Assembly: GCA_019744845.1 (NCBI GenBank)
Contig: JAIETW010000001.1
Span: 177,999 to 241,998, forward strand
DNA length: 64,000 nt
Direction of reading: 5' to 3'
Source: Patescibacteria group bacterium
GTDB taxonomy: Bacteria > Patescibacteriota > Minisyncoccia > Phycocordibacterales > Phycocordibacteraceae
Shown: positions 1 through 64,000 of the stretch, in pieces
Layout: every line of letters starts with the position of its first letter
Numbering within the stretch: the first letter of the stretch is position 1
Position numbers and translations under genes: made by a program
Notes under the pieces: generated by a model
Told to the model about the DNA's origin: nothing
The model's input: the letters and a program-made list of their open reading frames with translations, nothing else
The model's database searches: none

Positions 1-2506
1 CACGTTCGTACCACCAAGAAGAGTTTCAAGTTCTCCGATTGTATCTATCTCCGTCGCAAGAATGACATTCACTGAGCCGAGGAGTGTTTCAAGTTCACTG
101 GTGGAATCTATTTCTGTGGAGACGATAAGGTTCACGCCGGTGAGCGCCTCAAGTTCTGACACCGTATCAATTGAAGTCGTAGAAACTTTATTGTTGAACA
201 GACTCCAATCTGCAGACGCAAGGAATCCTGGCTGTGAACCGTTTGCCTTCTGACCATTTACGTAATCAAGAGAGACAAGTCCAGATGCTGCGTCAAAGTC
301 ATTTGCGGTAAAGGTGGCAGCGCCCTTAGTCGTACCGTCTGCTGCGGCGTTGTTGATTGAGACGGTGCCACCAGAGAACGAAAGCGGGGTAGCAAAAGTA
401 GTGCTTGCGGTCCACGTAGGAACGCCGTTAAGAAGTGCGAGCACCTGTCCGTTGGTTCCTGCTGTGGTGGTGGAAAGTGATCCTGTGCCATTTCCGTAGA
501 TGAGTGCGCCTGACTGAATGTTCGTCCATCCCGTACCTCCACGAGCAACCGTGAGTGTCCCTGTGGTGCCAGTGACAATCGGAAGTGCGCTTGCGTCTGA
601 AAGATCAAACGCAGGAGTTGCGTCTGATCCACCAAGTGAAAGCGTCACGCCACCAAATGAAATGCTGGAGTTCGTAAGTCCTGCATTGTTGAGCGTGCCC
701 GTGATGCTTGGTGAAAAGGTTTGCGTATTTCCTGATCCTACAATCGTCGTGCCGAGTGTAAGTCCATTGAAAGATCCTGTAGAAGTAGCGAAAGTAACGG
801 TTGGACCAGAAGAGGTTTGTCCTGTCGGACCAATTGCAGTTACACCGCCCGCTGAAAGTCCAAGCGAGGAAGTGGCGGTAAGCGTGTAGCCGCCGCTACT
901 GTTTCCCACAAGGAGCTGTCCGTAACTTGGTGCACTCGTCAGTCCTGTGCCGCCATAGAGCACTCCGATAGAAGACGTTGCAGACACTACCCCTGCGTTT
1001 GCCTGCAGTGGACCATTCAGACTTCCAACGGTGACTCCACCAGAGAATGTTTGTCCAGTAGTGAAGGTGTTTGCGGTGTACGTTTTTGGAATCGTTGAAG
1101 AACCGTGTATGAACGCCTGGACGGTACTTGCAAAGTCAGAGATCGTTGAGGCAAGCTGCGTTCCTGTTTGATTTGCACGAGCGAGGTAGTAGCTTCCCTC
1201 CTGTCCATCAAACGTTCCCGTCCAGTCTCCCGTCGTGTTGATGGTAAGAGCACCACCGACGTTTTGAAGTCCTGTACCGGTGAGGTCAGTGAAGGTTTCG
1301 CTGTTGAGGCCGAGTGCTGTGGTCGTTGCCTGCGTGAAGATACCAGTGGAGGGAGTGCTTGCACCGATTGGGGTGTTGTTGATCGTGCCACCAGAGATGG
1401 TGAGTGCGTCGGTCACTTGGCCGTCGGTGGCGGAGCCAGTGAGGTCCGTGAAGTTAAGCCCAAGAGAAGAAGTGGCGACCTGCGTCCATCCTGTACCACT
1501 TGAGTTACCTACCAAAAGTTGGTTTGCAGTGACTGAAGAGATTCCTGTACCTCCACGGCCGGACGCAAGTACTCCAGACCAGGTGGAGGTATACGTGTGA
1601 GTACTTCCGGAAGAGGTGATGGTAAGACCGATGTTCGTGTCCGAGGAGGTGGCGAAGGACTGAGACGTCGCGACAAGTCCGTTCAAAGAAGTGATTCCTG
1701 AACCACCGCCTCCGGTGAGACAGGAACCGTTGACGGAAATACAACCACCAGTGATTTCAATACCGTTGGCGAACGTAGAGGTGGCAGTGGTGCTGGTGAT
1801 AGTCAGTGCATTTGCTTCTACGTCTCCATCGGCATCTACCGTGAACACATCCGTGCCTGCAGAGTTCTGAATTCTAAAGAGCTTTGCAATCTGTCCAAGA
1901 ATGCCGCGAATGGAAATACCTGTACTTTGAGTTGAAGTTGCTTCTACTGAAACGACTGAGGTGCCAAAAGGACTCGTCGTACCAAACGAAGATGGAGTAG
2001 AGGATCCGCTCACCGATGCGGCCACACGTGCAAACGGTGTCGCGCTCACACGCTGACGTGGGGAGAGCGTTTGGAAGCTACTGTTGTCTGAAGATACTTC
2101 TACCTGAAGATAGACATCCGCATTGTTGGCGAAGTCGTAATCAAGCGCATGAGGGAATCCGTTTGCGGTGTCTCCGATCTGTGCGGTGAACACCCCAGCA
2201 CGAACAGTCACCGGAAATGAGGTTGGACCGCTCGCAGGCCATACCTGACTACCACTCCCAACCGTAGGGTTATTCCAAAGAGAAAACTTTACGTAGTACG
2301 TCGTACCAGTGCCACCCAAAAGGTTTCCACTCGCATCAGAGAGTCGGCCCTGGTATCCGATGATTGAGGGGACGGCGGCTGTTGCAGTCTGCGGCATGAA
2401 AAATCCCCCGAATACCGCGAGAAGGAGGAGCACCGCAACCTGCCGAGAAAGTGTGTGTGTGTTATAGAAAAAGGGTGCCCCCGCAAAAGCCTTCAAAACT
2501 CAGGAT
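1..2506 (-). CDS. Large secreted Thr/Ser/Gly-rich repetitive surface protein. It is partial: the C-terminus lies beyond the window start. The start is either TTG at 2506 or ATG at 2398.
   Basis: I translated the third minus-strand frame by hand from 2506 to position 1 without meeting a stop. The N-terminus reads as a signal peptide (K/A/F start, LLLLAVFGGFF hydrophobic core, ATAAVP cleavage-like site). The body is Thr/Ser/Gly-rich with recurring units such as LLVGNSSGTGWTQVATSSLGL, VARGGTGWTNIQSG and GQLLVGNSSGGYTLTATSSLGL. The last in-window residues carry three copies of EID(S/T)xxELE(T/A)LLGxxNVI. It is absent from the ORF track because no in-window stop exists. Confidence 0.55.
18..205. 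repeat. Three imperfect tandem copies of a ~63-bp unit inside the surface-protein gene, encoding the EIDxxxELExLLG repeat
   Basis: Direct reading: the unit tttcaagttc..g..g.atctat.tc....... recurs at about 22-84, 85-147 and 148-205, with conserved blocks caagttc and atctat. Confidence 0.55.
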
Positions 2507-2689
2507 CTGCCCTATCTATAATTATATATGGCTTTCTCGTATAAGCCTGGTGATATTTTCCTCAACTGGGGATACCGAAAGGGTGAATATGGCGTAACTA
2601 GGGGCTGTATTTCAGTTTCGTACAGAATATTTCATACTTTTTAAGACGCACTTGCTATTTTATGGTTTACGTTTCGTAATCTATTTACT

Positions 2690-3250
2690 TTATTCAGATA
2701 TGAGTTGTAAACGAAGTGCCTCTATGAGTTCCGGAAATTCCGTTTGTGGAAAAGTGCCATGTCCGAAGTGCGCGCGGTCAGTGTGTTCGTGGTAGACAGA
2801 TCCAAGCATGTCACGAATGTGTCGTGGCTCTTCAATCGGAATGAACGGATCGTCAGTAGATGCAAAAAGTATCGTCCATTGTTGATTCTTTTTTATTGCG
2901 TTCCAATTCCATGGGGTATCAAAGTACTGACTCGCCTTCTCCTCTTCGTAATTCATGTGCGTGTAGTACGCACCGACAAGTACTGATCCGAGAATTACAT
3001 TCTCTTCTGCATACCGCATCGCCGCGATTGCACCAGAAGAGTGCCCTATGAGAATCGTGTCTTCGTCTGCACCAAGTTCCTTTATGAAAGGAAGCCAGAA
3101 TTCTTTTCGCGCAAGTAGTGCATCTGGAAACTGCGTGTTAATCACCGAAATTCCAAGTTGAAGCGGTATTTCTTTTTCTAGGTACGGAGACCAGTTATCG
3201 GTCGGTGACCCCCCTCCATTTCCAGGAATAAGAATTACTTTTGTATTCAT
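2690..3250 (-). CDS. Alpha/beta-fold serine hydrolase of the YdeN/RBBP9-like family
   Basis: 186 aa. GHSSG nucleophile elbow, plus downstream D and H positions. Paralogous to the adjacent gene. Confidence 0.6.
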   Translation of the reverse strand: MNTKVILIPGNGGGSPTDNWSPYLEKEIPLQLGISVINTQFPDALLARKEFWLPFIKELGADEDTILIGHSSGAIAAMRYAEENVILGSVLVGAYYTHMNYEEEKASQYFDTPWNWNAIKKNQQWTILFASTDDPFIPIEEPRHIRDMLGSVYHEHTDRAHFGHGTFPQTEFPELIEALRLQLISE

Positions 3251-3792
3251 ACTCCCATCTGCTCTAGCGCCTCAAGTGCCTGCGGGAGTTCTGTCCACCC
3301 GTCATGTGAGCCAAGGTGTCCACCTTCATGAATCACCGTCAGTGTGCCGCTCAGTTCTTTCTCTAACATCTTTGCATCCTCAAGCGGTACAAGGTGATCA
3401 TTGTCGCTGTGAATGATTGCTACTTTTTCTACACGCTGCCGTATGGTGGCGTAGTTAAAGGGTATTATGAAGAAGTTATCTATCTTCGTATTCCCTGTTG
3501 CGTTGCAGGGACCAGATACCAACACCACTCCAGCTATCTTTACTGATGCTGTTTCCAAATATCTGAGAATCGCCGTCACACCAAGACTGTGTCCCACGAG
3601 ATATATCTCATCTCCTTCTGTGATATGTCGTGCAATCTCGTCTACCCATTCATGTTCAATAGGTTGATCTGGAGTTGGCATGACGAGTGCTGCCGCGTAC
3701 ACATCTCTTAGATCAAGCTCAGTCATGAGCCACGGACGCCATCCACCGTTCGGGGAGCCCTCAAGTCCATGGATAAGAAATACTTTCTTCAT
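3247..3792 (-). CDS. Alpha/beta-fold serine hydrolase (YdeN/RBBP9-like), a tandem paralogue
   Basis: 181 aa. GHSLG nucleophile elbow. Four-nucleotide overlap with the downstream paralogue. Confidence 0.6.
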   Translation of the reverse strand: MKKVFLIHGLEGSPNGGWRPWLMTELDLRDVYAAALVMPTPDQPIEHEWVDEIARHITEGDEIYLVGHSLGVTAILRYLETASVKIAGVVLVSGPCNATGNTKIDNFFIIPFNYATIRQRVEKVAIIHSDNDHLVPLEDAKMLEKELSGTLTVIHEGGHLGSHDGWTELPQALEALEQMGV

Positions 3793-3797
3793 GCCTC

Positions 3798-6491
3798 TTA
3801 TTCTACACGTACCGTAAAGCGAGGGTTAATTACCTTCCCTTCGTGGAAGAATTCGCCGAAGACCGTGTAAAGACCAGGACTTGGAAAGAGCACGTGCGCT
3901 TCTACCACGGGACCGAAGGTTGGTGGAGGCGGTAGGTGCGTGTGTGCGGTCGTAGAAGATACTTGAGTGACTGGTGCACCAAGTGGATGCACTTCTCCAT
4001 GGGTGTGTATGAACTCAGAGAGATCGTTCTTCACCACCGCAAGGTGCATCGCAGCAGCCAAGTATGGCTCCATGTTCAGTACATCCTCTCCGTCTTTAGT
4101 AATGCGGTAGGTGAGTGTGGTGTAGGAGTTTGCGAGCGGCAGCGGGGAGCGGAGAGTGACATCGTATCCATCAAAGCTTCCTTCCGAAGGATAGGTGGCA
4201 ATGTCATTCATCGCTGCATTCCCTTTTACGGTAATCGTGTACGTACGACTCTCCTGCTTCAGTCCATGCGCATAATCAATCGCAAGGATGTAGGTACCGG
4301 CACGTGGAAAGGTGAAGCTCCGTTCAAAGCGAGGAGCATTTGATTCATCATCAGGGTGCACGTGGAAGAATTCTTTCATATCTGCACTCACAATCACCAT
4401 ATGCACGAGCTTCTCGTGTATGACTGAGAGCACGGCAGGCTCTCCATCTGCGTCATTAATCGTGTATTCAAAGGTCACGGGAACTCCTGCAGTGATATTC
4501 GTGAGGTCGTTTGCGAATGCAATCTCTGATCCTGTCTGGGACTTCAGATACCGATACTCTCTCGCATCAGAGATGTGGAAGGAACCACCGAGCGCCATAC
4601 ACCCTTCCTCTGCGACTGAGGACACCGGAATGCCGTTACGTGCAGGAAGCATGACGTGCCAGCCATTCCCGTCTGCCAGACATTCCTTCTTGAATGAGTT
4701 CCCAAAGAGGTACTGGAGTGCCCCGATTATTTGGCTCAGGATTAACAGAGTGACAATGAATGCAATTCCATACCTGAAGACTGAATTACGCTCCTGTAGC
4801 GGCGGATATGGGCCTCTAACGAGCCTTGCAAGGTATATAGCGGCAATGATGCTAAGAATTGCGAGCGCCATCATCACCAGGGTGAAGAGATCTATGTCTC
4901 TTCCCTCGTCTTTAATGAAATCTGCCTTGGTGACGGTAAATGTTGCCCGTGCATCGTAGCCACTTTCCTGGGGCTGGATAACGGAGAGTGTGTGCGTGCC
5001 ATTGGTGATGAGAGCAAGAGGGAATACGTATCCCCCATCATATCTGCGCTCAAGCTCTAGAAGCGTTCCCTCTTCGCTTCCACCGTCTAGAGAGACGGTC
5101 GGCATGACCTTCCCTTCACTTGTAAGGAGTACCTTCTCATCCTCATGTGGTGCAGGCGCGACCGCGATCTCTATTCCCTGGTCGCGTACCGAGTATGCTG
5201 GCTGCATGCCATGCAGTGGTGGTGAGGTGATGATCATGAGTGAGGAGAAGAAGATCACCAGCACTCCTGAAGCGAACTCTGCGGGCAAGGTGTAAGACAG
5301 GAACTTACTGAACCACTGCGGACGGTATCGGTGCGCGATGAGGTGATACGCAAGAAGTGCAATTGCGACTATGAGGGATGCAGCAAGCGGAAGGAATCGC
5401 TCTCCCCAGAGAGTCGTGGAGATATTGGCAAAGTCTTTCAAGTGAAGCCAGATGATGTAAGCGCCGGTAACTCCTGCAAGACCGAAGGAAAGCGCGAGGA
5501 GTGAGAACGCTCGTGGGAATACGTCTCGGAGCTTCTCTCTGAAGGTTCTCCAGAGATACGCGACGGAGAGAATGCCGATGATTCCCTCCCACAAATCTTT
5601 TCCAATGAGATGGAATACGTTTACGAGTACACCAAGATCAGGAAGGAAGCTGCTTGCGGTCGCGTGACTTACCTTTGCGCGGTAGTACGCAAAGACAAGA
5701 AGAAGTGCAAAAAGAATCCATTCAGAGGTCGTGAACTTCTCTGCAAGCTGTATCACCTTCTTCCGGAAGAAGAACACGACTCCAATCAATGCTCCTGCGA
5801 TCATTCTGATTACCGTTGCTGATCCTGAGACTATCGCGAAGTAGAGCGAAAGCGCTTCCGCAAATGGAATCTGATTTAGATCTGCCAGTTCACTCGTTTT
5901 TAGAATGATGTGTCCCCCGCCACCAATGAGAATGAGAAGGACGCCAAGTGCAATGAAGAACGCGTACCCCTTCCGTACCAGTGCATCCTCTCGGTACTTT
6001 CTGAATACAGAGGCAAAGAGCACAATCACTCCCCATAGAATGGAGTTCCCAAGAAGCTCCACGAATATCATGAACGCCTCTGGTACTGCAGAGATCTGCA
6101 CCACCTCAAAGGAAGAAGAGTTAGAGGAAGGAATGGCAATGCCTTCTCCTATCACATACGCATATCCTCCCTTGGTGAAGTGTCCGTCGTCAGAAGACAC
6201 CACACTCCACGAGACAAAGTACGCACCGTCTTCTGCCGATGCTACTGGCACACTGAGTACATAGGGATTCTCTTCTACGACTGCCTCTCCAGTCGTGATC
6301 TCTGTCCCTGCATCGTCTTTTACCTGTATACGACTTGCCCCTGGCTCTACTCGCTCACTGAAGCGAATAGATACTTCGGTGGGCGCTTCGATGAGTACCG
6401 CGGAAGACTCTGGCACATACTCCACGGGAGTGGCGTGTGCAGACACGCCAAGCGGGAGGAGAATGATGAGTGTGATAAGTAGTGTTTTCAT
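3798..6491 (-). CDS. Copper transport/resistance fusion protein CopC-CopD with a C-terminal YtkA-like domain (YcnJ-like architecture)
   Basis: 897 aa. Signal peptide, then a CopC-like beta-sandwich whose mature N-terminus is H (SAHATPVEY) and which carries the VSWSVVSSDDGHFTKGGYAYVIG motif. This is followed by about 8 transmembrane helices (CopD-like). The C-terminal soluble His-rich region carries FFHVHPDDE and EFIHTHGEVHP. Confidence 0.6.
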   Translation of the reverse strand: MKTLLITLIILLPLGVSAHATPVEYVPESSAVLIEAPTEVSIRFSERVEPGASRIQVKDDAGTEITTGEAVVEENPYVLSVPVASAEDGAYFVSWSVVSSDDGHFTKGGYAYVIGEGIAIPSSNSSSFEVVQISAVPEAFMIFVELLGNSILWGVIVLFASVFRKYREDALVRKGYAFFIALGVLLILIGGGGHIILKTSELADLNQIPFAEALSLYFAIVSGSATVIRMIAGALIGVVFFFRKKVIQLAEKFTTSEWILFALLLVFAYYRAKVSHATASSFLPDLGVLVNVFHLIGKDLWEGIIGILSVAYLWRTFREKLRDVFPRAFSLLALSFGLAGVTGAYIIWLHLKDFANISTTLWGERFLPLAASLIVAIALLAYHLIAHRYRPQWFSKFLSYTLPAEFASGVLVIFFSSLMIITSPPLHGMQPAYSVRDQGIEIAVAPAPHEDEKVLLTSEGKVMPTVSLDGGSEEGTLLELERRYDGGYVFPLALITNGTHTLSVIQPQESGYDARATFTVTKADFIKDEGRDIDLFTLVMMALAILSIIAAIYLARLVRGPYPPLQERNSVFRYGIAFIVTLLILSQIIGALQYLFGNSFKKECLADGNGWHVMLPARNGIPVSSVAEEGCMALGGSFHISDAREYRYLKSQTGSEIAFANDLTNITAGVPVTFEYTINDADGEPAVLSVIHEKLVHMVIVSADMKEFFHVHPDDESNAPRFERSFTFPRAGTYILAIDYAHGLKQESRTYTITVKGNAAMNDIATYPSEGSFDGYDVTLRSPLPLANSYTTLTYRITKDGEDVLNMEPYLAAAMHLAVVKNDLSEFIHTHGEVHPLGAPVTQVSSTTAHTHLPPPPTFGPVVEAHVLFPSPGLYTVFGEFFHEGKVINPRFTVRVE

Positions 6492-6544
6492 GGCAAGAGC
6501 TTGAGGAGGGATCCCACCTCTGTGAGATCCCCTACAAACCTTCG

Positions 6545-7201
6545 TTATTTCTTTCGTCCGACTGCGTATCCTGCGATAAGGAGTGCGAGCACGCTAATAG
6601 CGATTGCGGCAGGCCCTGACATGTCGTTGCTCAAGGACTCTACGGATGCAGACTCCTCTGGGAAGCCGAGTGCTTCCTTAGGAGCAGGACAGCCATAGCT
6701 TCCGGTCTTAGAGATACGGGTTACTCCTTCAGATATCTCTTCCTCTTCGTGTTCTTCCTCTGCCGTTGCATGCCCTGCAGGGCTACAGGTGAAGGTGAGA
6801 TCTATCTCTGTGTTGTTAAGCATACCGAAGACTCGGTATGAGAGTGTCGTGGCTACTGTTGGGTAGTACGTGGTTTTGTAGGAACCAGGACTGTTATAGA
6901 CCGGAGAAAGATCAAAGATCTTGGTCTTACTCCCCGCAATAAGCTCTACCTGTAGTGTCTCTTCAAGTCCTGATACAGGAGTGCCTGCGCCATGGTCATG
7001 GTCCGTGTGTGCATCTACCACCTCTGCAATACGGAGATCTACTCCTGTCTTATCGTCTACAGTAATTGGTTCGTTTAGAGACCCAATGGTGAACTGGTAG
7101 TACTTGCCTCCGATCTCAAATACATGGGTCTCGTGTGCACTGACGCTTAGCGGCATGAGTACAAACAATGCAGCGAGCGTAATAGAACTAATGATTTTCA
7201 T
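6545..7201 (-). CDS. YcnI-like (DUF1775-like) secreted copper-binding protein with a C-terminal membrane anchor
   Basis: 218 aa. The signal peptide ends ...SVSAHETHV, so the mature protein starts with His, as in His-brace YcnI proteins. It has an acidic/His region and a C-terminal transmembrane helix plus RKK. It lies next to the CopCD fusion, as in the Bacillus ycnJ-ycnI arrangement. Confidence 0.5.
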   Translation of the reverse strand: MKIISSITLAALFVLMPLSVSAHETHVFEIGGKYYQFTIGSLNEPITVDDKTGVDLRIAEVVDAHTDHDHGAGTPVSGLEETLQVELIAGSKTKIFDLSPVYNSPGSYKTTYYPTVATTLSYRVFGMLNNTEIDLTFTCSPAGHATAEEEHEEEEISEGVTRISKTGSYGCPAPKEALGFPEESASVESLSNDMSGPAAIAISVLALLIAGYAVGRKK

Positions 7202-7236
7202 TGTGTGTCGTTAAGGAGTAAAAGGATGTGTTCCTT

Positions 7237-7536
7237 TTATCCGAAACGACGATAGGCAAGTACACCTCTTCGTAAGGCGATATTGAGTGTGGCTCCTATA
7301 CGTACACCCTCCTGTGCAATGAATCTTCCTAGGGTAAGGAGTGGGAGCGCAAGAACGGCAACCAGGAGGAGTGCGGCTGCATCAAGTACGTCTAGGTGCT
7401 TCTGCTCTACATGGAGCGCAGTATGGAAAAGGTCTATGGTCCCGTCACTATGATTGTGGGGGACGAGTGCGTGTACCAGCGCGCCGAAGGAAAGCACGAG
7501 TACAAGGAGTATGGCGATGACTGTTCTGCCTGACAC
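7237..7536 (-). CDS. Small His-rich membrane protein, hypothetical
   Basis: 99 aa. Two to three predicted transmembrane helices. Contains HALVPHNHSDG and HTALHVEQKH. Adjacent to the copper module. Confidence 0.3.
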   Translation of the reverse strand: MSGRTVIAILLVLVLSFGALVHALVPHNHSDGTIDLFHTALHVEQKHLDVLDAAALLLVAVLALPLLTLGRFIAQEGVRIGATLNIALRRGVLAYRRFG

Positions 7537-7556
7537 TGGGATCTATGGTATCACGC

Positions 7557-8462
7557 TCAAGTTTTCTTCTTGGCGACGCGGTGTTTCCCTACGAACTTCC
7601 CTTTCTCCTTGCGTTCTTTGAAGGTCATGGTCACCTTATGCTTTGCCATCTCAGTCTCTACGATTGCTCGCTCCTTGTCTTTGTTCTTTACTCTCTGCTT
7701 TGCCTCTTTCACATACTGAGGAGAGATATCTATACCGAAGAAGTGGTGTCCGAGGAGTGCGGCCGCAACTGCAGTTGTACCGTGTCCAAGATATGGGTCT
7801 ACCACCAGCTTCCCTTTGGTGCTTCCGAGTATGGAGTAGATGCAGCGAGTTGGCAGAGTGAGTGGGAATGGGGCTGGGTGTGTGTTGTTTCGCTCTGGGG
7901 GCATGCGCCAGACAGAGGTCAGCAGTGCATGACGTGATTCAAGCTCTTCTCCGATCTTCTTGTCTCCCTTTGGCTTATAGAGCCAGTAGATGCGCTCCTC
8001 TACCTGCCAGAAGCGCCATCCTCTGATGTTTGCAGCAATGCCGCGATCCCAGATAATCTCCTGTCTGATGGTCCAGTCCGTCTTGGCGAGCCAGGAAATA
8101 GGATGAAGCATCACTCCCCGCTCCCAGCGGGTCTTGTGGTTATAAAAGAAGGAGCCACCTGCTTTGGTGGTACGGAAGAGTTCATTCAGTACCGCGATCT
8201 GATTCTCCTGGTATTCCTCTTCCGTCTTCGTATCTCGTGCGGTGTCGTACACCACATTCTTTACGAGCCATCCCTTCTTATTCTCCTGCTTGTTGTATGG
8301 CGGAGAGGTCACTCCCACATCAAAGGTATTGTCCGGCACCTTCTTGAGTGTGGTGAGAGTGTCGCCGACTAGGATGGAATCGTTAAGCTTTTGCATGGAG
8401 ATAGTCGTAGAGCGGTTTGCTGATGTAGGGCTTGTTCGCTTCAATATCGCTCTTTTGTGCAA
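7557..8462 (-). CDS. Beta-class amino-DNA methyltransferase (N4-cytosine or N6-adenine); the true start is probably the internal Met near 8396
   Basis: Motif IV SPPY (DVGVTSPPYN) precedes the C-terminal motif I (VVDPYLGHGTTAVAA), which is beta-class order. The SPPY variant favours m4C. The annotated N-terminus would overlap the upstream gene by 80 nt, so Met23 (MQKLNDSILVGD) is the more likely start. Confidence 0.7.
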   Translation of the reverse strand: MHKRAILKRTSPTSANRSTTISMQKLNDSILVGDTLTTLKKVPDNTFDVGVTSPPYNKQENKKGWLVKNVVYDTARDTKTEEEYQENQIAVLNELFRTTKAGGSFFYNHKTRWERGVMLHPISWLAKTDWTIRQEIIWDRGIAANIRGWRFWQVEERIYWLYKPKGDKKIGEELESRHALLTSVWRMPPERNNTHPAPFPLTLPTRCIYSILGSTKGKLVVDPYLGHGTTAVAAALLGHHFFGIDISPQYVKEAKQRVKNKDKERAIVETEMAKHKVTMTFKERKEKGKFVGKHRVAKKKT

Positions 8463-9066
8463 TAAATTCCACTTTTAGGGCTGCATCATCCTTGTAGTCC
8501 TTGAAACATACGCGGGCACCGCGTAGATACTGGCTTGGTGCAGCACCATTGGGGAATCGCTTGGTGAGCTGAGTTTCTAGAGACGTAATGATTCCTGGAC
8601 TATTGAATGGGATGGAGAGAATGAAGATGAGCTTTCCATCTACAAAGCCACTCATGAGCATGGTGGGATTCTCTCGCTTATCCTTCTCAAAGCGTGCGAG
8701 TGTGTAGTCGTTCACACTTCCTCCGGCGTCTAAAAGTGCGGGTTTGGTCTTTCGTGTTCCCTCCTTGTATGCCTTCACGTCAGCAGAGCGAATGTTTCGG
8801 GGCTTTGCTTCGCATTCCTTGGTTATTCCGTTCTCCGTCTTCACTCCGTCAAAACCGATCTTCCCATCGCTATGTGTGTATCCTGCGACTGATACGGTTA
8901 CGAACTCACGGATGGTGGAAGAGTTCCTATCGTTTGCGTATGCAGAGAGGAGGTCTTGTATGAGAAGCGCTGCCTCGGTGTTTGATAAGGAAGCCAGGTG
9001 TTTAGTGAGATCAGCAGTGTTCCCTGTGGAGAAGAGGGTGATGAGGGATGCGAGGGAGGGGTTCAT
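8383..9066 (-). CDS. Hypothetical protein; by position a candidate cognate restriction endonuclease of the adjacent amino-methyltransferase
   Basis: 227 aa. No recognisable catalytic motif by eye. Tightly linked upstream of the methyltransferase in the same orientation. Confidence 0.3.
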   Translation of the reverse strand: MNPSLASLITLFSTGNTADLTKHLASLSNTEAALLIQDLLSAYANDRNSSTIREFVTVSVAGYTHSDGKIGFDGVKTENGITKECEAKPRNIRSADVKAYKEGTRKTKPALLDAGGSVNDYTLARFEKDKRENPTMLMSGFVDGKLIFILSIPFNSPGIITSLETQLTKRFPNGAAPSQYLRGARVCFKDYKDDAALKVEFIAQKSDIEANKPYISKPLYDYLHAKA

Positions 9067-9148
9067 GATCTGAACAGTTTACTTTGTCATAATCTGTACT
9101 CCAAGCCAAAGATTAATTATCTGCTTTGAGGAAGTTACGACGCGCTGC

Positions 9149-10192
9149 TTATTTTTCGGAGTTTAATATTACTTGACCAAGCTGTTTAGCAAACAAGGGT
9201 GGAACGGCATTACCAATCATTCTGGCCACATTTTCAGTGGTGTTTGAATAAAATACATATTTTTTTGGAAAAGTTTGAAGTGTTGCCCCCTCTCTTAGTG
9301 AAATTGCTCTATTCTCAACTGGGTGAGCAAACCTCCCATTAGAGATGCTGAAAAATCTTGTTGTTATGGTTGGAGCAGGTTTATTCCAGGACATTCTTCC
9401 ATAATTATCCTTGAAGCCCTCTCCTCTATAAGTTTTCCTTTTAAGATTTTTATTCTTTGCCCAATCTAGCCATGATCCACCATTTTTTGGTGTTTGTTTT
9501 AATCTATTTAAATTTTTTTCACTCAGTCCTGCAACACTATGATTGAAAAAAGTTTTATCCTTGTGTCCAGGTTTTACTCTAGCAAAACCATTTTCAACAC
9601 CAATGACATCTTTAACTAGCCGTTTTTTAGCGACCTTCTTTTTGAGAGAAATTTTATTTTTTGAAACCCTTGTGGCTATGAGGGAAAATCGCTTTCTCGA
9701 TTGAGGCACGCCATAATCACTCATATTTACTATCTCGCAGTGAACTGCGTATCCTTTTTCTTCAAGACTTAAGACAAATTTATCCAGACCGCTTTTCTTC
9801 CTATTACTCAAGATACCAGGAACATTTTCAACTAAAACATAACCAGGTTTAAAATAATCAACGAATCTCTTAAATTCAATTAGAAGATTTTTTGATTTCT
9901 CAGATTTCTTTTTGTCAGTTCTTATAACTGACCAAAACTGACAAGGACTGCATCCAATCAATATAAGATTCTTATCATTCTTCTTTATTCCGATCTTCTT
10001 TTGTAAATCTTTTTCTTTTAACTTAAAAACGTCAGCGAGTATAAACCTTGATCCTGGATTATTTTTCTCGTATGTATCTTGACACGTTGGATCACTATCT
10101 ATACCAGCAATAACATTAATACCAGCCTGTCTAAGTCCGCATGTCATTCCACCGCCAGAACAAAAGAAGTCAACGGCTTGAATCTTAGCCAT
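9149..10192 (-). CDS. dcm: DNA (cytosine-5)-methyltransferase
   Basis: Motif I FCSGGGMTCG, catalytic motif IV GCSPCQ(F)WS, motif VI LVENVPG. AT-rich relative to flanking DNA. Confidence 0.8.
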   Translation of the reverse strand: MAKIQAVDFFCSGGGMTCGLRQAGINVIAGIDSDPTCQDTYEKNNPGSRFILADVFKLKEKDLQKKIGIKKNDKNLILIGCSPCQFWSVIRTDKKKSEKSKNLLIEFKRFVDYFKPGYVLVENVPGILSNRKKSGLDKFVLSLEEKGYAVHCEIVNMSDYGVPQSRKRFSLIATRVSKNKISLKKKVAKKRLVKDVIGVENGFARVKPGHKDKTFFNHSVAGLSEKNLNRLKQTPKNGGSWLDWAKNKNLKRKTYRGEGFKDNYGRMSWNKPAPTITTRFFSISNGRFAHPVENRAISLREGATLQTFPKKYVFYSNTTENVARMIGNAVPPLFAKQLGQVILNSEK

Positions 10193-10230
10193 AAGTTAGA
10201 TAACAAATTCTAACATAAGTAAACTGCAAC

Positions 10231-12252
10231 TTATGACTCATTCTCTTCTATACTAAACGATAGTACATAATTATTTCTGTCACTCTCTGGAAAACGGAGT
10301 TGCGGCCACCAAACTTCTTCGCCGTGCTTATTAGTTTGTCTATATAAGAATAAAGTAGGTTTATCAGAAGGTGCTAAATTTATTTCACCTCCAGATAAAA
10401 TACCGCTGTTCTCTCCACGACCTGGAGCAATCTCTCTTCCTCTGCGTACAACCAGGTACGCTTGATCTCCCATTAAACCCTCAATCATTTCCAAGGCTGT
10501 TCTTATGTTCTTAATATTCCACAGCAAAGAATCAGTCGCAGGTTCTATATGACATAGTTCCAGAATTGAAATCAAATCTTTGATTGTTGTAGCTACTGCT
10601 GCTTCATCATTGCCAATATGCTGTAATCGCTCATCAATAGTTTTCGTCACTTCTCTCATTTCTGGAGTTCTAAGTGGATACGATGGATTTATGCTTTTAC
10701 CCGCGACGTAAGCAACGAGAGACTCGGGATCTAATACGTTTCTTCTTGTGGCCTGTAAGGGGGAAGCTATGTAAAGAATCTCAAACTTCCCTTCAGGATA
10801 TTTTTCAACCACATCTCTAAGAGCACTTTCCATATTGTGAATAAGTGAAAAATGTCCAGCTAATTTTCTAGGCAAAAATAGACGCGTAACGCCAAGATCA
10901 TCTTGGCGATAGCCATACATACGAGCGTGCTGGAGAACTGTATCTGCGTTAGGTTTTTTTGGATTTCTCCCGTAGTAACTGACAAGTAAGTTTTTTATTG
11001 TGACGCCTCTACCTAGTTTATTTCCTCCTACAAAAATGTTATATGCTGCATCTAATTCCACTTCGTCACCTGAGACGGAGTTTATTAACTTCACTCTTGC
11101 ACCATGGAGATAGAACTTCATTCTCTCTAGAACCTCAGAAAATGGTGGCAGTCCAAACTGAGTTGTCTCTAAATCCTTATATGCTGCTTCAAGTTCTGAA
11201 ATAAAATTTACATACTGCTTTGACGTAGGGCTCTCAAGTATACGAAATACATCCTCCTTGAAAGATTCAATCAAAGAACATATGTGACTATGGTCAACTT
11301 TGCTGCTACTTACATGACATAGAAATGCATAGCCTTTCACAGGATTCTCAATTCTTTTACAAGTTGCACCGACTAAAAAGGTTACTAGTGCACTTCTTAA
11401 ACCTTTTGGTATTGATCCTGTGGGTGAAGGTTGATGCGATGAAGTAAGCTGTTCTACTTCTTCAATGTCTACAAAACGAAGAAGTTTATCGTCTTTATCG
11501 CCAAAAAATTTATCTCCACCAACATAACCGTTTCCTGGTTCACTAAGAATTGTAAAAGACGGACGATATCTATTATCTGGATTCTGCAAGAAAAGAGCTT
11601 GAGGAGTTGCAGTTACCTGCAGATAAGTTGTAGTTCTGAAAAAATTCCGGAAGTCACTTATAACTTGATTAATTGTACTAGGTAGTTTGCCAGTCTTTTT
11701 TGCTTTGGAAGTATTTGTATTAAGACTTGCCTGGTCTGCCTCGTCGTCAATAATCAAGGCCGAAAGACCTCTTGCGCCAGCTTTTTTGAACTCTTCCAAT
11801 AAACCACTCAATACTGTTCCATTTTTTGAGCAAACAAGAACTACCGGCGGATTACGTAAATCTCGTGCAAACCTCTTTGGATCAGCCCAGTCCGTCTTTC
11901 CAAGAACACTCAATCCTTGTAATACAGACTTCATTCGCTTAAGTGTTTGTCCGTAAAGTATTTCGTTGTCTGAAGTAAGAATTACTACACATTGAAATCC
12001 ATTATCTGCTGCCATTGCAGTAGTAACCTGTATGACACTTGTTTTTCCACTCTGAATAAGTCCATATACTAAGCCATCACTTGGATGCTCTGGAGCTTCA
12101 GCAATAGGATCAACACATCTTCGCAAGATCTGTGTTGCCTTCTCCGTGAGGGCAACAAGCGCTGCTCCTTCAATATCATTTGACAGAACATTCAAGACTT
12201 CTTTTGTATGCAGTCCATCTTGGATGATTTCTCTTGTGTTGCAGTTAATCAT
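10231..12252 (-). CDS. P-loop ATPase with a DEAD-type Walker B, Z1-domain-like (SF2-helicase-related); putative defence or restriction component
   Basis: 673 aa. Walker A GLIQSGKTSV, Walker B LIIDDEADQAS, and a later GGNKLGRGVT (helicase motif VI-like arginine finger). AT-rich. In an operon with the C5-methyltransferase and overlapping the upstream small ORF by 4 nt. Confidence 0.5.
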   Translation of the reverse strand: MINCNTREIIQDGLHTKEVLNVLSNDIEGAALVALTEKATQILRRCVDPIAEAPEHPSDGLVYGLIQSGKTSVIQVTTAMAADNGFQCVVILTSDNEILYGQTLKRMKSVLQGLSVLGKTDWADPKRFARDLRNPPVVLVCSKNGTVLSGLLEEFKKAGARGLSALIIDDEADQASLNTNTSKAKKTGKLPSTINQVISDFRNFFRTTTYLQVTATPQALFLQNPDNRYRPSFTILSEPGNGYVGGDKFFGDKDDKLLRFVDIEEVEQLTSSHQPSPTGSIPKGLRSALVTFLVGATCKRIENPVKGYAFLCHVSSSKVDHSHICSLIESFKEDVFRILESPTSKQYVNFISELEAAYKDLETTQFGLPPFSEVLERMKFYLHGARVKLINSVSGDEVELDAAYNIFVGGNKLGRGVTIKNLLVSYYGRNPKKPNADTVLQHARMYGYRQDDLGVTRLFLPRKLAGHFSLIHNMESALRDVVEKYPEGKFEILYIASPLQATRRNVLDPESLVAYVAGKSINPSYPLRTPEMREVTKTIDERLQHIGNDEAAVATTIKDLISILELCHIEPATDSLLWNIKNIRTALEMIEGLMGDQAYLVVRRGREIAPGRGENSGILSGGEINLAPSDKPTLFLYRQTNKHGEEVWWPQLRFPESDRNNYVLSFSIEENES

Positions 12253-12710
12253 ATTTTCAAATCAGAAATTATGGTTGCCCATCTTGAAACTGGAATTTTT
12301 CTTTTTAAATTCATAACTTGCCCGAAGACACCGTAACTTTCACCATGCTTTCTTCGCAAAGTAATACGTCCTGGTTTCAAATCAAGTAATTCACTAGCCT
12401 CTTTCCATGTAATCCAACATACTCCATCTCCTCCACAAATGAGGCCAACTATTACTCCCTCGTACTCTAAATTCATAGCAGAGCAACGCTCCACATCTTC
12501 CTGATCAAAAATAAAAATCCACGGAGTGCGTGGATTGGTTCTGTATTTAAAGAAGGCGAAAACTTTATTGTTTACAACGTAACCCAATAGACCTTTTCTT
12601 GTGAGTGAAAGGTTTTTGTCCTGAAGTAAAGACATTATTGCTGCACCATGATAGTACTGCGATTTATCTATCATAAATAGTTCAATATGCTCGTGCTTTA
12701 ATTTTATCAC
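12249..12710 (-). CDS. Hypothetical 153-aa protein, first gene of the AT-rich island operon
   Basis: Four-nucleotide overlap with the ATPase gene. No motif recognised. Confidence 0.3.
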   Translation of the reverse strand: MIKLKHEHIELFMIDKSQYYHGAAIMSLLQDKNLSLTRKGLLGYVVNNKVFAFFKYRTNPRTPWIFIFDQEDVERCSAMNLEYEGVIVGLICGGDGVCWITWKEASELLDLKPGRITLRRKHGESYGVFGQVMNLKRKIPVSRWATIISDLKI

Positions 12711-12755
12711 TTTTCTGTGATCTGACCCAGCTCACAGAAGATAGGTTTAGTTGGG

Positions 12756-12826
12756 CTGGGAGACTAGGAATCGAACCTAGATTCACGGCTTCAAAGGCCG
12801 CTGTCCTACCGTTAGACGATCTCCCA
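12756..12826 (-). tRNA. tRNA-Gln (anticodon UUG)
   Basis: Cloverleaf folded by hand. Acceptor UGGGAGA/UCUCCCA (U1-A72, as in bacterial tRNA-Gln). Anticodon stem GCGGC/GCCGU with loop CUUUGAA. T-arm CUAGG-UUCGAUU-CCUAG. Discriminator G. CCA is not encoded. Confidence 0.85.
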
Positions 12827-12855
12827 ATATCTACATCCTGCCCTGGAGGGGCCTG

Positions 12856-13746
12856 CTAATCAAGCTCACAGACCGTTCGGAGCTCTGCCAGATCTGCCTC
12901 CGAAAGCACTAACTCCTCCCCCACATTGTACGAATACATGATGGCGTCAGGGTCCTCCACGTGCCCAAACCCAAGCGCATGTCCAAGCTCATGGGCAAGT
13001 ACCCGACGAAGCTCTACCCCTTCCGTAAACTCACGGATGGTAATGCGCGTACCATTCTCATCTACCACATACCGACCTTGGTCAAAGTCAGTATGGGCAC
13101 GTGAATTATAGACATCCACCTGTACGTTGATCGCTTCTGCAAGCGTATTCAACCCATCCACCTGCCCATTCATCTGATCAATGATGGTATTCACCTGTGC
13201 CGCATACCCATTCAATGTTTCCTGCTGCTCATTCAATGCACGCTGGGTGCGTTGCAGCTCTGCATATTCCGCAGGAGGTGCACCACCTCGTTCATTCCAG
13301 TATGCGACATCTGCTTCATAGTCACTCACCCGCTTCTCAAAGGCGGCAGCGTATGACTCATACTGCCGCTTCGCTCCGGAAAGCTGAGAAGCCAGAGAAT
13401 CAAACTCAGCCTTCGCAGCATCGTATGCTGCCTGCTCCTCATCAATGACTTCTCCGAGCTGGGAAGTCCTTTGTTCCACCCCATACTCCAGATTCACCGT
13501 CATCTCTGCATCAGCGGCAAACACCACCACCTCTTTCCCTGCCGCCTCATTCCAGATCGCAGCAGCATCAGACAGTGCATCCTCAAACTCAGCCCGAGAT
13601 ATACCAAAGCGAGTATCAAACTCTCCTATGCGATATTCAACAGGAGAATCACACGAAGGTGCAAAGAGATCTAGCTGCGCGGCCCCGTACCCGAGCGACG
13701 TCACGCCCGCGATGAGAATGAGTGGCCAGGTGAAGCGAGTAAGCAT
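12856..13746 (-). CDS. Secreted zinc metalloprotease (matrixin/metzincin-like) with a central coiled-coil region
   Basis: Signal peptide. HELGHALGFGH zinc motif followed by a Met-turn (AIMY). A long coiled-coil-like segment rich in E/A/Q. Confidence 0.6.
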   Translation of the reverse strand: MLTRFTWPLILIAGVTSLGYGAAQLDLFAPSCDSPVEYRIGEFDTRFGISRAEFEDALSDAAAIWNEAAGKEVVVFAADAEMTVNLEYGVEQRTSQLGEVIDEEQAAYDAAKAEFDSLASQLSGAKRQYESYAAAFEKRVSDYEADVAYWNERGGAPPAEYAELQRTQRALNEQQETLNGYAAQVNTIIDQMNGQVDGLNTLAEAINVQVDVYNSRAHTDFDQGRYVVDENGTRITIREFTEGVELRRVLAHELGHALGFGHVEDPDAIMYSYNVGEELVLSEADLAELRTVCELD

Positions 13747-14774
13747 TAGGAATGAAGTTCTAGCACTGCAAGCTCAAGCGGAAGCGCAGGCACCGGTGCG
13801 TAGCGCACACGACCTGAGGCCTCCAAGAAGACACGAAGCGTATTGTGAGTGAGCTTTGACTCCTTGTCAGAAGCAATCTTCTCTATCTCTGAATATTCAT
13901 CATCTCCTACCTCATCTTTAATCTCCTTCCGAAGCTCAGGTGCATGTCGCACCAGAAGCACACTCCGCATGTACTCAAGCACCAGAGAAAGATACATACC
14001 CATATCTACGTTAGAGGTAGCAGCTGCACGAATAGCACCGAGCGCGTCATCAGCCTTTCCGGAAGAGAGCGCAGACACAAGAGAGGCAACGAGTGCACGC
14101 TTCGGTGCACCGGTGGCTGCCTCTGCTTCTTCACGGGTCACCTTCTTGTCAGTCGTAGAGGCAAACACACGCTCAAGTACTGAAAGCGCATCTCGGTATG
14201 AACCATCAGCAAGGAGCGCAATAAGATCTGCAGCAGAAGGCTCAATAGAATATCCCTCCTTCTTGGCGACAGAAGACACCATCTTCGCAAGACCTGCACG
14301 TGAAGGCTTCTTAAACTCAAAGACCTGACAGCGGGACTGCACAGTCTCTGGCACCTTATCTAGTTCAGTCGTCGCAAGCACAAAGATGGCATGCGCTGGT
14401 GGCTCTTCAAGAGTCTTTAGAAGCGCATTCCATGCCCCTTTAGAGAACATATGCACCTCATCAAGAATGTAGAGCTTGTACGGAGACTCAAAAGGATAGG
14501 TCGCAATGTTAGCCGCAAGCTCACGTACCCCATCTACGCTGTTATTACTTGCCGCATCTATCTCATACAGATCCTTATCAGAGACCTTAAGCTCAGATGC
14601 AAAGATGCGTGCGATGGTGGTCTTCCCAAGTCCACGAGAACCGGCAAACAAATAGGCATGCCCTACCTTTTCGGTCTTGATCTGCTCACTCAAAGGTCCT
14701 GTGACCTGCTCCTGCCCCAGCACCTCCTTAAAGGACTGCGGACGATATGCCCTATAGAGAGACTGGTGCGCCAT
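13746..14774 (-). CDS. dnaX: DNA polymerase III subunit gamma/tau (short form)
   Basis: GSRGLGKTT Walker A, DEVHM Walker B, SRC sensor motif (QSRCQ). 342 aa, lacking the tau-specific C-terminus. Confidence 0.8.
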   Translation of the reverse strand: MAHQSLYRAYRPQSFKEVLGQEQVTGPLSEQIKTEKVGHAYLFAGSRGLGKTTIARIFASELKVSDKDLYEIDAASNNSVDGVRELAANIATYPFESPYKLYILDEVHMFSKGAWNALLKTLEEPPAHAIFVLATTELDKVPETVQSRCQVFEFKKPSRAGLAKMVSSVAKKEGYSIEPSAADLIALLADGSYRDALSVLERVFASTTDKKVTREEAEAATGAPKRALVASLVSALSSGKADDALGAIRAAATSNVDMGMYLSLVLEYMRSVLLVRHAPELRKEIKDEVGDDEYSEIEKIASDKESKLTHNTLRVFLEASGRVRYAPVPALPLELAVLELHS

Positions 14775-14785
14775 AGTAGAAAAGA

Positions 14786-15772
14786 TTATACCAAGGGAAT
14801 TGCCTCTTTTAAGAGTGGCTCTAGTTCAGAGAGCTCAGTGGTATCCATAAGCTTCCCGCGGAGCTCTGCCGCTCCATCAAAGCCATTCACGAATGCCTTG
14901 AAGTGCTTCTTGAGAATAGCGAAGTGCTTCGGAGGCGTAAGAAGAGAGAAATACTGCACGAGCTTGAGAAGCGCCTCTAGCTTCTCTCGTGGAGACGCAT
15001 CAGTACGATCAGCAAACAACCACGGATTCCCAAAGATCCCTCGTCCAAGCATTACGCCATCAAGTCCAGTCGCAAGTGCCTTCTCGCGTGCCTCACTAAT
15101 ACTCTTCACATCCCCGTTCGCGAGAAGAAGCACCGAAGGATTCACCCGATCACGAATAGCGACAAGCTCTGGCACTAGTTCCCAGTGTGCAGGAACAAGA
15201 GACATTTCTTTACGAGTACGCAGATGTACGGTGAGCGCTGCAATATCTTCTTCAAGCACCTGAGGAAGCCACTCCTCATATTCAAAGCGATTGTATCCGA
15301 GTCGTGTCTTCACTGACACAGGAATCTTTCCCTGTACCCCTTTTATCGCCGCACGAATGACTTCCTTGGCACGAGCAGGATTCTTCATGTGGGCTGCTCC
15401 TGCCCCCTGCTTTTCAATGGAGCGATCAGGACATCCCATATTGATATCTACGCCATCAAACCCAAGCGAGAGCGCAAGGGAAGCGGCATACTCCATCATT
15501 TCTGGAGTAGAGGAAAAGAACTGGGCGACAATAGGACGCTCCGCTTCTGAATACTGCAGATCCCTTAGAAGAGGATTCTCCTCGTCCTTCATCCCCTTCT
15601 TCTCTCGGGTATGGAAAAGACCATCCGCAGACACAAACTCTGTCCACGACACATCTGGCTTCCCTGTCTCTGCAATCAAACGCCTATACGCAGGGTCCGT
15701 CACATCCGCCATAGGCGCAAGGACAAAGAAGGGCTTCTCTAACTTATTCCAAAAGGAATCCATATCCGCCAC
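14786..15772 (-). CDS. dus: tRNA-dihydrouridine synthase
   Basis: LAPMADVTD N-terminal motif, an FMN-binding TIM-barrel pattern, and a catalytic Cys in GCP. Confidence 0.8.
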   Translation of the reverse strand: MADMDSFWNKLEKPFFVLAPMADVTDPAYRRLIAETGKPDVSWTEFVSADGLFHTREKKGMKDEENPLLRDLQYSEAERPIVAQFFSSTPEMMEYAASLALSLGFDGVDINMGCPDRSIEKQGAGAAHMKNPARAKEVIRAAIKGVQGKIPVSVKTRLGYNRFEYEEWLPQVLEEDIAALTVHLRTRKEMSLVPAHWELVPELVAIRDRVNPSVLLLANGDVKSISEAREKALATGLDGVMLGRGIFGNPWLFADRTDASPREKLEALLKLVQYFSLLTPPKHFAILKKHFKAFVNGFDGAAELRGKLMDTTELSELEPLLKEAIPLV

Positions 15773-15778
15773 CCTACA

Positions 15779-16711
15779 CTATTCTCTCCGTTTGACGTAT
15801 GCCTTCCCTGAGAAGCGCAGATCTACATATTCAATAGAACCATCCACCAGATTCAAGGTAGGAAAGACTGAGGTGGCAAGCGCAGCTGCCGCTTCCTCGC
15901 GTCCTAGCACATACGTAATACGCGTACCGCGTCCTGAGCTTGGAATAAACAAATCTGCTTCATCCCCTCGTATTGCAATAGACACCGGAGAGACCCCAAG
16001 CGCCTTCATGGCTTTCACAAACCGGAGCGCATCAGGAATAGATTCCAGACTCTCCATACGTGCACGAAGCGGATACGCAGGAGTGTTGGTGGCATCTAGA
16101 AGATTGGCATAGATGCGGAGTGTAGATCCTGACGGTGTAGACGATGCATTCTCATACACGAGCGCAGGACGGAAGATGAGTCCCTCTGCATCTGCCTCAT
16201 AGCAGGTATCTATAGCAGCAGTCGCACTCTCTGGAGTGCCGCACCACCAGAACGCAACCGAGCGCTCAACTGCAGACAAAGAAAGGGAAGTCAGACCGCT
16301 ACGAGATACCGAGACTGCAGATACTTCTGCACGTGCCTCTAGCACTGCCTCACGTATATCGCGCTCTGGATAAAAGAAGATGGAGTCACGAGGAAGAATA
16401 TGCCAGTACGTTCCGGCAAGCTCTTCCTCTGCAATTACCTTCAAAGAATCTTCTGCCTCTACAACAGATATACGCACCTCTGGACGCCAGAGTCCGTAGA
16501 TCACTCCCCCAACGACAATGACAATGAGCGCCGTCCATATCCACATCATCCGAGTCCGCTCTTCACGGCGTCGCTGACGAAGCGTACTTTCACGCACGCG
16601 TGGTGCGGGCTTCTTTGGAGCGGCTTTCTTACGACGAGTAGGTGCAGGAGTGACTGCGACCTTCTTCGCCGGTGCCCTACGCGGGACGTCGAATGACTTC
16701 CTTGCCGACAT
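15779..16711 (-). CDS. ftsQ: Cell division protein FtsQ/DivIB-like. The start is uncertain; the track ORF extends to 16777, overlapping serS.
   Basis: K/R-rich cytoplasmic N-terminus, a single transmembrane helix (WIWTALIVIVVGGVIYGLW), a POTRA-like segment, then a beta domain. Confidence 0.45.
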   Translation of the reverse strand: MSARKSFDVPRRAPAKKVAVTPAPTRRKKAAPKKPAPRVRESTLRQRRREERTRMMWIWTALIVIVVGGVIYGLWRPEVRISVVEAEDSLKVIAEEELAGTYWHILPRDSIFFYPERDIREAVLEARAEVSAVSVSRSGLTSLSLSAVERSVAFWWCGTPESATAAIDTCYEADAEGLIFRPALVYENASSTPSGSTLRIYANLLDATNTPAYPLRARMESLESIPDALRFVKAMKALGVSPVSIAIRGDEADLFIPSSGRGTRITYVLGREEAAAALATSVFPTLNLVDGSIEYVDLRFSGKAYVKRRE

Positions 16712-17990
16712 ACGGGACAAGTACTTCTGGAATACGGATAGAGCCGTCTTCCTGCTGATAATTCTCCATGATGGCAATCAGAGTGCGGCCAATGGCAAAC
16801 GCAGTCGCATCATTCATGTGCACATGAGTGAGATCTCCTTCTACGCTTCGTACACGAGTATTCAAACGACGTGCCTGGTATCCACCCATATAGTCTGAGG
16901 TCTGCGTCTCACGATACGTATCCTGTCCTGGCATCCAGGTATTGATATCAAACTGACGATGGTCCGGCTTCCCCATGTCTCCCGTACAAATAAGCATGAC
17001 CTGATACGGAAGCTTCAGTGCCTGCATCAAGTGCTCCTGAATCGCGACAAAGAGTTCCTGCTCACGATATCCATCTTCAGGACGAGCGAATGATTCCATC
17101 TCAAGCTTATCAAACTGGTGCTGGCGCAAAATGCCGCGTGTATCCTTTCCTGCCGCACCCGCTTCACGACGGAAAGAGGTGGAGTAGCCGATGTAGCGGA
17201 TAGGAAGTGCTGCCTCATCAATCATCTCATTCATGTGGAGCGGACCCATAGTGTGTTCTGCGCTTCCGATAAACACCGCATCATCCTTTTCAAAGTAGTA
17301 GCGCTCATCAATAGGCTGAAGGCGTGCCATACGACCCATGACATCTGCACGCATGATCACTGGTGGCACCACCGGTACAAATGGCTTTGGATCTACATCA
17401 AGTCCTGCCTTCTCAATGATCTTTGAAAGCGTCTCACGAGAGGTGAGTGTCTTCATTACCAAATCTACAAGCGCAAACTGAAGCAACACCAAATCCCCCA
17501 TCAAATAGGCAAAGCGTGCACCAGAGACTTCTCCTGCCTTTTCGGTATTGATGATGCCAAGAGACTCTCCAAGCTCCCAGTGTGGCTTTGGAGTAAAGGA
17601 GAACTGTGGCTTCTCTCCCCATGAACGCACGACCACGTTCTCGTCTTCGTCCCTTCCTTCTGGTGTGTCAGGAGATGGAAGGTTCGGAACGGCAAGCATG
17701 AGCTTACTCCACTCAAGATCTAGCGCATCAAACTTCTCCTGAAGCTCCGACATGCCACCCTTCAGGTGTCGCATGGCTTCAAGCAGCTTGTCCTTCTCAT
17801 CTCCCTTGGCAAGCGCGATGGTCTTAGAGGCGCGGTTCTGTTCTGCGCGCTTCTCCTCTATCTGCTGCAGGTAGGTCTTACGCTCCTCGTCCACCACCAA
17901 GAGGCGGTCTATATCTATCTCTACGTTCTTCTTACGTGCACCCTCCTTTACTAGGTCGGCGTTCTCGCGGATGAAATGGATATCAAGCAT
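16677..17990 (-). CDS. serS: Seryl-tRNA synthetase
   Basis: N-terminal coiled-coil arm and class II motifs. Start taken at MLDIHFIREN (ATG 17988-17990). The longer track ORF (to 18182) is a spurious 5' extension that would overlap dprA. Confidence 0.85.
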   Translation of the reverse strand: MLDIHFIRENADLVKEGARKKNVEIDIDRLLVVDEERKTYLQQIEEKRAEQNRASKTIALAKGDEKDKLLEAMRHLKGGMSELQEKFDALDLEWSKLMLAVPNLPSPDTPEGRDEDENVVVRSWGEKPQFSFTPKPHWELGESLGIINTEKAGEVSGARFAYLMGDLVLLQFALVDLVMKTLTSRETLSKIIEKAGLDVDPKPFVPVVPPVIMRADVMGRMARLQPIDERYYFEKDDAVFIGSAEHTMGPLHMNEMIDEAALPIRYIGYSTSFRREAGAAGKDTRGILRQHQFDKLEMESFARPEDGYREQELFVAIQEHLMQALKLPYQVMLICTGDMGKPDHRQFDINTWMPGQDTYRETQTSDYMGGYQARRLNTRVRSVEGDLTHVHMNDATAFAIGRTLIAIMENYQQEDGSIRIPEVLVPYVGKEVIRRPA

Positions 17991-17997
17991 GTAGGAT

Positions 17998-18891
17998 TTG
18001 CCCCGCCGAAGACAGGTATACTTACAGAATAGTATGGCGATAGCGCTCCGACAACTCTCCCCGGACGAATATCCGCAGGGACTCCGAGAAATTCCAAAGC
18101 CACCAGAGAAACTCTGGATGCTTGGAGAGTGGGCGCCGAAGGGTACGAAGTACCTCACGGTGGTCGGTTCTCGTGCCGCCACACCCTATGGAAAAGAGAT
18201 GTGCACGAAACTTATTCAAGGATTGAAGGATTACCCCGTCTCCATTGTTTCCGGGCTCGCACTCGGTATAGACGCGATCGCACATAAGGCTGCACTGGAT
18301 GCCGGCATGCACACGATTGCCGTTCCCGGCTCAGGACTTTCAAGTAATGCGATCTATCCAAGGAGTAATGCAGAGCTTGCGAAAGATATTCTCACCAAGG
18401 GTGGTGCACTTCTCTCTGAACACGAGCCAGATCACAAAGCAGAGATCCGTGACTTCCCTTCACGTAACCGAATCATGGTCGGTATCTCTGATGCCGTGCT
18501 CATGATTGAAGCCGGAGAAAAGTCTGGCACCCTCATTACCGCGCGACTCGCAGGGGAATACAACAGAGATCTTCTCTGTGTCCCACATCGTGCAGGAGAC
18601 CCACATGGATTTGGTTCGCATCTTTTCATCCGCCTTGGTGCCGCACTAATAACTGAACCTAAACACATTCTTGAAGCACTCGGTATTCCTGAAGAGCGTA
18701 ATGGTCCACTAATGCTTCCGCTTCTAGACGGAATAGAAAAGGATATCTATGGCATGCTCCATGCCCCACTCACCAAAGCAGATCTCCTTCGCAGACTTGA
18801 AGGGAATGAAGATCAGGCAGAGTCCGCACTCGTGACTCTAGAACTCAAAGGCCTTATAAAGGAAGGTATGGGTATGTGGCAACGCGTATGA
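17998..18891 (+). CDS. dprA: DNA processing protein DprA/Smf
   Basis: Rossmann-like DprA core (VVGSRAATPYG...GLALGIDAIAHKAAL). Confidence 0.8.
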   Translation: MPRRRQVYLQNSMAIALRQLSPDEYPQGLREIPKPPEKLWMLGEWAPKGTKYLTVVGSRAATPYGKEMCTKLIQGLKDYPVSIVSGLALGIDAIAHKAALDAGMHTIAVPGSGLSSNAIYPRSNAELAKDILTKGGALLSEHEPDHKAEIRDFPSRNRIMVGISDAVLMIEAGEKSGTLITARLAGEYNRDLLCVPHRAGDPHGFGSHLFIRLGAALITEPKHILEALGIPEERNGPLMLPLLDGIEKDIYGMLHAPLTKADLLRRLEGNEDQAESALVTLELKGLIKEGMGMWQRV

Positions 18892-19394
18892 AATGGATAG
18901 GCATTAGCGGAAGCCAGAAGGTAAACGAGGAGATGGAACAGGATGTCCGAAAGGACGTTCAGAACATCCTCGCTGAGGGTAACGGCATATTGGTTGGAGG
19001 CGCCTTGGGCGTAGATTCCTTTGCCCTAGAGGAGGCGCTCTCCATAGACCCTGAAGCGCACTATATAAAGGTATATCTCCCTGCCACCCTAGAACGCTAT
19101 GCCGCCCACTACCGACGCCGTGCAGAGGAAGGAGTAATCTCCAAAGACCAGGCCGAAACCTTGATCGGACTCCTCACCAAAGCCAAGAATGACCATGCCG
19201 TTTCCTTTACGGAACACCCTGAAAACACGGAAATGAATCAAACCACCTACTACGAGCGAAACAGCGCAATCGTTTCCGCAGCTGATGAAATACACGCCTT
19301 CCAATCTAATAACAGCAAGGGCACACAAGACACCATAGATAAGGCGAAGACAAAGGGTATTCCAGTCATCGTGTACTCGTATTCAGTCTCCTAA
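18876..19394 (+). CDS. DprA/SLOG-like Rossmann-fold protein, hypothetical
   Basis: 172 aa. ILVGGALGVDSFALEEAL resembles the DprA/SLOG nucleotide-binding core. Confidence 0.35.
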   Translation: MATRMKWIGISGSQKVNEEMEQDVRKDVQNILAEGNGILVGGALGVDSFALEEALSIDPEAHYIKVYLPATLERYAAHYRRRAEEGVISKDQAETLIGLLTKAKNDHAVSFTEHPENTEMNQTTYYERNSAIVSAADEIHAFQSNNSKGTQDTIDKAKTKGIPVIVYSYSVS

Positions 19395-19446
19395 AGTGGC
19401 TTCACGGATTTGACAGCCTATCTATAGGTACGCTATGTGTTAGCGT

Positions 19447-21807
19447 GTGGCCAAGAAACTACTCATCGTAGAGTCTCCAGCGAAAGCGAAGACTGTACAG
19501 AAATATCTCGGAAGCGACTATGAGGTACTCGCCTCAGTCGGACACGTGCGTGATCTTCCGAAATCAAACAAGGACGCCGTAGATATAGAGGGCGGCTTTG
19601 TCCCCCGCTACGTCATTTCTGCTGGAAAGAAGGAGGTGATTGAGCGCATCAAGAAAGCGGCAGCCAAGGCTGACGAAGTCCTTCTTGCAACCGACCCCGA
19701 CCGTGAAGGAGAAGCAATCGCCTGGCATATCCAGGAAGCCATTGGTCTTAAGAAACCGAAGCGTGTGGTCTTCCATGAGATCACCAAGAGCGCAGTGGAA
19801 GAAGCAATGGAGGAGCCGAGAGAGATTGATCTCAACCTGAAGGAAGCACAGGAGGCACGCCGTGTGCTTGATCGCATTGTGGGCTACGACCTTTCGGGGC
19901 TTATCTGGAAGAAGGTTCGCTACGGTCTTTCTGCTGGTCGCGTGCAGTCTCCTGCTCTCCGCATCCTTGCGGAGCGTGAGCGTGAGATTAAAGCATTCAT
20001 CCCAGAAACCTTTTTTGTACTTGCTGCCCTTTTCAAAACCAAGAGCGGAGAATTCCCTGCAAGCTGTGTAGAGGAGCCAAAGACCAAGGAAGAGGCAGAT
20101 CGTATCGTCACGCTTGGCGAGAAAGCGAAGTGGGAAGTGGGAGATATTACGGAACGTGCTGAAGAGCGCTCCCCTCGCCCACCGTTTACGACGTCCACCA
20201 TGCAGCAGACGGCTTCTACTCGTCTTGGCTTCTCTCCTTCTCGCACCATGCGTGCAGCCCAGAAGCTCTATGAAGCGGGACATATCACCTACATGCGTAC
20301 GGACTCCGTCACGCTTTCAAAACAGGCAGTCGCGCAGATGTGCTCAATTGTAGAGAAGGACTTTGGAAAAGAGTACGTGCAGCCACGCGTGTACAAGACC
20401 AAGAGTAAGAACGCACAGGAAGCACACGAGGCAGTGCGCCCTACCGATCCTTCTCGTCTCCATGCAGGTGCGCCGGGAGACGAAGAGAAACTCTATGAGC
20501 TTATCCGTATTCGTGCCGTCGCTTCTCAAATGGCAAGTGCAAAAGTACAGCGCACCACCATCAAGGCAAAAGCAGATGCGGATATTCCTCTTTTCTCTTC
20601 TACTGGTTCTCGTGTGATGTTCCCAGGATGGCTCGCACTTGATACTCGTGCACGCGGTGAAGACGTAGAGCTTCCAAAGCTTGAAGTTGGTGACCCTCTC
20701 ACCCTTAAGGAACTCACCTCTACGGAGAAGCAGACCGAGCCACCAAACCGCTACACGGAAGCAGGTCTTATTAAGGAGCTTGAGAAGCGCGGTATTGGAC
20801 GACCTTCTACCTACGCATCCATTATGCAGACCATTCAGGTGCGTGGCTATGTAGAGAAGGAAGGTCGCACCCTTAAACCAACCGCAACCGGTATGGTGGT
20901 ATCGGGATGGCTTGAAGAACATTTCCCTGAGTACATCTCAGACTCCTTCACCGCAGAGATGGAGGATGAGCTGGATGAAATCTCCCGTGGTGAGCGTAAG
21001 TACCTTCCTACCCTCAAAGACTTCTATGGCCCCTTCCAGAAGGCAGTAAAGTCTAAGGAAGATCTTCCGAAGGCCACCTCGCTTGGAAAAGCACCAGAAG
21101 AATTCCCGTGTCCAAAGTGTGGCAGCGCCATGGAATACAAACTTGGTCGTGGTGGTATCTTCCTTTCCTGTACGAAATATCCTGAGTGTGATGGCGCACG
21201 TCAGGAAAACGGAAGTGAGCTTAAGGGAGATGAACCACTCGGCATTCACCCGGAGACTGGCTTCCCTATCTTTGTAAAAACAGGACGCTTTGGTCCGTAT
21301 GTAGAAATGCCCACAGGTGAAGAGGAGCCCTTAAAGAAAACCCGAAGCAAGAAACCTGCAAAGCCAAAGATTATTGCGAAGCGCGCCAGTATCCCTAAAG
21401 GGAAAGATCCTGCAGCAGTCACGCTTGATGAGGCGATTCAATATCTCGCACTTCCACGCGAACTTGGCGTCAATCCAAGTTCTGGTGAAAAGATCATGGC
21501 AAACACCGGACGCTTTGGTCCGTACATCTCACACAATGGAGAGTTCCGCTCACTTAAGAAGGGTGATGATCCCTACACCATTACCCTTGAACGCGCGGTA
21601 GAGATTCTCTCTACTCCGAAGCCTCTTCCAAAGGGCGTGGAGCGCTCACATGATATCGGTAAACACCCAACCACCGGCAAGATGCTTACCGCATACAAGA
21701 GCAAGAGTGGCTGGTTCTTGAAGAAAGGACTCCGTCGCATTACCCTTCCTGACTCTGCTGACCCAGAGGCTATGACTCCTGAGGAAGCGGGTGAATATTT
21801 GAAATAA
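19447..21807 (+). CDS. topA: DNA topoisomerase I
   Basis: GTG start. TOPRIM (LIVESPAKAKT, DPDREGE), catalytic Tyr region (GHITYMRTDS), a C4 zinc ribbon (CPKCGS...CTKYPEC) and GRFGPY C-terminal repeats. Confidence 0.9.
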   Translation: MAKKLLIVESPAKAKTVQKYLGSDYEVLASVGHVRDLPKSNKDAVDIEGGFVPRYVISAGKKEVIERIKKAAAKADEVLLATDPDREGEAIAWHIQEAIGLKKPKRVVFHEITKSAVEEAMEEPREIDLNLKEAQEARRVLDRIVGYDLSGLIWKKVRYGLSAGRVQSPALRILAEREREIKAFIPETFFVLAALFKTKSGEFPASCVEEPKTKEEADRIVTLGEKAKWEVGDITERAEERSPRPPFTTSTMQQTASTRLGFSPSRTMRAAQKLYEAGHITYMRTDSVTLSKQAVAQMCSIVEKDFGKEYVQPRVYKTKSKNAQEAHEAVRPTDPSRLHAGAPGDEEKLYELIRIRAVASQMASAKVQRTTIKAKADADIPLFSSTGSRVMFPGWLALDTRARGEDVELPKLEVGDPLTLKELTSTEKQTEPPNRYTEAGLIKELEKRGIGRPSTYASIMQTIQVRGYVEKEGRTLKPTATGMVVSGWLEEHFPEYISDSFTAEMEDELDEISRGERKYLPTLKDFYGPFQKAVKSKEDLPKATSLGKAPEEFPCPKCGSAMEYKLGRGGIFLSCTKYPECDGARQENGSELKGDEPLGIHPETGFPIFVKTGRFGPYVEMPTGEEEPLKKTRSKKPAKPKIIAKRASIPKGKDPAAVTLDEAIQYLALPRELGVNPSSGEKIMANTGRFGPYISHNGEFRSLKKGDDPYTITLERAVEILSTPKPLPKGVERSHDIGKHPTTGKMLTAYKSKSGWFLKKGLRRITLPDSADPEAMTPEEAGEYLK

Positions 21808-21833
21808 GAGCTCTACCAGGTATTCTGGGAAGA

Positions 21834-23447
21834 ATGACTCCCGTCAAAGAGATTCTGGCGGAAATGCAAAACCCCTCTGCGGAGGATATTAAGCTCATAG
21901 AAAAAGCCTATGCCTTTTCCCAGAAGGCGCATGAGGGCGTGACCCGGTACTCAGGTGAGCCCTATTTCATACACCCTGCCGCAGTCGCCAAGATCCTTGC
22001 CCAGATGGGTATGGACGCAGCAACAGTCGCTGCAGGACTTCTCCATGACGCTATTGAAGACGCCAAGGCAACCGAAGAAGAAGTACAAAAGGAATTCGGA
22101 GACGAAGTCCTCTTCCTCGTAGACGGCGTCACCAAACTTGGAAAGCACAAGTACCGCGGAGCAGAACGGCACGCCGAATCGCTTCGTCGTTTGCTTGTGG
22201 CTACCTCCGCAGACATTCGCGTACTCATTGTGAAGCTCGCGGATCGTTTCCATAACATGACGACCTTGGCACACGTGCCAGAACATAAGCAAAAGCGCAT
22301 TGCACTGGAGACGCTGGAGATCTATGCCCCGATTGCGGACCGTCTTGGTATGGGTCGTATTCGTCGTGAGCTTGAGGATCTTGCCTTCCCGGCAATTGAT
22401 CCAGACGCATACCAGCACGCGCTTGAGGTACGTAAGTTAAAGACCAAGGAAACTGAGGTTGGTCTTAAGAAAGTGCAGCGTGAAATTCAGGAAGCACTCG
22501 CCAAGCAAGGTATTAAAGACTTCCGTACGGACGTCCGCATGAAAGGACTTTGGAGTCTGCACCAGAAGCTGAAGCGTAAGGGAGATGACATCACTCTTAT
22601 CTACGACATGGCAGCGCTCCGTATCATCGTGCCCACAGTCGCTGACTGTTACGCCGCCCTCGGTCTCATCCACTCACTCCACAAACCACTTCCGGGAGGA
22701 TTTAAGGACTACATCTCTGTACCGAAGCCTTCAAGCGGTTACCAGTCCCTTCACACCACCGTGGTGACTGATGGTGCAGGCATCGTGGAGATTCAGATCC
22801 GCACTAAAGAAATGCATCAGCAGGCAGAGTTCGGTATTGCCTCACACGGTTCCTACAAACTCCTTGGCCCTGCGGCAACGCAAGGTGCCGTTCGCAACAT
22901 GTCACTCCCCTGGATTCAGAATCTTATTCCGAACCTCCTTAACTTCACGAAGAAGGCACCAGGAAAAGAAGCACCTGCGAACGTACCTCGCTGGATCACT
23001 GAACTCGCTGAAGCGCATGCGGGTAACACCGGCTCTACTGAGTTTGTAGAAGGACTAAAATCTGACTTCTTCTCACACCGTATCTTCGTCTTCACGCCTC
23101 GTGGAGACGTGATTGACCTTCCTATCGGTTCTACGCCTATAGACTTCGCCTATGCGATCCACAGCGACCTAGGAGACCATATGAATGGTGCCAAGGTGAA
23201 TGGAAAGCTTGTCTCATTTGATACGACCATTGAAAACGGTGACGTGGTAGAAATCATCACCCGAGAATCCGCACGCCCAACGGCAAAGTGGCTTGATGTC
23301 GCCGTCACCTCTATGGCACGCAGACACATTCGTGGCGCACTAGAACTCTCTGAACGCAGACTTCCTTCCGCCCCAATGAAAGTAGATACTCGTGTGCTCC
23401 GCAAGAAAGCGAGCAAAGAAGGAAAGAAAAAGAAAGGAAAAGGTTAA
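21834..23447 (+). CDS. rel: RelA/SpoT-family (p)ppGpp synthetase/hydrolase lacking the C-terminal ACT/RRM region
   Basis: HD domain (HDAIED), synthetase domain (RIIVPTVADCYAALGLIHS, GYQSLHTTV), TGS domain, then a short K-rich tail. 537 aa. Confidence 0.8.
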   Translation: MTPVKEILAEMQNPSAEDIKLIEKAYAFSQKAHEGVTRYSGEPYFIHPAAVAKILAQMGMDAATVAAGLLHDAIEDAKATEEEVQKEFGDEVLFLVDGVTKLGKHKYRGAERHAESLRRLLVATSADIRVLIVKLADRFHNMTTLAHVPEHKQKRIALETLEIYAPIADRLGMGRIRRELEDLAFPAIDPDAYQHALEVRKLKTKETEVGLKKVQREIQEALAKQGIKDFRTDVRMKGLWSLHQKLKRKGDDITLIYDMAALRIIVPTVADCYAALGLIHSLHKPLPGGFKDYISVPKPSSGYQSLHTTVVTDGAGIVEIQIRTKEMHQQAEFGIASHGSYKLLGPAATQGAVRNMSLPWIQNLIPNLLNFTKKAPGKEAPANVPRWITELAEAHAGNTGSTEFVEGLKSDFFSHRIFVFTPRGDVIDLPIGSTPIDFAYAIHSDLGDHMNGAKVNGKLVSFDTTIENGDVVEIITRESARPTAKWLDVAVTSMARRHIRGALELSERRLPSAPMKVDTRVLRKKASKEGKKKKGKG

Positions 23448-24397
23448 ACCGTAAAGTTACGGATGACCCCAAGCTCTGCGTCAGGTGTGGTCTGCGTCGT
23501 GTTTGGTGCGAGCTCAGGAGTTGGCTCAAGCTCTACTGACTCTGCATCTTCTAGCTTCTGTCCCTGCTCTGCGGCAAGTGCAGCCACAATGTGTGACAGG
23601 TCTTCTGGAGAGAAGAACTCAATCAAGACGCGTCCACCGTTTGGACGGTTCTCAATAAACACACGAGTACCGAGGGTCTCCGTAAGGGACTTCTCTATCT
23701 CCATCATCTCTGGAGTCTTGTCGTGTTTGCGGATCTTATCGGTCGCAATACGACGCACCATCTGCTCAGTCATACGTACTGAGGTTTTCTTCAGAACGAT
23801 TTCCTTAAACAAAGTGTCCTGTTCCTCCTTACGATCTGAAAGCATCAAAAGGGCACGAGCATGTCCTTCGGTAAGCTCCTTGTTCACCACCGCCTGCTGA
23901 ATGTGTTCAGGAAGGGCAAGAAGACGAATGGAGTTACTAACGAACTCGCGACTGCGGCCTACCTTCGCACCAATCTCAGAGTGTGAAAGACCGAACTCCT
24001 CGGCAAGCTGTGCAAGGGCTTTGGCGCGATCAATAGCATTCAAATCCTCACGCTGGAGGTTCTCAATGATGGCAATCTCAAGCTTCATTCGGTCATCCTG
24101 CTCTTCGCGGATCACGACAGGAATTTCGCGAAGCCCGACTAGCTTAGAGGCACGGAGACGACGCTCCCCCGCGATAAGTTCGTAACGGGTCTCAAGGCCT
24201 CCTCCGAACTTCTCTATTTCCTTTCGGGTAACGACAAGCGGCTGAAGCACGCCGTACTGGCGAATAGATTCTGCGAGCGCCTTCAAGCGGGCCTCATCAA
24301 ACTCCTTTCGAGGCTGGAAAGGATTGGGTTCAATGCGATCAACCTCCACCCAAAAGACGGAGTCAAACCTTGTCGGCTCATATGCTGCCCCACTCAT
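23444..24397 (-). CDS. parB: Chromosome partitioning protein ParB/Spo0J
   Basis: ParB box (IEPNPFQPRKEFD), GERRLRA motif and a helix-turn-helix. Confidence 0.8.
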   Translation of the reverse strand: MSGAAYEPTRFDSVFWVEVDRIEPNPFQPRKEFDEARLKALAESIRQYGVLQPLVVTRKEIEKFGGGLETRYELIAGERRLRASKLVGLREIPVVIREEQDDRMKLEIAIIENLQREDLNAIDRAKALAQLAEEFGLSHSEIGAKVGRSREFVSNSIRLLALPEHIQQAVVNKELTEGHARALLMLSDRKEEQDTLFKEIVLKKTSVRMTEQMVRRIATDKIRKHDKTPEMMEIEKSLTETLGTRVFIENRPNGGRVLIEFFSPEDLSHIVAALAAEQGQKLEDAESVELEPTPELAPNTTQTTPDAELGVIRNFTV

Positions 24398-24447
24398 GCA
24401 TAAAATATATCACGCGCGTTGCCAGATTTTGAGAAGCCGCGTAGGAT

Positions 24448-24529
24448 AAAACGCATTGCCGGGGTGGCGGAATTGGTATACGCGACGGATTCAAAACCCG
24501 TTCCCGTGAGGGTTGAGGGTTCGACTCCC
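24448..24529 (+). tRNA. tRNA-Leu (anticodon CAA), type II
   Basis: Acceptor GCCGGGG/CUCCGGC. D-arm identical in style to bacterial tRNA-Leu. Anticodon loop UUCAAAA. Long variable arm. T-arm GAGGG-UUCGACU-CCCUC. Discriminator A. The track ORF 24419..24634 is spurious. Confidence 0.75.
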
Positions 24530-24545
24530 TCCTCCGGCACTTGTA

Positions 24546-25703
24546 TTAGAAATCTCTCTGTCCTTCAGTCACCTGCATCTTTTCCGCTGCAGTGTGCGCT
24601 TTCTTTCGTGCCTCATCAGTGTCGTCTCCTATAGCGAGCGCAACTGCCATACGACGGCGTACATGCGCCGTTGGTTTCCCAAACACACGCACAAGAGTTC
24701 CGGGTTCTGTGAGAGCCTCTACCACTCCCGTCACGACGGGATGATCGCTCACAATAGACGAGAGTACGGGGACTGATGCGCCAGGACGCACGACTATCTC
24801 AGGAATAGGAAGTCCAATGATTGCGCGTACATGGAGTTCAAACTCACTCATGTTCTGGCTCACCATGGTCACCATACCGGTATCGTGCGGACGAGGAGAT
24901 ACTTCTGAGAAAATTACTTCATCCCCTTTGACAAACAACTCAACGCCAAAGAGTCCCCGTCCGCCAAGTGCGTCCGTAATCTTCTGTGCGACTTCCTCCG
25001 CGTTCTTGAGTGCTGTCTCTGACATTTTATGCGGCTGCCAACTCTCTCTGTAGTCTCCATCTATCTGCACATGCCCAATCGGTGCACAGAAACTGGTGCC
25101 TCCCGCATGACGAACGGTGAGAAGGGTAATCTCGTAGTCAAAATCAATAAATCCCTCCACAATCACTTTCCCCGTCTTCCCTCGTCCCGCCTCCATCGCA
25201 TATTCCCAAGCATGTGGAAGATCCTCAGTACCGCGTACGACACTCTGTCCTTTTCCTGAAGAAGACATCGTTGGCTTTATGACACAAGGGAAGCCAATCT
25301 CAGAGGCTGACGCTTCAAGCTCTTCAAAACTTTCGGCAAACCGGTATGGACTCGTCGGAAGCTTGAGCTCCTCTGCAGCGAGTCGTCGTATGCCCTCACG
25401 ATCCATGGTGAGACGAGCAGCACGTGCGGTTGGAATCACGGTGTGCCCTTCCTGTTCTAGCTCTACCAGCGTCGCAGTCGCAATTGCTTCAATCTCAGGA
25501 ACGATAAAATCCGGTTTCTCTTCTTCCACTGCCTTTCGTATCTCAGCGCCATCAAGCATGGAAAAGACGCGTGCGGTATGCGCTACCTGCATGGCAGGTG
25601 CATTCGCATATCTATCGCAGGCAACGACTGTATGACCGAGGCGCATCGCCTCAATCGCCACTTCCTTTCCTAGTTCCCCACTTCCGAGCAACAAGAGCTT
25701 CAT
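24546..25703 (-). CDS. purT: Formate-dependent phosphoribosylglycinamide formyltransferase (GAR transformylase 2)
   Basis: N-terminus [19 protein letters not shown] and ATP-grasp core. Confidence 0.75.
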
Positions 25704-25718
25704 GGGGTATGTGTGACC

Positions 25719-26384
25719 TTAGATCTTTCCTACGAGATCCATTCCTGGCTCAAGGGTGTCATCTCCTGGTTCCCAAGATGCAGGACAGACTTTGTCGCCG
25801 TGCGTATCTACGAACTGTGCAGCCTGAAGCTTGCGAAGCGTTTCCTTTGCAGAGCGACCAATAGAGTTGTGGTGTATCTCCATGGTGCGGAGTACTCCTG
25901 CGGGATCAATGATGAAGGTGCCGCGCATAGAGAGTCCTTCGTCTGGCGTAAGGGTAGTGTCGTAGCCCTGAATAAGTACACCAAATGCATCACTGATCTT
26001 TCCTGCAGGATCTGCACCCATTGGGAAGTTTATGTTCTTAATTGCAGGAGAGGTGTCGTGCCATGCCTTGTGGGTAAAGACGGTGTCGGTTGAGAATGAG
26101 ACGACATCTGCGTTCATTTCCTGAATCTTTGGATAGATCTTGGCGAGATCCTCAAGCTCCGTCGGACAGACGAAGGTGAAGTCTGCAGGATAGAACATAA
26201 CCACGAGCCACTTCCCATGGAAGTCGCTAAATTTCATCCGTGCAGTGTCTCCCTTGTGATACACCTCAAACTCGTAATCAGGCACATTCTCACCAACACG
26301 TACTGAAGACACGTACTCACGCATCGGATCGTGGAAGTCTCCGCAGTGATCACAGTAGTTGCTCTTTTGTCCGTTTTTATCCAT
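25719..26384 (-). CDS. Peroxiredoxin (AhpC/TSA family)
   Basis: FTFVCPTE peroxidatic Cys motif and a resolving-Cys region (VCPASW). The N-terminal 20 aa carrying CDHCGD may or may not be translated. Confidence 0.8.
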   Translation of the reverse strand: MDKNGQKSNYCDHCGDFHDPMREYVSSVRVGENVPDYEFEVYHKGDTARMKFSDFHGKWLVVMFYPADFTFVCPTELEDLAKIYPKIQEMNADVVSFSTDTVFTHKAWHDTSPAIKNINFPMGADPAGKISDAFGVLIQGYDTTLTPDEGLSMRGTFIIDPAGVLRTMEIHHNSIGRSAKETLRKLQAAQFVDTHGDKVCPASWEPGDDTLEPGMDLVGKI

Positions 26385-26421
26385 ATGTGTAGTATCTTAC
26401 GCTGCCAAAAATGATGGAGGC

Positions 26422-27279
26422 ATGATAGCATCCGAGCTCATGAGCAGCAAAACACGCATTATCTGCGTCATTGGCCCCACCGCATCAGGAAAGACTGCAA
26501 AGGCCGTCGCACTCGCTAAAGAGCGTGACGGAGAGGTTATTTCCGTCGACTCACGTCAGGTATATAGAATGCTTGATATTGGTACTGAGAAAGCCACAAA
26601 AGAGGAGATGGATGGTATCCCACACTATCTAATAGACGCGGTTGATCCTCGCGAGATTTATAGCGCAGGAGATTTCGTTACTGATGCGAACTCCCGCATC
26701 GCGGACATAGCCGCCCGAGGTAAGACTCCGATCCTAGCTGGTGGTACCCACTTCTATTTTGATGCGCTCTTGAATGGACTTCCCAAGGAAACTCCCGCTG
26801 ATCCTGAATTCCGAAAGACACTTGAAGCCCTTTCTGATGAAGAGCTCTTTGCCCGCATACAGGCACAAGATCCGCGCCGTGCAGAAAAGATTGATCCACA
26901 CAATCGCCGTCGTCTTACTCGCGCACTTGAAGTGATTCAAAAGCACGGACAGGTACCTGAACGTACACCCTCAGACACATATGAAGTGGAATGGGTGGTG
27001 CTTATGCCTGAACGAGAAGAACTGCGCGCGCGTCTTGAGAAACGACTCAAGGATGCCTTTGCGAAAGGGCTGATAGAAGAAGTGCGTCAGGTACGCGAGT
27101 ACGTCGGTGATGAGCGTCTTAATGAGCTAGGTCTTGAATACAAAGTGATCGGAGAATACCTCCGCGAGGAAAGGACCGAAGAGTCACTCATTCCTGCACT
27201 GACTGCCAAACTCTGGCAGTACGCAAAGCACCAGATGAAGTGGATGCGGAAACTACGCTTACCAACCAATACAGCCTGA
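26422..27279 (+). CDS. miaA: tRNA dimethylallyltransferase. The start is probably an internal Met; the track ORF begins at 26359.
   Basis: P-loop GPTASGKT, then DSRQVYRMLDIGTEK. Confidence 0.8.
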   Translation: MIASELMSSKTRIICVIGPTASGKTAKAVALAKERDGEVISVDSRQVYRMLDIGTEKATKEEMDGIPHYLIDAVDPREIYSAGDFVTDANSRIADIAARGKTPILAGGTHFYFDALLNGLPKETPADPEFRKTLEALSDEELFARIQAQDPRRAEKIDPHNRRRLTRALEVIQKHGQVPERTPSDTYEVEWVVLMPEREELRARLEKRLKDAFAKGLIEEVRQVREYVGDERLNELGLEYKVIGEYLREERTEESLIPALTAKLWQYAKHQMKWMRKLRLPTNTA

Positions 27280-28416
27280 TCCGTCGCGCTGATGTTCAGA
27301 AAGGTATACGGAGAAGTGTCCCTGCGTTCCATACTTGAGCACTTTTACCTGTGCACCGTAATTTGGAACTCCGTCAAGAATCTGCTGGCATTGTGATGAG
27401 GAAAGAGATCCATTTTCGTACACCACGTATAGACCTTGGTTTTTCAGCCGGATAGCCATTTCACTAATTTGTGACGTAGAAGGACTGCCGCTCGTACGGG
27501 CAATATCTACACACGTACCATCGCTGTGACACGACGCAGAGTGGTTGGTAGTTGGTGGCCACATTTCTGTAATTCGCCAACCACTATTAGTTCCTACCGC
27601 TACCTGCACTTTTGAAAGGAGAGATGCGTTTACGTAGCAGTAATCAAGTGGTGGTGAAAAGGACTGCACGCCATCTTGCCCTCCCGAGAGACGACAGCCG
27701 TTCTGTGCGGGAGTCTTGTGTGACACGTTCGCATTCACTTTATTACAGTTTGAACAGCCAGCCGGTGACCCAGTCGCAGTGGGCGCTTCACACGCATCGC
27801 CCGTATCATCATTGTCCGCATCAGCCTGATTTGCATTGGCAGTCGTTGGGCAGTTGTCTTCGGTATCAAGAATGCCATCGCTATCGTCATCCGTATTTGC
27901 AGGATCGGCTGGAGTGGCAGGTGTTGCCGGCTCCACCCCTCCGGATGACTGAGCCTGTCCTGACTGCTGCTGATTTGGCTGGATACAGTAATCCTTTTCC
28001 TCATCAGCAATGAGAATGTCTTCCCATGGGCCAAACTGTCCATTTCCTGGGTTATAGATTGCTTTCATGAGGTAGTCTACGAAGAGCCAGGCGGAAAGCA
28101 CAATCGCCAAACCAACCACCGCATTCAAAAGCATCGTGCGTCCCTTCTCACGATTCCCTGGATTGAGCGGAGAAAGCATCCAGATCGCACCTGCGTATGC
28201 GATCACCAAGGTCGCAATCACAATACCAAACGCAATGGCGAGATTCATTGCATTCTGGAGGGTCTCAAGTCCACATCCCCAGTCAGGAGCACTGTCTTCG
28301 CACTGACACTTCTCGCTAATGAGCGGCTCAAACATCCCATCGGCCAATACCGTGCCTGGCATGATGAAAACAACAGAGAGTATAAGCACAGGGAGCAGCA
28401 CCCAGAGCTTCTTCAT
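27259..28416 (-). CDS. Secreted/membrane protein with thrombospondin type-3-like calcium-binding repeats, hypothetical. The start is trimmed to MKKLWVLL because the longer track ORF runs through tRNA-Trp.
   Basis: Signal peptide plus two transmembrane helices. DDDSDGILDTEDNCPTTANANQADADNDDTGDACE matches the DxDxDGxxDxxDNCPxxxNxxQxDxDxDxxGDxC repeat. Cys-rich C-terminal domain. Confidence 0.45.
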   Translation of the reverse strand: MKKLWVLLPVLILSVVFIMPGTVLADGMFEPLISEKCQCEDSAPDWGCGLETLQNAMNLAIAFGIVIATLVIAYAGAIWMLSPLNPGNREKGRTMLLNAVVGLAIVLSAWLFVDYLMKAIYNPGNGQFGPWEDILIADEEKDYCIQPNQQQSGQAQSSGGVEPATPATPADPANTDDDSDGILDTEDNCPTTANANQADADNDDTGDACEAPTATGSPAGCSNCNKVNANVSHKTPAQNGCRLSGGQDGVQSFSPPLDYCYVNASLLSKVQVAVGTNSGWRITEMWPPTTNHSASCHSDGTCVDIARTSGSPSTSQISEMAIRLKNQGLYVVYENGSLSSSQCQQILDGVPNYGAQVKVLKYGTQGHFSVYLSEHQRDGSGCIGW

Positions 28417-28483
28417 ATGTTCGTAGTATACGGTATGCCACAGGGCTAAATGGCTTTGCCCACAGGCAGGATTACTGCTATCG

Positions 28484-28554
28484 TAGCCCCACTGGGCCCA
28501 TAGTTTAGTGGTAGAACAACGGTCTCCAAAACCGTTAGTCGAGGTTCGATTCCT
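28484..28554 (+). tRNA. tRNA-Trp (anticodon CCA)
   Basis: Acceptor GGGCCCA/UGGGCCC. Anticodon stem ACGGU/ACCGU with loop CUCCAAA. T-arm CGAGG-UUCGAUU-CCUCG. Discriminator G. Confidence 0.85.
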
Positions 28555-28588
28555 CGTGGGCCCGCTGATGAGCTCGTGGTGTACGATC

Positions 28589-29200
28589 ATGACTTTAAAC
28601 CCATTAGAAACACTTCTTCTTGTAATAGATGTGCAGGTAGACTTCTGCTCACCAGAAGGCCTTTCCGCAACCCGCGGAAGAGGCATGCATCAGATCACGG
28701 AGATGCTTCCCCGTCTTCTTACGTTTATTCCTATGGTGAAAGAAAAAGGAGTGTCAGTCGTATACACCCAAATGATAACGACCGAACACCCACCAGAAAA
28801 CTACATACTCGCAAGAAAGGTGAAAGGATTTGAAGATATCGCACGTGTCGGCACTCATGGTGCCGAGCTCTACATGGTCATTCCTGAGCAGGATGATGTC
28901 GTGATAGTTAAGGAGCGTTTTGATGCATTTGCGGGCACTACACTCGCCACTCTGTGTGCAGAACGAAAGATCCGCAACATCCTTATTACGGGTGTACGAA
29001 GTGACATATGCGTGGACGCGACCGCAAAACGCGCATTTGCAGAGGGATATAACGTGTTTGTCGTAAAAGACTTAGTCGCAACTTCTGATGAACGTCTTAA
29101 GCAACACGAAGTTATCCTTGAAACGTTCGGAACATACTCAGGCTTTGTTATATCAAGTAAAGAAGCTGAACAGAGCTTGAGTTCCACAGATAGCCAATAG
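28589..29200 (+). CDS. Isochorismatase-family cysteine hydrolase
   Basis: LLVIDVQVDF, and a catalytic Cys in ITGVRSDICV. Start set after tRNA-Trp. Confidence 0.7.
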   Translation: MTLNPLETLLLVIDVQVDFCSPEGLSATRGRGMHQITEMLPRLLTFIPMVKEKGVSVVYTQMITTEHPPENYILARKVKGFEDIARVGTHGAELYMVIPEQDDVVIVKERFDAFAGTTLATLCAERKIRNILITGVRSDICVDATAKRAFAEGYNVFVVKDLVATSDERLKQHEVILETFGTYSGFVISSKEAEQSLSSTDSQ

Positions 29201-29232
29201 TAGTATCCACCCAAGTGGTATCATAAACACAT

Positions 29233-29634
29233 ATGGCAAATTGGATTGATAGATGGAAAAACCCAGCGCACAAACAAGAACACCCTCCCGCACCGCTTGG
29301 AACAGAAGAATACATTGAGTTGTCCGATCTTTCGCTTGCGGATGTATATACCCGTTTGAAAGAAAAAGGTGTTCAGTTTGCAGGACGAGATGATTTGAGA
29401 TGGATCAAGGCAAATCCCGATAAGGCAGAGGCGCAAGGCTACAAAAGAGGAGGTGAATTCTATTTCTTTGCAGCAGGCAACGGACACTACGTAGAGCAGC
29501 TCAGGTGGGATAGAGAAAAAGGAGAATTTAAGGAAGAGACTATCTACATCACGGGCATGACTGCACCCATCATCTGGGGTGACAATCGTGACAAGGCAAA
29601 TGCGATCCCCCGTCGCGTTGTCATCAAGCGATAG
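29233..29634 (+). CDS. Hypothetical protein
   Basis: 133 aa. No motif recognised. Tightly packed between flanking genes. Confidence 0.3.
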   Translation: MANWIDRWKNPAHKQEHPPAPLGTEEYIELSDLSLADVYTRLKEKGVQFAGRDDLRWIKANPDKAEAQGYKRGGEFYFFAAGNGHYVEQLRWDREKGEFKEETIYITGMTAPIIWGDNRDKANAIPRRVVIKR

Positions 29635-29636
29635 CT

Positions 29637-30095
29637 ATGCACGCCACAGTGTCCTGGGAAGAGGTGCAGCAGGATGCAGCCCTTCTCGCTTCAAAAGTAC
29701 GTACTGCAGACTTCACTCCTGATGTATTGATTGGTATCGCCTCTGGCGGCCTCGTCCCCCTTGCGCTGCTCGCTAGAGAATTCCCTGGTGCAAAAGTGGC
29801 GACTATCGTTGCAAAGTCATACCAAGGCACCACACAAAAGGAGGTGGAGGTGGGAGGACTTCCTGATATGGATCTCTCGAATAAGAAGGTGCTTCTTATA
29901 GACGAGATTGCCGACCATGGCATCACCCTCATGAAAGTAACCGAGGCACTGAACGCTAAATATCAGATAGGAGAACTCAAGTCAGCAGTCTTAGTCAAGA
30001 ACAACGATCGCTGCATACACTGCCCCGACTTCTACGTACGAGAGACGAACGAATGGATTCAGTTCCCGTGGGAGAAAGAAGAAACCGCCTCGTAG
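29637..30095 (+). CDS. Purine phosphoribosyltransferase (XPRT/HGPRT-like)
   Basis: PRPP-binding motif VLLIDEIADHGITL. Confidence 0.65.
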   Translation: MHATVSWEEVQQDAALLASKVRTADFTPDVLIGIASGGLVPLALLAREFPGAKVATIVAKSYQGTTQKEVEVGGLPDMDLSNKKVLLIDEIADHGITLMKVTEALNAKYQIGELKSAVLVKNNDRCIHCPDFYVRETNEWIQFPWEKEETAS

Positions 30096-30102
30096 GGCGG
30101 TT
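30083..30102. terminator. Possible bidirectional hairpin between the convergent PRTase and rpmG
   Basis: aaccgcc-tcgtag-ggcggtt stem-loop followed by a T-rich run. Confidence 0.3.
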
Positions 30103-30107
30103 CGTTC

Positions 30108-30263
30108 TTATTTCTTTACTTCTTTGTACACTTCGCGCTTGCGGGTGTTTGGGTCGTATTTCTTAAGCTCAATCTTCCGAGCGACCTTCTTCTTGTTCTT
30201 GCGAGAGAAGCGGACGTGGTCGGACTTCGTGGACTTAAGCTTTACTAGGTGATCCTGTGACAT
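30108..30263 (-). CDS. rpmG: 50S ribosomal protein L33
   Basis: 51 aa, hand-translated: MSQDHLVKLKSTKSDHVRFSRKNKKKVARKIELKKYDPNTRKREVYKEVKK. Too short to appear in the ORF track. Confidence 0.8.
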   Translation of the reverse strand: MSQDHLVKLKSTKSDHVRFSRKNKKKVARKIELKKYDPNTRKREVYKEVKK

Positions 30264-30290
30264 GGGGGCAATTTACCAGACAAGCGCCGT

Positions 30291-32960
30291 TTAGGCAACG
30301 CTCGTGGCCTTCTTCCTACGGGCAGTCTTCGCGACCTCAAAGTGTGGCTCCCCTGCCTTCAGGGTCACCTTGACCGAGCCACCTTCCATAACTCCCTGGC
30401 CCACCATGAGGGTTGCAATCGGGGTAAGGATCTTATCCTGGATCACACGCTTAAGCGGACGGGCACCGTACTGAGGGCTATACCCTTTCTCGGCAAGCCA
30501 TGCCTTCACCTCAGGAGAGAGATCAAGGGTGATGCGCTTTGCGGCAAGTCGCTTCAGCACATCTTCTACCTGGTTATCCACGATGCTCACGAGTGCATCC
30601 TTAGAAAGCACATCAAACATCACAATGTCATCAAGGCGGTTCAGGAACTCAGGACGGAAGTGATTCTTCAAAGACTCCATCACCTTGTCTTTCATCTTCT
30701 CGTACTCGGCAGACTCATCATGATCACTTGCAGAGAATCCAATGCCGGCAAGGCGGTCCATGAACTCAGCTCCGATGTTGGAGGTGAGAATTACAATCGT
30801 ATTCTTGAAGTTCACCTTGCGTCCCTTTCCATCCGTGAGGTGTCCTGAATCAAGCACCTGAAGAAGAATGTTGAATACTTCTGGGTGTGCCTTCTCAATC
30901 TCGTCAAAGAGCACGACCGCGTATGGTCGGTGGCGAATGCGCTCAGTCAGTGATCCTGCTTCCTCGTACCCGACATAACCTGGAGGCGCACCGATCAGTT
31001 TTGCGATGGAGTGCTTCTCCATAAACTCAGACATATCTACGCGGACTAGTGCCTCTGTGTCGTTAAACATAAACTCTGCAAGGCGGCGAGAGAGTTCCGT
31101 CTTTCCGACTCCAGTAGGGCCAAGGAAGATAAAGGAACCGATAGGACGATTCGGATCACTGATACCCACACGAGAGCGCTTCACGGCGTCTGAGATGGCT
31201 TTGACGGCGCGATCCTGACCAATGACGGCACCGGTGAGTGCCTCTTCCATACGGCCAAGTTTTGCGGCTTCCTCCTCAAGCATCTTCACCACAGGAATAC
31301 CGGTCCAGCGAGAGACGACGGACGCAATCTCATGCTCCGTCACTTCCTCATGGAGCACACGACGAGATTTCTGAAGGGTTTTAAGGCGCTTCATTTTCAC
31401 CTCAAGTTCCTTCTGGATGGTAGGGATCTTTCCGTAGCGAATCTCAGCGGCTGTTCCAAGGTCTGCAATCGCTTCCGCGTTATCTGCCTGTACCTTGAGC
31501 TTCTCAAGCTCCTTCTTCATGGTCTTGATGAATTCAAGAACCTCCTTCTCGTTCTTCCACTTAAGCTCAAGCTCCTCGGTCTTCTCCTTAAGATCCGCGA
31601 TCTCCTTATCAATCTCCTTGATACGATCCTTAATCTCCTTTGCCTGGGTGGTGCCCTCGTCCTTCTTCAACGCCTCGCGCTCAATGGTGAGCCGGCGAAT
31701 ACGGCGATCGGTCTCTTCAAGAAGAGGCGGTTTGTTCTCAAGCGCAATACGAAGACCAGAGGCCGCTTCGTCAATCAAATCAATTGCCTTGTCAGGAAGG
31801 TAGCGGTCGGTGATGTAGCGAGAAGACAATTCAACCGCAGACACGATCGCACCATCCGTAATACGGACTCCGTGATAAAGCTCATACTTCTCGCGTAGTC
31901 CACGAAGAATCGCGGTCGCATCTTCCACCGATGGTTCATTTACATACACGGGCTGGAAGCGGCGGGTAAGCGCTCCATCCTTTTCAATGTGCTGCTGGTA
32001 CTCCTTAAGGGTCGTGGCACCAATGATGCGGATCTCTCCACGAGAGAGTGCGGGCTTCAGCATGTTGGACGCATCCATCGCGCCTTCTGCAGCCCCTGCA
32101 CCCACAAGGGTGTGGAGCTCATCAATAAACAAAAGAACTTTCCCTTCTGCACGCTCCACTTCCTTCATCACATTCTTCATTCGCTCCTCAAACTCTCCGC
32201 GGTATTTCGTGCCCGCAATCATGAGTCCAAGATCCAAAGAAAGAAGTTCCTTGTTCTTAAGCGACTCCGGCACATCGCCTGTAGCAATACGTGCAGCAAG
32301 TCCTTCGGCAATGGCGGTCTTTCCCACACCTGGCTCTCCGATAAGCACTGGATTGTTCTTTGTACGACGAGAGAGAATCTGAATCACGCGATGAATCTCC
32401 TGATCGCGTCCAATCACGGGATCAAGCGCATTCTCTGAGGCGAGCTTGGTCAAGTTACGGGTGTACTTCGCAAGGGTACGAAACTTCTTTGGCTCTACGA
32501 CCTGTCCATCCTTTGCGCTCTTCACTTCCTTAAGAACTGCAAGTACAGTCTCTGCATCAATCTTAAAGCGACTGACGATGTCTCCTGCAGGTCCTGGGAA
32601 TTCAAGTACCGCAACAAAGAGATGCTCAGTCCCCACAAACGGATCATTCAAACGGGCTGCTGCCTTTCCAGACGCTTCAAGCGCAGAGGCAAGGTCTGGG
32701 GTCAAATACAGCTGATACGAAGGAGAAAGCGTGGCGGAGGTCTCAGGAGACTCAAGGGTCTCAAGCAAGCTGTCGGAGAGGAGCATGGTGTCCACATCCA
32801 AACGATCAAGCACGGACAACACCAGGCTTTCATCCTGGTGAATAAGGGCGGTCAGAAGGTGCAGCGGCGAGACATGATTCTGTCCGCGTTCTATCGCAAG
32901 CTCATGCGCCTTCCGAATCGCTTCTTTTGCTTTAGTAGTGAAGTTTTTGAATGGCGGCAT
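30291..32960 (-). CDS. clpB: ATP-dependent chaperone ClpB
   Basis: Clp N-domain, two AAA+ modules ([16 protein letters not shown]), and a middle coiled-coil. Confidence 0.9.
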
Positions 32961-32990
32961 AATGTTCTAGACGTATTCTACCAAAAACAC

Positions 32991-33710
32991 TTACGGACTC
33001 CCAGTAAGTAACGCCATGATGCTGTCAGCCGTTACAAATGCACCTGGTACTCCGGTACTAATACCCATGAGTCCCCCGCCAAGTAACACTGCGGCGGTAC
33101 CTGCAGGAATGACAGGAAGAGAGGTGTAGATCGTATTTCCTTCTATCTTAGAGATGATTCCCGTGACGGCGTTTCCTCCTGCGGTCATAGAGATAACCGT
33201 CTGACCCTGAAGAAGAGTTGCGAGCTCTGCAGGAGACGCTGCTGGAGCGTCAGGAAGGAAGGCCGTGTCAGAGAATCCGTAGATCGTTACTTCGTCATTG
33301 CTACTTGTGAGGGAGGCTTCTGCAAAAGATCCATCAGGGAAGGCAACCACTACTTCTTTTGGAAGTCCGTCTACACGTGCGGTCGCAACGGCGCGAGAGA
33401 TAGGGAGATAGGTTGCGCTCGCAATTGCAGGAGTTGAGGTGCTGCGGTGAATGGCGGTACTACGTGCGGCACTCGCGCTGATTGCTGAGGTGAGAAGTTC
33501 CTCTTCACGACTTGGTCCCCCGCCCACAGGTACTTGGGTGGTCACGGTCTCAATGGTGTTCTCCACGATGCGGTTCACGGTCTGCGTCACCGTTGTCGGT
33601 GCCTCATCAAGAAGCGAGACGGTAAGGACGGCAGTTGCAATCGCCGTCACGAAGTTCACAAGCACGGTAAGCAGCAAGAGCTGGGATTTAGAGAGGTCCT
33701 CAATATTCAT
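32991..33710 (-). CDS. N-terminally membrane-anchored hypothetical protein
   Basis: One transmembrane helix, then a Thr/Ala/Ser-rich soluble domain. Confidence 0.3.
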   Translation of the reverse strand: MNIEDLSKSQLLLLTVLVNFVTAIATAVLTVSLLDEAPTTVTQTVNRIVENTIETVTTQVPVGGGPSREEELLTSAISASAARSTAIHRSTSTPAIASATYLPISRAVATARVDGLPKEVVVAFPDGSFAEASLTSSNDEVTIYGFSDTAFLPDAPAASPAELATLLQGQTVISMTAGGNAVTGIISKIEGNTIYTSLPVIPAGTAAVLLGGGLMGISTGVPGAFVTADSIMALLTGSP

Positions 33711-33734
33711 AGGGACAGTATACTCTGCCCCTTT

Positions 33735-34874
33735 TTACTCTGCACGTGAGGATACTGAGAGGAATGCCAGGTTCCGTACCAGGGCCTTCTGAAGCATCAT
33801 AAGATCACGCTCCGTGGTCGCCACTCCAAGAGAGATACGCAGGGTAGATCGTGCACGTGCTTCGTCTCCCGTAAGCGCAAAGACCGCACGTGATTTCCCG
33901 CTATCCGTCTCGCACGCACTCCGGGTCGCAACCGCAATACCCCCTTCATCAAGAAGCGCGGAGAGATACTCAGTATCTACTCCTGGGAATGACAGGTTGA
34001 TGATGTGCGGTGCCTGATTTTTCCCGTTCACCACTGCACCTTCAATACGTGCAAGAAACTTCTCACGCATCTTCTCTGTACGAGTACGAAACGCGTCACG
34101 ATTCGCATGTGCTTCAACCATGGCCGCGGCAAAGGAAGCAGCAAGCGCAGGAGTCTGAGTGCCTGAGCGAATGTCGCGCTCCTGTCCTCCTCCTTCAATC
34201 ACTGGAAGAAGCGGTACAGACACGGGAGCAACCAATACTCCGACTCCACGAACTCCTCCGATCTTTGCGGCGTCTAGTGTAATCATGTCTGCAGCAAGGC
34301 GCGTGCGCTCTACTGATTCCACGAGTGGCGCCTGACTCGCGTCTACAAGCATGCGCACAGAGGATCCAATCACCTGACGGAGTCCGCGAGTATCAAAGCG
34401 TGTACCTGTCTCGCCACATACTGCTTCCACGACGACGAGCGCGGTCGTATCCTTTAATTGCTTCTTTACTGCATTCAAATCTATCCCTCCATCACGAAGC
34501 ACGAGCGGTTCTACATCTATCCCTTCACTCTTTAATGCTTCCATCGCTTCTACGGTAGAGGCGTGTGCGCTCGGAAGATATAGAAGGTGTATGTCAGACG
34601 GTTTCTTCCCCTCCTTAAGGAGCGCCTTCACATGCCCGCGTATGGCAATGCCGTTTGCTTCAGTTGCCCCTGCGGTAAATAGAATGGCCTCAGGTTTTGC
34701 GCCTACTTCCGCCGCAACCACTCTGCGCGCCTCCTCTAATATGGAGCGAGCCTTGCGTCCCTCCTCATGGGGAGAGGATGGATTCCCGAATATGCGTGCT
34801 GCGCGGGTATACGCAGCCACCGCCTTCTTGCTTGGGATCGCAGCACTGGCTGAGTCTAGATAGATGCGCTTCAT
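33735..34874 (-). CDS. Cysteine desulfurase (class V aminotransferase, IscS/NifS-like)
   Basis: MKRIYLDSASAAIP N-terminus and a PLP-lysine region. Confidence 0.8.
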   Translation of the reverse strand: MKRIYLDSASAAIPSKKAVAAYTRAARIFGNPSSPHEEGRKARSILEEARRVVAAEVGAKPEAILFTAGATEANGIAIRGHVKALLKEGKKPSDIHLLYLPSAHASTVEAMEALKSEGIDVEPLVLRDGGIDLNAVKKQLKDTTALVVVEAVCGETGTRFDTRGLRQVIGSSVRMLVDASQAPLVESVERTRLAADMITLDAAKIGGVRGVGVLVAPVSVPLLPVIEGGGQERDIRSGTQTPALAASFAAAMVEAHANRDAFRTRTEKMREKFLARIEGAVVNGKNQAPHIINLSFPGVDTEYLSALLDEGGIAVATRSACETDSGKSRAVFALTGDEARARSTLRISLGVATTERDLMMLQKALVRNLAFLSVSSRAE

Positions 34875-34933
34875 ACAGAGAGCATAGACGCTCGTTTGAG
34901 TTTAGTGAAGTGTTGTGGTGTAATCGGGTTCAT

Positions 34934-36412
34934 ATGGCAGCTACTCCTCGTCCCCCTATTGTCGCCGTCATGGGCCACATTGACCACGGCAAGTCCTCCT
35001 TGCTGGACTACATCCGTAAGGCCAACGTCACCGCCGGAGAGGCCGGTGGTATCACCCAGCACGTCTCTGCCTATGAGGCGGAGCATGAGCACGAGGGCAA
35101 GAAGCGTACGATCACCTTCCTTGATACCCCAGGACACGAAGCATTCCGCGCTATCCGCTCCCGCGGAGCTGCAACGGCAGATGTGGCGATTCTTGTAGTC
35201 GCTGCCGATGAGGGTGTGAAGCCTCAGACCAAGGAAGCATATGACGCGATCATGGAAGCAAACGTTCCGTTCGTGGTTGCTTTCACCAAGATTGATAAGA
35301 ATGGTGCCGATCTAGATCGCGTAAAGGGCTCAGTGCTTGAACATGGTATTTATCTTGAAGGACTTGGGGGTTCTATTCCATACGCACCGGTTTCCTCAAA
35401 ATCAGGAGCAGGTATTGATGACCTTCTAGATCTTGTGCTTTTGACTGCGGATCTCGCAGAGCTCACGGGTGACGCTACCCTGCCTGCCACTGGTTTCGTA
35501 CTTGAATCCTCTCAGGATCCAAAGCAAGGAGTCTCTGCCACACTTATTCTCAAGGACGGCATGCTCTCTACGGGAAGCTTTGTCGTTGCTGGTTCCGCAA
35601 TTGCGCCAGTGCGCTTTATTGAAAACTTTGCAGGAGCCCGCATCAAGGAGGCAAATGCATCACAGCCAGTGTCTATTTCAGGTTGGAGTGAGCTTCCCCC
35701 ATCCGGTACTCCCTTTGTAACCGCTGAGAGTAAGAAAGAAGCAGAGAAGCTTGCGAAAGAGCCCGTACGTCCTACGACTGCACGTGTCGCTCCTGAGACT
35801 GAAGACGGCAAGTTTATTCTTCCCTTTATCGTGAAAGCTGATGTGACTGGAAGTATTGAAGCAATCGCACACGAGCTTGCAAAGGTCACACATGAAAATG
35901 CAGCAATTCGTATCCTTTCCTCAGGCGTCGGTGCAGTCTCGGAAGGTGATGTAAAAAGTGCACAGGCCTCAGGCGGTATTGTGATTGCCTTCCATGTGGG
36001 CACGGATAGCGCCGCTCGTGATCTTTCAGAGCGCACGGGCATCATGATTGAGACCTTTGACATCATCTACGATCTTGGTAAGCGTGCAGAAGAACTCCTT
36101 AAGGAGCGTGCACCTCGTGTGACGAAGGAAGTAGAGCACGGCAATGCAAAGATCCTTAAGATCTTCAGCACCTCAGGATCTAAACAGGTGATGGGTGCGA
36201 ATCTTCTTTCCGGTACTCTTTCCGTAGGAGATCCGATCAAGGTGCTTCGTCGTGACATTGAGATTGGTCGCGGAAAGATCTTGAATCTCCAGCAGGCACG
36301 CTCTGACGTGAAGGAACTTCGCACAGAAGGAGAGTTTGGTCTTCAGATTGAATCTCGTGCAGAAGCGGCACCGGGAGACACCTTTGTTGCCTTCCGCTTT
36401 ATTGAGTCATGA
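34934..36412 (+). CDS. infB: Translation initiation factor IF-2 (short form without N-terminal domains)
   Basis: G-domain [25 protein letters not shown]. Start at [10 protein letters not shown]; the track ORF start at 34697 is a spurious extension. Confidence 0.85.
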
Positions 36413-36732
36413 GTTTTCGCGACGACAAGGCCTCTTCCATTCTGCTTCATATCGCAGCAACATATATTGCACGTGAAGCAGGACGAGGCACCCTTATCAC
36501 TCCGACCCGTGCATTCATCTCAAGTGATCGTAAGAACGCTATCGTGTACGTGAGCGTCTTCCCTGATGATCAGAAAGACTTTGCCGTTGCCTTCTTGAAC
36601 CGTCATCGTGATGATTTCCGTAACTACCTCAAAAGTGAATCACGCTTCTCTAGCCTTCCTCGCGTGACCTTTGAATTTGATGCAGGAGAGCAGAACCGCC
36701 AGCATCTGGACGACATTTCTCGCGACATCTAG
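36409..36732 (+). CDS. rbfA: Ribosome-binding factor A
   Basis: Four-nucleotide overlap with infB (conserved infB-rbfA order). NAIVYVSV, and a C-terminal LPRVTFEFD motif. Confidence 0.6.
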   Translation: MSFRDDKASSILLHIAATYIAREAGRGTLITPTRAFISSDRKNAIVYVSVFPDDQKDFAVAFLNRHRDDFRNYLKSESRFSSLPRVTFEFDAGEQNRQHLDDISRDI

Positions 36733-36759
36733 CGACAAGCGCGCTTCCGCGCTATCATC

Positions 36760-36831
36760 CGAAAACACCGGCCCGGTGGCGAAGTGGTAACGCTGGAGTC
36801 TGCAAAACTCCCATGCGCGGGTTCAATTCCC
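36760..36831 (+). tRNA. tRNA-Cys (anticodon GCA)
   Basis: Acceptor GGCCCGG/CCGGGCC. Anticodon stem GGAGU/ACUCC with loop CUGCAAA. Discriminator U. Confidence 0.85.
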
Positions 36832-36858
36832 GCCCGGGCCTCAAAATGTGGTATCGTC

Positions 36859-36951
36859 TCCGACAGATGCCGAGGTGATGGAATTGGTAGACATACAGGG
36901 CTTAAAACCCTGAGAAGGAATAAATCCCTTCGTGTGGGTTCGATTCCCACC
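36859..36951 (+). tRNA. tRNA-Leu (anticodon UAA), type II, with encoded CCA
   Basis: Acceptor GCCGAGG/CCUCGGC. Anticodon stem CAGGG/CCCUG with loop CUUAAAA. 21-nt variable arm. A-CCA at the 3' end. Confidence 0.8.
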
Positions 36952-37006
36952 CTCGGCACCAAAAACGGTTGAATAAATAGGAGAGGTCATATACTATTTA
37001 GCCCAA

Positions 37007-37079
37007 GCGCCCATAGCTCAGTTGGTAGAGCAGATCCCTCTTAAGGATAAGGTCCCAGGTTCGAGCCCTGGTGGGCGCA
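37007..37079 (+). tRNA. tRNA-Lys (anticodon CUU)
   Basis: Acceptor GCGCCCA/UGGGCGC. D-arm UAGCUCAGUUGGUAGAGC. Anticodon loop CUCUUAA. T-arm CCAGG-UUCGAGC-CCUGG. Confidence 0.8.
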
Positions 37080-37127
37080 CAGAAGTGTGCGGACAAATGA
37101 GAACAAATAGTGTACTCTCTTAGTCAC

Positions 37128-37209
37128 GCCGGGGTGGTGAAATTGGTATACACGCCTGCCTTAGGAGCAGGTACCGCAAGGTGTGGAGGTTCGAGTCCTC
37201 TCCCCGGCA
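37128..37209 (+). tRNA. tRNA-Leu (anticodon UAG), type II
   Basis: Acceptor GCCGGGG/CCCCGGC. Anticodon stem CCUGC/GCAGG with loop CUUAGGA. Long variable arm. Confidence 0.8.
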
Positions 37210-37671
37210 CTAAAAATCAGCAATGACGAGCTTCGTCATTCCCATCATTTTCTTGAAGGCTCCCGGCTTCTTGATAAGCGCTTCCCAGTTCTCTGGCACT
37301 ACCTGCCAGCTGAGTCCGTACTTGTCCTTAAGCCAGCCACAGACACTTTCCTGACCACCGTTAGACGTCAGTGTATTCCAGTAGTAATCAATCTCTTCCT
37401 GATCTTTACAGGAAATCATAAGTGAGATTGCTTCGTTAAATTTGAACTCCGGCCCTGCGTTAATCGCAATGTAGCGCATGCCCAAAATCTCAAACTCAAT
37501 CGTGAGCACCTCCCCTGCCAAATCCTTTTGAAAATCTGCAAGACCTTCCTCTTCACTGTTGGGGTAATAGTACGTTGAAATTATCTTCCCTCCTGGAAAG
37601 ACACTGAGATAGTAATCCACCGCGTCTTTGGCGTTTCCATCAAACCACAAATTGGGAATGATCCTTTGCAT
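37210..37671 (-). CDS. VOC-superfamily (glyoxalase/PhnB-like) protein
   Basis: IIPNLWFDGNAKDAVDYY N-terminus, typical of PhnB-like VOC proteins. Confidence 0.55.
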   Translation of the reverse strand: MQRIIPNLWFDGNAKDAVDYYLSVFPGGKIISTYYYPNSEEEGLADFQKDLAGEVLTIEFEILGMRYIAINAGPEFKFNEAISLMISCKDQEEIDYYWNTLTSNGGQESVCGWLKDKYGLSWQVVPENWEALIKKPGAFKKMMGMTKLVIADF

Positions 37672-37910
37672 TAGACTCCGTTTACCGTTGCGCTAATGAT
37701 GCCTACGATGGCCCGTGCACCAAAGATAATCACGAGACCAATGAGTCCCCAGATGATGTGCTTCTTTCCTTTCTCTCGCTTCTCAGAGTCACCAGCGCCG
37801 CCAATAAACTCCACGACACCCCAAATAAAGACCACGAAGGCCGCAAGAGCGAGAAGAGTAATAATCGGATCAATAATCGCGACCTGCACACGCATGATGA
37901 AGTCATCCAT
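37671..37910 (-). CDS. Small two-helix pilin-like membrane protein (TrbC/VirB2-like T4SS-pilin family), paralogue 1 of 6
   Basis: 79 aa. FVVFIWGVVEFIGGAG..EKREKGKK..IWGLIGLVII shared motif. Confidence 0.5.
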   Translation of the reverse strand: MDDFIMRVQVAIIDPIITLLALAAFVVFIWGVVEFIGGAGDSEKREKGKKHIIWGLIGLVIIFGARAIVGIISATVNGV

Positions 37911-37925
37911 ATAGGCTCAAGTATA

Positions 37926-38192
37926 TCACCGGCAAATCGCACTCCCGATACCTACCGCACCATATATCCACTCCACAATGCCCCAGACCACGATCATGAA
38001 GATAAAGGCAAAGATTGCCCAGAGCATGAGACCTTTTGCCATCTCTCGCGCAAACTCGTCATACTCGCCTGCAATTGCATAGTAGAAAATCGCCCAGATA
38101 AATGCGATGAAAGAGGCACTGAAGAGCGCGGGAATAAGAAAGCCGTGGAGTGCAGGATCTATAAGTCCACAGAAGATACCGTTTGGAAACAT
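37926..38192 (-). CDS. Small two-helix pilin-like membrane protein, paralogue 2 of 6 (the most divergent)
   Basis: 88 aa. FIAFIWAIFYYAIAGEYD..REMAKG..LWAIFAFIFMIVVWGIV. Confidence 0.4.
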   Translation of the reverse strand: MFPNGIFCGLIDPALHGFLIPALFSASFIAFIWAIFYYAIAGEYDEFAREMAKGLMLWAIFAFIFMIVVWGIVEWIYGAVGIGSAICR

Positions 38193-38252
38193 CTCTCTAT
38201 ACTAACAAGAAACCCCGCATGTGCGGGGTTTCTGTTGGTGGAGGTGGGGAGA

Positions 38253-38606
38253 CTAACGACCTGGGGTCGGAGTATCCGGGAAGTTTGGCACCGTGGTGTT
38301 GAAGTCCAAGGTGTTGGTTACAAGGTTGATGAGACCCCAGACGGACACCATCACAACGAAGCCGATAATACCCCAGAACATGAGGGACTTACCCTGCTCG
38401 CGACTCTCATTGTCCTGCTTTCCTGCGATGAAGAAGCGGAACACTCCCCAAATAAACACGATGAAGGCAAGAGCAAAGACAATCGGTACGAGCACGTCAT
38501 TAATAATGGTCAAAATAAGACCGGCAAGATCGTAGATGCTGTCTACCGCTGCAAATGAGACAAGCGGTGTAAGCAAGAGTGCACTAGTGAATGCGAATAT
38601 TTTCAT
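38253..38606 (-). CDS. Small two-helix pilin-like membrane protein with signal peptide, paralogue 3 of 6
   Basis: 117 aa. VPIVFALAFIVFIWGVFRFFIAGKQDNESREQGKSLMFWGIIGFVVMVSVWGLINLV. Confidence 0.55.
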   Translation of the reverse strand: MKIFAFTSALLLTPLVSFAAVDSIYDLAGLILTIINDVLVPIVFALAFIVFIWGVFRFFIAGKQDNESREQGKSLMFWGIIGFVVMVSVWGLINLVTNTLDFNTTVPNFPDTPTPGR

Positions 38607-38683
38607 GAGGTATATGGTTACGTATCTAAGAATATGCTGGAACGGGTGGGAGTCAATAGAGCTTGTAGGCGCGTGTGGAAAAG

Positions 38684-39172
38684 CTAATCGTCGTCAAAGT
38701 TCACACACATCTTAGGATCTCGGTTCGTATCACAGTCATATCCGTGCGGACAGCGGTTAAACATGCTGCTACAGGCCGGCCCCACTGAGCCACGAGGAAT
38801 TGGGTTCTGATTGGTCACCACCGTTCTTCCTCCTCCGCCCTGCTGGGCCGGACTCCCAAAGAGACCCCCTTGCTGATATCCTGCCTGCCCACCAAAAAGT
38901 GGAAGCATCGGCTTGTGTTGCGTATCAAACCCAAGAGAGTTGATGATCAGGTTTACGATGCCCCAGAGAGAGAACATAAGCACAAAGCCAATAACGCCCC
39001 AGAGAACAAATTTCTTTCCCTCTTCGCGCTTCTCTTTATCCTCTCCTCCTGCGATGAAGAAGCGGAACACTCCCCACAGGAAGATAATGAAGGCAACAGA
39101 GAATATGAGCGGAACAAGGACCGAATCAATAAACCGGATGATCTCGTAGAAAAAGAGGGCGAGGTTCTGCAT
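38684..39172 (-). CDS. Pilin-like membrane protein with a Gly/Gln-rich, Cys-containing C-terminal extension, paralogue 4 of 6
   Basis: 162 aa. VPLIFSVAFIIFLWGVFRFFIAGGEDKEKREEGKKFVLWGVIGFVLMFSLWGIVNLI, followed by GGQAGYQQGGLFG...CSSMFNRCPHGYDCD. Confidence 0.55.
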   Translation of the reverse strand: MQNLALFFYEIIRFIDSVLVPLIFSVAFIIFLWGVFRFFIAGGEDKEKREEGKKFVLWGVIGFVLMFSLWGIVNLIINSLGFDTQHKPMLPLFGGQAGYQQGGLFGSPAQQGGGGRTVVTNQNPIPRGSVGPACSSMFNRCPHGYDCDTNRDPKMCVNFDDD

Positions 39173-39211
39173 ATATCAGTATGGTAGCAGATGCGGGAAT
39201 GAGACTATGGG

Positions 39212-39547
39212 TTATACACCCCCAGTAAGCACGGAGAGAAGAAGCTTCACAAGCCCCCAGACGGAGAAGAGGACGACAAAGCCAATGATGCCCCAGAAGA
39301 TAAACTTCTTACCCTCATTACGTTTCTCATCCTCCATTGAGAAGAGGAAACGCACCACGCCAATCAGGAACAAAAGGAACGCAATTGCATAGAGGAGAGG
39401 GACAACCACAAAGTCTACAAAGGGCACAATCTCCTGATTAACGATATATGCAAAGGTCATCTTGTTATTCGTGGGGATAGCTGGCTGCGCCGCTCCCGCC
39501 ACAAACGGAAGGACTGAGGCAGCGAAGAGATAAAAGAATCGTTGCAT
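39212..39547 (-). CDS. Pilin-like membrane protein with signal peptide, paralogue 5 of 6
   Basis: 111 aa. VPLLYAIAFLLFLIGVVRFLFSMEDEKRNEGKKFIFWGIIGFVVLFSVWGLVKLL. Confidence 0.55.
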   Translation of the reverse strand: MQRFFYLFAASVLPFVAGAAQPAIPTNNKMTFAYIVNQEIVPFVDFVVVPLLYAIAFLLFLIGVVRFLFSMEDEKRNEGKKFIFWGIIGFVVLFSVWGLVKLLLSVLTGGV

Positions 39548-39550
39548 GGT

Positions 39551-39895
39551 CTATGCCTGGAGAGAACCAACCGTAGACTGAATCACGAGTGAGATCGCTT
39601 GTGCACCAAGAAGCACCAAGCCTCCGATGACAGTCCACATAAGGGCTTTCTTTGCTTCAGAAATCTTCTCCTCGTTCCCCTGTCCGACGACAAAGAGGAA
39701 ACCGACGTACACGAGCATGAGGATCAAGACGATGGTGCCGATGTTAACCACTGCCTTGAGTACGAGTGCGAGTAGCTCTTCAATCGTTCCAACCTTAAGC
39801 GGATTCACGAGTCCTTCGCTCGCAAATACCATCATTGGCAGGAAAAGATAGGCAGAGAGGGAGAACGCAGATACTTTTTTGATCATTGAGGTCAT
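39551..39895 (-). CDS. Pilin-like membrane protein with signal peptide, paralogue 6 of 6 (divergent)
   Basis: 114 aa. LVYVGFLFVVGQGNEEKISEAKKALMWTVIGGLVLLGAQAI. Confidence 0.45.
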   Translation of the reverse strand: MTSMIKKVSAFSLSAYLFLPMMVFASEGLVNPLKVGTIEELLALVLKAVVNIGTIVLILMLVYVGFLFVVGQGNEEKISEAKKALMWTVIGGLVLLGAQAISLVIQSTVGSLQA

Positions 39896-41181
39896 CGTAG
39901 TGCAGCAGTTAGTGATTGATGCGCAGAAATAAGCGCAGAGGCGGCATCTCGTCGTCCTGTGGTTATGTTATCAATCATAGCAGAGAAGATAGAGTCGGTA
40001 GTTTGTGGCGCTGGGGAGAGCCATCCAGATGCAATGAGTGCCGCAGGATAGTAGACCTCTGCGAAGCGATCATCGGTCGTCGCGAGTAATTCGCGACGTG
40101 CAGGAGCCATGCCTGCCGCCGCAGCCGTTACTTCCATCGGCGCAGCAAAAGTGAGCGCGACCGCCGTACGGAATGCACCCTGAAAGTTTGCGCTCGCGCG
40201 CGGAATCGCAAGCGCGTACCCAAGTCCATAGGTCTTTGGGGCAACCGTAGTTGCCGGCTGTGGCACTGGTGCCATATCAAAGTCTAGATTGGGGTTAGAG
40301 GAAGAGAGCGTTTCCTGCTCAGACGCATAGCCGACATAGAAGGCCAAATCCCCTGCCAAGAATGCCTGACGTGAGGATGGGAGTGAACGATTCCAGGAGT
40401 AGACCGTCTTCACTGGGTTTGCAAACTGCGTATAGAAGTTAAGGGCAGAAACAGCAGGTGCGTTCCCTGTTGATTCAAGCGTGCCGCCAAGAGTAGAGAC
40501 TGCACGCTCTACATTTCCTTCGCTAATCGTCGTGCCCGCCTGCATAAGCAGGAGTGAAAGAATGCCGCGTGCATTCTGCACGTTTCCATATTCTCCAAAG
40601 GCAATCGCGCTCTTCACAATGCTCTGATCTGGCTGACGAGTGGTGAGGCGCTCTGCCATCGCGGTCACTGCCTCCCAATTGGTCGGTGGTGTCGGGATAC
40701 CCTGTGCAGAGAGCATGGTGCGGTTGTAGTAGAGCACGAGCGGGTCAACCGCAATTGGCATGCCGTAGAATCCTTCCGTTGCGAGGAAGTACTCATGAAT
40801 CGGTGTGTAGGTCGTCCTAAACGTACGCTCAGAAATACTGGTGTATGGAATGAGAGAAAGCTTTGCGACCTGAGAGAGGAGCTGTTCCTGCGTAATGACG
40901 ATGAGGTCAGGGCCATAGCCGGACGCAAGTGCTTCTGCGAGATTAGAATCAATCGCCTCTGCACTCATCTCTACATAGGACACCTCGTTATACTCCTTGT
41001 TGGTGCGTGAAAGGTTTTCAATACCCGCATCAACGGCGCTCTGTGGGAGTGATCCCCAGATTGTCACTGGTCCGACTGGTCCCCCACCGGTCGTACTGCC
41101 ATTAAAGGTGGCAAACAGGAAGAGCCCCATAAGCGCGGCAAGTCCAAACACGACAAGTACGATTATCTGAAAGGGCTTCAT
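39892..41181 (-). CDS. Extracellular solute-binding-protein-like protein (family 1 type), orphan: no permease or ATPase gene adjacent
   Basis: N-terminal anchor, then VTIWGSLPQ...EVSYVEMSAEA, typical of a sugar-type SBP N-lobe. 429 aa. Four-nucleotide overlap with the last pilin-like gene. Confidence 0.5.
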   Translation of the reverse strand: MKPFQIIVLVVFGLAALMGLFLFATFNGSTTGGGPVGPVTIWGSLPQSAVDAGIENLSRTNKEYNEVSYVEMSAEAIDSNLAEALASGYGPDLIVITQEQLLSQVAKLSLIPYTSISERTFRTTYTPIHEYFLATEGFYGMPIAVDPLVLYYNRTMLSAQGIPTPPTNWEAVTAMAERLTTRQPDQSIVKSAIAFGEYGNVQNARGILSLLLMQAGTTISEGNVERAVSTLGGTLESTGNAPAVSALNFYTQFANPVKTVYSWNRSLPSSRQAFLAGDLAFYVGYASEQETLSSSNPNLDFDMAPVPQPATTVAPKTYGLGYALAIPRASANFQGAFRTAVALTFAAPMEVTAAAAGMAPARRELLATTDDRFAEVYYPAALIASGWLSPAPQTTDSIFSAMIDNITTGRRDAASALISAHQSLTAALR

Positions 41182-41708
41182 GGTGCAGTAAAGAGTAAGG
41201 AATAATGATGCGGACCACCGCGGAATGCTTTTACTTTATGAAAGCCGTGATGAATGAACAGTTGTTCAGCATCGTGTTCTGAAATCACATGATCTTTGTG
41301 AGGACCTATGCCGCCATAGGCACCTGCCCAATCAACAACGAGAAGCTTCCCGCCTGACACAAGAATGCGCTTAATCTCCCCTATCGCATCATCCTTCTCA
41401 TTAAGCTGAAAGAGGGTGTTAGAGAGCACCACCGCATCAATGGAGAGGTCCTTAAGCTGAGTACCTCCTGCCTTTTCTACATCTCCCCACACCGTTTCTA
41501 TGTTCTTAAGACCCTTCTCCTCTGCACGGTCACGAATGCACTTCAGAACATCTTCTTGAACGTCTATGGCGTACACACGTCCCTTAGAGCCGACAATGTT
41601 TGCGGCAGCCAATGCGTAGTGTCCACTACCTGCACCAAGATCAGCGACCTTCATGCCATCACGAAGGCCCATCTGAAGAATGTTTGCGACGGGGTCAGCG
41701 AAACTCAT
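41178..41708 (-). CDS. Class I SAM-dependent methyltransferase
   Basis: Motif I VADLGAGSGHYAL, motif post-I VYAIDVQ. Confidence 0.65.
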   Translation of the reverse strand: MSFADPVANILQMGLRDGMKVADLGAGSGHYALAAANIVGSKGRVYAIDVQEDVLKCIRDRAEEKGLKNIETVWGDVEKAGGTQLKDLSIDAVVLSNTLFQLNEKDDAIGEIKRILVSGGKLLVVDWAGAYGGIGPHKDHVISEHDAEQLFIHHGFHKVKAFRGGPHHYSLLFTAP

Positions 41709-41759
41709 TCCTTATAAAATAGCACGCTGTGCCACTTCAGGACGCATAATCAACATTAG

Positions 41760-42254
41760 TCATTCAGATTCATACTTCGCCTGTAGTTTTCGTAACTTTT
41801 CCGTCAACCTATGACGGAACTCTCGCATCTCTGTTGAAGAAAGCTTCAGCTGAAGATCTGCAAGGCGTGCAAGGTTGTATCCCTTCGGTGGGTTAAATAC
41901 ATACAGTGCCTCTGTGCCAGGAATGTGTCGCCATTTTCTTCGCTGATACATTCCCTGTGCTCGCCCCGATTCTTCCCCGATACCGTCTTCTACCACGCCC
42001 ATCTTTCCATGTGCAGTAAGCATGTTCTCAAGCCCATTCATAATCCGACTGGCATGTCCTTTTCCCCGCTGTGCGCTCTCAAAAACATCAAGTCGTAGAA
42101 TGTAATACAGAGGTACGGGTGTACCGTAGTACATAACTTCTGCTGCTCCCAATTCTGTTCCGTTCTCAACGACCGAAAAACGGTGATATCGTCCCTGTTC
42201 GGGACCATCCATTTCTTCTGGGCGAATGTGGGTAAAGGTTCCTTTTTCTTTCAT
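41760..42254 (-). CDS. GNAT-family N-acetyltransferase (probable)
   Basis: QRGKGHASRIMNGLE resembles the acetyl-CoA-binding motif A (Q/RxxGxG/A). Confidence 0.45.
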   Translation of the reverse strand: MKEKGTFTHIRPEEMDGPEQGRYHRFSVVENGTELGAAEVMYYGTPVPLYYILRLDVFESAQRGKGHASRIMNGLENMLTAHGKMGVVEDGIGEESGRAQGMYQRRKWRHIPGTEALYVFNPPKGYNLARLADLQLKLSSTEMREFRHRLTEKLRKLQAKYESE

Positions 42255-42278
42255 AGTGTGTAAGAACCCTTGTTTCCA

Positions 42279-44747
42279 CTAGAGAGCGACCATTGAGGCA
42301 ATGGAGTCGCCTTCACGCATTTTCATAATGCGTACACCCTGCGTCGCGCGTGAGAGAGAAGGAATCTCTCCGGCAGATACACGGATCACCTGACCCTTCT
42401 TAGAGATGACCACAATTTCTTCAGTGGCATCTTCAGATCCCACAAGCACCTTGGCACCAATGATCTCTCCGGTCTTCGGGGTGACGTCTGCAGTCTTGAT
42501 ACCGGACCCACCACGACCCTGCACCTTATATTCATCCATTGAAGTCTTCTTACCGTATCCCTTGGCCATGATGATGAGGAGAGACGCATCCTTTGCGGCA
42601 CCAGACACCACTTCAGCAGAGACAACTTCATCCCCCTTCTTCACCGTCATACCGCGCACTCCTGCAGCCGTGCGACCCATGGCACGCACATCTGCTTCAT
42701 CAAAACGAATGCTCTGACCCTTTGAGGTCACAATTGAAATGCTGTCACCGTCTCCTGCGAGGTGCGCAGAAACCAGCTTGTCAGAACCCTTGAGGTTAAT
42801 CGCAATGATGCCGGAGCGACGTACATCGGCGAAGTTCTTTGCCTCTACTTTCTTCACGACTCCTGCTTCGGTCACCAAAAATACTGAGAGCGCATCACGT
42901 GCGGCACCCTTTGGTACGGCAAGCACGGAGGTCACCTTCTCATCCCCTGCAAGCGGAAGGAAGTTCATGATGCTCTTTCCCTTCGTGGCACGACGTCCTT
43001 CGGGAATGTCATACATCTTAGTCTGATATGCCTTTCCGTAGTCGGTAAAGAAGAGGAGCTCTGCATGCGCCGAGGCACTCAAGAAGTGCGTCACCACATC
43101 CTCTTCCTTGGTAGACATATCAATCACGCCAACACCTCCACGCTTCTGCGCCTTATACTCGCTTGGATTGGTGCGCTTCACATAGCCACCCTGCGTAATC
43201 ACGAGGACGGACTCTTCGTCTGGTACCAAATCTTCTACTGAAATATTCTTCACCCCACCCTTTACGATCTTGGTGCGACGATCATCTCCGTACTTATCCT
43301 TGACCGCAATAAGCTCAGTCTTCACCACATCAAGAATGTTCTTTGCAGAAGAGAGAATCTTCTTAAGCTTCTTGATGAGCTCCTGAATCTCAGTGAGCTC
43401 ATCCTCAATCTTCTGACGCTCAAGACCCGCAAGCGTCTGAAGACGCATCGCGAGAATCGCAGCTGTCTGACGCTCAGAGAATCCAAACTTCTTACGGAGC
43501 TGGAGATCTGCGTCAGGCACATCCTTAGACTTCTTGATGATCGCAATGACTTCATCAATGTGATCAAGTGCCTTGGAAAGACCAAGAAGAATGTGTTCAC
43601 GCTCTTCTGCTTTGCGAAGTTCGTATTCTGTACGACGCTTCACGATCACGCGACGATGCTCAACAAAGTTCTCAAGAATGCTCTTCAATGAAAGGGTCTG
43701 CGGCACGCCGTCCACCAGTGCGAGCATGTTGTAGTGGAAAGTCGTCTCAAGCTCCGTGTACTTGAAAAGATTGTTCAATACTGCCTGAGGATGTGCGGTT
43801 CCCTTCAATTCCACGACGACACGAATATCTTCTGCAGACTCATCACGAAGATCCTTAATACCTTCAAGCTTCTTATCACGCACCAAATCAGCAATGCGAG
43901 TGATCAAGTCCGCCTTGTTCACGCGGAATGGAATGGAGGTGATGATGATAGAAGTGTTCTTCTTATCCTCTACAATTTCTGCGACACCACGACAGACCAC
44001 CGGCCCCTTACCTGAGGCATAGGCATGCTTGATGTCTGTCTGATTGAAGGCAATACCGCCGAGTGGGAAGTCAGGGCCCTGAATGAATTTCAAAAGATCG
44101 TCGGTCGTCGCTTCTGGATCCTCAATAAGATGAATAGAGGCATCGCACACCTCACGCAAATTGTGCGGAGGAATGTTCGTCGCCATACCCACCGCAATAC
44201 CCAGCGTACCGTTCAATAGAAGGTTTGGTGCGGCTGCAGGAAGCACGGTGGGCTCCTTCAAGGTGCCATCGTAGTTTGGATTCCACTCCACCGTATCCTT
44301 ATCAAGATCGGCAAGCATTTCTCCACCCACCTTAGACATCTTTGCTTCGGTGTAACGATAGGCCGCAGGTGGATCTCCATCAATAGAGCCGAAGTTTCCC
44401 TGACCAATCACGAGTGGGTAGCGGGTAGAGAAATCCTGCGCGAGTTTTACCATCGCGTCATACACCGCCACGTCACCGTGCGGGTGATACTTTGCAATCA
44501 CGTCTCCCACCACTGCCGCAGACTTCTTGGTCTTTGCAGTAGGCCCCAGTCCGTTCTCCTGCATGGAGTACAAAATGCGACGATGCACGGGCTTCATGCC
44601 GTCGCGCACGTCAGGAAGTGCACGTGCCGTAATCACTGACATCGCGTAGTCCAGGTATGAGGACCGCATCTCTGCGGTGATTGATTGGTCTATGACGTTG
44701 ACGCGTTCCTCCGGAAGCGGCACCTCTTCTGTCTTCTTCTTCGCCAT
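42279..44747 (-). CDS. gyrA: DNA gyrase subunit A
   Basis: [26 protein letters not shown] and [20 protein letters not shown] (QRDR region). C-terminal beta-pinwheel repeats. Confidence 0.9.
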
Positions 44748-45086
44748 TTAGAAAGGAATTACGGTTGCCTCAGGCGCGTTTGCATCACTCCGATCAAGCG
44801 TAGAAGAATTCTCTTCTTCAACTATAGAAATAGAGGCACCATTCTGCGTATTCTGGTACATCGCTCCTGCAGCACCCGCAAGATCATCGTATCGGCCAAA
44901 TCCTTCTGCAAAGGAGGCTTCTACTGCTGCAGATTCAGGAGAAGAAATAGAAAGCGCACCGGAAGTAGTGAGCGCAATCATCCATCCCACCGCAACCACT
45001 GCGGTGAAGCCTGCAGCCGCACCAAGTGCGATGCGACGACGAACCTGTTCTGGCTTACTGCGGAGGGTTTCCAAGTAGTCTTTCAT
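44748..45086 (-). CDS. Hypothetical membrane protein
   Basis: 112 aa. One transmembrane helix. Immediately downstream of gyrA. Confidence 0.3.
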   Translation of the reverse strand: MKDYLETLRSKPEQVRRRIALGAAAGFTAVVAVGWMIALTTSGALSISSPESAAVEASFAEGFGRYDDLAGAAGAMYQNTQNGASISIVEEENSSTLDRSDANAPEATVIPF

Positions 45087-45090
45087 AGGC

Positions 45091-45732
45091 TTATGGTGTT
45101 ATCACAATTATATCACCGTCTTTGTCAAGCGCATCCTTTTTCTTGAGGGTAAGCTTGTCGGTCTTTTCTCCTGCCTCCCCTTCCTCTTTAAGGTACGTTT
45201 CAAGCGACTTGGGCTTGCCCATTCCACTCCAGTGAATCGGCACAATGATACGAGGCTCAAGCATCGTAGAAAGCTTTGCGGCATCAGCAGCATCAAGCAC
45301 TCCATCGCCACCGACAGGAACAAAAAGCACATCAATCTCATCAATCCCTTCCTTAGCTTCTGAGGAAAGCGCAGGGTCGGCGAGTGCACCAAGATGTACC
45401 AAGGTCATGCCTTCAAGCTTTACTGCATACACCGTGTTCATTGCTTCGGTCTGTCCCTTTCCAAGTCCGTAACGACTCTTACTCAAAAAGCCCTGCACGG
45501 TCACACCTTTATATTCATATTCACCGGGACCGGTAATCGCAAACGGCTTCTTCTCGCCGTAGGTCACTTCGTCTACTCCGTTCATATCATTATGATTGCG
45601 GGAGACGAGCGCGATGTCTGCACCAAAGCGCACAGAAGGAAGCGTGCCTCCTTTGGAGATTGGATCAAATACAAGAGTCAGGTCACCGAAGGTGACCTTT
45701 ACGCACTGTCCGCCGTGGTGGGTGATGACCAT
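45091..45732 (-). CDS. MBL-fold metallo-hydrolase
   Basis: MVITHHGGQCVKV (H.H.DH-like motif region) and beta-lactamase-fold spacing. Confidence 0.6.
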   Translation of the reverse strand: MVITHHGGQCVKVTFGDLTLVFDPISKGGTLPSVRFGADIALVSRNHNDMNGVDEVTYGEKKPFAITGPGEYEYKGVTVQGFLSKSRYGLGKGQTEAMNTVYAVKLEGMTLVHLGALADPALSSEAKEGIDEIDVLFVPVGGDGVLDAADAAKLSTMLEPRIIVPIHWSGMGKPKSLETYLKEEGEAGEKTDKLTLKKKDALDKDGDIIVITP

Positions 45733-45798
45733 ATTTCCCTATATTATACCGCATTTAATGCGTTTCGTCTCCTGTCTCTACACGATGCTGGAACTTTG

Positions 45799-46035
45799 TT
45801 AACCAAAAGGCGGAACCTGCTCCCAAAAATCGGAAAGTAATCTTTGAAAGCCGGGATTCTTTTTCATCACTAGAGAATAGATAGAAACGATACTAATGGC
45901 CAAGAGCACTACTAATACATAGAATAGATTTGGATCAAATATAAAAGAGAGTATGCCAATTGGGATGGTGGCAATTGAGAGATAAAAAAGACAGGCCGCC
46001 AAAACCAAAAGAAAGCTGTATATCTGTGTCTTCAT
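45799..46035 (-). CDS. Small two-transmembrane-helix membrane protein, hypothetical
   Basis: 78 aa, strongly hydrophobic. Confidence 0.3.
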   Translation of the reverse strand: MKTQIYSFLLVLAACLFYLSIATIPIGILSFIFDPNLFYVLVVLLAISIVSIYSLVMKKNPGFQRLLSDFWEQVPPFG

Positions 46036-46103
46036 TAGATTAGATACTATCGTTTCTTACGCAATCTTACTAGCTGGCTGTCTGGGACGATGTTGGAACC
46101 TTT

Positions 46104-47108
46104 CTAGCCCCTGCAAACCTGGTGAAGCTGATTCTCTAACTCCTGATCAACTAGCGTCTTTTCTACCGTGAGGCCGTATTGAGCGCTTGAGTCACGAACA
46201 ACCTTAGGTGCCAGGTAAAAGCCTTCCACGTTCTCGCAAAGATTGAATTCTTCAATGAAACCCTTAATAGCCGCTCTGAGCTCCTCTGGTGGTTTGCTAA
46301 GTAAACCTACTGCCGCCCCATGTCCAGACCCTATGGTAATTGCAGTGAGTTCTCGAGCATCCGCGTTCATCATTTGGGTCTTGAGTGCCATAACTGCGTT
46401 GCGCAATACTGCGTTCAACAAATACTCTAGATCTTCTGAGTATTCAGCGTGTCGTTCCATAGTACGAATCGCTTCTACAATTTGTTCCTCCGTCATCTGC
46501 CGTGAAGCGGCGATAGCCGGAGCCTCTCTATCTTTGCGAGAAGCAACCGTCGCATCGGTAGGAACTTTGCTTAAAATACCGACCGCTGAAAGAACACCCG
46601 CAATAGCTACTCCACCCGCCGCTCTATTAAAAAATCGGCGAGTCATTGTTCCAGGCTTGCTCAGTTTTTCACCGGCAGTACCTATTCCCACTGCGCCTAT
46701 TCCCCCAAGAATCATAGACGCCATAGAGAGCAGGAGCGCATTAGTCATTCTTTTATCCGGGTGTGGCCGATATATTCGTGTGTTATAGGGAACATCTATG
46801 AGATAGAAGCTTTTTATTTTCTCCATCATTTGCAAATCTTCAAAGCCGTACCCGAAAATCTTGTTGATATTGACTTCACCAGTTCGGAAATCGAGAGAGT
46901 ACGAGAGATCAATATTTCTATAGTCTTCAATCGTTATACCTGTTTCAAGCCCCACTACACGTGCATCTCCAATTTCTTCAGGGAGGTACTGGCGATCATG
47001 CTCAGAGAGAATGACTCTGGTTTGATGACCATTAACGTCTTCAACTGTTCTGACATTTGCCAAACGCAGTATTTCTTGAGGCGTAGAGCGCTGTTCTTCA
47101 AGACCCAT
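46104..47108 (-). CDS. Hypothetical protein with a central Gly/Ala-rich hydrophobic segment
   Basis: 334 aa. No recognisable catalytic motif. Confidence 0.35.
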   Translation of the reverse strand: MGLEEQRSTPQEILRLANVRTVEDVNGHQTRVILSEHDRQYLPEEIGDARVVGLETGITIEDYRNIDLSYSLDFRTGEVNINKIFGYGFEDLQMMEKIKSFYLIDVPYNTRIYRPHPDKRMTNALLLSMASMILGGIGAVGIGTAGEKLSKPGTMTRRFFNRAAGGVAIAGVLSAVGILSKVPTDATVASRKDREAPAIAASRQMTEEQIVEAIRTMERHAEYSEDLEYLLNAVLRNAVMALKTQMMNADARELTAITIGSGHGAAVGLLSKPPEELRAAIKGFIEEFNLCENVEGFYLAPKVVRDSSAQYGLTVEKTLVDQELENQLHQVCRG

Positions 47109-47267
47109 ATGCGGTTAGCAACAGTATACCAATCTGCTGGCCGTCCAGGACTCGAACCCTGGCATCCCTCCTGCCCGCATGCTATAGTCGCCCCCAGTGC
47201 GAGCGTGTGGCCTATGAGCCGCTCCCGGAATAACCCTTAGAGGGAAACCTCTAATACCCGGAAGCGC

Positions 47268-48419
47268 ATGGCGCTGCTTGTCATAAATAGTATGGATGAA
47301 AAGAAAGCGGCAATTCCTGTTGCCACCCTCACCGTAGACCCGGGCCACCCAATGGCAGCGTTTGCTGACCGCATTGAGACCCCGCCTAAGGCAGGAGATT
47401 TGGTAGAAGGCACGATCATCGCTCTTGTGCGCGGTCGCCTCTATGTGGATCTCCCTCCCTTTGGTTCAGGCATCATCTACGGACGTGAATACCTAAACGC
47501 CGCTGATGTGCTTCGTAAGGCAAACCCAGGTGATACCATCACCGCAAAAGTCGTAGACCCATCTGGAAAGGATGGCTACATTGAGCTTTCTCTTAAGGAA
47601 GCACGACAGGCAGCTATCTGGAGCGAGGCTGAGCAGGCTATTGCCTCACAGGCCATTTACAACCTTGAGGTTGAAGAGGCAAACAAGGGCGGTCTTATCC
47701 TTTCATGGCAGGGTATCAAGGGCTTCCTCCCTGCGTCCCAGCTTAATAAGGATCACTACCCTCGCGTACCAGAAGGCGACAAGGAAAAGATCTTTGGTGA
47801 GCTTATGAAGCTTACCGGCAAGACGCTTGCCGTGCGCATCATCACTGCGGATCCTAAGGAAGCAAAGCTTATCTTCTCCGAGCGTGTCGGTGAGGAAGAA
47901 GCAGAGAAGGCAAACCTCGTTGATAAGTACCAGGTAGGCGATGTCGTTGACGGAGAAGTCACCGGCGCCGTTGACTTCGGTGTCTTCGTAAAGGTAGAGC
48001 AGGGTCTTGAAGGACTCGTGCACATCTCTGAGCTTGATTGGGGCCTCGTGGAAGATCCTCGTGTCCTCTTCAAGGTGGGAGACGCCGTACGCGTCAAGGT
48101 GATTGAGATCAAGGACGGAAAGATCTCCCTTTCTATCAAGGCACTTAAGGAGAACCCTTGGAAGACCGCCGCAGAGAAGTACAAGAAGGGTATGGAAATC
48201 TCTGGCGTGATCATCAAGTACAACAAGCACGGCGCACTCGCCTCTATTGAAGAAGGCGTGGCTGGTCTTGTGCACATGAGTGAGTTCGCGTCCCCTGCTG
48301 AGCTTCGCGAGACGCTTGAGCTTGGAAAGAGCTACCCATTTGCGATCAAGCTCTTTGAGCCAAAGGACCAGCGCATGACGCTTGCCTACACTGGCCCAAA
48401 GAAAGCCGCAAAGAAATAA
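47268..48419 (+). CDS. rpsA: S1 RNA-binding-domain protein (ribosomal protein S1-like, four S1 repeats). The true start is possibly the Met near 47352.
   Basis: Four repeated S1 motifs (GDxV.G.V......G.FV). The upstream 240 nt contain a tRNA-like T-arm motif on the opposite strand. Confidence 0.7.
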   Translation: MALLVINSMDEKKAAIPVATLTVDPGHPMAAFADRIETPPKAGDLVEGTIIALVRGRLYVDLPPFGSGIIYGREYLNAADVLRKANPGDTITAKVVDPSGKDGYIELSLKEARQAAIWSEAEQAIASQAIYNLEVEEANKGGLILSWQGIKGFLPASQLNKDHYPRVPEGDKEKIFGELMKLTGKTLAVRIITADPKEAKLIFSERVGEEEAEKANLVDKYQVGDVVDGEVTGAVDFGVFVKVEQGLEGLVHISELDWGLVEDPRVLFKVGDAVRVKVIEIKDGKISLSIKALKENPWKTAAEKYKKGMEISGVIIKYNKHGALASIEEGVAGLVHMSEFASPAELRETLELGKSYPFAIKLFEPKDQRMTLAYTGPKKAAKK

Positions 48420-48433
48420 TCTGTTCTAAAGAA

Positions 48434-48463
48434 AACACCTCGGAGCTCCCGAGGTGTTTTTGT
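48434..48463. terminator. Bidirectional rho-independent terminator between the convergent S1 gene and pth
   Basis: AACACCTCGG-agctc-CCGAGGTGTT perfect 10-bp stem, followed by TTTTTGTT on the + strand and TTTTCTTT on the - strand. Confidence 0.55.
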
Positions 48464-49065
48464 TATCGCGTATTGGCGTGCATCGTTGCCCTCTCAAGTC
48501 CGTCAGTGACAAAAAGCGTTGCGGCTTCTACTCCTTTCTTGAGTGCTTTTTTGAGTGTCGCTTCTTCTGCGGGCGCAAACTTCCCAATCACGAGCTTCAC
48601 CACCCCGTCGTCACTTCCTGGCTTCTTGGCTTGATTCTTCTTCCCTGCCTTAGAGACTCCGATCTTAAGCTGCGCGAATTCCTTGGTCCCAATCGCACGC
48701 ATCACGGACTCTACGCCATGGTGTCCACCTGCACCGCGCCCGAAGGTCATCTTGATCACTCCTAACGGAAGATCAATGTCATCACGCACGACGAGAAGCT
48801 CCGCTGCTGCTTTCTTTGACTTCACAAACGTCTTTGCCGCTTTTCCAGAAGTGTTCATGTATATCTCGGGAAGTGCGAGGAGTGCTTTTTGCTTTCCGAG
48901 CTTTCCTTCAGACACTAGAGAAGGCACGCCTCCTGCTTTGCGGAGGGTGAATTCGGGAAAGTCTTCCTTCTTTGCAAGGAGCTCTACGAGCATGCGGCCT
49001 GCATTGTGACGGGTCTTTTCATATTCTTTACCAGGATTCCCAAGACCGAGGATGACGTAGGACAT
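48463..49065 (-). CDS. pth: Peptidyl-tRNA hydrolase
   Basis: MSYVILGLGNPG...TRHNAG N-terminus. The longer track ORF (to 49224) is a spurious extension. Confidence 0.8.
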   Translation of the reverse strand: MSYVILGLGNPGKEYEKTRHNAGRMLVELLAKKEDFPEFTLRKAGGVPSLVSEGKLGKQKALLALPEIYMNTSGKAAKTFVKSKKAAAELLVVRDDIDLPLGVIKMTFGRGAGGHHGVESVMRAIGTKEFAQLKIGVSKAGKKNQAKKPGSDDGVVKLVIGKFAPAEEATLKKALKKGVEAATLFVTDGLERATMHANTR

Positions 49066-49105
49066 GCGGAGAAGTATATCGTGCTTCAGGGGTATACTGA
49101 TAGTA

Positions 49106-49456
49106 ATGCCTTCAGGAGAACCGTGGAGACCAGGTGTGGAAACCCTCCGCACCAGAGAAAAACAAAAAGAAGACCGGCTGTGGACCACGCTTGAGGGGCT
49201 GGGTATCACCCGCGACGACATCACCCCCGGTCAGAAGAACAGTCAGCCACTCTCACGCATCCTTGAGATAGCGGATCTCCTGCTTCAAGGGAAGTTTCCA
49301 AAAGATATTGCACCGCAGTTTAATCTTGCCGCGACCACCATTCACCACATACGAAACACTCGTTTTAGCTCTCGTCTCCAAAGCCTGATTTATAGGAGAC
49401 AACGAGAAGTACAAGCATCTACGCGGCAAAACGAATCAAAAAGAGCAAAAAGTTGA
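49106..49456 (+). CDS. Possible small HTH-containing protein; weakly supported
   Basis: DIAPQFNLAATTIHHIRN resembles a helix-turn-helix. Start adjusted so it does not overlap the pth start. Confidence 0.2.
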   Translation: MPSGEPWRPGVETLRTREKQKEDRLWTTLEGLGITRDDITPGQKNSQPLSRILEIADLLLQGKFPKDIAPQFNLAATTIHHIRNTRFSSRLQSLIYRRQREVQASTRQNESKRAKS

Positions 49457-49478
49457 CGCGGAAAAAGCGACGCGTACA

Positions 49479-50060
49479 ATGCTCCCAATGTCCTTCTTTG
49501 CTCGCGTGAAAGATTTCACTGGAAACGTGTCAAAAGAAGTTATTCTCCTCGTGCTGCTCGTCGTGTTGATTGTGCTCCCCATTCGCTTTTTTGTTGCGCA
49601 GCCCTTTGTCGTGCGTGGTGAGTCTATGTTCCCTACCTTTGATAACGGGGACTATTTGATTGTGGACGAGATTTCATATCGTCTCAGCGACCCTAAGCGT
49701 GGTGAGGTGGTGGTGTTTAAGTATCCAAACGATCCTTCCGTCTTTTATATTAAGCGTGTGATTGGTCTTCCTGGAGAGACCGTACGTATCAGCCGAGGTG
49801 AAGTGACCGTAGAGAAAGTAGATGGAAGTGAGATTGTGATTCCAGAACCCTACGTGGTCACTGAAGACGCGACCTACACCCTTGAACGCACTCTTGGCAC
49901 CGGTCAGTACTTTGTCATGGGTGACAATCGCCCGAAGAGTTCTGACTCTCGCGTCTGGGGTCCGCTTCCTGAAGAGAACATCATGGGTCGCGCTTTCTTG
50001 CGCCTTCTCCCGTTTGAAGATGCAGAGATCTTCCCGGGTGCAATTCAACAACTGCAATGA
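49479..50060 (+). CDS. lepB: Signal peptidase I
   Basis: Catalytic box VRGESMFPT, YIKRVIGLPGE, and C-terminal GDNRPKSSDSR. Confidence 0.8.
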   Translation: MLPMSFFARVKDFTGNVSKEVILLVLLVVLIVLPIRFFVAQPFVVRGESMFPTFDNGDYLIVDEISYRLSDPKRGEVVVFKYPNDPSVFYIKRVIGLPGETVRISRGEVTVEKVDGSEIVIPEPYVVTEDATYTLERTLGTGQYFVMGDNRPKSSDSRVWGPLPEENIMGRAFLRLLPFEDAEIFPGAIQQLQ

Positions 50061-51196
50061 GTACTACCCTTGAACCGATTGATATCGTAAAGCGCGCGCA
50101 CGCGATTGGTACCTACTATGGCTTCACACCGTTTAAGCATGTCGCCAAGCGCGGACTTAAAGCACCTGCGGGATACCCTGACTCACTTCAGCTTGACGCA
50201 CTAGATCCAGTTGCTCGTGAAGTTGCTGGCTTTCTGAAGCAGGTACGTGACTCAGGTGCCGCACCCGCACCGGGTCGTCCTCTCTTCCTCTGGCACACGA
50301 ATGCGGCGGCAGGACGCACCGCACCAAAGCAGATCATCATTCAGTTCCATGCCATTGGTGCAGATCGTGCGATTGCGGATGTTGTCCTTATTCGTGCCGT
50401 ACGCTCTCTCATTGCTGATCTTTCAAAAGAAGAAGGAGTACTTCGTATCAACTCTATGGGAGACAAGGAGACTCGTGGACGTCTTGCACGTGAACTTACC
50501 TCCTTCTTTCGGAAGAATGGCCCCACACTCCCTGCAGACTGTGTCGCCTGCGCAAAGAATGACGTGTTTAAGGCAGCAGAACTTCTTGAAGGAGAAGAGG
50601 AGCGCGGCAGCCTTCCCTCTCCTACTGATCACTTGTCTGAAGCGAGTCGCAAACACTTTGAATCGGTTCTTGAATATCTTGAATCAACCGAGACTCCCTA
50701 TGAGCTTGCACCGTCTATGCTCTCTCGCGGCAATGCATGGACTGAAACCTGCTTCTCTATTGAGACCCCTGATGGCCGTGTGAAGGCATGGGGCTCTCGC
50801 TACCATGATCTTGCAAAGCCGTTCTTTAAGGGCACGGGGCCTTCCGTTGGTGCCGTCGTGCGTATCAACACCGATGCACGTGCGGTGATCCCTCCTCATA
50901 AGGAGCGTGCGAACCCCCGCTTTGTCTTCGTGCACATTGGCGACGAAGCGAAGCGTGAATGTATGAAAATGGCTGACCATCTTCGTCGTGCCCGCATTCC
51001 TATGATGCAGTCCATTGGCGTAGAATCGCTCACGGAGCAGATGCGCCTTGCGGAAGACACCAACCCCCGCTACCTCATCATCATGGGCCGTAAGGAGGCA
51101 CTGGAGCGCTCCGTGATCCTCCGCGAGCGTTCTACCCACTCCGAAACCTCCATTTCCTTTGATTCTTTGGTGGACCAGCTCCGGGCAGTTGCCTAA
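50057..51196 (+). CDS. Histidyl-tRNA synthetase-like paralogue (HisZ-like) with degenerate motif 2 and a retained class IIa anticodon-binding-like domain
   Basis: GRTAPKQIIIQFHAIGADRA aligns with the HisRS motif-2 end (kGRyRqFhQfGvEviG), but the FRYERP portion is replaced by LWHTNAA. It has the HisRS-type LRINSMGD block (l.iNslG) and a C-terminal PRYLIIMGRKEALERSVILRER domain (anticodon-binding fold). The N-terminal ~50 aa, including motif 1, are absent. Confidence 0.5.
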   Translation: MSTTLEPIDIVKRAHAIGTYYGFTPFKHVAKRGLKAPAGYPDSLQLDALDPVAREVAGFLKQVRDSGAAPAPGRPLFLWHTNAAAGRTAPKQIIIQFHAIGADRAIADVVLIRAVRSLIADLSKEEGVLRINSMGDKETRGRLARELTSFFRKNGPTLPADCVACAKNDVFKAAELLEGEEERGSLPSPTDHLSEASRKHFESVLEYLESTETPYELAPSMLSRGNAWTETCFSIETPDGRVKAWGSRYHDLAKPFFKGTGPSVGAVVRINTDARAVIPPHKERANPRFVFVHIGDEAKRECMKMADHLRRARIPMMQSIGVESLTEQMRLAEDTNPRYLIIMGRKEALERSVILRERSTHSETSISFDSLVDQLRAVA

Positions 51197-51227
51197 GTAG
51201 AGGCCTACGTGCTAGTATCCTCGGACT

Positions 51228-51488
51228 ATGGTTAACGCAGTACGTGTAGAAGTGAAGCGCGGAAAGAATGAGAGCTCAGCCTCTCTTATTCGCCGTTTCT
51301 CTCGCCGGGCCCAGGGCCTTGGCCTTGTGCGTGCCCTTCGTAAGCGCCGCTACTATGCTCGCCAGAAGTCCAAGAACGTAGATCATGCGCGTGCCCTCGT
51401 GAAGAGCGCCCGCCGCGTGCAGTACAACGAGGATGTGAAGCAGGGCAAGATTGATCCGGCAGCCCAGTCTCGCGGTCGCAGGAAGTAA
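51228..51488 (+). CDS. rpsU: 30S ribosomal protein S21
   Basis: VEVKRGKNES..LIRRFSRRAQ..LRKRRYYARQKSKN pattern, typical of S21. Confidence 0.7.
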   Translation: MVNAVRVEVKRGKNESSASLIRRFSRRAQGLGLVRALRKRRYYARQKSKNVDHARALVKSARRVQYNEDVKQGKIDPAAQSRGRRK

Positions 51489-51496
51489 CTAGTCCG

Positions 51497-51937
51497 ATGA
51501 AGGGCCTCTCTACACGAAATCTCACCCGGCGCTCTGTGCCGGGTGTTCCTTTTACGAAGATCGCCAAAGCGGTGCTTCCTACCTGGGAGCTCTCGCTCGT
51601 CTTTGTGACTCCTGAAGAAGCGAAGCGTCTTAATAAGACACTCAGAAAGAAAACCTACACACCGAATGTTCTTTCATATGAGTCCGCCCCGAAGAGTGGT
51701 GAGGTGATTATTTGTCTTTCGGTTGCGAAAGAACAAGCACCTGAATACGGCCTTCCCTATGCCGCATTTGTCGGATTATTGTTTATCCACGCATTACTGC
51801 ATTTGAAAGGAGAGCGACACGGCACTACAATGGAGAAACGAGAGCGGGCACTCCTTGCCCGGTTCGTATCTATTCCCACATGGCCCGACGAATCTCAACA
51901 GGCATTGACATCGGCACGTACCAAACGAAGGTCGTGA
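51497..51937 (+). CDS. ybeY: rRNA maturation endoribonuclease YbeY
   Basis: HALLHLKGERH metal-binding motif (H..H.....H). Confidence 0.7.
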   Translation: MKGLSTRNLTRRSVPGVPFTKIAKAVLPTWELSLVFVTPEEAKRLNKTLRKKTYTPNVLSYESAPKSGEVIICLSVAKEQAPEYGLPYAAFVGLLFIHALLHLKGERHGTTMEKRERALLARFVSIPTWPDESQQALTSARTKRRS

Positions 51938-53052
51938 TGGTAGAGGAGGTGCAGGGTACTGACGGCCCTGGACTTCGCGTCATTGGTACTGGGGTCTCTG
52001 ATACCGCCGGCATGCGCCAGGGCTACGTCGTTGATGTAGACGATGTCGCGGAGAGCGTACGCAAAGCAAAGCGTCAGGCTGAGCAGATGGCCCGTGTGAA
52101 CATACGTTCCGGCTTCCTCGCGATTGGTGGCATCTCTCTTGATGAGACCCGTGCAAGCGGCACCGCTATTATTTCTCGCGCCGACGCAGAGGTGACTGAG
52201 CTTGATATAGAGAAGGCACAGGATTCTGCACGTCAGGCTGCCTCCCCTGCATTTTTGAATCGTCGCATCCTTCACGAGATTCCTCTTGGCTACAGCGTAG
52301 ACGGCGTGAAGTCTCTTGGTGAGCCAGTCGGAATGAAAGGTACACGTCTTGAAGCAGAGTTTCTTTTTGTGACTTGTCTTGAAAGTCATGTAGATGCACT
52401 TACGAATGCGGTAGAGAACGCAGACATTGAAGTCGTGGATTGCATGGCCTCTCCTCTTGCCGGCTCCTATGTCACGCTTGCCAAGGATCAGAAGATGAAA
52501 GGCTGCGTGCTTGCGAACATTGGAGCCGAGACTACCTCTATTGTGGTCTATGACGAGGGCGTCCCAGTGTCAGTGAAAGTGTTCCCTGTGGGTTCAAGCA
52601 ATATTACGGATGAACTTGCGCTTGCCTTCCGTGTGTCTCTTGAAGATGCAGAGCGTATTAAGCTCGGACGCCTCTCCGGTGCTATGTATCCAAAGAAGAA
52701 AGTGGATGACATTGCACTCTCAAAGAGCAAGATGATGTTTGATTACATTGATAAGCATTTGAAGGCCATCGGGAAACGCGGTGCACTTCCTGCCGGCGTT
52801 ATTTTGTCAGGCGGAGGCGCGGGACAAAGTTCTATGGTTGATATTGCAAAGGCGCAGCTTGCACTGCCCGCGCGCGTCGCCGACATTCGTGTCGCTGCCG
52901 ATGCAAAGATGAAAGATGCCACCTGGGCCATTGCGTACGGACTCTCCCTCTGGGGCCTCACCGGCGAGACTCGTGTTGGTTCTTCTCAGAAAGCATCTTT
53001 CAAGGAGATGAAGGGCTCACTCTCCCGCTTTTTCCGTCAGTTTCTTCCATAA
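51880..53052 (+). CDS. ftsA: Cell division protein FtsA
   Basis: Actin-fold phosphate-1 motif GIDIGTYQTKVV at the N-terminus. Overlaps the ybeY 3' end by 58 nt in another frame. Confidence 0.85.
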   Translation: MARRISTGIDIGTYQTKVVMVEEVQGTDGPGLRVIGTGVSDTAGMRQGYVVDVDDVAESVRKAKRQAEQMARVNIRSGFLAIGGISLDETRASGTAIISRADAEVTELDIEKAQDSARQAASPAFLNRRILHEIPLGYSVDGVKSLGEPVGMKGTRLEAEFLFVTCLESHVDALTNAVENADIEVVDCMASPLAGSYVTLAKDQKMKGCVLANIGAETTSIVVYDEGVPVSVKVFPVGSSNITDELALAFRVSLEDAERIKLGRLSGAMYPKKKVDDIALSKSKMMFDYIDKHLKAIGKRGALPAGVILSGGGAGQSSMVDIAKAQLALPARVADIRVAADAKMKDATWAIAYGLSLWGLTGETRVGSSQKASFKEMKGSLSRFFRQFLP

Positions 53053-53095
53053 TATTACGGAACAGTATTGACAAAGGGTCAACCTTTGCAAACCG

Positions 53096-53130
53096 TTCTA
53101 CCCTGTTATGATGATGCCTAGTTTACGGGG
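53096..53130 (+). promoter_or_regulatory. Putative sigma70-like promoter for ftsZ
   Basis: TTGCAA, a 16-nt spacer, then TATGAT, about 30 nt upstream of the ftsZ start. Confidence 0.25.
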
Positions 53131-53160
53131 GTAAGCTGTTAGTAGTTACAAATATTCATT

Positions 53161-54387
53161 ATGTCTAAGCGCGTTGTGCCGGAAATTGAGACCTTCGCCC
53201 GCATTCGGGTCGTCGGTGTCGGCGGTTCAGGATTGAACGCCGTGAATCACATGATCAACTCCAAGGTGAAGGGGGTTGAGTTTATTGCCATTAACACGGA
53301 TGCTCAGGACCTTCACCGCTCTCTTGCCAAGCGCAAGATCCACATCGGCAAGAACCTCACTCGTGGTCTTGGTGCGGGAATGAACCCAGACCTGGGTCGC
53401 CGTGCCGCAGAAGAGACTCGTCAGGAAATCCAGGAAGCACTTCAGGGTTCTGATATGGTCTTCATCACCTGTGGTATGGGTGGTGGAACGGGAACGGGTG
53501 CCTCAGCGGTGATCGCGAAGATTGCAAAAGAGATGGGCTCACTCACGGTCGCCGTCGTCACTCGTCCATTCTCTTTTGAAGGTGCACAGCGCAAAGACAT
53601 TGCGGACCGCGGTCTCTCTGAACTCAAGAAGGAAGTAGACGCCTTCATCATCATCCCCAACGACAAACTCCTTGCGATTGTGGAGCCAAACACCACTGCC
53701 AAGAGCGCCTTTGCGCTTTGTGACGAGATCCTTCGTCAGGCAGTAGAAGGTGTCTCTGACATCATCACCACCCCCGGTGAAATCAACACTGACTTCAACG
53801 ACATTAAGGCGATCATGGAAGGCGCCGGCCCTGCCCTTATGGGTATCGGTATTGCCGATGGTGACAAGCGTGCAGAGACGGCAGCAATGCAGGCAGTTAA
53901 CTCTCCCCTTCTTGATGTCTCTATTGCAGGCGCAAAGGGTGTGCTCTTTGTTGTCGCAGGAAACGAAGACCTGGGTATTCTTGAAGTGCAGGAGGCTGCC
54001 AAGGTGGTCTCTGAATCCGTTGATAAGAGCGCGAAAGTTATCTTCGGTATCATGCGCGACGAGAAGCTTAAGAAGGGTCAGATCCGCATCATCGTCATCG
54101 CAACCGGTTTCCCTGAAGGCGCTGGGGAGTCAGGCGGCATGGGCATGGCAGAGCGCTCTCTCTTCTCGTTGACTCCAAAGGAGCAGACCGATACTCGTGG
54201 AAAGATCTACAATGACGTCGTGAAGCGCGAGGAGGAGGTAGTAGAAGAAGCTCCAAAGAAGAAAGAGGAGCCAATTGTGACTGCGACTCCACAGAAGCGC
54301 GAGGAGACACGCCCGGTTACTCCCGTCGTAGAAGAGGACGATGGCTTCGGTGTCATTCCTTCTTTCCTTCGTCGGAATAAGAAATAA
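53161..54387 (+). CDS. ftsZ: Cell division GTPase FtsZ
   Basis: GVGGSGLNAVN, tubulin signature GGGTGTG, and a T7 loop. Confidence 0.9.
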   Translation: MSKRVVPEIETFARIRVVGVGGSGLNAVNHMINSKVKGVEFIAINTDAQDLHRSLAKRKIHIGKNLTRGLGAGMNPDLGRRAAEETRQEIQEALQGSDMVFITCGMGGGTGTGASAVIAKIAKEMGSLTVAVVTRPFSFEGAQRKDIADRGLSELKKEVDAFIIIPNDKLLAIVEPNTTAKSAFALCDEILRQAVEGVSDIITTPGEINTDFNDIKAIMEGAGPALMGIGIADGDKRAETAAMQAVNSPLLDVSIAGAKGVLFVVAGNEDLGILEVQEAAKVVSESVDKSAKVIFGIMRDEKLKKGQIRIIVIATGFPEGAGESGGMGMAERSLFSLTPKEQTDTRGKIYNDVVKREEEVVEEAPKKKEEPIVTATPQKREETRPVTPVVEEDDGFGVIPSFLRRNKK

Positions 54388-54403
54388 CGAGTGACTATGA
54401 ACA

Positions 54404-54428
54404 CCCCGCTCACCGCGGGGTTTTCTGT
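54404..54428 (+). terminator. Rho-independent terminator after ftsZ
   Basis: CCCCGC-tcacc-GCGGGG followed by TTTTCTGTT. Confidence 0.5.
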
Positions 54429-54443
54429 TATAATCCCTCAACT

Positions 54444-55367
54444 ATGAAAGACCTCATCATCATTGGCGGTGGTCCTGCAGGAGTCGCTGCAGGAGTCTAC
54501 GCCGCTCGTAAGCAGCTCACCACGACCGTAATTGCCGCTGAGTTCGGTGGACAGTCCACCGTCTCTGAGGGTATTGAAAACTGGATCGGTACCATCCGTA
54601 TTCCGGGTGCTGAACTCGCCAAGTCCCTTAAGGAACATCTCTTTGCGTATAAGGGAGAATTTGTAGAGATCGTAGAAGGAGCGCATGTCACGAAGCTTGA
54701 GAAGAGCGGTGAGGGCTTCAAGGCAACGACTGATGAGGGAAAGAGTTACGAAGCACGTGCCGTGCTTGTTGCTTCTGGTGCAGGGCGGAGAAAGCTTGAT
54801 ATTCCTGGTGCGGCGCAGTTTGAGAACAAAGGAGTGGTGTACTGTGCCTCGTGTGATGGCCCCCTCTTCTCTGATCAGGATGTGCTTGTGGTTGGTGGAG
54901 GAAACGCAGGGGTTGAGACTGCAGCACAGCTTCTTGCATACGCAAAGTCCGTGACGCTCGTGCATCGTAGCAAGGACTTCGGTGCTGATGCGATTACGGT
55001 CAACAAGGTGCTCGCGCACCCGAACATGACAGGCATCCCAAATACCCAGCCAGTAGAAGTACTTGGAGAGAAGTTTGTGTCAGGGGTGGTGGTTGAACAT
55101 GTAGAGACGAAAGAGCGCACGACCCTTCCAGTCACCGGTGTATTCGTAGAGATCGGTGTGATTCCAAACACGGACTTTGCAAAGGAGTTCCTCCCTATGG
55201 ATAAGTTTGGTCGTATTGTTGCTGACCCTCGTAATCAACAGACGTCGGTGGAAGGAGTATGGGCGGCAGGAGATTGTACCGACGAGCTCTACCATCAGAA
55301 CAACATTGCGGCAGGTGATGCAGTAAAAGCACTGGAAGACATCTACATGTGGCTTAAGACTCGCTAA
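54444..55367 (+). CDS. trxB: Thioredoxin-disulfide reductase (FAD/NAD(P)-dependent)
   Basis: FAD motif IIGGGPAGVAAGVYAAR, redox-active CASCDG, and an NADPH GGG motif. Confidence 0.8.
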   Translation: MKDLIIIGGGPAGVAAGVYAARKQLTTTVIAAEFGGQSTVSEGIENWIGTIRIPGAELAKSLKEHLFAYKGEFVEIVEGAHVTKLEKSGEGFKATTDEGKSYEARAVLVASGAGRRKLDIPGAAQFENKGVVYCASCDGPLFSDQDVLVVGGGNAGVETAAQLLAYAKSVTLVHRSKDFGADAITVNKVLAHPNMTGIPNTQPVEVLGEKFVSGVVVEHVETKERTTLPVTGVFVEIGVIPNTDFAKEFLPMDKFGRIVADPRNQQTSVEGVWAAGDCTDELYHQNNIAAGDAVKALEDIYMWLKTR

Positions 55368-55370
55368 TTA

Positions 55371-55400
55371 AAAAACCGCTCGTGATGAGCGGTTTTTTAA
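55371..55400. terminator. Bidirectional rho-independent terminator after trxB
   Basis: AAAAAA-AACCGCTC-gtgat-GAGCGGTT-TTTTTAATT. Confidence 0.55.
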
Positions 55401-55786
55401 TTAGCTTACACTACTGGCTCCTCGGCAGCGGGAGTTTCGGTCTCCTCTACCGTCTCCTCCATAGGAGCATCCTGCTTCACGTCGTCCCCTGCTGGGGCCA
55501 TCATGTTGTCATCCATAGTATGTTGTGGGCGGCTTTACTGAGTAACAATAAAGCCACCTGTTTAGTGGCTGGCAATGGGTTTCGACCGGTACCGTAAGTA
55601 TACCAAAAAAGGCAGCGCTCACACACCTTTTTAAGGATATCCACTTCATTTTTTCTTAGGCACTTTCAGAAGGTGTACACTATGAGTGTTGATCCTAACC
55701 TGTATAAACCTATGATCGGTGGAGGACACTAGTTTTCTCTGAAGAGGCCTCGCAAGGGGCCTTTTCTCTTTGTATACTCTTCCGAC

Positions 55787-56971
55787 ATGCCCTCCTTCTC
55801 CATGAAGCCTTGTGCCGCCTGTGGTGGTGCCACTGTAAGCCATGCGGCGATCTGGGTCTCTAACTCAGGTGACATGGTTGCGCTCGGATTTGCCGGGCTC
55901 CGTACTACGTGGATTGTGCGGACTCTGTCAGGAATTGGAGAATGGGCATTGTCGCTTCTTGGTCATCTCGCCTTTCATATCGCACGCATCGTGGGTGCCG
56001 TATCACTGAGCGATGACTTTTCAAAAGTACGGAGTGATCGCGCCCGCGTTATGTGGGAAGATGCGCTCCGTCGTGGAATCCCCATGGAACAACTCTTTCT
56101 ATTTGGAGCCCCTGCAGATACGTACCGTATTCGTATACACGGAAAGACCTATTTCGTTGACAGCATTCCTACCCCACCGAAGAAACAAAAAGAAGCACTC
56201 CACATAGACGATAAGATTTCGTTTAAGGCGATATTGAGGAAGGCAGGTATCGCCACTCCACGTAGCATCGGCACTACCTCTCTCAGCACCGCGAAGAAGA
56301 CTCTGAAGGAGTTTGGGACTGTGTGTGTAAAGCCACGATATGGCTCTAACGGATATCACACGTATCCTTTTGTGAAGACCGAGAAAGAGCTTGAAGATGC
56401 GTTCAAAAGCGCAAAGGAGCTCTGCTACATGGTGAGTGTGGAGGAGCATCTGGAAGGAAATGTATGTCGCGCTACCTGTATTGATGGGAAACTTGTAGGA
56501 TTTCTAGAATCACAGTACCCAACTGTCGTCGGCGATGGGGTGCATACCGTTGCAGAACTCATACAGAAGAATAACGAGGCTCGTCGTGACGGCGTGGCGG
56601 AAATTGTGGTGAACTATATGCACGAAGGCTATATCGGTCGTCGTGGCTATACACTTGAGAGCGTGCTCCCTGAAGGAGTATCTCTTCCTCTCACCTATCG
56701 TGCAGGGAGCAGCTCAGGCGGGAGTAACCGAGAATACGGCCGGAATATTCATCCGTCATTCATTCCGATCATTGAGCACGCAGCCGCACTTACCGAACTT
56801 CCTATCGTTGGGTTTGATTTGATCATCAAAGATCCACTCGCCTCCGCAGATTCACAAGCCTGGGGCTTTATTGAAGCCAACTCACTTCCCTGGATTAATC
56901 TCCATCACACACCATTTGAAGGTGAGCCAGTCAATGTCGCCACACACGTCTGGGATCTCTGGAAGGATTAA
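55787..56971 (+). CDS. ATP-grasp-fold ligase (cyanophycin-synthetase/RimK/Ddl-like). The N-terminal start is uncertain; it is possibly the internal Met near 56058.
   Basis: VCVKPRYGSNGYHTYPFVKTEKELE, followed by a Gly-rich SSSGGS loop and IVGFDLIIKD, typical of the ATP-grasp central and C-terminal domains. Confidence 0.5.
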   Translation: MPSFSMKPCAACGGATVSHAAIWVSNSGDMVALGFAGLRTTWIVRTLSGIGEWALSLLGHLAFHIARIVGAVSLSDDFSKVRSDRARVMWEDALRRGIPMEQLFLFGAPADTYRIRIHGKTYFVDSIPTPPKKQKEALHIDDKISFKAILRKAGIATPRSIGTTSLSTAKKTLKEFGTVCVKPRYGSNGYHTYPFVKTEKELEDAFKSAKELCYMVSVEEHLEGNVCRATCIDGKLVGFLESQYPTVVGDGVHTVAELIQKNNEARRDGVAEIVVNYMHEGYIGRRGYTLESVLPEGVSLPLTYRAGSSSGGSNREYGRNIHPSFIPIIEHAAALTELPIVGFDLIIKDPLASADSQAWGFIEANSLPWINLHHTPFEGEPVNVATHVWDLWKD

Positions 56972-57831
56972 CCGAAGAAGTACGAGAGCACGACTACTCC
57001 CACTGATACCAGTGTAATTCCTACGACTTGGTGTCGCTTCACCTTTTCGCGGTTTATGAAAATACCAAGCAACACTGCAAGCGCGACGTAGCCACCACTG
57101 ATCGTGGTGGCGACTGAAATAGGTACCATCGTTGCCGCAGTCGCAAATGCAATCCATGCTGCGTTATCGGCAATACTGTGTGCACCAATGGTGAATGGAT
57201 GCTTCTTTAGATCCTTGAGAATGGTCTTAGATTTACCGGTAAATATCACGACGCCTCCGGACACAATCGCGAGTGCGCCATGAGAAAACCACACGGCAGT
57301 CAAAGGAGACACCTCCTGACTTGAGACACCGACCAATACTGAGGTAAGTGCGGTACCAATGGCGGCAAGAAATGCGAGCAATACGCCTTTTTCAAGAAGA
57401 CGCAACGACGCATGATGGAAGCTTCGCATTACCACCAGGAGTGTCCCTATGAACACCAGAAGCATGAAAAAGAACTGGAGTGGGGAAAGGCTCTCTCCAA
57501 TGAACACGACACTAATCGCCACTGCCATGGGGAGCTCGAGGCCCACCACTGGCTCCACAACCGCTATTTTGCCCTGTCGGAGAGCTTCAAAGTCAAAGGC
57601 AGCACCGAGCATCACGATCAATGACAGGAGCGAGAGAAGAAGAATGTCTCCCACGGAGAGATGCGGGAGTTCTGGAACTACAAATGGAGAGAGGGCGATA
57701 AAGCCCACAATACCTATAAAGAAGAGTGCCTTTGCACTCCCCACCAAGCGAGTAGTGCGCTGAATAAGGAAGTCACCAATACCCCAAGCGATAAGCGCAA
57801 ACAAGGAAAGAGCGACCCCAAGGGCAATCAT
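56968..57831 (-). CDS. EamA/DMT-family transporter
   Basis: 10 transmembrane helices in two five-helix EamA repeats, with a WGIGDF-type motif. Confidence 0.7.
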   Translation of the reverse strand: MIALGVALSLFALIAWGIGDFLIQRTTRLVGSAKALFFIGIVGFIALSPFVVPELPHLSVGDILLLSLLSLIVMLGAAFDFEALRQGKIAVVEPVVGLELPMAVAISVVFIGESLSPLQFFFMLLVFIGTLLVVMRSFHHASLRLLEKGVLLAFLAAIGTALTSVLVGVSSQEVSPLTAVWFSHGALAIVSGGVVIFTGKSKTILKDLKKHPFTIGAHSIADNAAWIAFATAATMVPISVATTISGGYVALAVLLGIFINREKVKRHQVVGITLVSVGVVVLSYFFG

Positions 57832-59318
57832 GGTTTCGCGTAGCGCTCCAGGAATTGGTTCAAAAGATATGTGGTGTCTGATTCTGAATTATTGGATCCA
57901 AGAACAATAAATGCGAGCGGGCGTATTTCTCCTTCTACAGGCACTTCAAATACCGAAAGATCGGTTTCCTTCGCGGCAATGGTCTGCCCCACCTTTCCAC
58001 CGAAGAAGTACTTATGCGAGGTGAGGTGGTTAAGGTTGCGGAGATCAGTGAAGACACTTGCCCCATATGCGCTCCCCTTCAAGTTTCCTGAAGTGATGTT
58101 GAACACGAAGCTTCTATTGTTATAGACGTACTTCGCAAGCATAAAGAGGTCCTCTGCAGTAGAGACGTTTCCTGCATCGGCACCTGAGGGATCCACAAAC
58201 ACTGAGTCGGTCATGCCGATCGCCTTCGCCTTGTCGTTCATCCGCTGTATGAACAATGAGCGACCATAGTGTCGTGCGATCGTCTCTGCTGCTTCGTTTG
58301 AGGACTCGGTAAGGAGTGGAAAGAGCAGTTGGTAGATGCTAATCTCATCGCCTACCTTGAAGCGAGGAATAGACGTGTAGACGAGCGCCTCCTTTGGAAC
58401 CACCGCAACCGAATCAAGATTGAGATACTCCGTGGCGACAAGCGCAGTCATGAGCTTCGTAATAGAGGCAATGGGCACCACATTCCCTGCTTCCTCAGAA
58501 TAAAAGACTTGATTGTTCTTGAGGTCTGCGGTGAGGTAGCTTCCTGCAGAGAGCGGCGCAGAGAGACTAGAGTATGAGAAATTATCCGATGAGAAGTCTT
58601 CTTCAAACACCAAGACTGGCGTCCCGACATCTGCGAGATTGAACACCTTTTCTGCATCCTCCGTAGAAAGACGAATACAGCCTCCAGAGTATGTGCTTGC
58701 CACTGCTTCCCCTCCTGGATAATACGGCCAGCCATGAATAAAGAAATTTCCTTGGAAGGCCATGCTCCATGGCTGGTACACCTTTCCGAAGCTAGAGAAA
58801 TGCGACTCTGCTTTCGTCGTAATGGAGTAGAGTCCTGCGGGCGTCTCCCACCATGACCCTTCACGCCCCTTGGTCATAATAGGCACAGAAAGAGCGAGCT
58901 CTCCTGCCTTATAGACGTTCAGCGTCATTGCTGAAAGGTCCGCTTCAATGAGATCAGATTTCTTGTCTATAAAATCTTGCTTCACCGTTGCAAAGAACTC
59001 AGGATTTGAGAGTGCAGGCTCTTCACCGTGTGACAGTGGTGCGTGCGTCCAATCCGAAGGGATTGGGAGCTGCGCGCCTTGCTGTTGCATCGCGACCGTC
59101 ACCAAAAAGGTTCCCGCGGTCAAAATCACCACCCCAAGCACCGCCGCAACCATAGACGCGGGAGATAGGGGGGACCGAGCTGTGTAGGGACTCTGTTTCA
59201 ACGCAGCCGTAATGTCGGCCTGTTTCCATCCTGCCGCTTTCAGTTCTTTTTGAACTTCACGCTTACTCGCGCCGCCTATATAGCGGTCCTCAATGTACTG
59301 CGGAAGGTTGTCACTCAT
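57828..59318 (-). CDS. Bifunctional L,D-transpeptidase (YkuD) plus serine-type D-Ala-D-Ala carboxypeptidase (PBP5/S11-like) fusion, membrane-anchored
   Basis: N-terminal transmembrane helix. YkuD motif HGWPYYPGGEAVASTYSGGCIRL (HG...SxGC(I)R). C-terminal serine-peptidase motifs SITK (SxxK), SSNE (SxN) and KVGQT (KTG-like). Confidence 0.6.
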   Translation of the reverse strand: MSDNLPQYIEDRYIGGASKREVQKELKAAGWKQADITAALKQSPYTARSPLSPASMVAAVLGVVILTAGTFLVTVAMQQQGAQLPIPSDWTHAPLSHGEEPALSNPEFFATVKQDFIDKKSDLIEADLSAMTLNVYKAGELALSVPIMTKGREGSWWETPAGLYSITTKAESHFSSFGKVYQPWSMAFQGNFFIHGWPYYPGGEAVASTYSGGCIRLSTEDAEKVFNLADVGTPVLVFEEDFSSDNFSYSSLSAPLSAGSYLTADLKNNQVFYSEEAGNVVPIASITKLMTALVATEYLNLDSVAVVPKEALVYTSIPRFKVGDEISIYQLLFPLLTESSNEAAETIARHYGRSLFIQRMNDKAKAIGMTDSVFVDPSGADAGNVSTAEDLFMLAKYVYNNRSFVFNITSGNLKGSAYGASVFTDLRNLNHLTSHKYFFGGKVGQTIAAKETDLSVFEVPVEGEIRPLAFIVLGSNNSESDTTYLLNQFLERYAKP

Positions 59319-59401
59319 GCGGTTAATCTTACTACGCTATTGCGTAAATCGCCTCTGGAAAACTTCATAGGTGGCGTCCTCTGGACGCTATACTTCTGTA
59401 T

Positions 59402-60262
59402 ATGAGCGAGCCGGTGATTAATGAACGAGAGCGACAGGCAGCACTTTCGCTCACTAAAAATCAGGTACCTATTCGGGAGTGGTGGTTTAAGGATAATGCA
59501 CTTCTGACATTTGCGTTTAATACGAGCTCTGCCACCGTCCCTGAAGGGGAACGGTTCATCGTGCGTGCAGCCGCAGACGCAAAGAAACTGATTACGGATC
59601 CTGAACTCAAGAAACAAGCGGATATTCTCATTCATGAGGAAACGGCGCATGCACAGATGCATGACGCATATAACGGGTATCTAGACGCACAGGGCTTCCC
59701 CGCGACCAAACACGTACAAGAAACAAAGGTGCTACTTCTCTTCTTTGAGCGTGTCTTCTCTCTCAAAATGCGGTTGGTAACCTGCATGATTATTGAGCAC
59801 TTTACGAATACCTATTCAAAACAGGTGCTTGATATTGGTGTGCTTGAGGGTGAAGACACAGACGAGCGTATGGATCGGGTGTGGAGTTGGCACTGTATAG
59901 AAGAGATGGAACACCGCTCCACTGCCGTAGACCTGTATCGCGCGCTTGGGGGTGGATACTTTCTCCGCGTTTCTATTGGTGCCTTTGTGAGCGTGGCATT
60001 CTTCGTAGCGCACGTACGCTGTTTGGTAGATTTCATGACCGCTAAGAAACTATTCTGGAATGGCACTATCTGGAAGAAAGGGCTCCCCTATCTTCTTGGG
60101 AAGAAAGGAGTGTACTACTTAGTACTTAAGTACTGGCTCACCTACTTCAAGCCAGGATTTCATCCTACCGACATCCCTATTGAAAATAGGTTTAACAAAC
60201 AGCTCCACCACTACCACATTGAAGACGAGCTGGTAGGGTACTTTAACGTACCCGTACAGTAA
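59402..60262 (+). CDS. Predicted metal-dependent hydrolase, family uncertain
   Basis: His/Glu clusters HEETAHAQMH and EEMEHRS. Confidence 0.35.
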   Translation: MSEPVINERERQAALSLTKNQVPIREWWFKDNALLTFAFNTSSATVPEGERFIVRAAADAKKLITDPELKKQADILIHEETAHAQMHDAYNGYLDAQGFPATKHVQETKVLLLFFERVFSLKMRLVTCMIIEHFTNTYSKQVLDIGVLEGEDTDERMDRVWSWHCIEEMEHRSTAVDLYRALGGGYFLRVSIGAFVSVAFFVAHVRCLVDFMTAKKLFWNGTIWKKGLPYLLGKKGVYYLVLKYWLTYFKPGFHPTDIPIENRFNKQLHHYHIEDELVGYFNVPVQ

Positions 60263-60312
60263 AAAGCTGCGCTGCCCTCTCTTTTTGCACATGTGCTAAA
60301 ATCCGAACATTC

Positions 60313-61428
60313 ATGAGAACCCTTGGAATTGTCGGTGGCGGCCAGCTTGCGCGAATGCTCACAGATGCCGCACACGGCCTTGGCCTCCGAGTGGTAGTAC
60401 TTGACCCTACTCCCGAGTCCCCTGGAGGACAAGTTGCTGATATGCAAATCGTTGGCTCATTTACTGATCCAGATATGATCCGTGCGCTTGCCGCACAAAG
60501 TGACGTGATCACATTTGAAACTGAATCTGCAGATAATGAAACATTGCAGTCAGTTTCAGCGACAAAGCCAGTCCACCCCTCTCCTCAGATGCTTTCCGTT
60601 ATTAAAGACAAGTTCGCACAAAAACAATTTCTTGCGGCACACGGTATCCCTACTTCTGAGTTTTCGGAGATCACTACACCCGAAAGCGCGGAGGCGTTTG
60701 GTCGGTTGCACGGCTATCCATTTGTCCTTAAGGCAAAACGTGACTCCTATGACGGACGAGGTAATGCGCTTATTTCTGATGCGGACTCTATCCCAGCTGC
60801 GTTTGAAAAGCTTGGGAACCGTGCAGTCTATGCAGAACGATTTGTTCCATTCACCAAGGAACTTGCGGTAGTTGCGGTACGAAGTACGACCGGAGAGGTA
60901 GCGCTTTTCCCGATCGTAGAAACCGTACACAAAAACCACATCTGCGATACGGTCACCATGCCTGCACCAGTAGACTCATCTACTGTGGAAGAAGCAGAAG
61001 CGCTTGCACGAAAGACACTCAACGCACTTCCTGGTGTGGGGGTCTGTGCCATTGAAATGTTTCTTGCAGACCGTGTGTTAGTAAATGAGATAGCTCCCCG
61101 TGTGCACAATTCCGGACACCTCACCATTGAGGCCTGTGAGAGTTCTCAGTTTGAACAGCATGTCCGTGCGGTAATGGAAATGCCACTTGGCAGTACGAAG
61201 ATGAAAGTGCCCGCCGCAGTGATGCTTAATATTCTCGGTACACGAAACGGTCCTGCTGAACCAAAGGGGTTTGATGAATTGCAACATGAACCAGGCACGT
61301 ACGTGCACCTCTACGGAAAACACGAATCACGGATCGGTAGAAAGATGGCACACATTACCGTTACGGCAGACACCGTGGAAGAGGCGCGAGCAAAAGCAGA
61401 CGCATTGCGCGATCGTGTTAGCATATAG
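60313..61428 (+). CDS. purK: N5-carboxyaminoimidazole ribonucleotide synthase
   Basis: LGIVGGGQLARM N-terminus and ATP-grasp. Confidence 0.8.
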   Translation: MRTLGIVGGGQLARMLTDAAHGLGLRVVVLDPTPESPGGQVADMQIVGSFTDPDMIRALAAQSDVITFETESADNETLQSVSATKPVHPSPQMLSVIKDKFAQKQFLAAHGIPTSEFSEITTPESAEAFGRLHGYPFVLKAKRDSYDGRGNALISDADSIPAAFEKLGNRAVYAERFVPFTKELAVVAVRSTTGEVALFPIVETVHKNHICDTVTMPAPVDSSTVEEAEALARKTLNALPGVGVCAIEMFLADRVLVNEIAPRVHNSGHLTIEACESSQFEQHVRAVMEMPLGSTKMKVPAAVMLNILGTRNGPAEPKGFDELQHEPGTYVHLYGKHESRIGRKMAHITVTADTVEEARAKADALRDRVSI

Positions 61429-61431
61429 CGT

Positions 61432-61872
61432 ATGACGAAGGTGGGCATCATTATGGGCTCGGACTCAGATTTGCCAGTGATGCAAGAGGCGGCGACAGTA
61501 CTGAGCGACCTACAGATCCCTCACGAAGTGCTCATTGTGTCAGCACATCGCACCCCTGAAAAGCTCTATAGCTACGCGAAAGAGGCAGAGGGTCGCGGCA
61601 TTTCTGTCATCATTGCGGGTGCAGGAGGTGCTGCGCACTTACCAGGAATGGTGGCGTCACTCACTCCCCTTCCTGTGATTGGCGTTCCCATTGCCACAAA
61701 AACTGCAGCAGGCATTGATTCTCTTTTTTCTATAGCGCAAATGCCTCCAGGAGTACCTGTGGCGACTGTCGCCATCAACGGTGCACAGAGTGCAGGAATG
61801 ATGGCTGCGCGTATTCTGGGTATCGCTGATCAAGGAATACGAGAAAAGCTCACATCCAACAGAGGATCATAA
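61432..61872 (+). CDS. purE: N5-carboxyaminoimidazole ribonucleotide mutase
   Basis: [14 protein letters not shown] and SAHRTP motifs. Confidence 0.85.
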
Positions 61873-61876
61873 TCTG

Positions 61877-61963
61877 CGGAGAGGGTGGGATTTGAACCCA
61901 CGGTACCCTTTCGAGCACGCCTGATTTCGAGTCAGGTGCCTTCGACCACTCAGCCACCTCTCC
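61877..61963 (-). tRNA. tRNA-Ser (anticodon CGA), type II
   Basis: Reverse complement folds as: acceptor GGAGAGG/CCUCUCC, D-arm with GGCUGAGUGGUCGAAGGC, anticodon stem CCUGA/UCAGG with loop CUCGAAA, long variable arm, T-arm GUGGG-UUCAAAU-CCCAC, discriminator G. Confidence 0.8.
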
Positions 61964-61989
61964 GTACCGCGCATCCTACCAGCTTACCG

Positions 61990-62970
61990 CTACCCGCGCA
62001 TTACGAGATATATCACGTATATAACGTATGCAAGAATAAACAGAATTCCTTGCCAACGATCAATGTGATGTTTCTTGCCAACAAAGAGGACGAGAAGGAG
62101 CGCAAGGGTTGCCGCAATACCGACTGACGCATCTATAAGGAATCCGTTCGGAGACGGAAGCGGTGCAATGACTGCACTCACCCCAAGAATCCAAAATACG
62201 TTAAATATGTTGGATCCTACAATGTTTCCAATCGCGATATCCGCCTCTTTGCGGAGTGCCGCAATCACGGAGGTAGCAAGTTCTGGGAGTGAGGTTCCGA
62301 CAGCGACAATGGTAAGACCTATCACTGTTTCTGAAAGCCCGAAGAGAGAGGCAATGATTACCGCATTATCTACGAGTAACTTTCCGCCAAAAATAAGTGC
62401 GGCGAGACCCACCACAACGTATGCAATCACTTTGAGAGTAGGGAGCGATGCTTCATCCATTGCTTCCCCTTCGGTTTTTGATGTGTCACCTTCCTGACGC
62501 ACCAGCGCAAAGATATAGAACATAAAGATTATGAAGAATCCAAGAAGTGCAATACCGTCTGTACGGGTAATCACGTCTAGTGCTCCTCCATCCAGGATGC
62601 GATCTGCGCCGAAGACAAACAGGAAAATCATGGCAAGAAGCGCGAGTGGAATTTCCCATTTCACCGTACTTGAAGAAACGGCAAGCGGAACAATAGCAGC
62701 AGAAATACCGAGAATGAGAAGAATGTTCGCTATATTAGAACCAAGGACGTTTCCGACAGAGATCTCTGATGCACCTGTAAGTGCGGCATACACGCTCACC
62801 GTAAGTTCTGGCATGGATGTGCCGAACGCCACCACCGTAAGACCAATTACCAATGGTGAAATACCAAACTTACTCGCAATTGAGGACGCACCTTTCACTA
62901 ACCAGTCTGCACCGAACACGAGGATAATGAGACCAACAGCAAGTAACGCAAGAGTGATGAGTATTTCCAT
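61990..62970 (-). CDS. Ca2+/cation antiporter (CaCA/YrbG-like)
   Basis: Two alpha-repeat halves carrying GNVLGSNIANILLILG and GNIVGSNIFNVFWILG. Confidence 0.75.
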   Translation of the reverse strand: MEILITLALLAVGLIILVFGADWLVKGASSIASKFGISPLVIGLTVVAFGTSMPELTVSVYAALTGASEISVGNVLGSNIANILLILGISAAIVPLAVSSSTVKWEIPLALLAMIFLFVFGADRILDGGALDVITRTDGIALLGFFIIFMFYIFALVRQEGDTSKTEGEAMDEASLPTLKVIAYVVVGLAALIFGGKLLVDNAVIIASLFGLSETVIGLTIVAVGTSLPELATSVIAALRKEADIAIGNIVGSNIFNVFWILGVSAVIAPLPSPNGFLIDASVGIAATLALLLVLFVGKKHHIDRWQGILFILAYVIYVIYLVMRG

Positions 62971-63048
62971 CTGGAGAGTATAGGGGGTACAGCAGCGTTA
63001 TTTTTGAGTTTTCCCCGAAAAATGCTATCGTTTCGGGGTCTTATAGAC

Positions 63049-63123
63049 GGCCCCATCGTCTAACGGTTAGGACAGCGCCCTTTCACGGCGTAAATCGGGG
63101 TTCGATTCCCCGTGGGGTCACCA
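63049..63123 (+). tRNA. tRNA-Glu (anticodon UUC), with encoded CCA
   Basis: Acceptor GGCCCCA/UGGGGUC. Anticodon stem GCGCC/GGCGU with loop CUUUCAC. T-arm CGGGG-UUCGAUU-CCCCG. Confidence 0.85.
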
Positions 63124-63642
63124 GTGAAATATATAGTCGCCGATAAAGGTTCCGGCGAAAATAAAGACCGTTGCCCAAAGAAGACCACTGAGCACATTCC
63201 ATAGAAGGAACTGTTTTAGCGGCATATCGGCCACCCCCGCGGCAAAGGTGACAATTGAACTAAGTGGGCCAAGGAAGCGACCGATTAAGATACCAGCCCC
63301 TTCATACTGCTCAAGAAGATCGGCACCTTGAGAGAGGTGTTTTTCCTTGGGGAATCTCCTTTTAGATATGAACGATTTGTTCACAAGAAGCCCAAGATAG
63401 TAGCTCGCACATCCACCAAGTACTGCGCCAGTCGCTGCAAACAAAGTCATATCTCCTAAGTCGTAGACACCACGAGAAATAAGCGCACCTGCAAGGAGAA
63501 GGAAGATCAGGCCATTGGTGAATGTTCCGACAATGATCAACGAATCTGCAAGCGCGATAAGAAAGATAAGCCAGTACGCAAGCACTCCGAGATGCTCAAA
63601 GGTATAGAGAAGTGTAGAGAAGAGCTCTGAAAGGACCTCCAT
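63118..63642 (-). CDS. DedA/SNARE-associated family membrane protein
   Basis: DedA core with a Gly-rich re-entrant loop (LIIVGTFTNGLIFLLLAGAL). The stop codon abuts or overlaps the CCA end of tRNA-Glu. Confidence 0.7.
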   Translation of the reverse strand: MEVLSELFSTLLYTFEHLGVLAYWLIFLIALADSLIIVGTFTNGLIFLLLAGALISRGVYDLGDMTLFAATGAVLGGCASYYLGLLVNKSFISKRRFPKEKHLSQGADLLEQYEGAGILIGRFLGPLSSIVTFAAGVADMPLKQFLLWNVLSGLLWATVFIFAGTFIGDYIFHW

Positions 63643-63663
63643 CTCTACAGTATAGCGGATTGT

Positions 63664-64000
63664 TTATTCCACTGGTGCTTCGGGTGCAGCCTCCTCTTCT
63701 ACCGCCTCTTCCGTTACAGGCTCTTCAACCGGCTCCGCTACCACAGGAACCTCCTCTGTAGGCACATCTTCTTCCGCGGGAGTTCCCTCTTCTTCTGGCG
63801 CAGGCGTTTCTTCTTGTGTTGGCTCTGGATTCTCTTCCTCCTCAACTTCAGACTCCTCTCGCTCTGCATTAGCATCCCACGTCACGAGTGGTACCGGATT
63901 TTCTACGAAGAGTGGGTCATTTTCTAACGCAGGTACCGTATACTGCGGAATCTGCTCTACTTTCGGTTCTATAAACTTACCCACAAGACCCGAATACACC
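63664..64000 (-). CDS. Acidic low-complexity (E/P/V/T-rich) protein, probably partial with its N-terminus beyond the window end
   Basis: The track ORF begins with GTG at 63999, and the frame stays open to the window edge. EEEENPEPTQEETPAPEEEGTPAEE tail. Confidence 0.3.
   Translation of the reverse strand, partial: VYSGLVGKFIEPKVEQIPQYTVPALENDPLFVENPVPLVTWDANAEREESEVEEEENPEPTQEETPAPEEEGTPAEEDVPTEEVPVVAEPVEEPVTEEAVEEEAAPEAPVE

Follow-up and report, generated by a model that had tools for sequence, protein, structure and literature searches.

A membrane-anchored protein of the Parcubacteria group that carries a YkuD domain and a Peptidase_S11 domain on one polypeptide

To our knowledge, the mutual dependence of L,D-transpeptidases (LDTs) and D,D-carboxypeptidases is known only for separate proteins. 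The demonstrations come from a few pathogens, in which this dependence is the basis of β-lactam resistance. The closest described system is found in Escherichia coli, in which YcbB (LdtD), an LDT with a YkuD fold, and PBP5 (DacA), a D,D-carboxypeptidase of family S11, act in sequence as two proteins; YcbB works on tetrapeptide stems, does not accept pentapeptides, and relies for its donors on PBP5, which is "necessary and sufficient" for their supply, so that the reasoning of the original prediction, that an LDT depends on a D,D-carboxypeptidase for its tetrapeptide donors, has experimental precedent (PMC5089857). Ldtfm of Enterococcus faecium (1zat, 3zg4, and 6fj1) and LdtMt2 and LdtMt5 of Mycobacterium tuberculosis have other accessory domains and lack an S11 domain. 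The window described here, i.e. the whole stretch of 64,000 nucleotides that was analyzed, is from an uncultured bacterium of the Parcubacteria group and encodes a protein in which the two families are present on one chain. The gene and its features, together with the adjoining gene, are as follows (minus strand throughout).

57828 to 59318, minus strand: whole gene including the stop codon, an intact open reading frame with an ATG start for a membrane-anchored YkuD plus Peptidase_S11 fusion protein of 496 residues
59184 to 59318, minus strand: small cytoplasmic three-helix domain, residues 1-45 (AlphaFold2 helices 2-14, 19-28, and 33-42)
59082 to 59162, minus strand: single transmembrane helix (N-in anchor), residues 53-79, from hydropathy and an AlphaFold2 helix
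58608 to 59021, minus strand: extracytoplasmic YkuD (L,D-transpeptidase-fold) domain, residues 100-237
58734 to 58736, minus strand: codon of His195, catalytic His of the YkuD domain (FFIHG), aligned with IH of Ldtfm
58677 to 58679, minus strand: codon of Cys214, catalytic nucleophile of the YkuD domain (SGGCIRL), aligned with SHGCIN of Ldtfm
58554 to 58607, minus strand: inter-domain linker, residues 238-255, conserved in length and sequence (Asp245 and Tyr249 invariant)
57837 to 58553, minus strand: single-domain Peptidase_S11 (low-molecular-weight PBP), residues 256-494, from Pfam, PDB profile, and Foldseek searches
58455 to 58466, minus strand: SxxK box, Ser285-Ile-Thr-Lys288, with nucleophilic Ser285 (Ser285, Thr287, and Lys288 invariant)
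58296 to 58304, minus strand: SxN box, Ser339-Ser340-Asn341 (Glu338, Ser339, Ser340, Asn341, and Glu342 invariant)
57987 to 57995, minus strand: non-canonical "KTG" box, Lys442-Val443-Gly444, on strand β3, followed by Gln445-Thr446
56968 to 57831, minus strand: downstream EamA-family transporter gene (Pfam EamA, 80 bits), with an ATGA stop/start overlap with the fusion gene

The original prediction of a single polypeptide holds: one unbroken frame contains both domains, and all of the motifs quoted for it are present, HGWPYY at residues 195-200, SGGCIRL at 211-217, SITK at 285-288, SSNE at 339-342, and KVGQT at 442-446. The product is a type-II membrane protein; both catalytic domains lie outside the membrane, and the short linker between them is conserved in length. 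The predicted membrane anchor is evident as a hydropathy maximum at residues 55-77 (Kyte-Doolittle maximum of 2.44 over 19 residues from residue 57), within the AlphaFold2 helix of residues 53-79; 8 Lys and Arg residues precede this helix and none are present in residues 78-100. The cytoplasmic domain is modeled by AlphaFold2 with block-mean pLDDT values of about 78-94 for residues 1-40 and its consensus is conserved in most close homologues and missing from some; in Pfam it has no match below an E-value of 0.03. Residues 243-249 of the linker have a pLDDT below 50, and 123 of 186 family members have a spacing of 71-72 residues from the catalytic Cys to the catalytic Ser. A scan of positions 56800 to 59500 for promoters and terminators gave sites that were no more numerous than in shuffled sequence.

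The fusion had been treated as a peculiarity of one genome, but it represents a large family that is widely conserved in the Parcubacteria group. The same two-domain architecture is present as a single open reading frame in all 120 homologues listed (50-92% identity) and at 80 of 80 genome loci retrieved; at least 252 GTDB species representatives encode relatives, and of the 504 representatives of 50%-identity clusters that match at E ≤ 1e-30, the best 150 span both domains. In an alignment of 41 homologues that reaches down to 50% identity, the catalytic residues of the two halves are either invariant or conserved to 90% or more, and about 187 two-domain proteins, with identities as low as about 34%, retain these residues. 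This retention in both halves indicates that selection acts on both active sites. Some family members have a third, CapA-like (PGA_cap) domain added to the module. Existing automatic names, "L,D-transpeptidase family protein" or "D-alanyl-D-alanine carboxypeptidase," cover one domain only, and the bifunctionality is therefore invisible in databases. Full-text literature searches yielded no paper that treats a YkuD-S11 fusion or the LDTs of CPR bacteria; the fusion is an uncharacterized variant of known enzymes that has apparently never been studied.

Both domains are found by Pfam at scores well above the gathering cut-offs and far outside the range of chance matches. The YkuD match (PF03734) covers residues 123-237 and profile positions 3-146 of 146 (E 3.7e-17, 63.7 bits against a cut-off of 23.4), and the domain also includes an N-terminal helix (residues 106-118) and an invariant loop, GSWWETPAG (154-162). 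Its β-sandwich fold is similar to that of solved LDTs, and its nearest relatives by sequence are bona fide peptidoglycan L,D-transpeptidases, 5bmq (1.4e-9) and Ldtfm (6fj1, 3zg4, and 1zat; 2e-7 to 1e-6). The catalytic motif reported for this half is present with its catalytic residues intact: His195 and Gly196 are invariant in 41 of 41 aligned homologues, as are Gly212, Gly213, Cys214, and Arg216, and about 173 of the 187 two-domain proteins of the family have the box [ST]GGC[IV]RL. The box is SHGCIN in the Ldtfm and LdtMt enzymes, as compared with SGGCIRL in the fusion protein.

In the other half, the Peptidase_S11 match (PF00768) extends over residues 256-452 (E 2.5e-28, 99.6 bits against a cut-off of 27.6). 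A β-lactamase-like, non-PBP domain is excluded, as the Beta-lactamase2 model scores only 30 bits against 99.6 for S11 and the top structural matches are all low-molecular-weight PBPs. In a PDB profile search, the best matches are Bacillus subtilis DacB (3mfd, 7e-31) and the D,D-endopeptidases 6muq and 6azi, and Foldseek returns the same set (E 2-4e-17). No match to the PBP5-type C-terminal domain (PBP5_C) was obtained, the protein stopping at residue 496 directly past the catalytic domain; alignments with PBP5 and PBP6 are confined to the catalytic domains of those two proteins. The best NCBIfam model is PRK11669 (NF008668), for the D,D-endopeptidase PbpG/PBP7, at 112.4 bits against an equivalog cut-off of 294. 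Carboxypeptidases and endopeptidases thus tie in rank by sequence and fold (NCBIfam, PDB profile, and Foldseek). The original assignment to a D,D-carboxypeptidase is well founded as regards an S11 serine peptidase, but "carboxypeptidase" is an assumption, because the domain is equally close to D,D-endopeptidases and to DacB.

The statement that this half has the full triad of serine-peptidase motifs is likewise accurate in part. The SxxK and SxN boxes are present, SSN being found by regular expression in 158 of 187 family members, but the third box, which pairs with GGKTGYT in the alignment with DacB, is KVG. Lys442 and Gly444, two-thirds of the canonical K-T/S-G signature, are kept with Val as the middle residue, and homology is not in doubt; Lys442, Gly444, and Thr446 each occur in 90% or more of the homologues aligned. 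The claim was overstated in that the middle residue is relaxed across the family (Asn in 81 members, Val in 27, Thr in 18, Ile in 8, and Ser in 5). Because the fused KTG box lacks Thr or Ser while stand-alone S11 paralogues of the same lineage keep KTG or KSG in 9 of 9 cases, the fused S11 domain may have an altered substrate or altered kinetics.

The gene neighborhood differs from that originally described. The EamA and ATP-grasp genes, which had been placed upstream (55787-57831), are differently arranged: EamA is downstream on the same strand, and the ATP-grasp gene is encoded on the other strand, convergent to the fusion gene. In tblastn searches with the neighbors in the window, EamA adjoins the fusion gene at 3 of 80 related loci and is absent from the closest, 92%-identical locus (L001), and an ATP-grasp homologue is nearby at 3 of 80 (72% identity in L001 and 29-30% in L002 and L004), these neighbors being confined to the three or four closest genomes; Metal_hydrol, PurK, and PurE were found near the fusion gene at 0 of 80 loci. 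A conserved locus with EamA, ATP-grasp, or Metal_hydrol (3, 3, and 0 of 80 loci) is thus excluded, and the suggestion of a linked envelope-remodeling locus is not supported, since its composition is not conserved. Subsets of the related loci have cell-wall genes as neighbors: a stand-alone S11 gene and mraY at 12-15, DUF4015 at 10, Amidase_3 at 4, M23/LysM at 3, and VanW at 3. The presence in some genomes of a separate canonical S11 gene nearby indicates that the fused S11 domain is not simply the sole supplier of tetrapeptides in the cell. The 64-kb window also codes for proteins with T4SS_pilin domains.

The likeliest function, which we hold with somewhat better than even confidence, is 3-3 cross-linking by the YkuD half with tetrapeptides that the S11 half has produced by trimming pentapeptide stems. 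We infer both activities, their order, and their coupling from domain content and conserved residues. In such a mechanism the S11 domain (Ser285, with Lys288, Ser339, Asn341, and Lys442) would act as a D,D-peptidase on peptidoglycan stems, cleaving D-Ala5 off pentapeptides to leave tetrapeptide stems. The YkuD domain (Cys214, with His195 and Arg216) would take these tetrapeptides as acyl donors, releasing D-Ala4, and move the stem onto the side-chain amine of residue 3 in a neighboring stem to form a 3-3 cross-link. The fusion would hold the substrate-making enzyme beside the substrate-consuming one, at a fixed distance from the membrane.

In a second, rather unlikely reading, the protein edits existing cross-links: the S11 half would be a D,D-endopeptidase like PBP7/PbpG that cuts 4-3 links, and YkuD would re-join the freed tetrapeptide donor and acceptor as a 3-3 link, so that links would be converted or repaired with no new synthesis. 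Of the NCBIfam models, PRK11669, a D-alanyl-D-alanine endopeptidase, matches the S11 half best (112 bits), although this score is far below the cut-off; the D,D-endopeptidase structures from Yersinia and Enterobacter (6muq and 6azi) are among the joint best matches, but the top profile match is DacB, a carboxypeptidase. The S11 domain has no PBP5 C-terminal domain, like PBP7, yet single-domain S11 carboxypeptidases (M. tuberculosis Rv2911 and Listeria PBPD2) are also among the matches. The relaxed middle residue of the KTG box suggests binding of a leaving group unlike that of canonical carboxypeptidases; however, PbpG-type structures keep a canonical KTG, which counts against endopeptidase function. 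The separate canonical S11 genes of some fusion-bearing genomes favor an editing role, as does the remark, in the discussion of PMC10980060, that the cutting of 4-3 cross-links by endopeptidases yields tetrapeptides which LDTs can use.

It is improbable that the two halves trim stems in two steps, the S11 domain removing D-Ala5 and the YkuD domain, as an L,D-carboxypeptidase, taking off D-Ala4; the tripeptide stems so produced would limit cross-linking or shape the cell, and 3-3 links would not be made. YkuD enzymes with protein-anchoring activity exist, and by analogy with LdtA-C and Lpp of E. coli the YkuD half might use tetrapeptide stems made ready by the S11 half as attachment points for a surface protein, e.g. 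a pilin or an S-layer component. Here the donors would again be tetrapeptides and the logic of the fusion would be unchanged, and the presence of T4SS_pilin-domain proteins in the window is in keeping with such a role; however, no candidate substrate gene is conserved beside the fusion gene at the related loci, and among solved structures the nearest relatives are cross-linking LDTs from Gram-positive bacteria and actinobacteria, making anchoring very unlikely. Still harder to credit is an S11 half that is a D,D-transpeptidase, giving an enzyme that forms both 4-3 and 3-3 links: the Streptomyces K15 D,D-transpeptidase (single domain, 262 residues) and Staphylococcus aureus PBP4 are significant matches (about 1e-16), but they rank well below DacB and PbpG, and no sequence feature is specific to transpeptidation. 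Finally, a frameshift or mis-assembly joining two separate genes can be dismissed, because the uninterrupted architecture recurs in all listed homologues and all retrieved loci, from independent assemblies of many samples and lineages, with a conserved inter-domain linker.

Conservation of the fusion in hundreds of Parcubacteria genomes constitutes independent "Rosetta-stone" evidence for the coupling of LDTs and D,D-carboxypeptidases and suggests that a major uncultured lineage builds its walls with 3-3 cross-linking as a regular step; the protein also offers a compact, expressible model enzyme for the hand-over of substrate between two active sites. It is conceivable, though rather unlikely, that the fused enzyme is the main self-sufficient cross-linker or cross-link editor of the Parcubacteria group, with a diverged S11 pocket feeding a rigidly coupled LDT and with the CapA-like domain linking some members to another envelope polymer. 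Were this so, 3-3 links would be dominant or obligatory in a very large uncultured lineage.

Among known systems, DacB (3mfd), the PbpG-type enzymes 6muq and 6azi, Rv2911/DacB2 (4p0m and 4rye), and PBPD2 (5zqa) match residues 256-494 best in sequence and fold. The single-domain S11 peptidases resemble the fusion protein in having an SxxK box, an SxN box, and Lys and Gly in the third box, but they stand alone, and the third box, GGKTGYT in DacB, is KVG in the fusion and mostly KNG in its family; the structure of DacB also has an extra C-terminal domain that is missing from the fusion protein. PDB entry 4xxt, compared by its title only, is a fusion of a predicted Zn-dependent amidase/peptidase of the cell wall hydrolase/DD-carboxypeptidase family with ErfK, in which the carboxypeptidase part is, by name, a zinc enzyme like VanY/M15 and not a serine peptidase of family S11. 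Class A PBPs combine a glycosyltransferase and a D,D-transpeptidase on one polypeptide. Like the proposed mechanism, these bifunctional enzymes place two consecutive activities of peptidoglycan assembly on one membrane-anchored chain; their folds and reactions differ from those of the fusion protein, and the resemblance is one of analogy only.

The sequence at 57828-59318 is a single unbroken ORF in which Pfam recognizes both a YkuD (L,D-transpeptidase) and a Peptidase_S11 domain above their cut-offs, bearing out the original prediction of one polypeptide that joins an L,D-transpeptidase (LDT) domain to a serine-peptidase domain; Beta-lactamase2 scores only 30 bits. Every motif quoted in that prediction is present, and the layout of the protein, with limits from Pfam and from an AlphaFold2 model of the complete chain (mean pLDDT 84.1, pTM 0.70), is as follows.

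57828-59318 (-), fusion gene, 496 aa, ATG start
Residues 1-45 (59184-59318, -), small three-helix cytoplasmic domain (AlphaFold2)
Residues 53-79, predicted transmembrane helix (AlphaFold2)
Residues 81-102, spacer, low confidence (AlphaFold2)
Residues 106-118, helix against the YkuD beta-sandwich (AlphaFold2)
Residues 123-237, YkuD domain (Pfam, 63.7 bits, cut-off 23.4); beta-sandwich 123-238 (AlphaFold2)
Residues 195-200, HGWPYY motif, YkuD half
Residues 211-217, SGGCIRL motif, YkuD half
Residues 238-255, short inter-domain linker (AlphaFold2; pLDDT <50 at 243-249)
Residues 256-452, Peptidase_S11 domain (Pfam, 99.6 bits, cut-off 27.6); full alpha/beta domain to residue 494 (AlphaFold2)
Residues 285-288, SITK motif, S11 half
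Residues 339-342, SSNE motif, S11 half
Residues 442-446 (57981-57995), KVGQT motif, S11 half

The protein has a single membrane anchor, as originally proposed, with the hydropathy maximum at residues 55-77 and the modeled helix at 53-79. Eight Lys/Arg residues lie ahead of this helix and none directly behind it, which fits an N-in topology with both catalytic domains extracellular. No significant Pfam match was found for the predicted domain of residues 1-45, whose family consensus is MYHKQLVxH..G....I..EL..DGW...DI.EAF.Y; in the alignment it is kept in most close homologues and absent from some. A PBP5-type C-terminal domain (PBP, penicillin-binding protein) is absent from the fusion protein.

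All 120 matches listed from a search of 5.8 billion proteins have the YkuD + S11 architecture at similar length (50-92% identity), and their sources, where named, are MAGs of Patescibacteria, Paceibacterota or Parcubacteria. A pattern-limited scan that took a single genome for each GTDB species found relatives encoded in at least 252 species. The 80 related loci that were kept come from Nomura-, Taylor-, Colwell-, Lipton-, Zambryski-, Wolfe- and Kaiserbacteria and further Paceibacterota (of these, Liptonbacteria and Nomurabacteria were checked in the NCBI taxonomy, which places both in the Parcubacteria group), the closest being locus L001 (JBBTSU010000010.1), at 92% identity. A library clustered at 50% identity contains 504 representatives at E≤1e-30, and among the best 150 of these all but a few align unbroken over both domains, down to 34% identity. 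The wide recurrence of the same architecture therefore identifies the fusion as an old, conserved family and not as a frameshift or a product of mis-joined genes. Its recurrence in homologues, loci and cluster representatives leaves virtually no chance of an assembly artefact, and the homologue, species and cluster counts likewise rule out a quirk of this one genome.

Four related proteins of 769-798 aa (P0184, P0195, P0222, and P0228) are triple fusions in which a CapA-like PGA_cap domain (PF09587; about 235-245 bits) lies C-terminal to YkuD and Peptidase_S11, whereas in the fragment P0257 PGA_cap is N-terminal, ahead of YkuD. A triple-fusion locus bearing PGA_cap is found at L081:8001-10343. 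These proteins suggest that the YkuD-S11 module is functionally linked to a CapA-like enzyme.

In an alignment of 41 homologues, the invariant residues are H195, G196, G212, G213, C214, and R216 in the YkuD half and S285, T287, K288, S339, S340, and N341 in the S11 half; R466-P467 is likewise invariant, and K442, G444, and T446 are conserved at ≥90%. K442, G444, T446, and R466-P467 presumably include the positional counterparts of T217 and R248 of PBP5, a lead only. In a motif census of about 187 two-domain family proteins, [ST]GGC[IV]RL was found in about 173, S[ILV]TK in about 175 and SSN in 158; the third PBP box, K-V-G in the fusion protein, is KNG in 81, KVG in 27, KTG in 18, KIG in 8 and KSG in 5. 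Because this box is mostly not KTG, the earlier description of a full triad of serine-peptidase motifs is only approximately right: the SxxK and SxN boxes stand, but the middle residue of the third is relaxed across the family. KTG or KSG is retained in 9 of 9 stand-alone S11 paralogues of this lineage. Judged from these motifs, the fused S11 domain may bind the leaving group of its substrate differently.

The activities that we infer, with somewhat better than even confidence, are that the S11 half would trim pentapeptide stems to tetrapeptides and that Cys214 of the YkuD half would form an acyl-enzyme and then 3-3 cross-links. The functional precedent for such coupling, by analogy with Escherichia coli, is solid: the donors of YcbB are tetrapeptides, not pentapeptides, and PBP5 is the necessary and sufficient source of tetrapeptides for YcbB (PMC5089857). 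The catalytic Cys and Ser are 71-72 residues apart in 123 of 186 family members, and D245 and Y249 within the linker are invariant among the 41 aligned homologues; the fixed distance and invariant residues argue for a defined spatial relationship between the domains, as opposed to a loose tether, across a linker that AlphaFold2 models with low confidence.

The top profile match of the S11 half is Bacillus subtilis DacB (7e-31), followed by the D,D-endopeptidases 6muq (5e-30) and 6azi (3e-27); Foldseek ties all three at 2-4e-17, and among NCBIfam models the PbpG endopeptidase equivalog scores highest, with 112 bits where its cut-off is 294. These comparisons place the S11 half as near to carboxypeptidases as to endopeptidases. 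It is possible, if unlikely, that the S11 half is an endopeptidase and that the fusion protein turns 4-3 cross-links into 3-3; it should be noted that a carboxypeptidase or an endopeptidase would each supply the tetrapeptide donors required by an LDT. A profile of the YkuD half alone matched 5bmq (1.4e-9), Enterococcus faecium Ldtfm (6fj1, 3zg4, 1zat; 2e-7 to 1e-6) and LdtMt5, and returned no Csd6- or Pgp2-type L,D-carboxypeptidase at E≤1; the L,D-carboxypeptidases Pgp2, Csd6, and Bd1075 and the amidase DpaA scored 11.6-10.1. These comparisons favor a genuine transpeptidase, short of proof. We consider it distinctly improbable that the YkuD half is an L,D-carboxypeptidase in a fusion protein that trims stems to tripeptides. 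There is very little likelihood that the YkuD half anchors a surface protein onto peptidoglycan, and marginally less that the S11 half is a D,D-transpeptidase.

An EamA exporter and an ATP-grasp ligase had been placed upstream in what might be a linked envelope-remodelling locus, but the gene order is different.

56968-57831 (-), EamA gene, downstream of the fusion gene on the same strand, ATGA stop/start overlap
55787-56971 (+), ATP-grasp gene beyond EamA, on the opposite strand and convergent with it, 4-nt overlap
Upstream of the fusion gene, divergent, PF10118 metal-dependent hydrolase (Pfam)

Nor is the proposed linkage supported. Of the 80 related loci, 3 have EamA beside the fusion gene, L001 not being one of them as it lacks EamA, and 3 contain an ATP-grasp homologue; in loci L002 and L004 the ATP-grasp gene has the same position but is only 29-30% identical to that of the window. 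The similarity of the stand-alone ATP-grasp protein to cyanophycin synthetase (TIGR02068, 148 bits, cut-off 850) and to GshAB-type ligases is confined to their ATP-grasp parts. Past the ATP-grasp gene lie ftsA, ftsZ, and trxB, and on the other side purK and purE. Among the 80 loci, scpA, scpB, a stand-alone canonical S11 gene and then mraY follow downstream in 12-15, a DUF4015 putative glycosyl hydrolase lies upstream in 10, and Amidase_3 + PG_binding (4 loci) or M23 + LysM (3 loci) occur nearby. A protein with a VanW domain, recently described as a second L,D-transpeptidase family (PMC10980060), adjoins the fusion gene in 3 loci, including L009:9523-10389. The remainder of the window holds housekeeping genes and a low-GC restriction-modification island, with no further peptidoglycan synthase among the proteins scanned. 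Two window proteins have T4SS_pilin domains (PF18895; 27259-28686 (-) and 38684-39172 (-)), the larger also with a thrombospondin type 3 repeat, and at 2690-6491 (-) two tandem Ser_hydrolase (PF06821) genes adjoin an 897-aa protein whose sole recognized domain is an N-terminal CopC.

Fused proteins are present in public databases under names that reflect one domain only. No paper on a YkuD-S11 fusion, or on LDTs in CPR bacteria, was found in full-text searches of a collection with few subscription journals. PDB entry 4xxt, by its title, combines a zinc D,D-carboxypeptidase-family domain with an ErfK domain and is a different kind of fusion. YkuD LDTs and S11 peptidases are textbook enzyme families with a known functional dependence; the fusion is real and conserved, yet mechanistically it is what a specialist would expect from its two domains.
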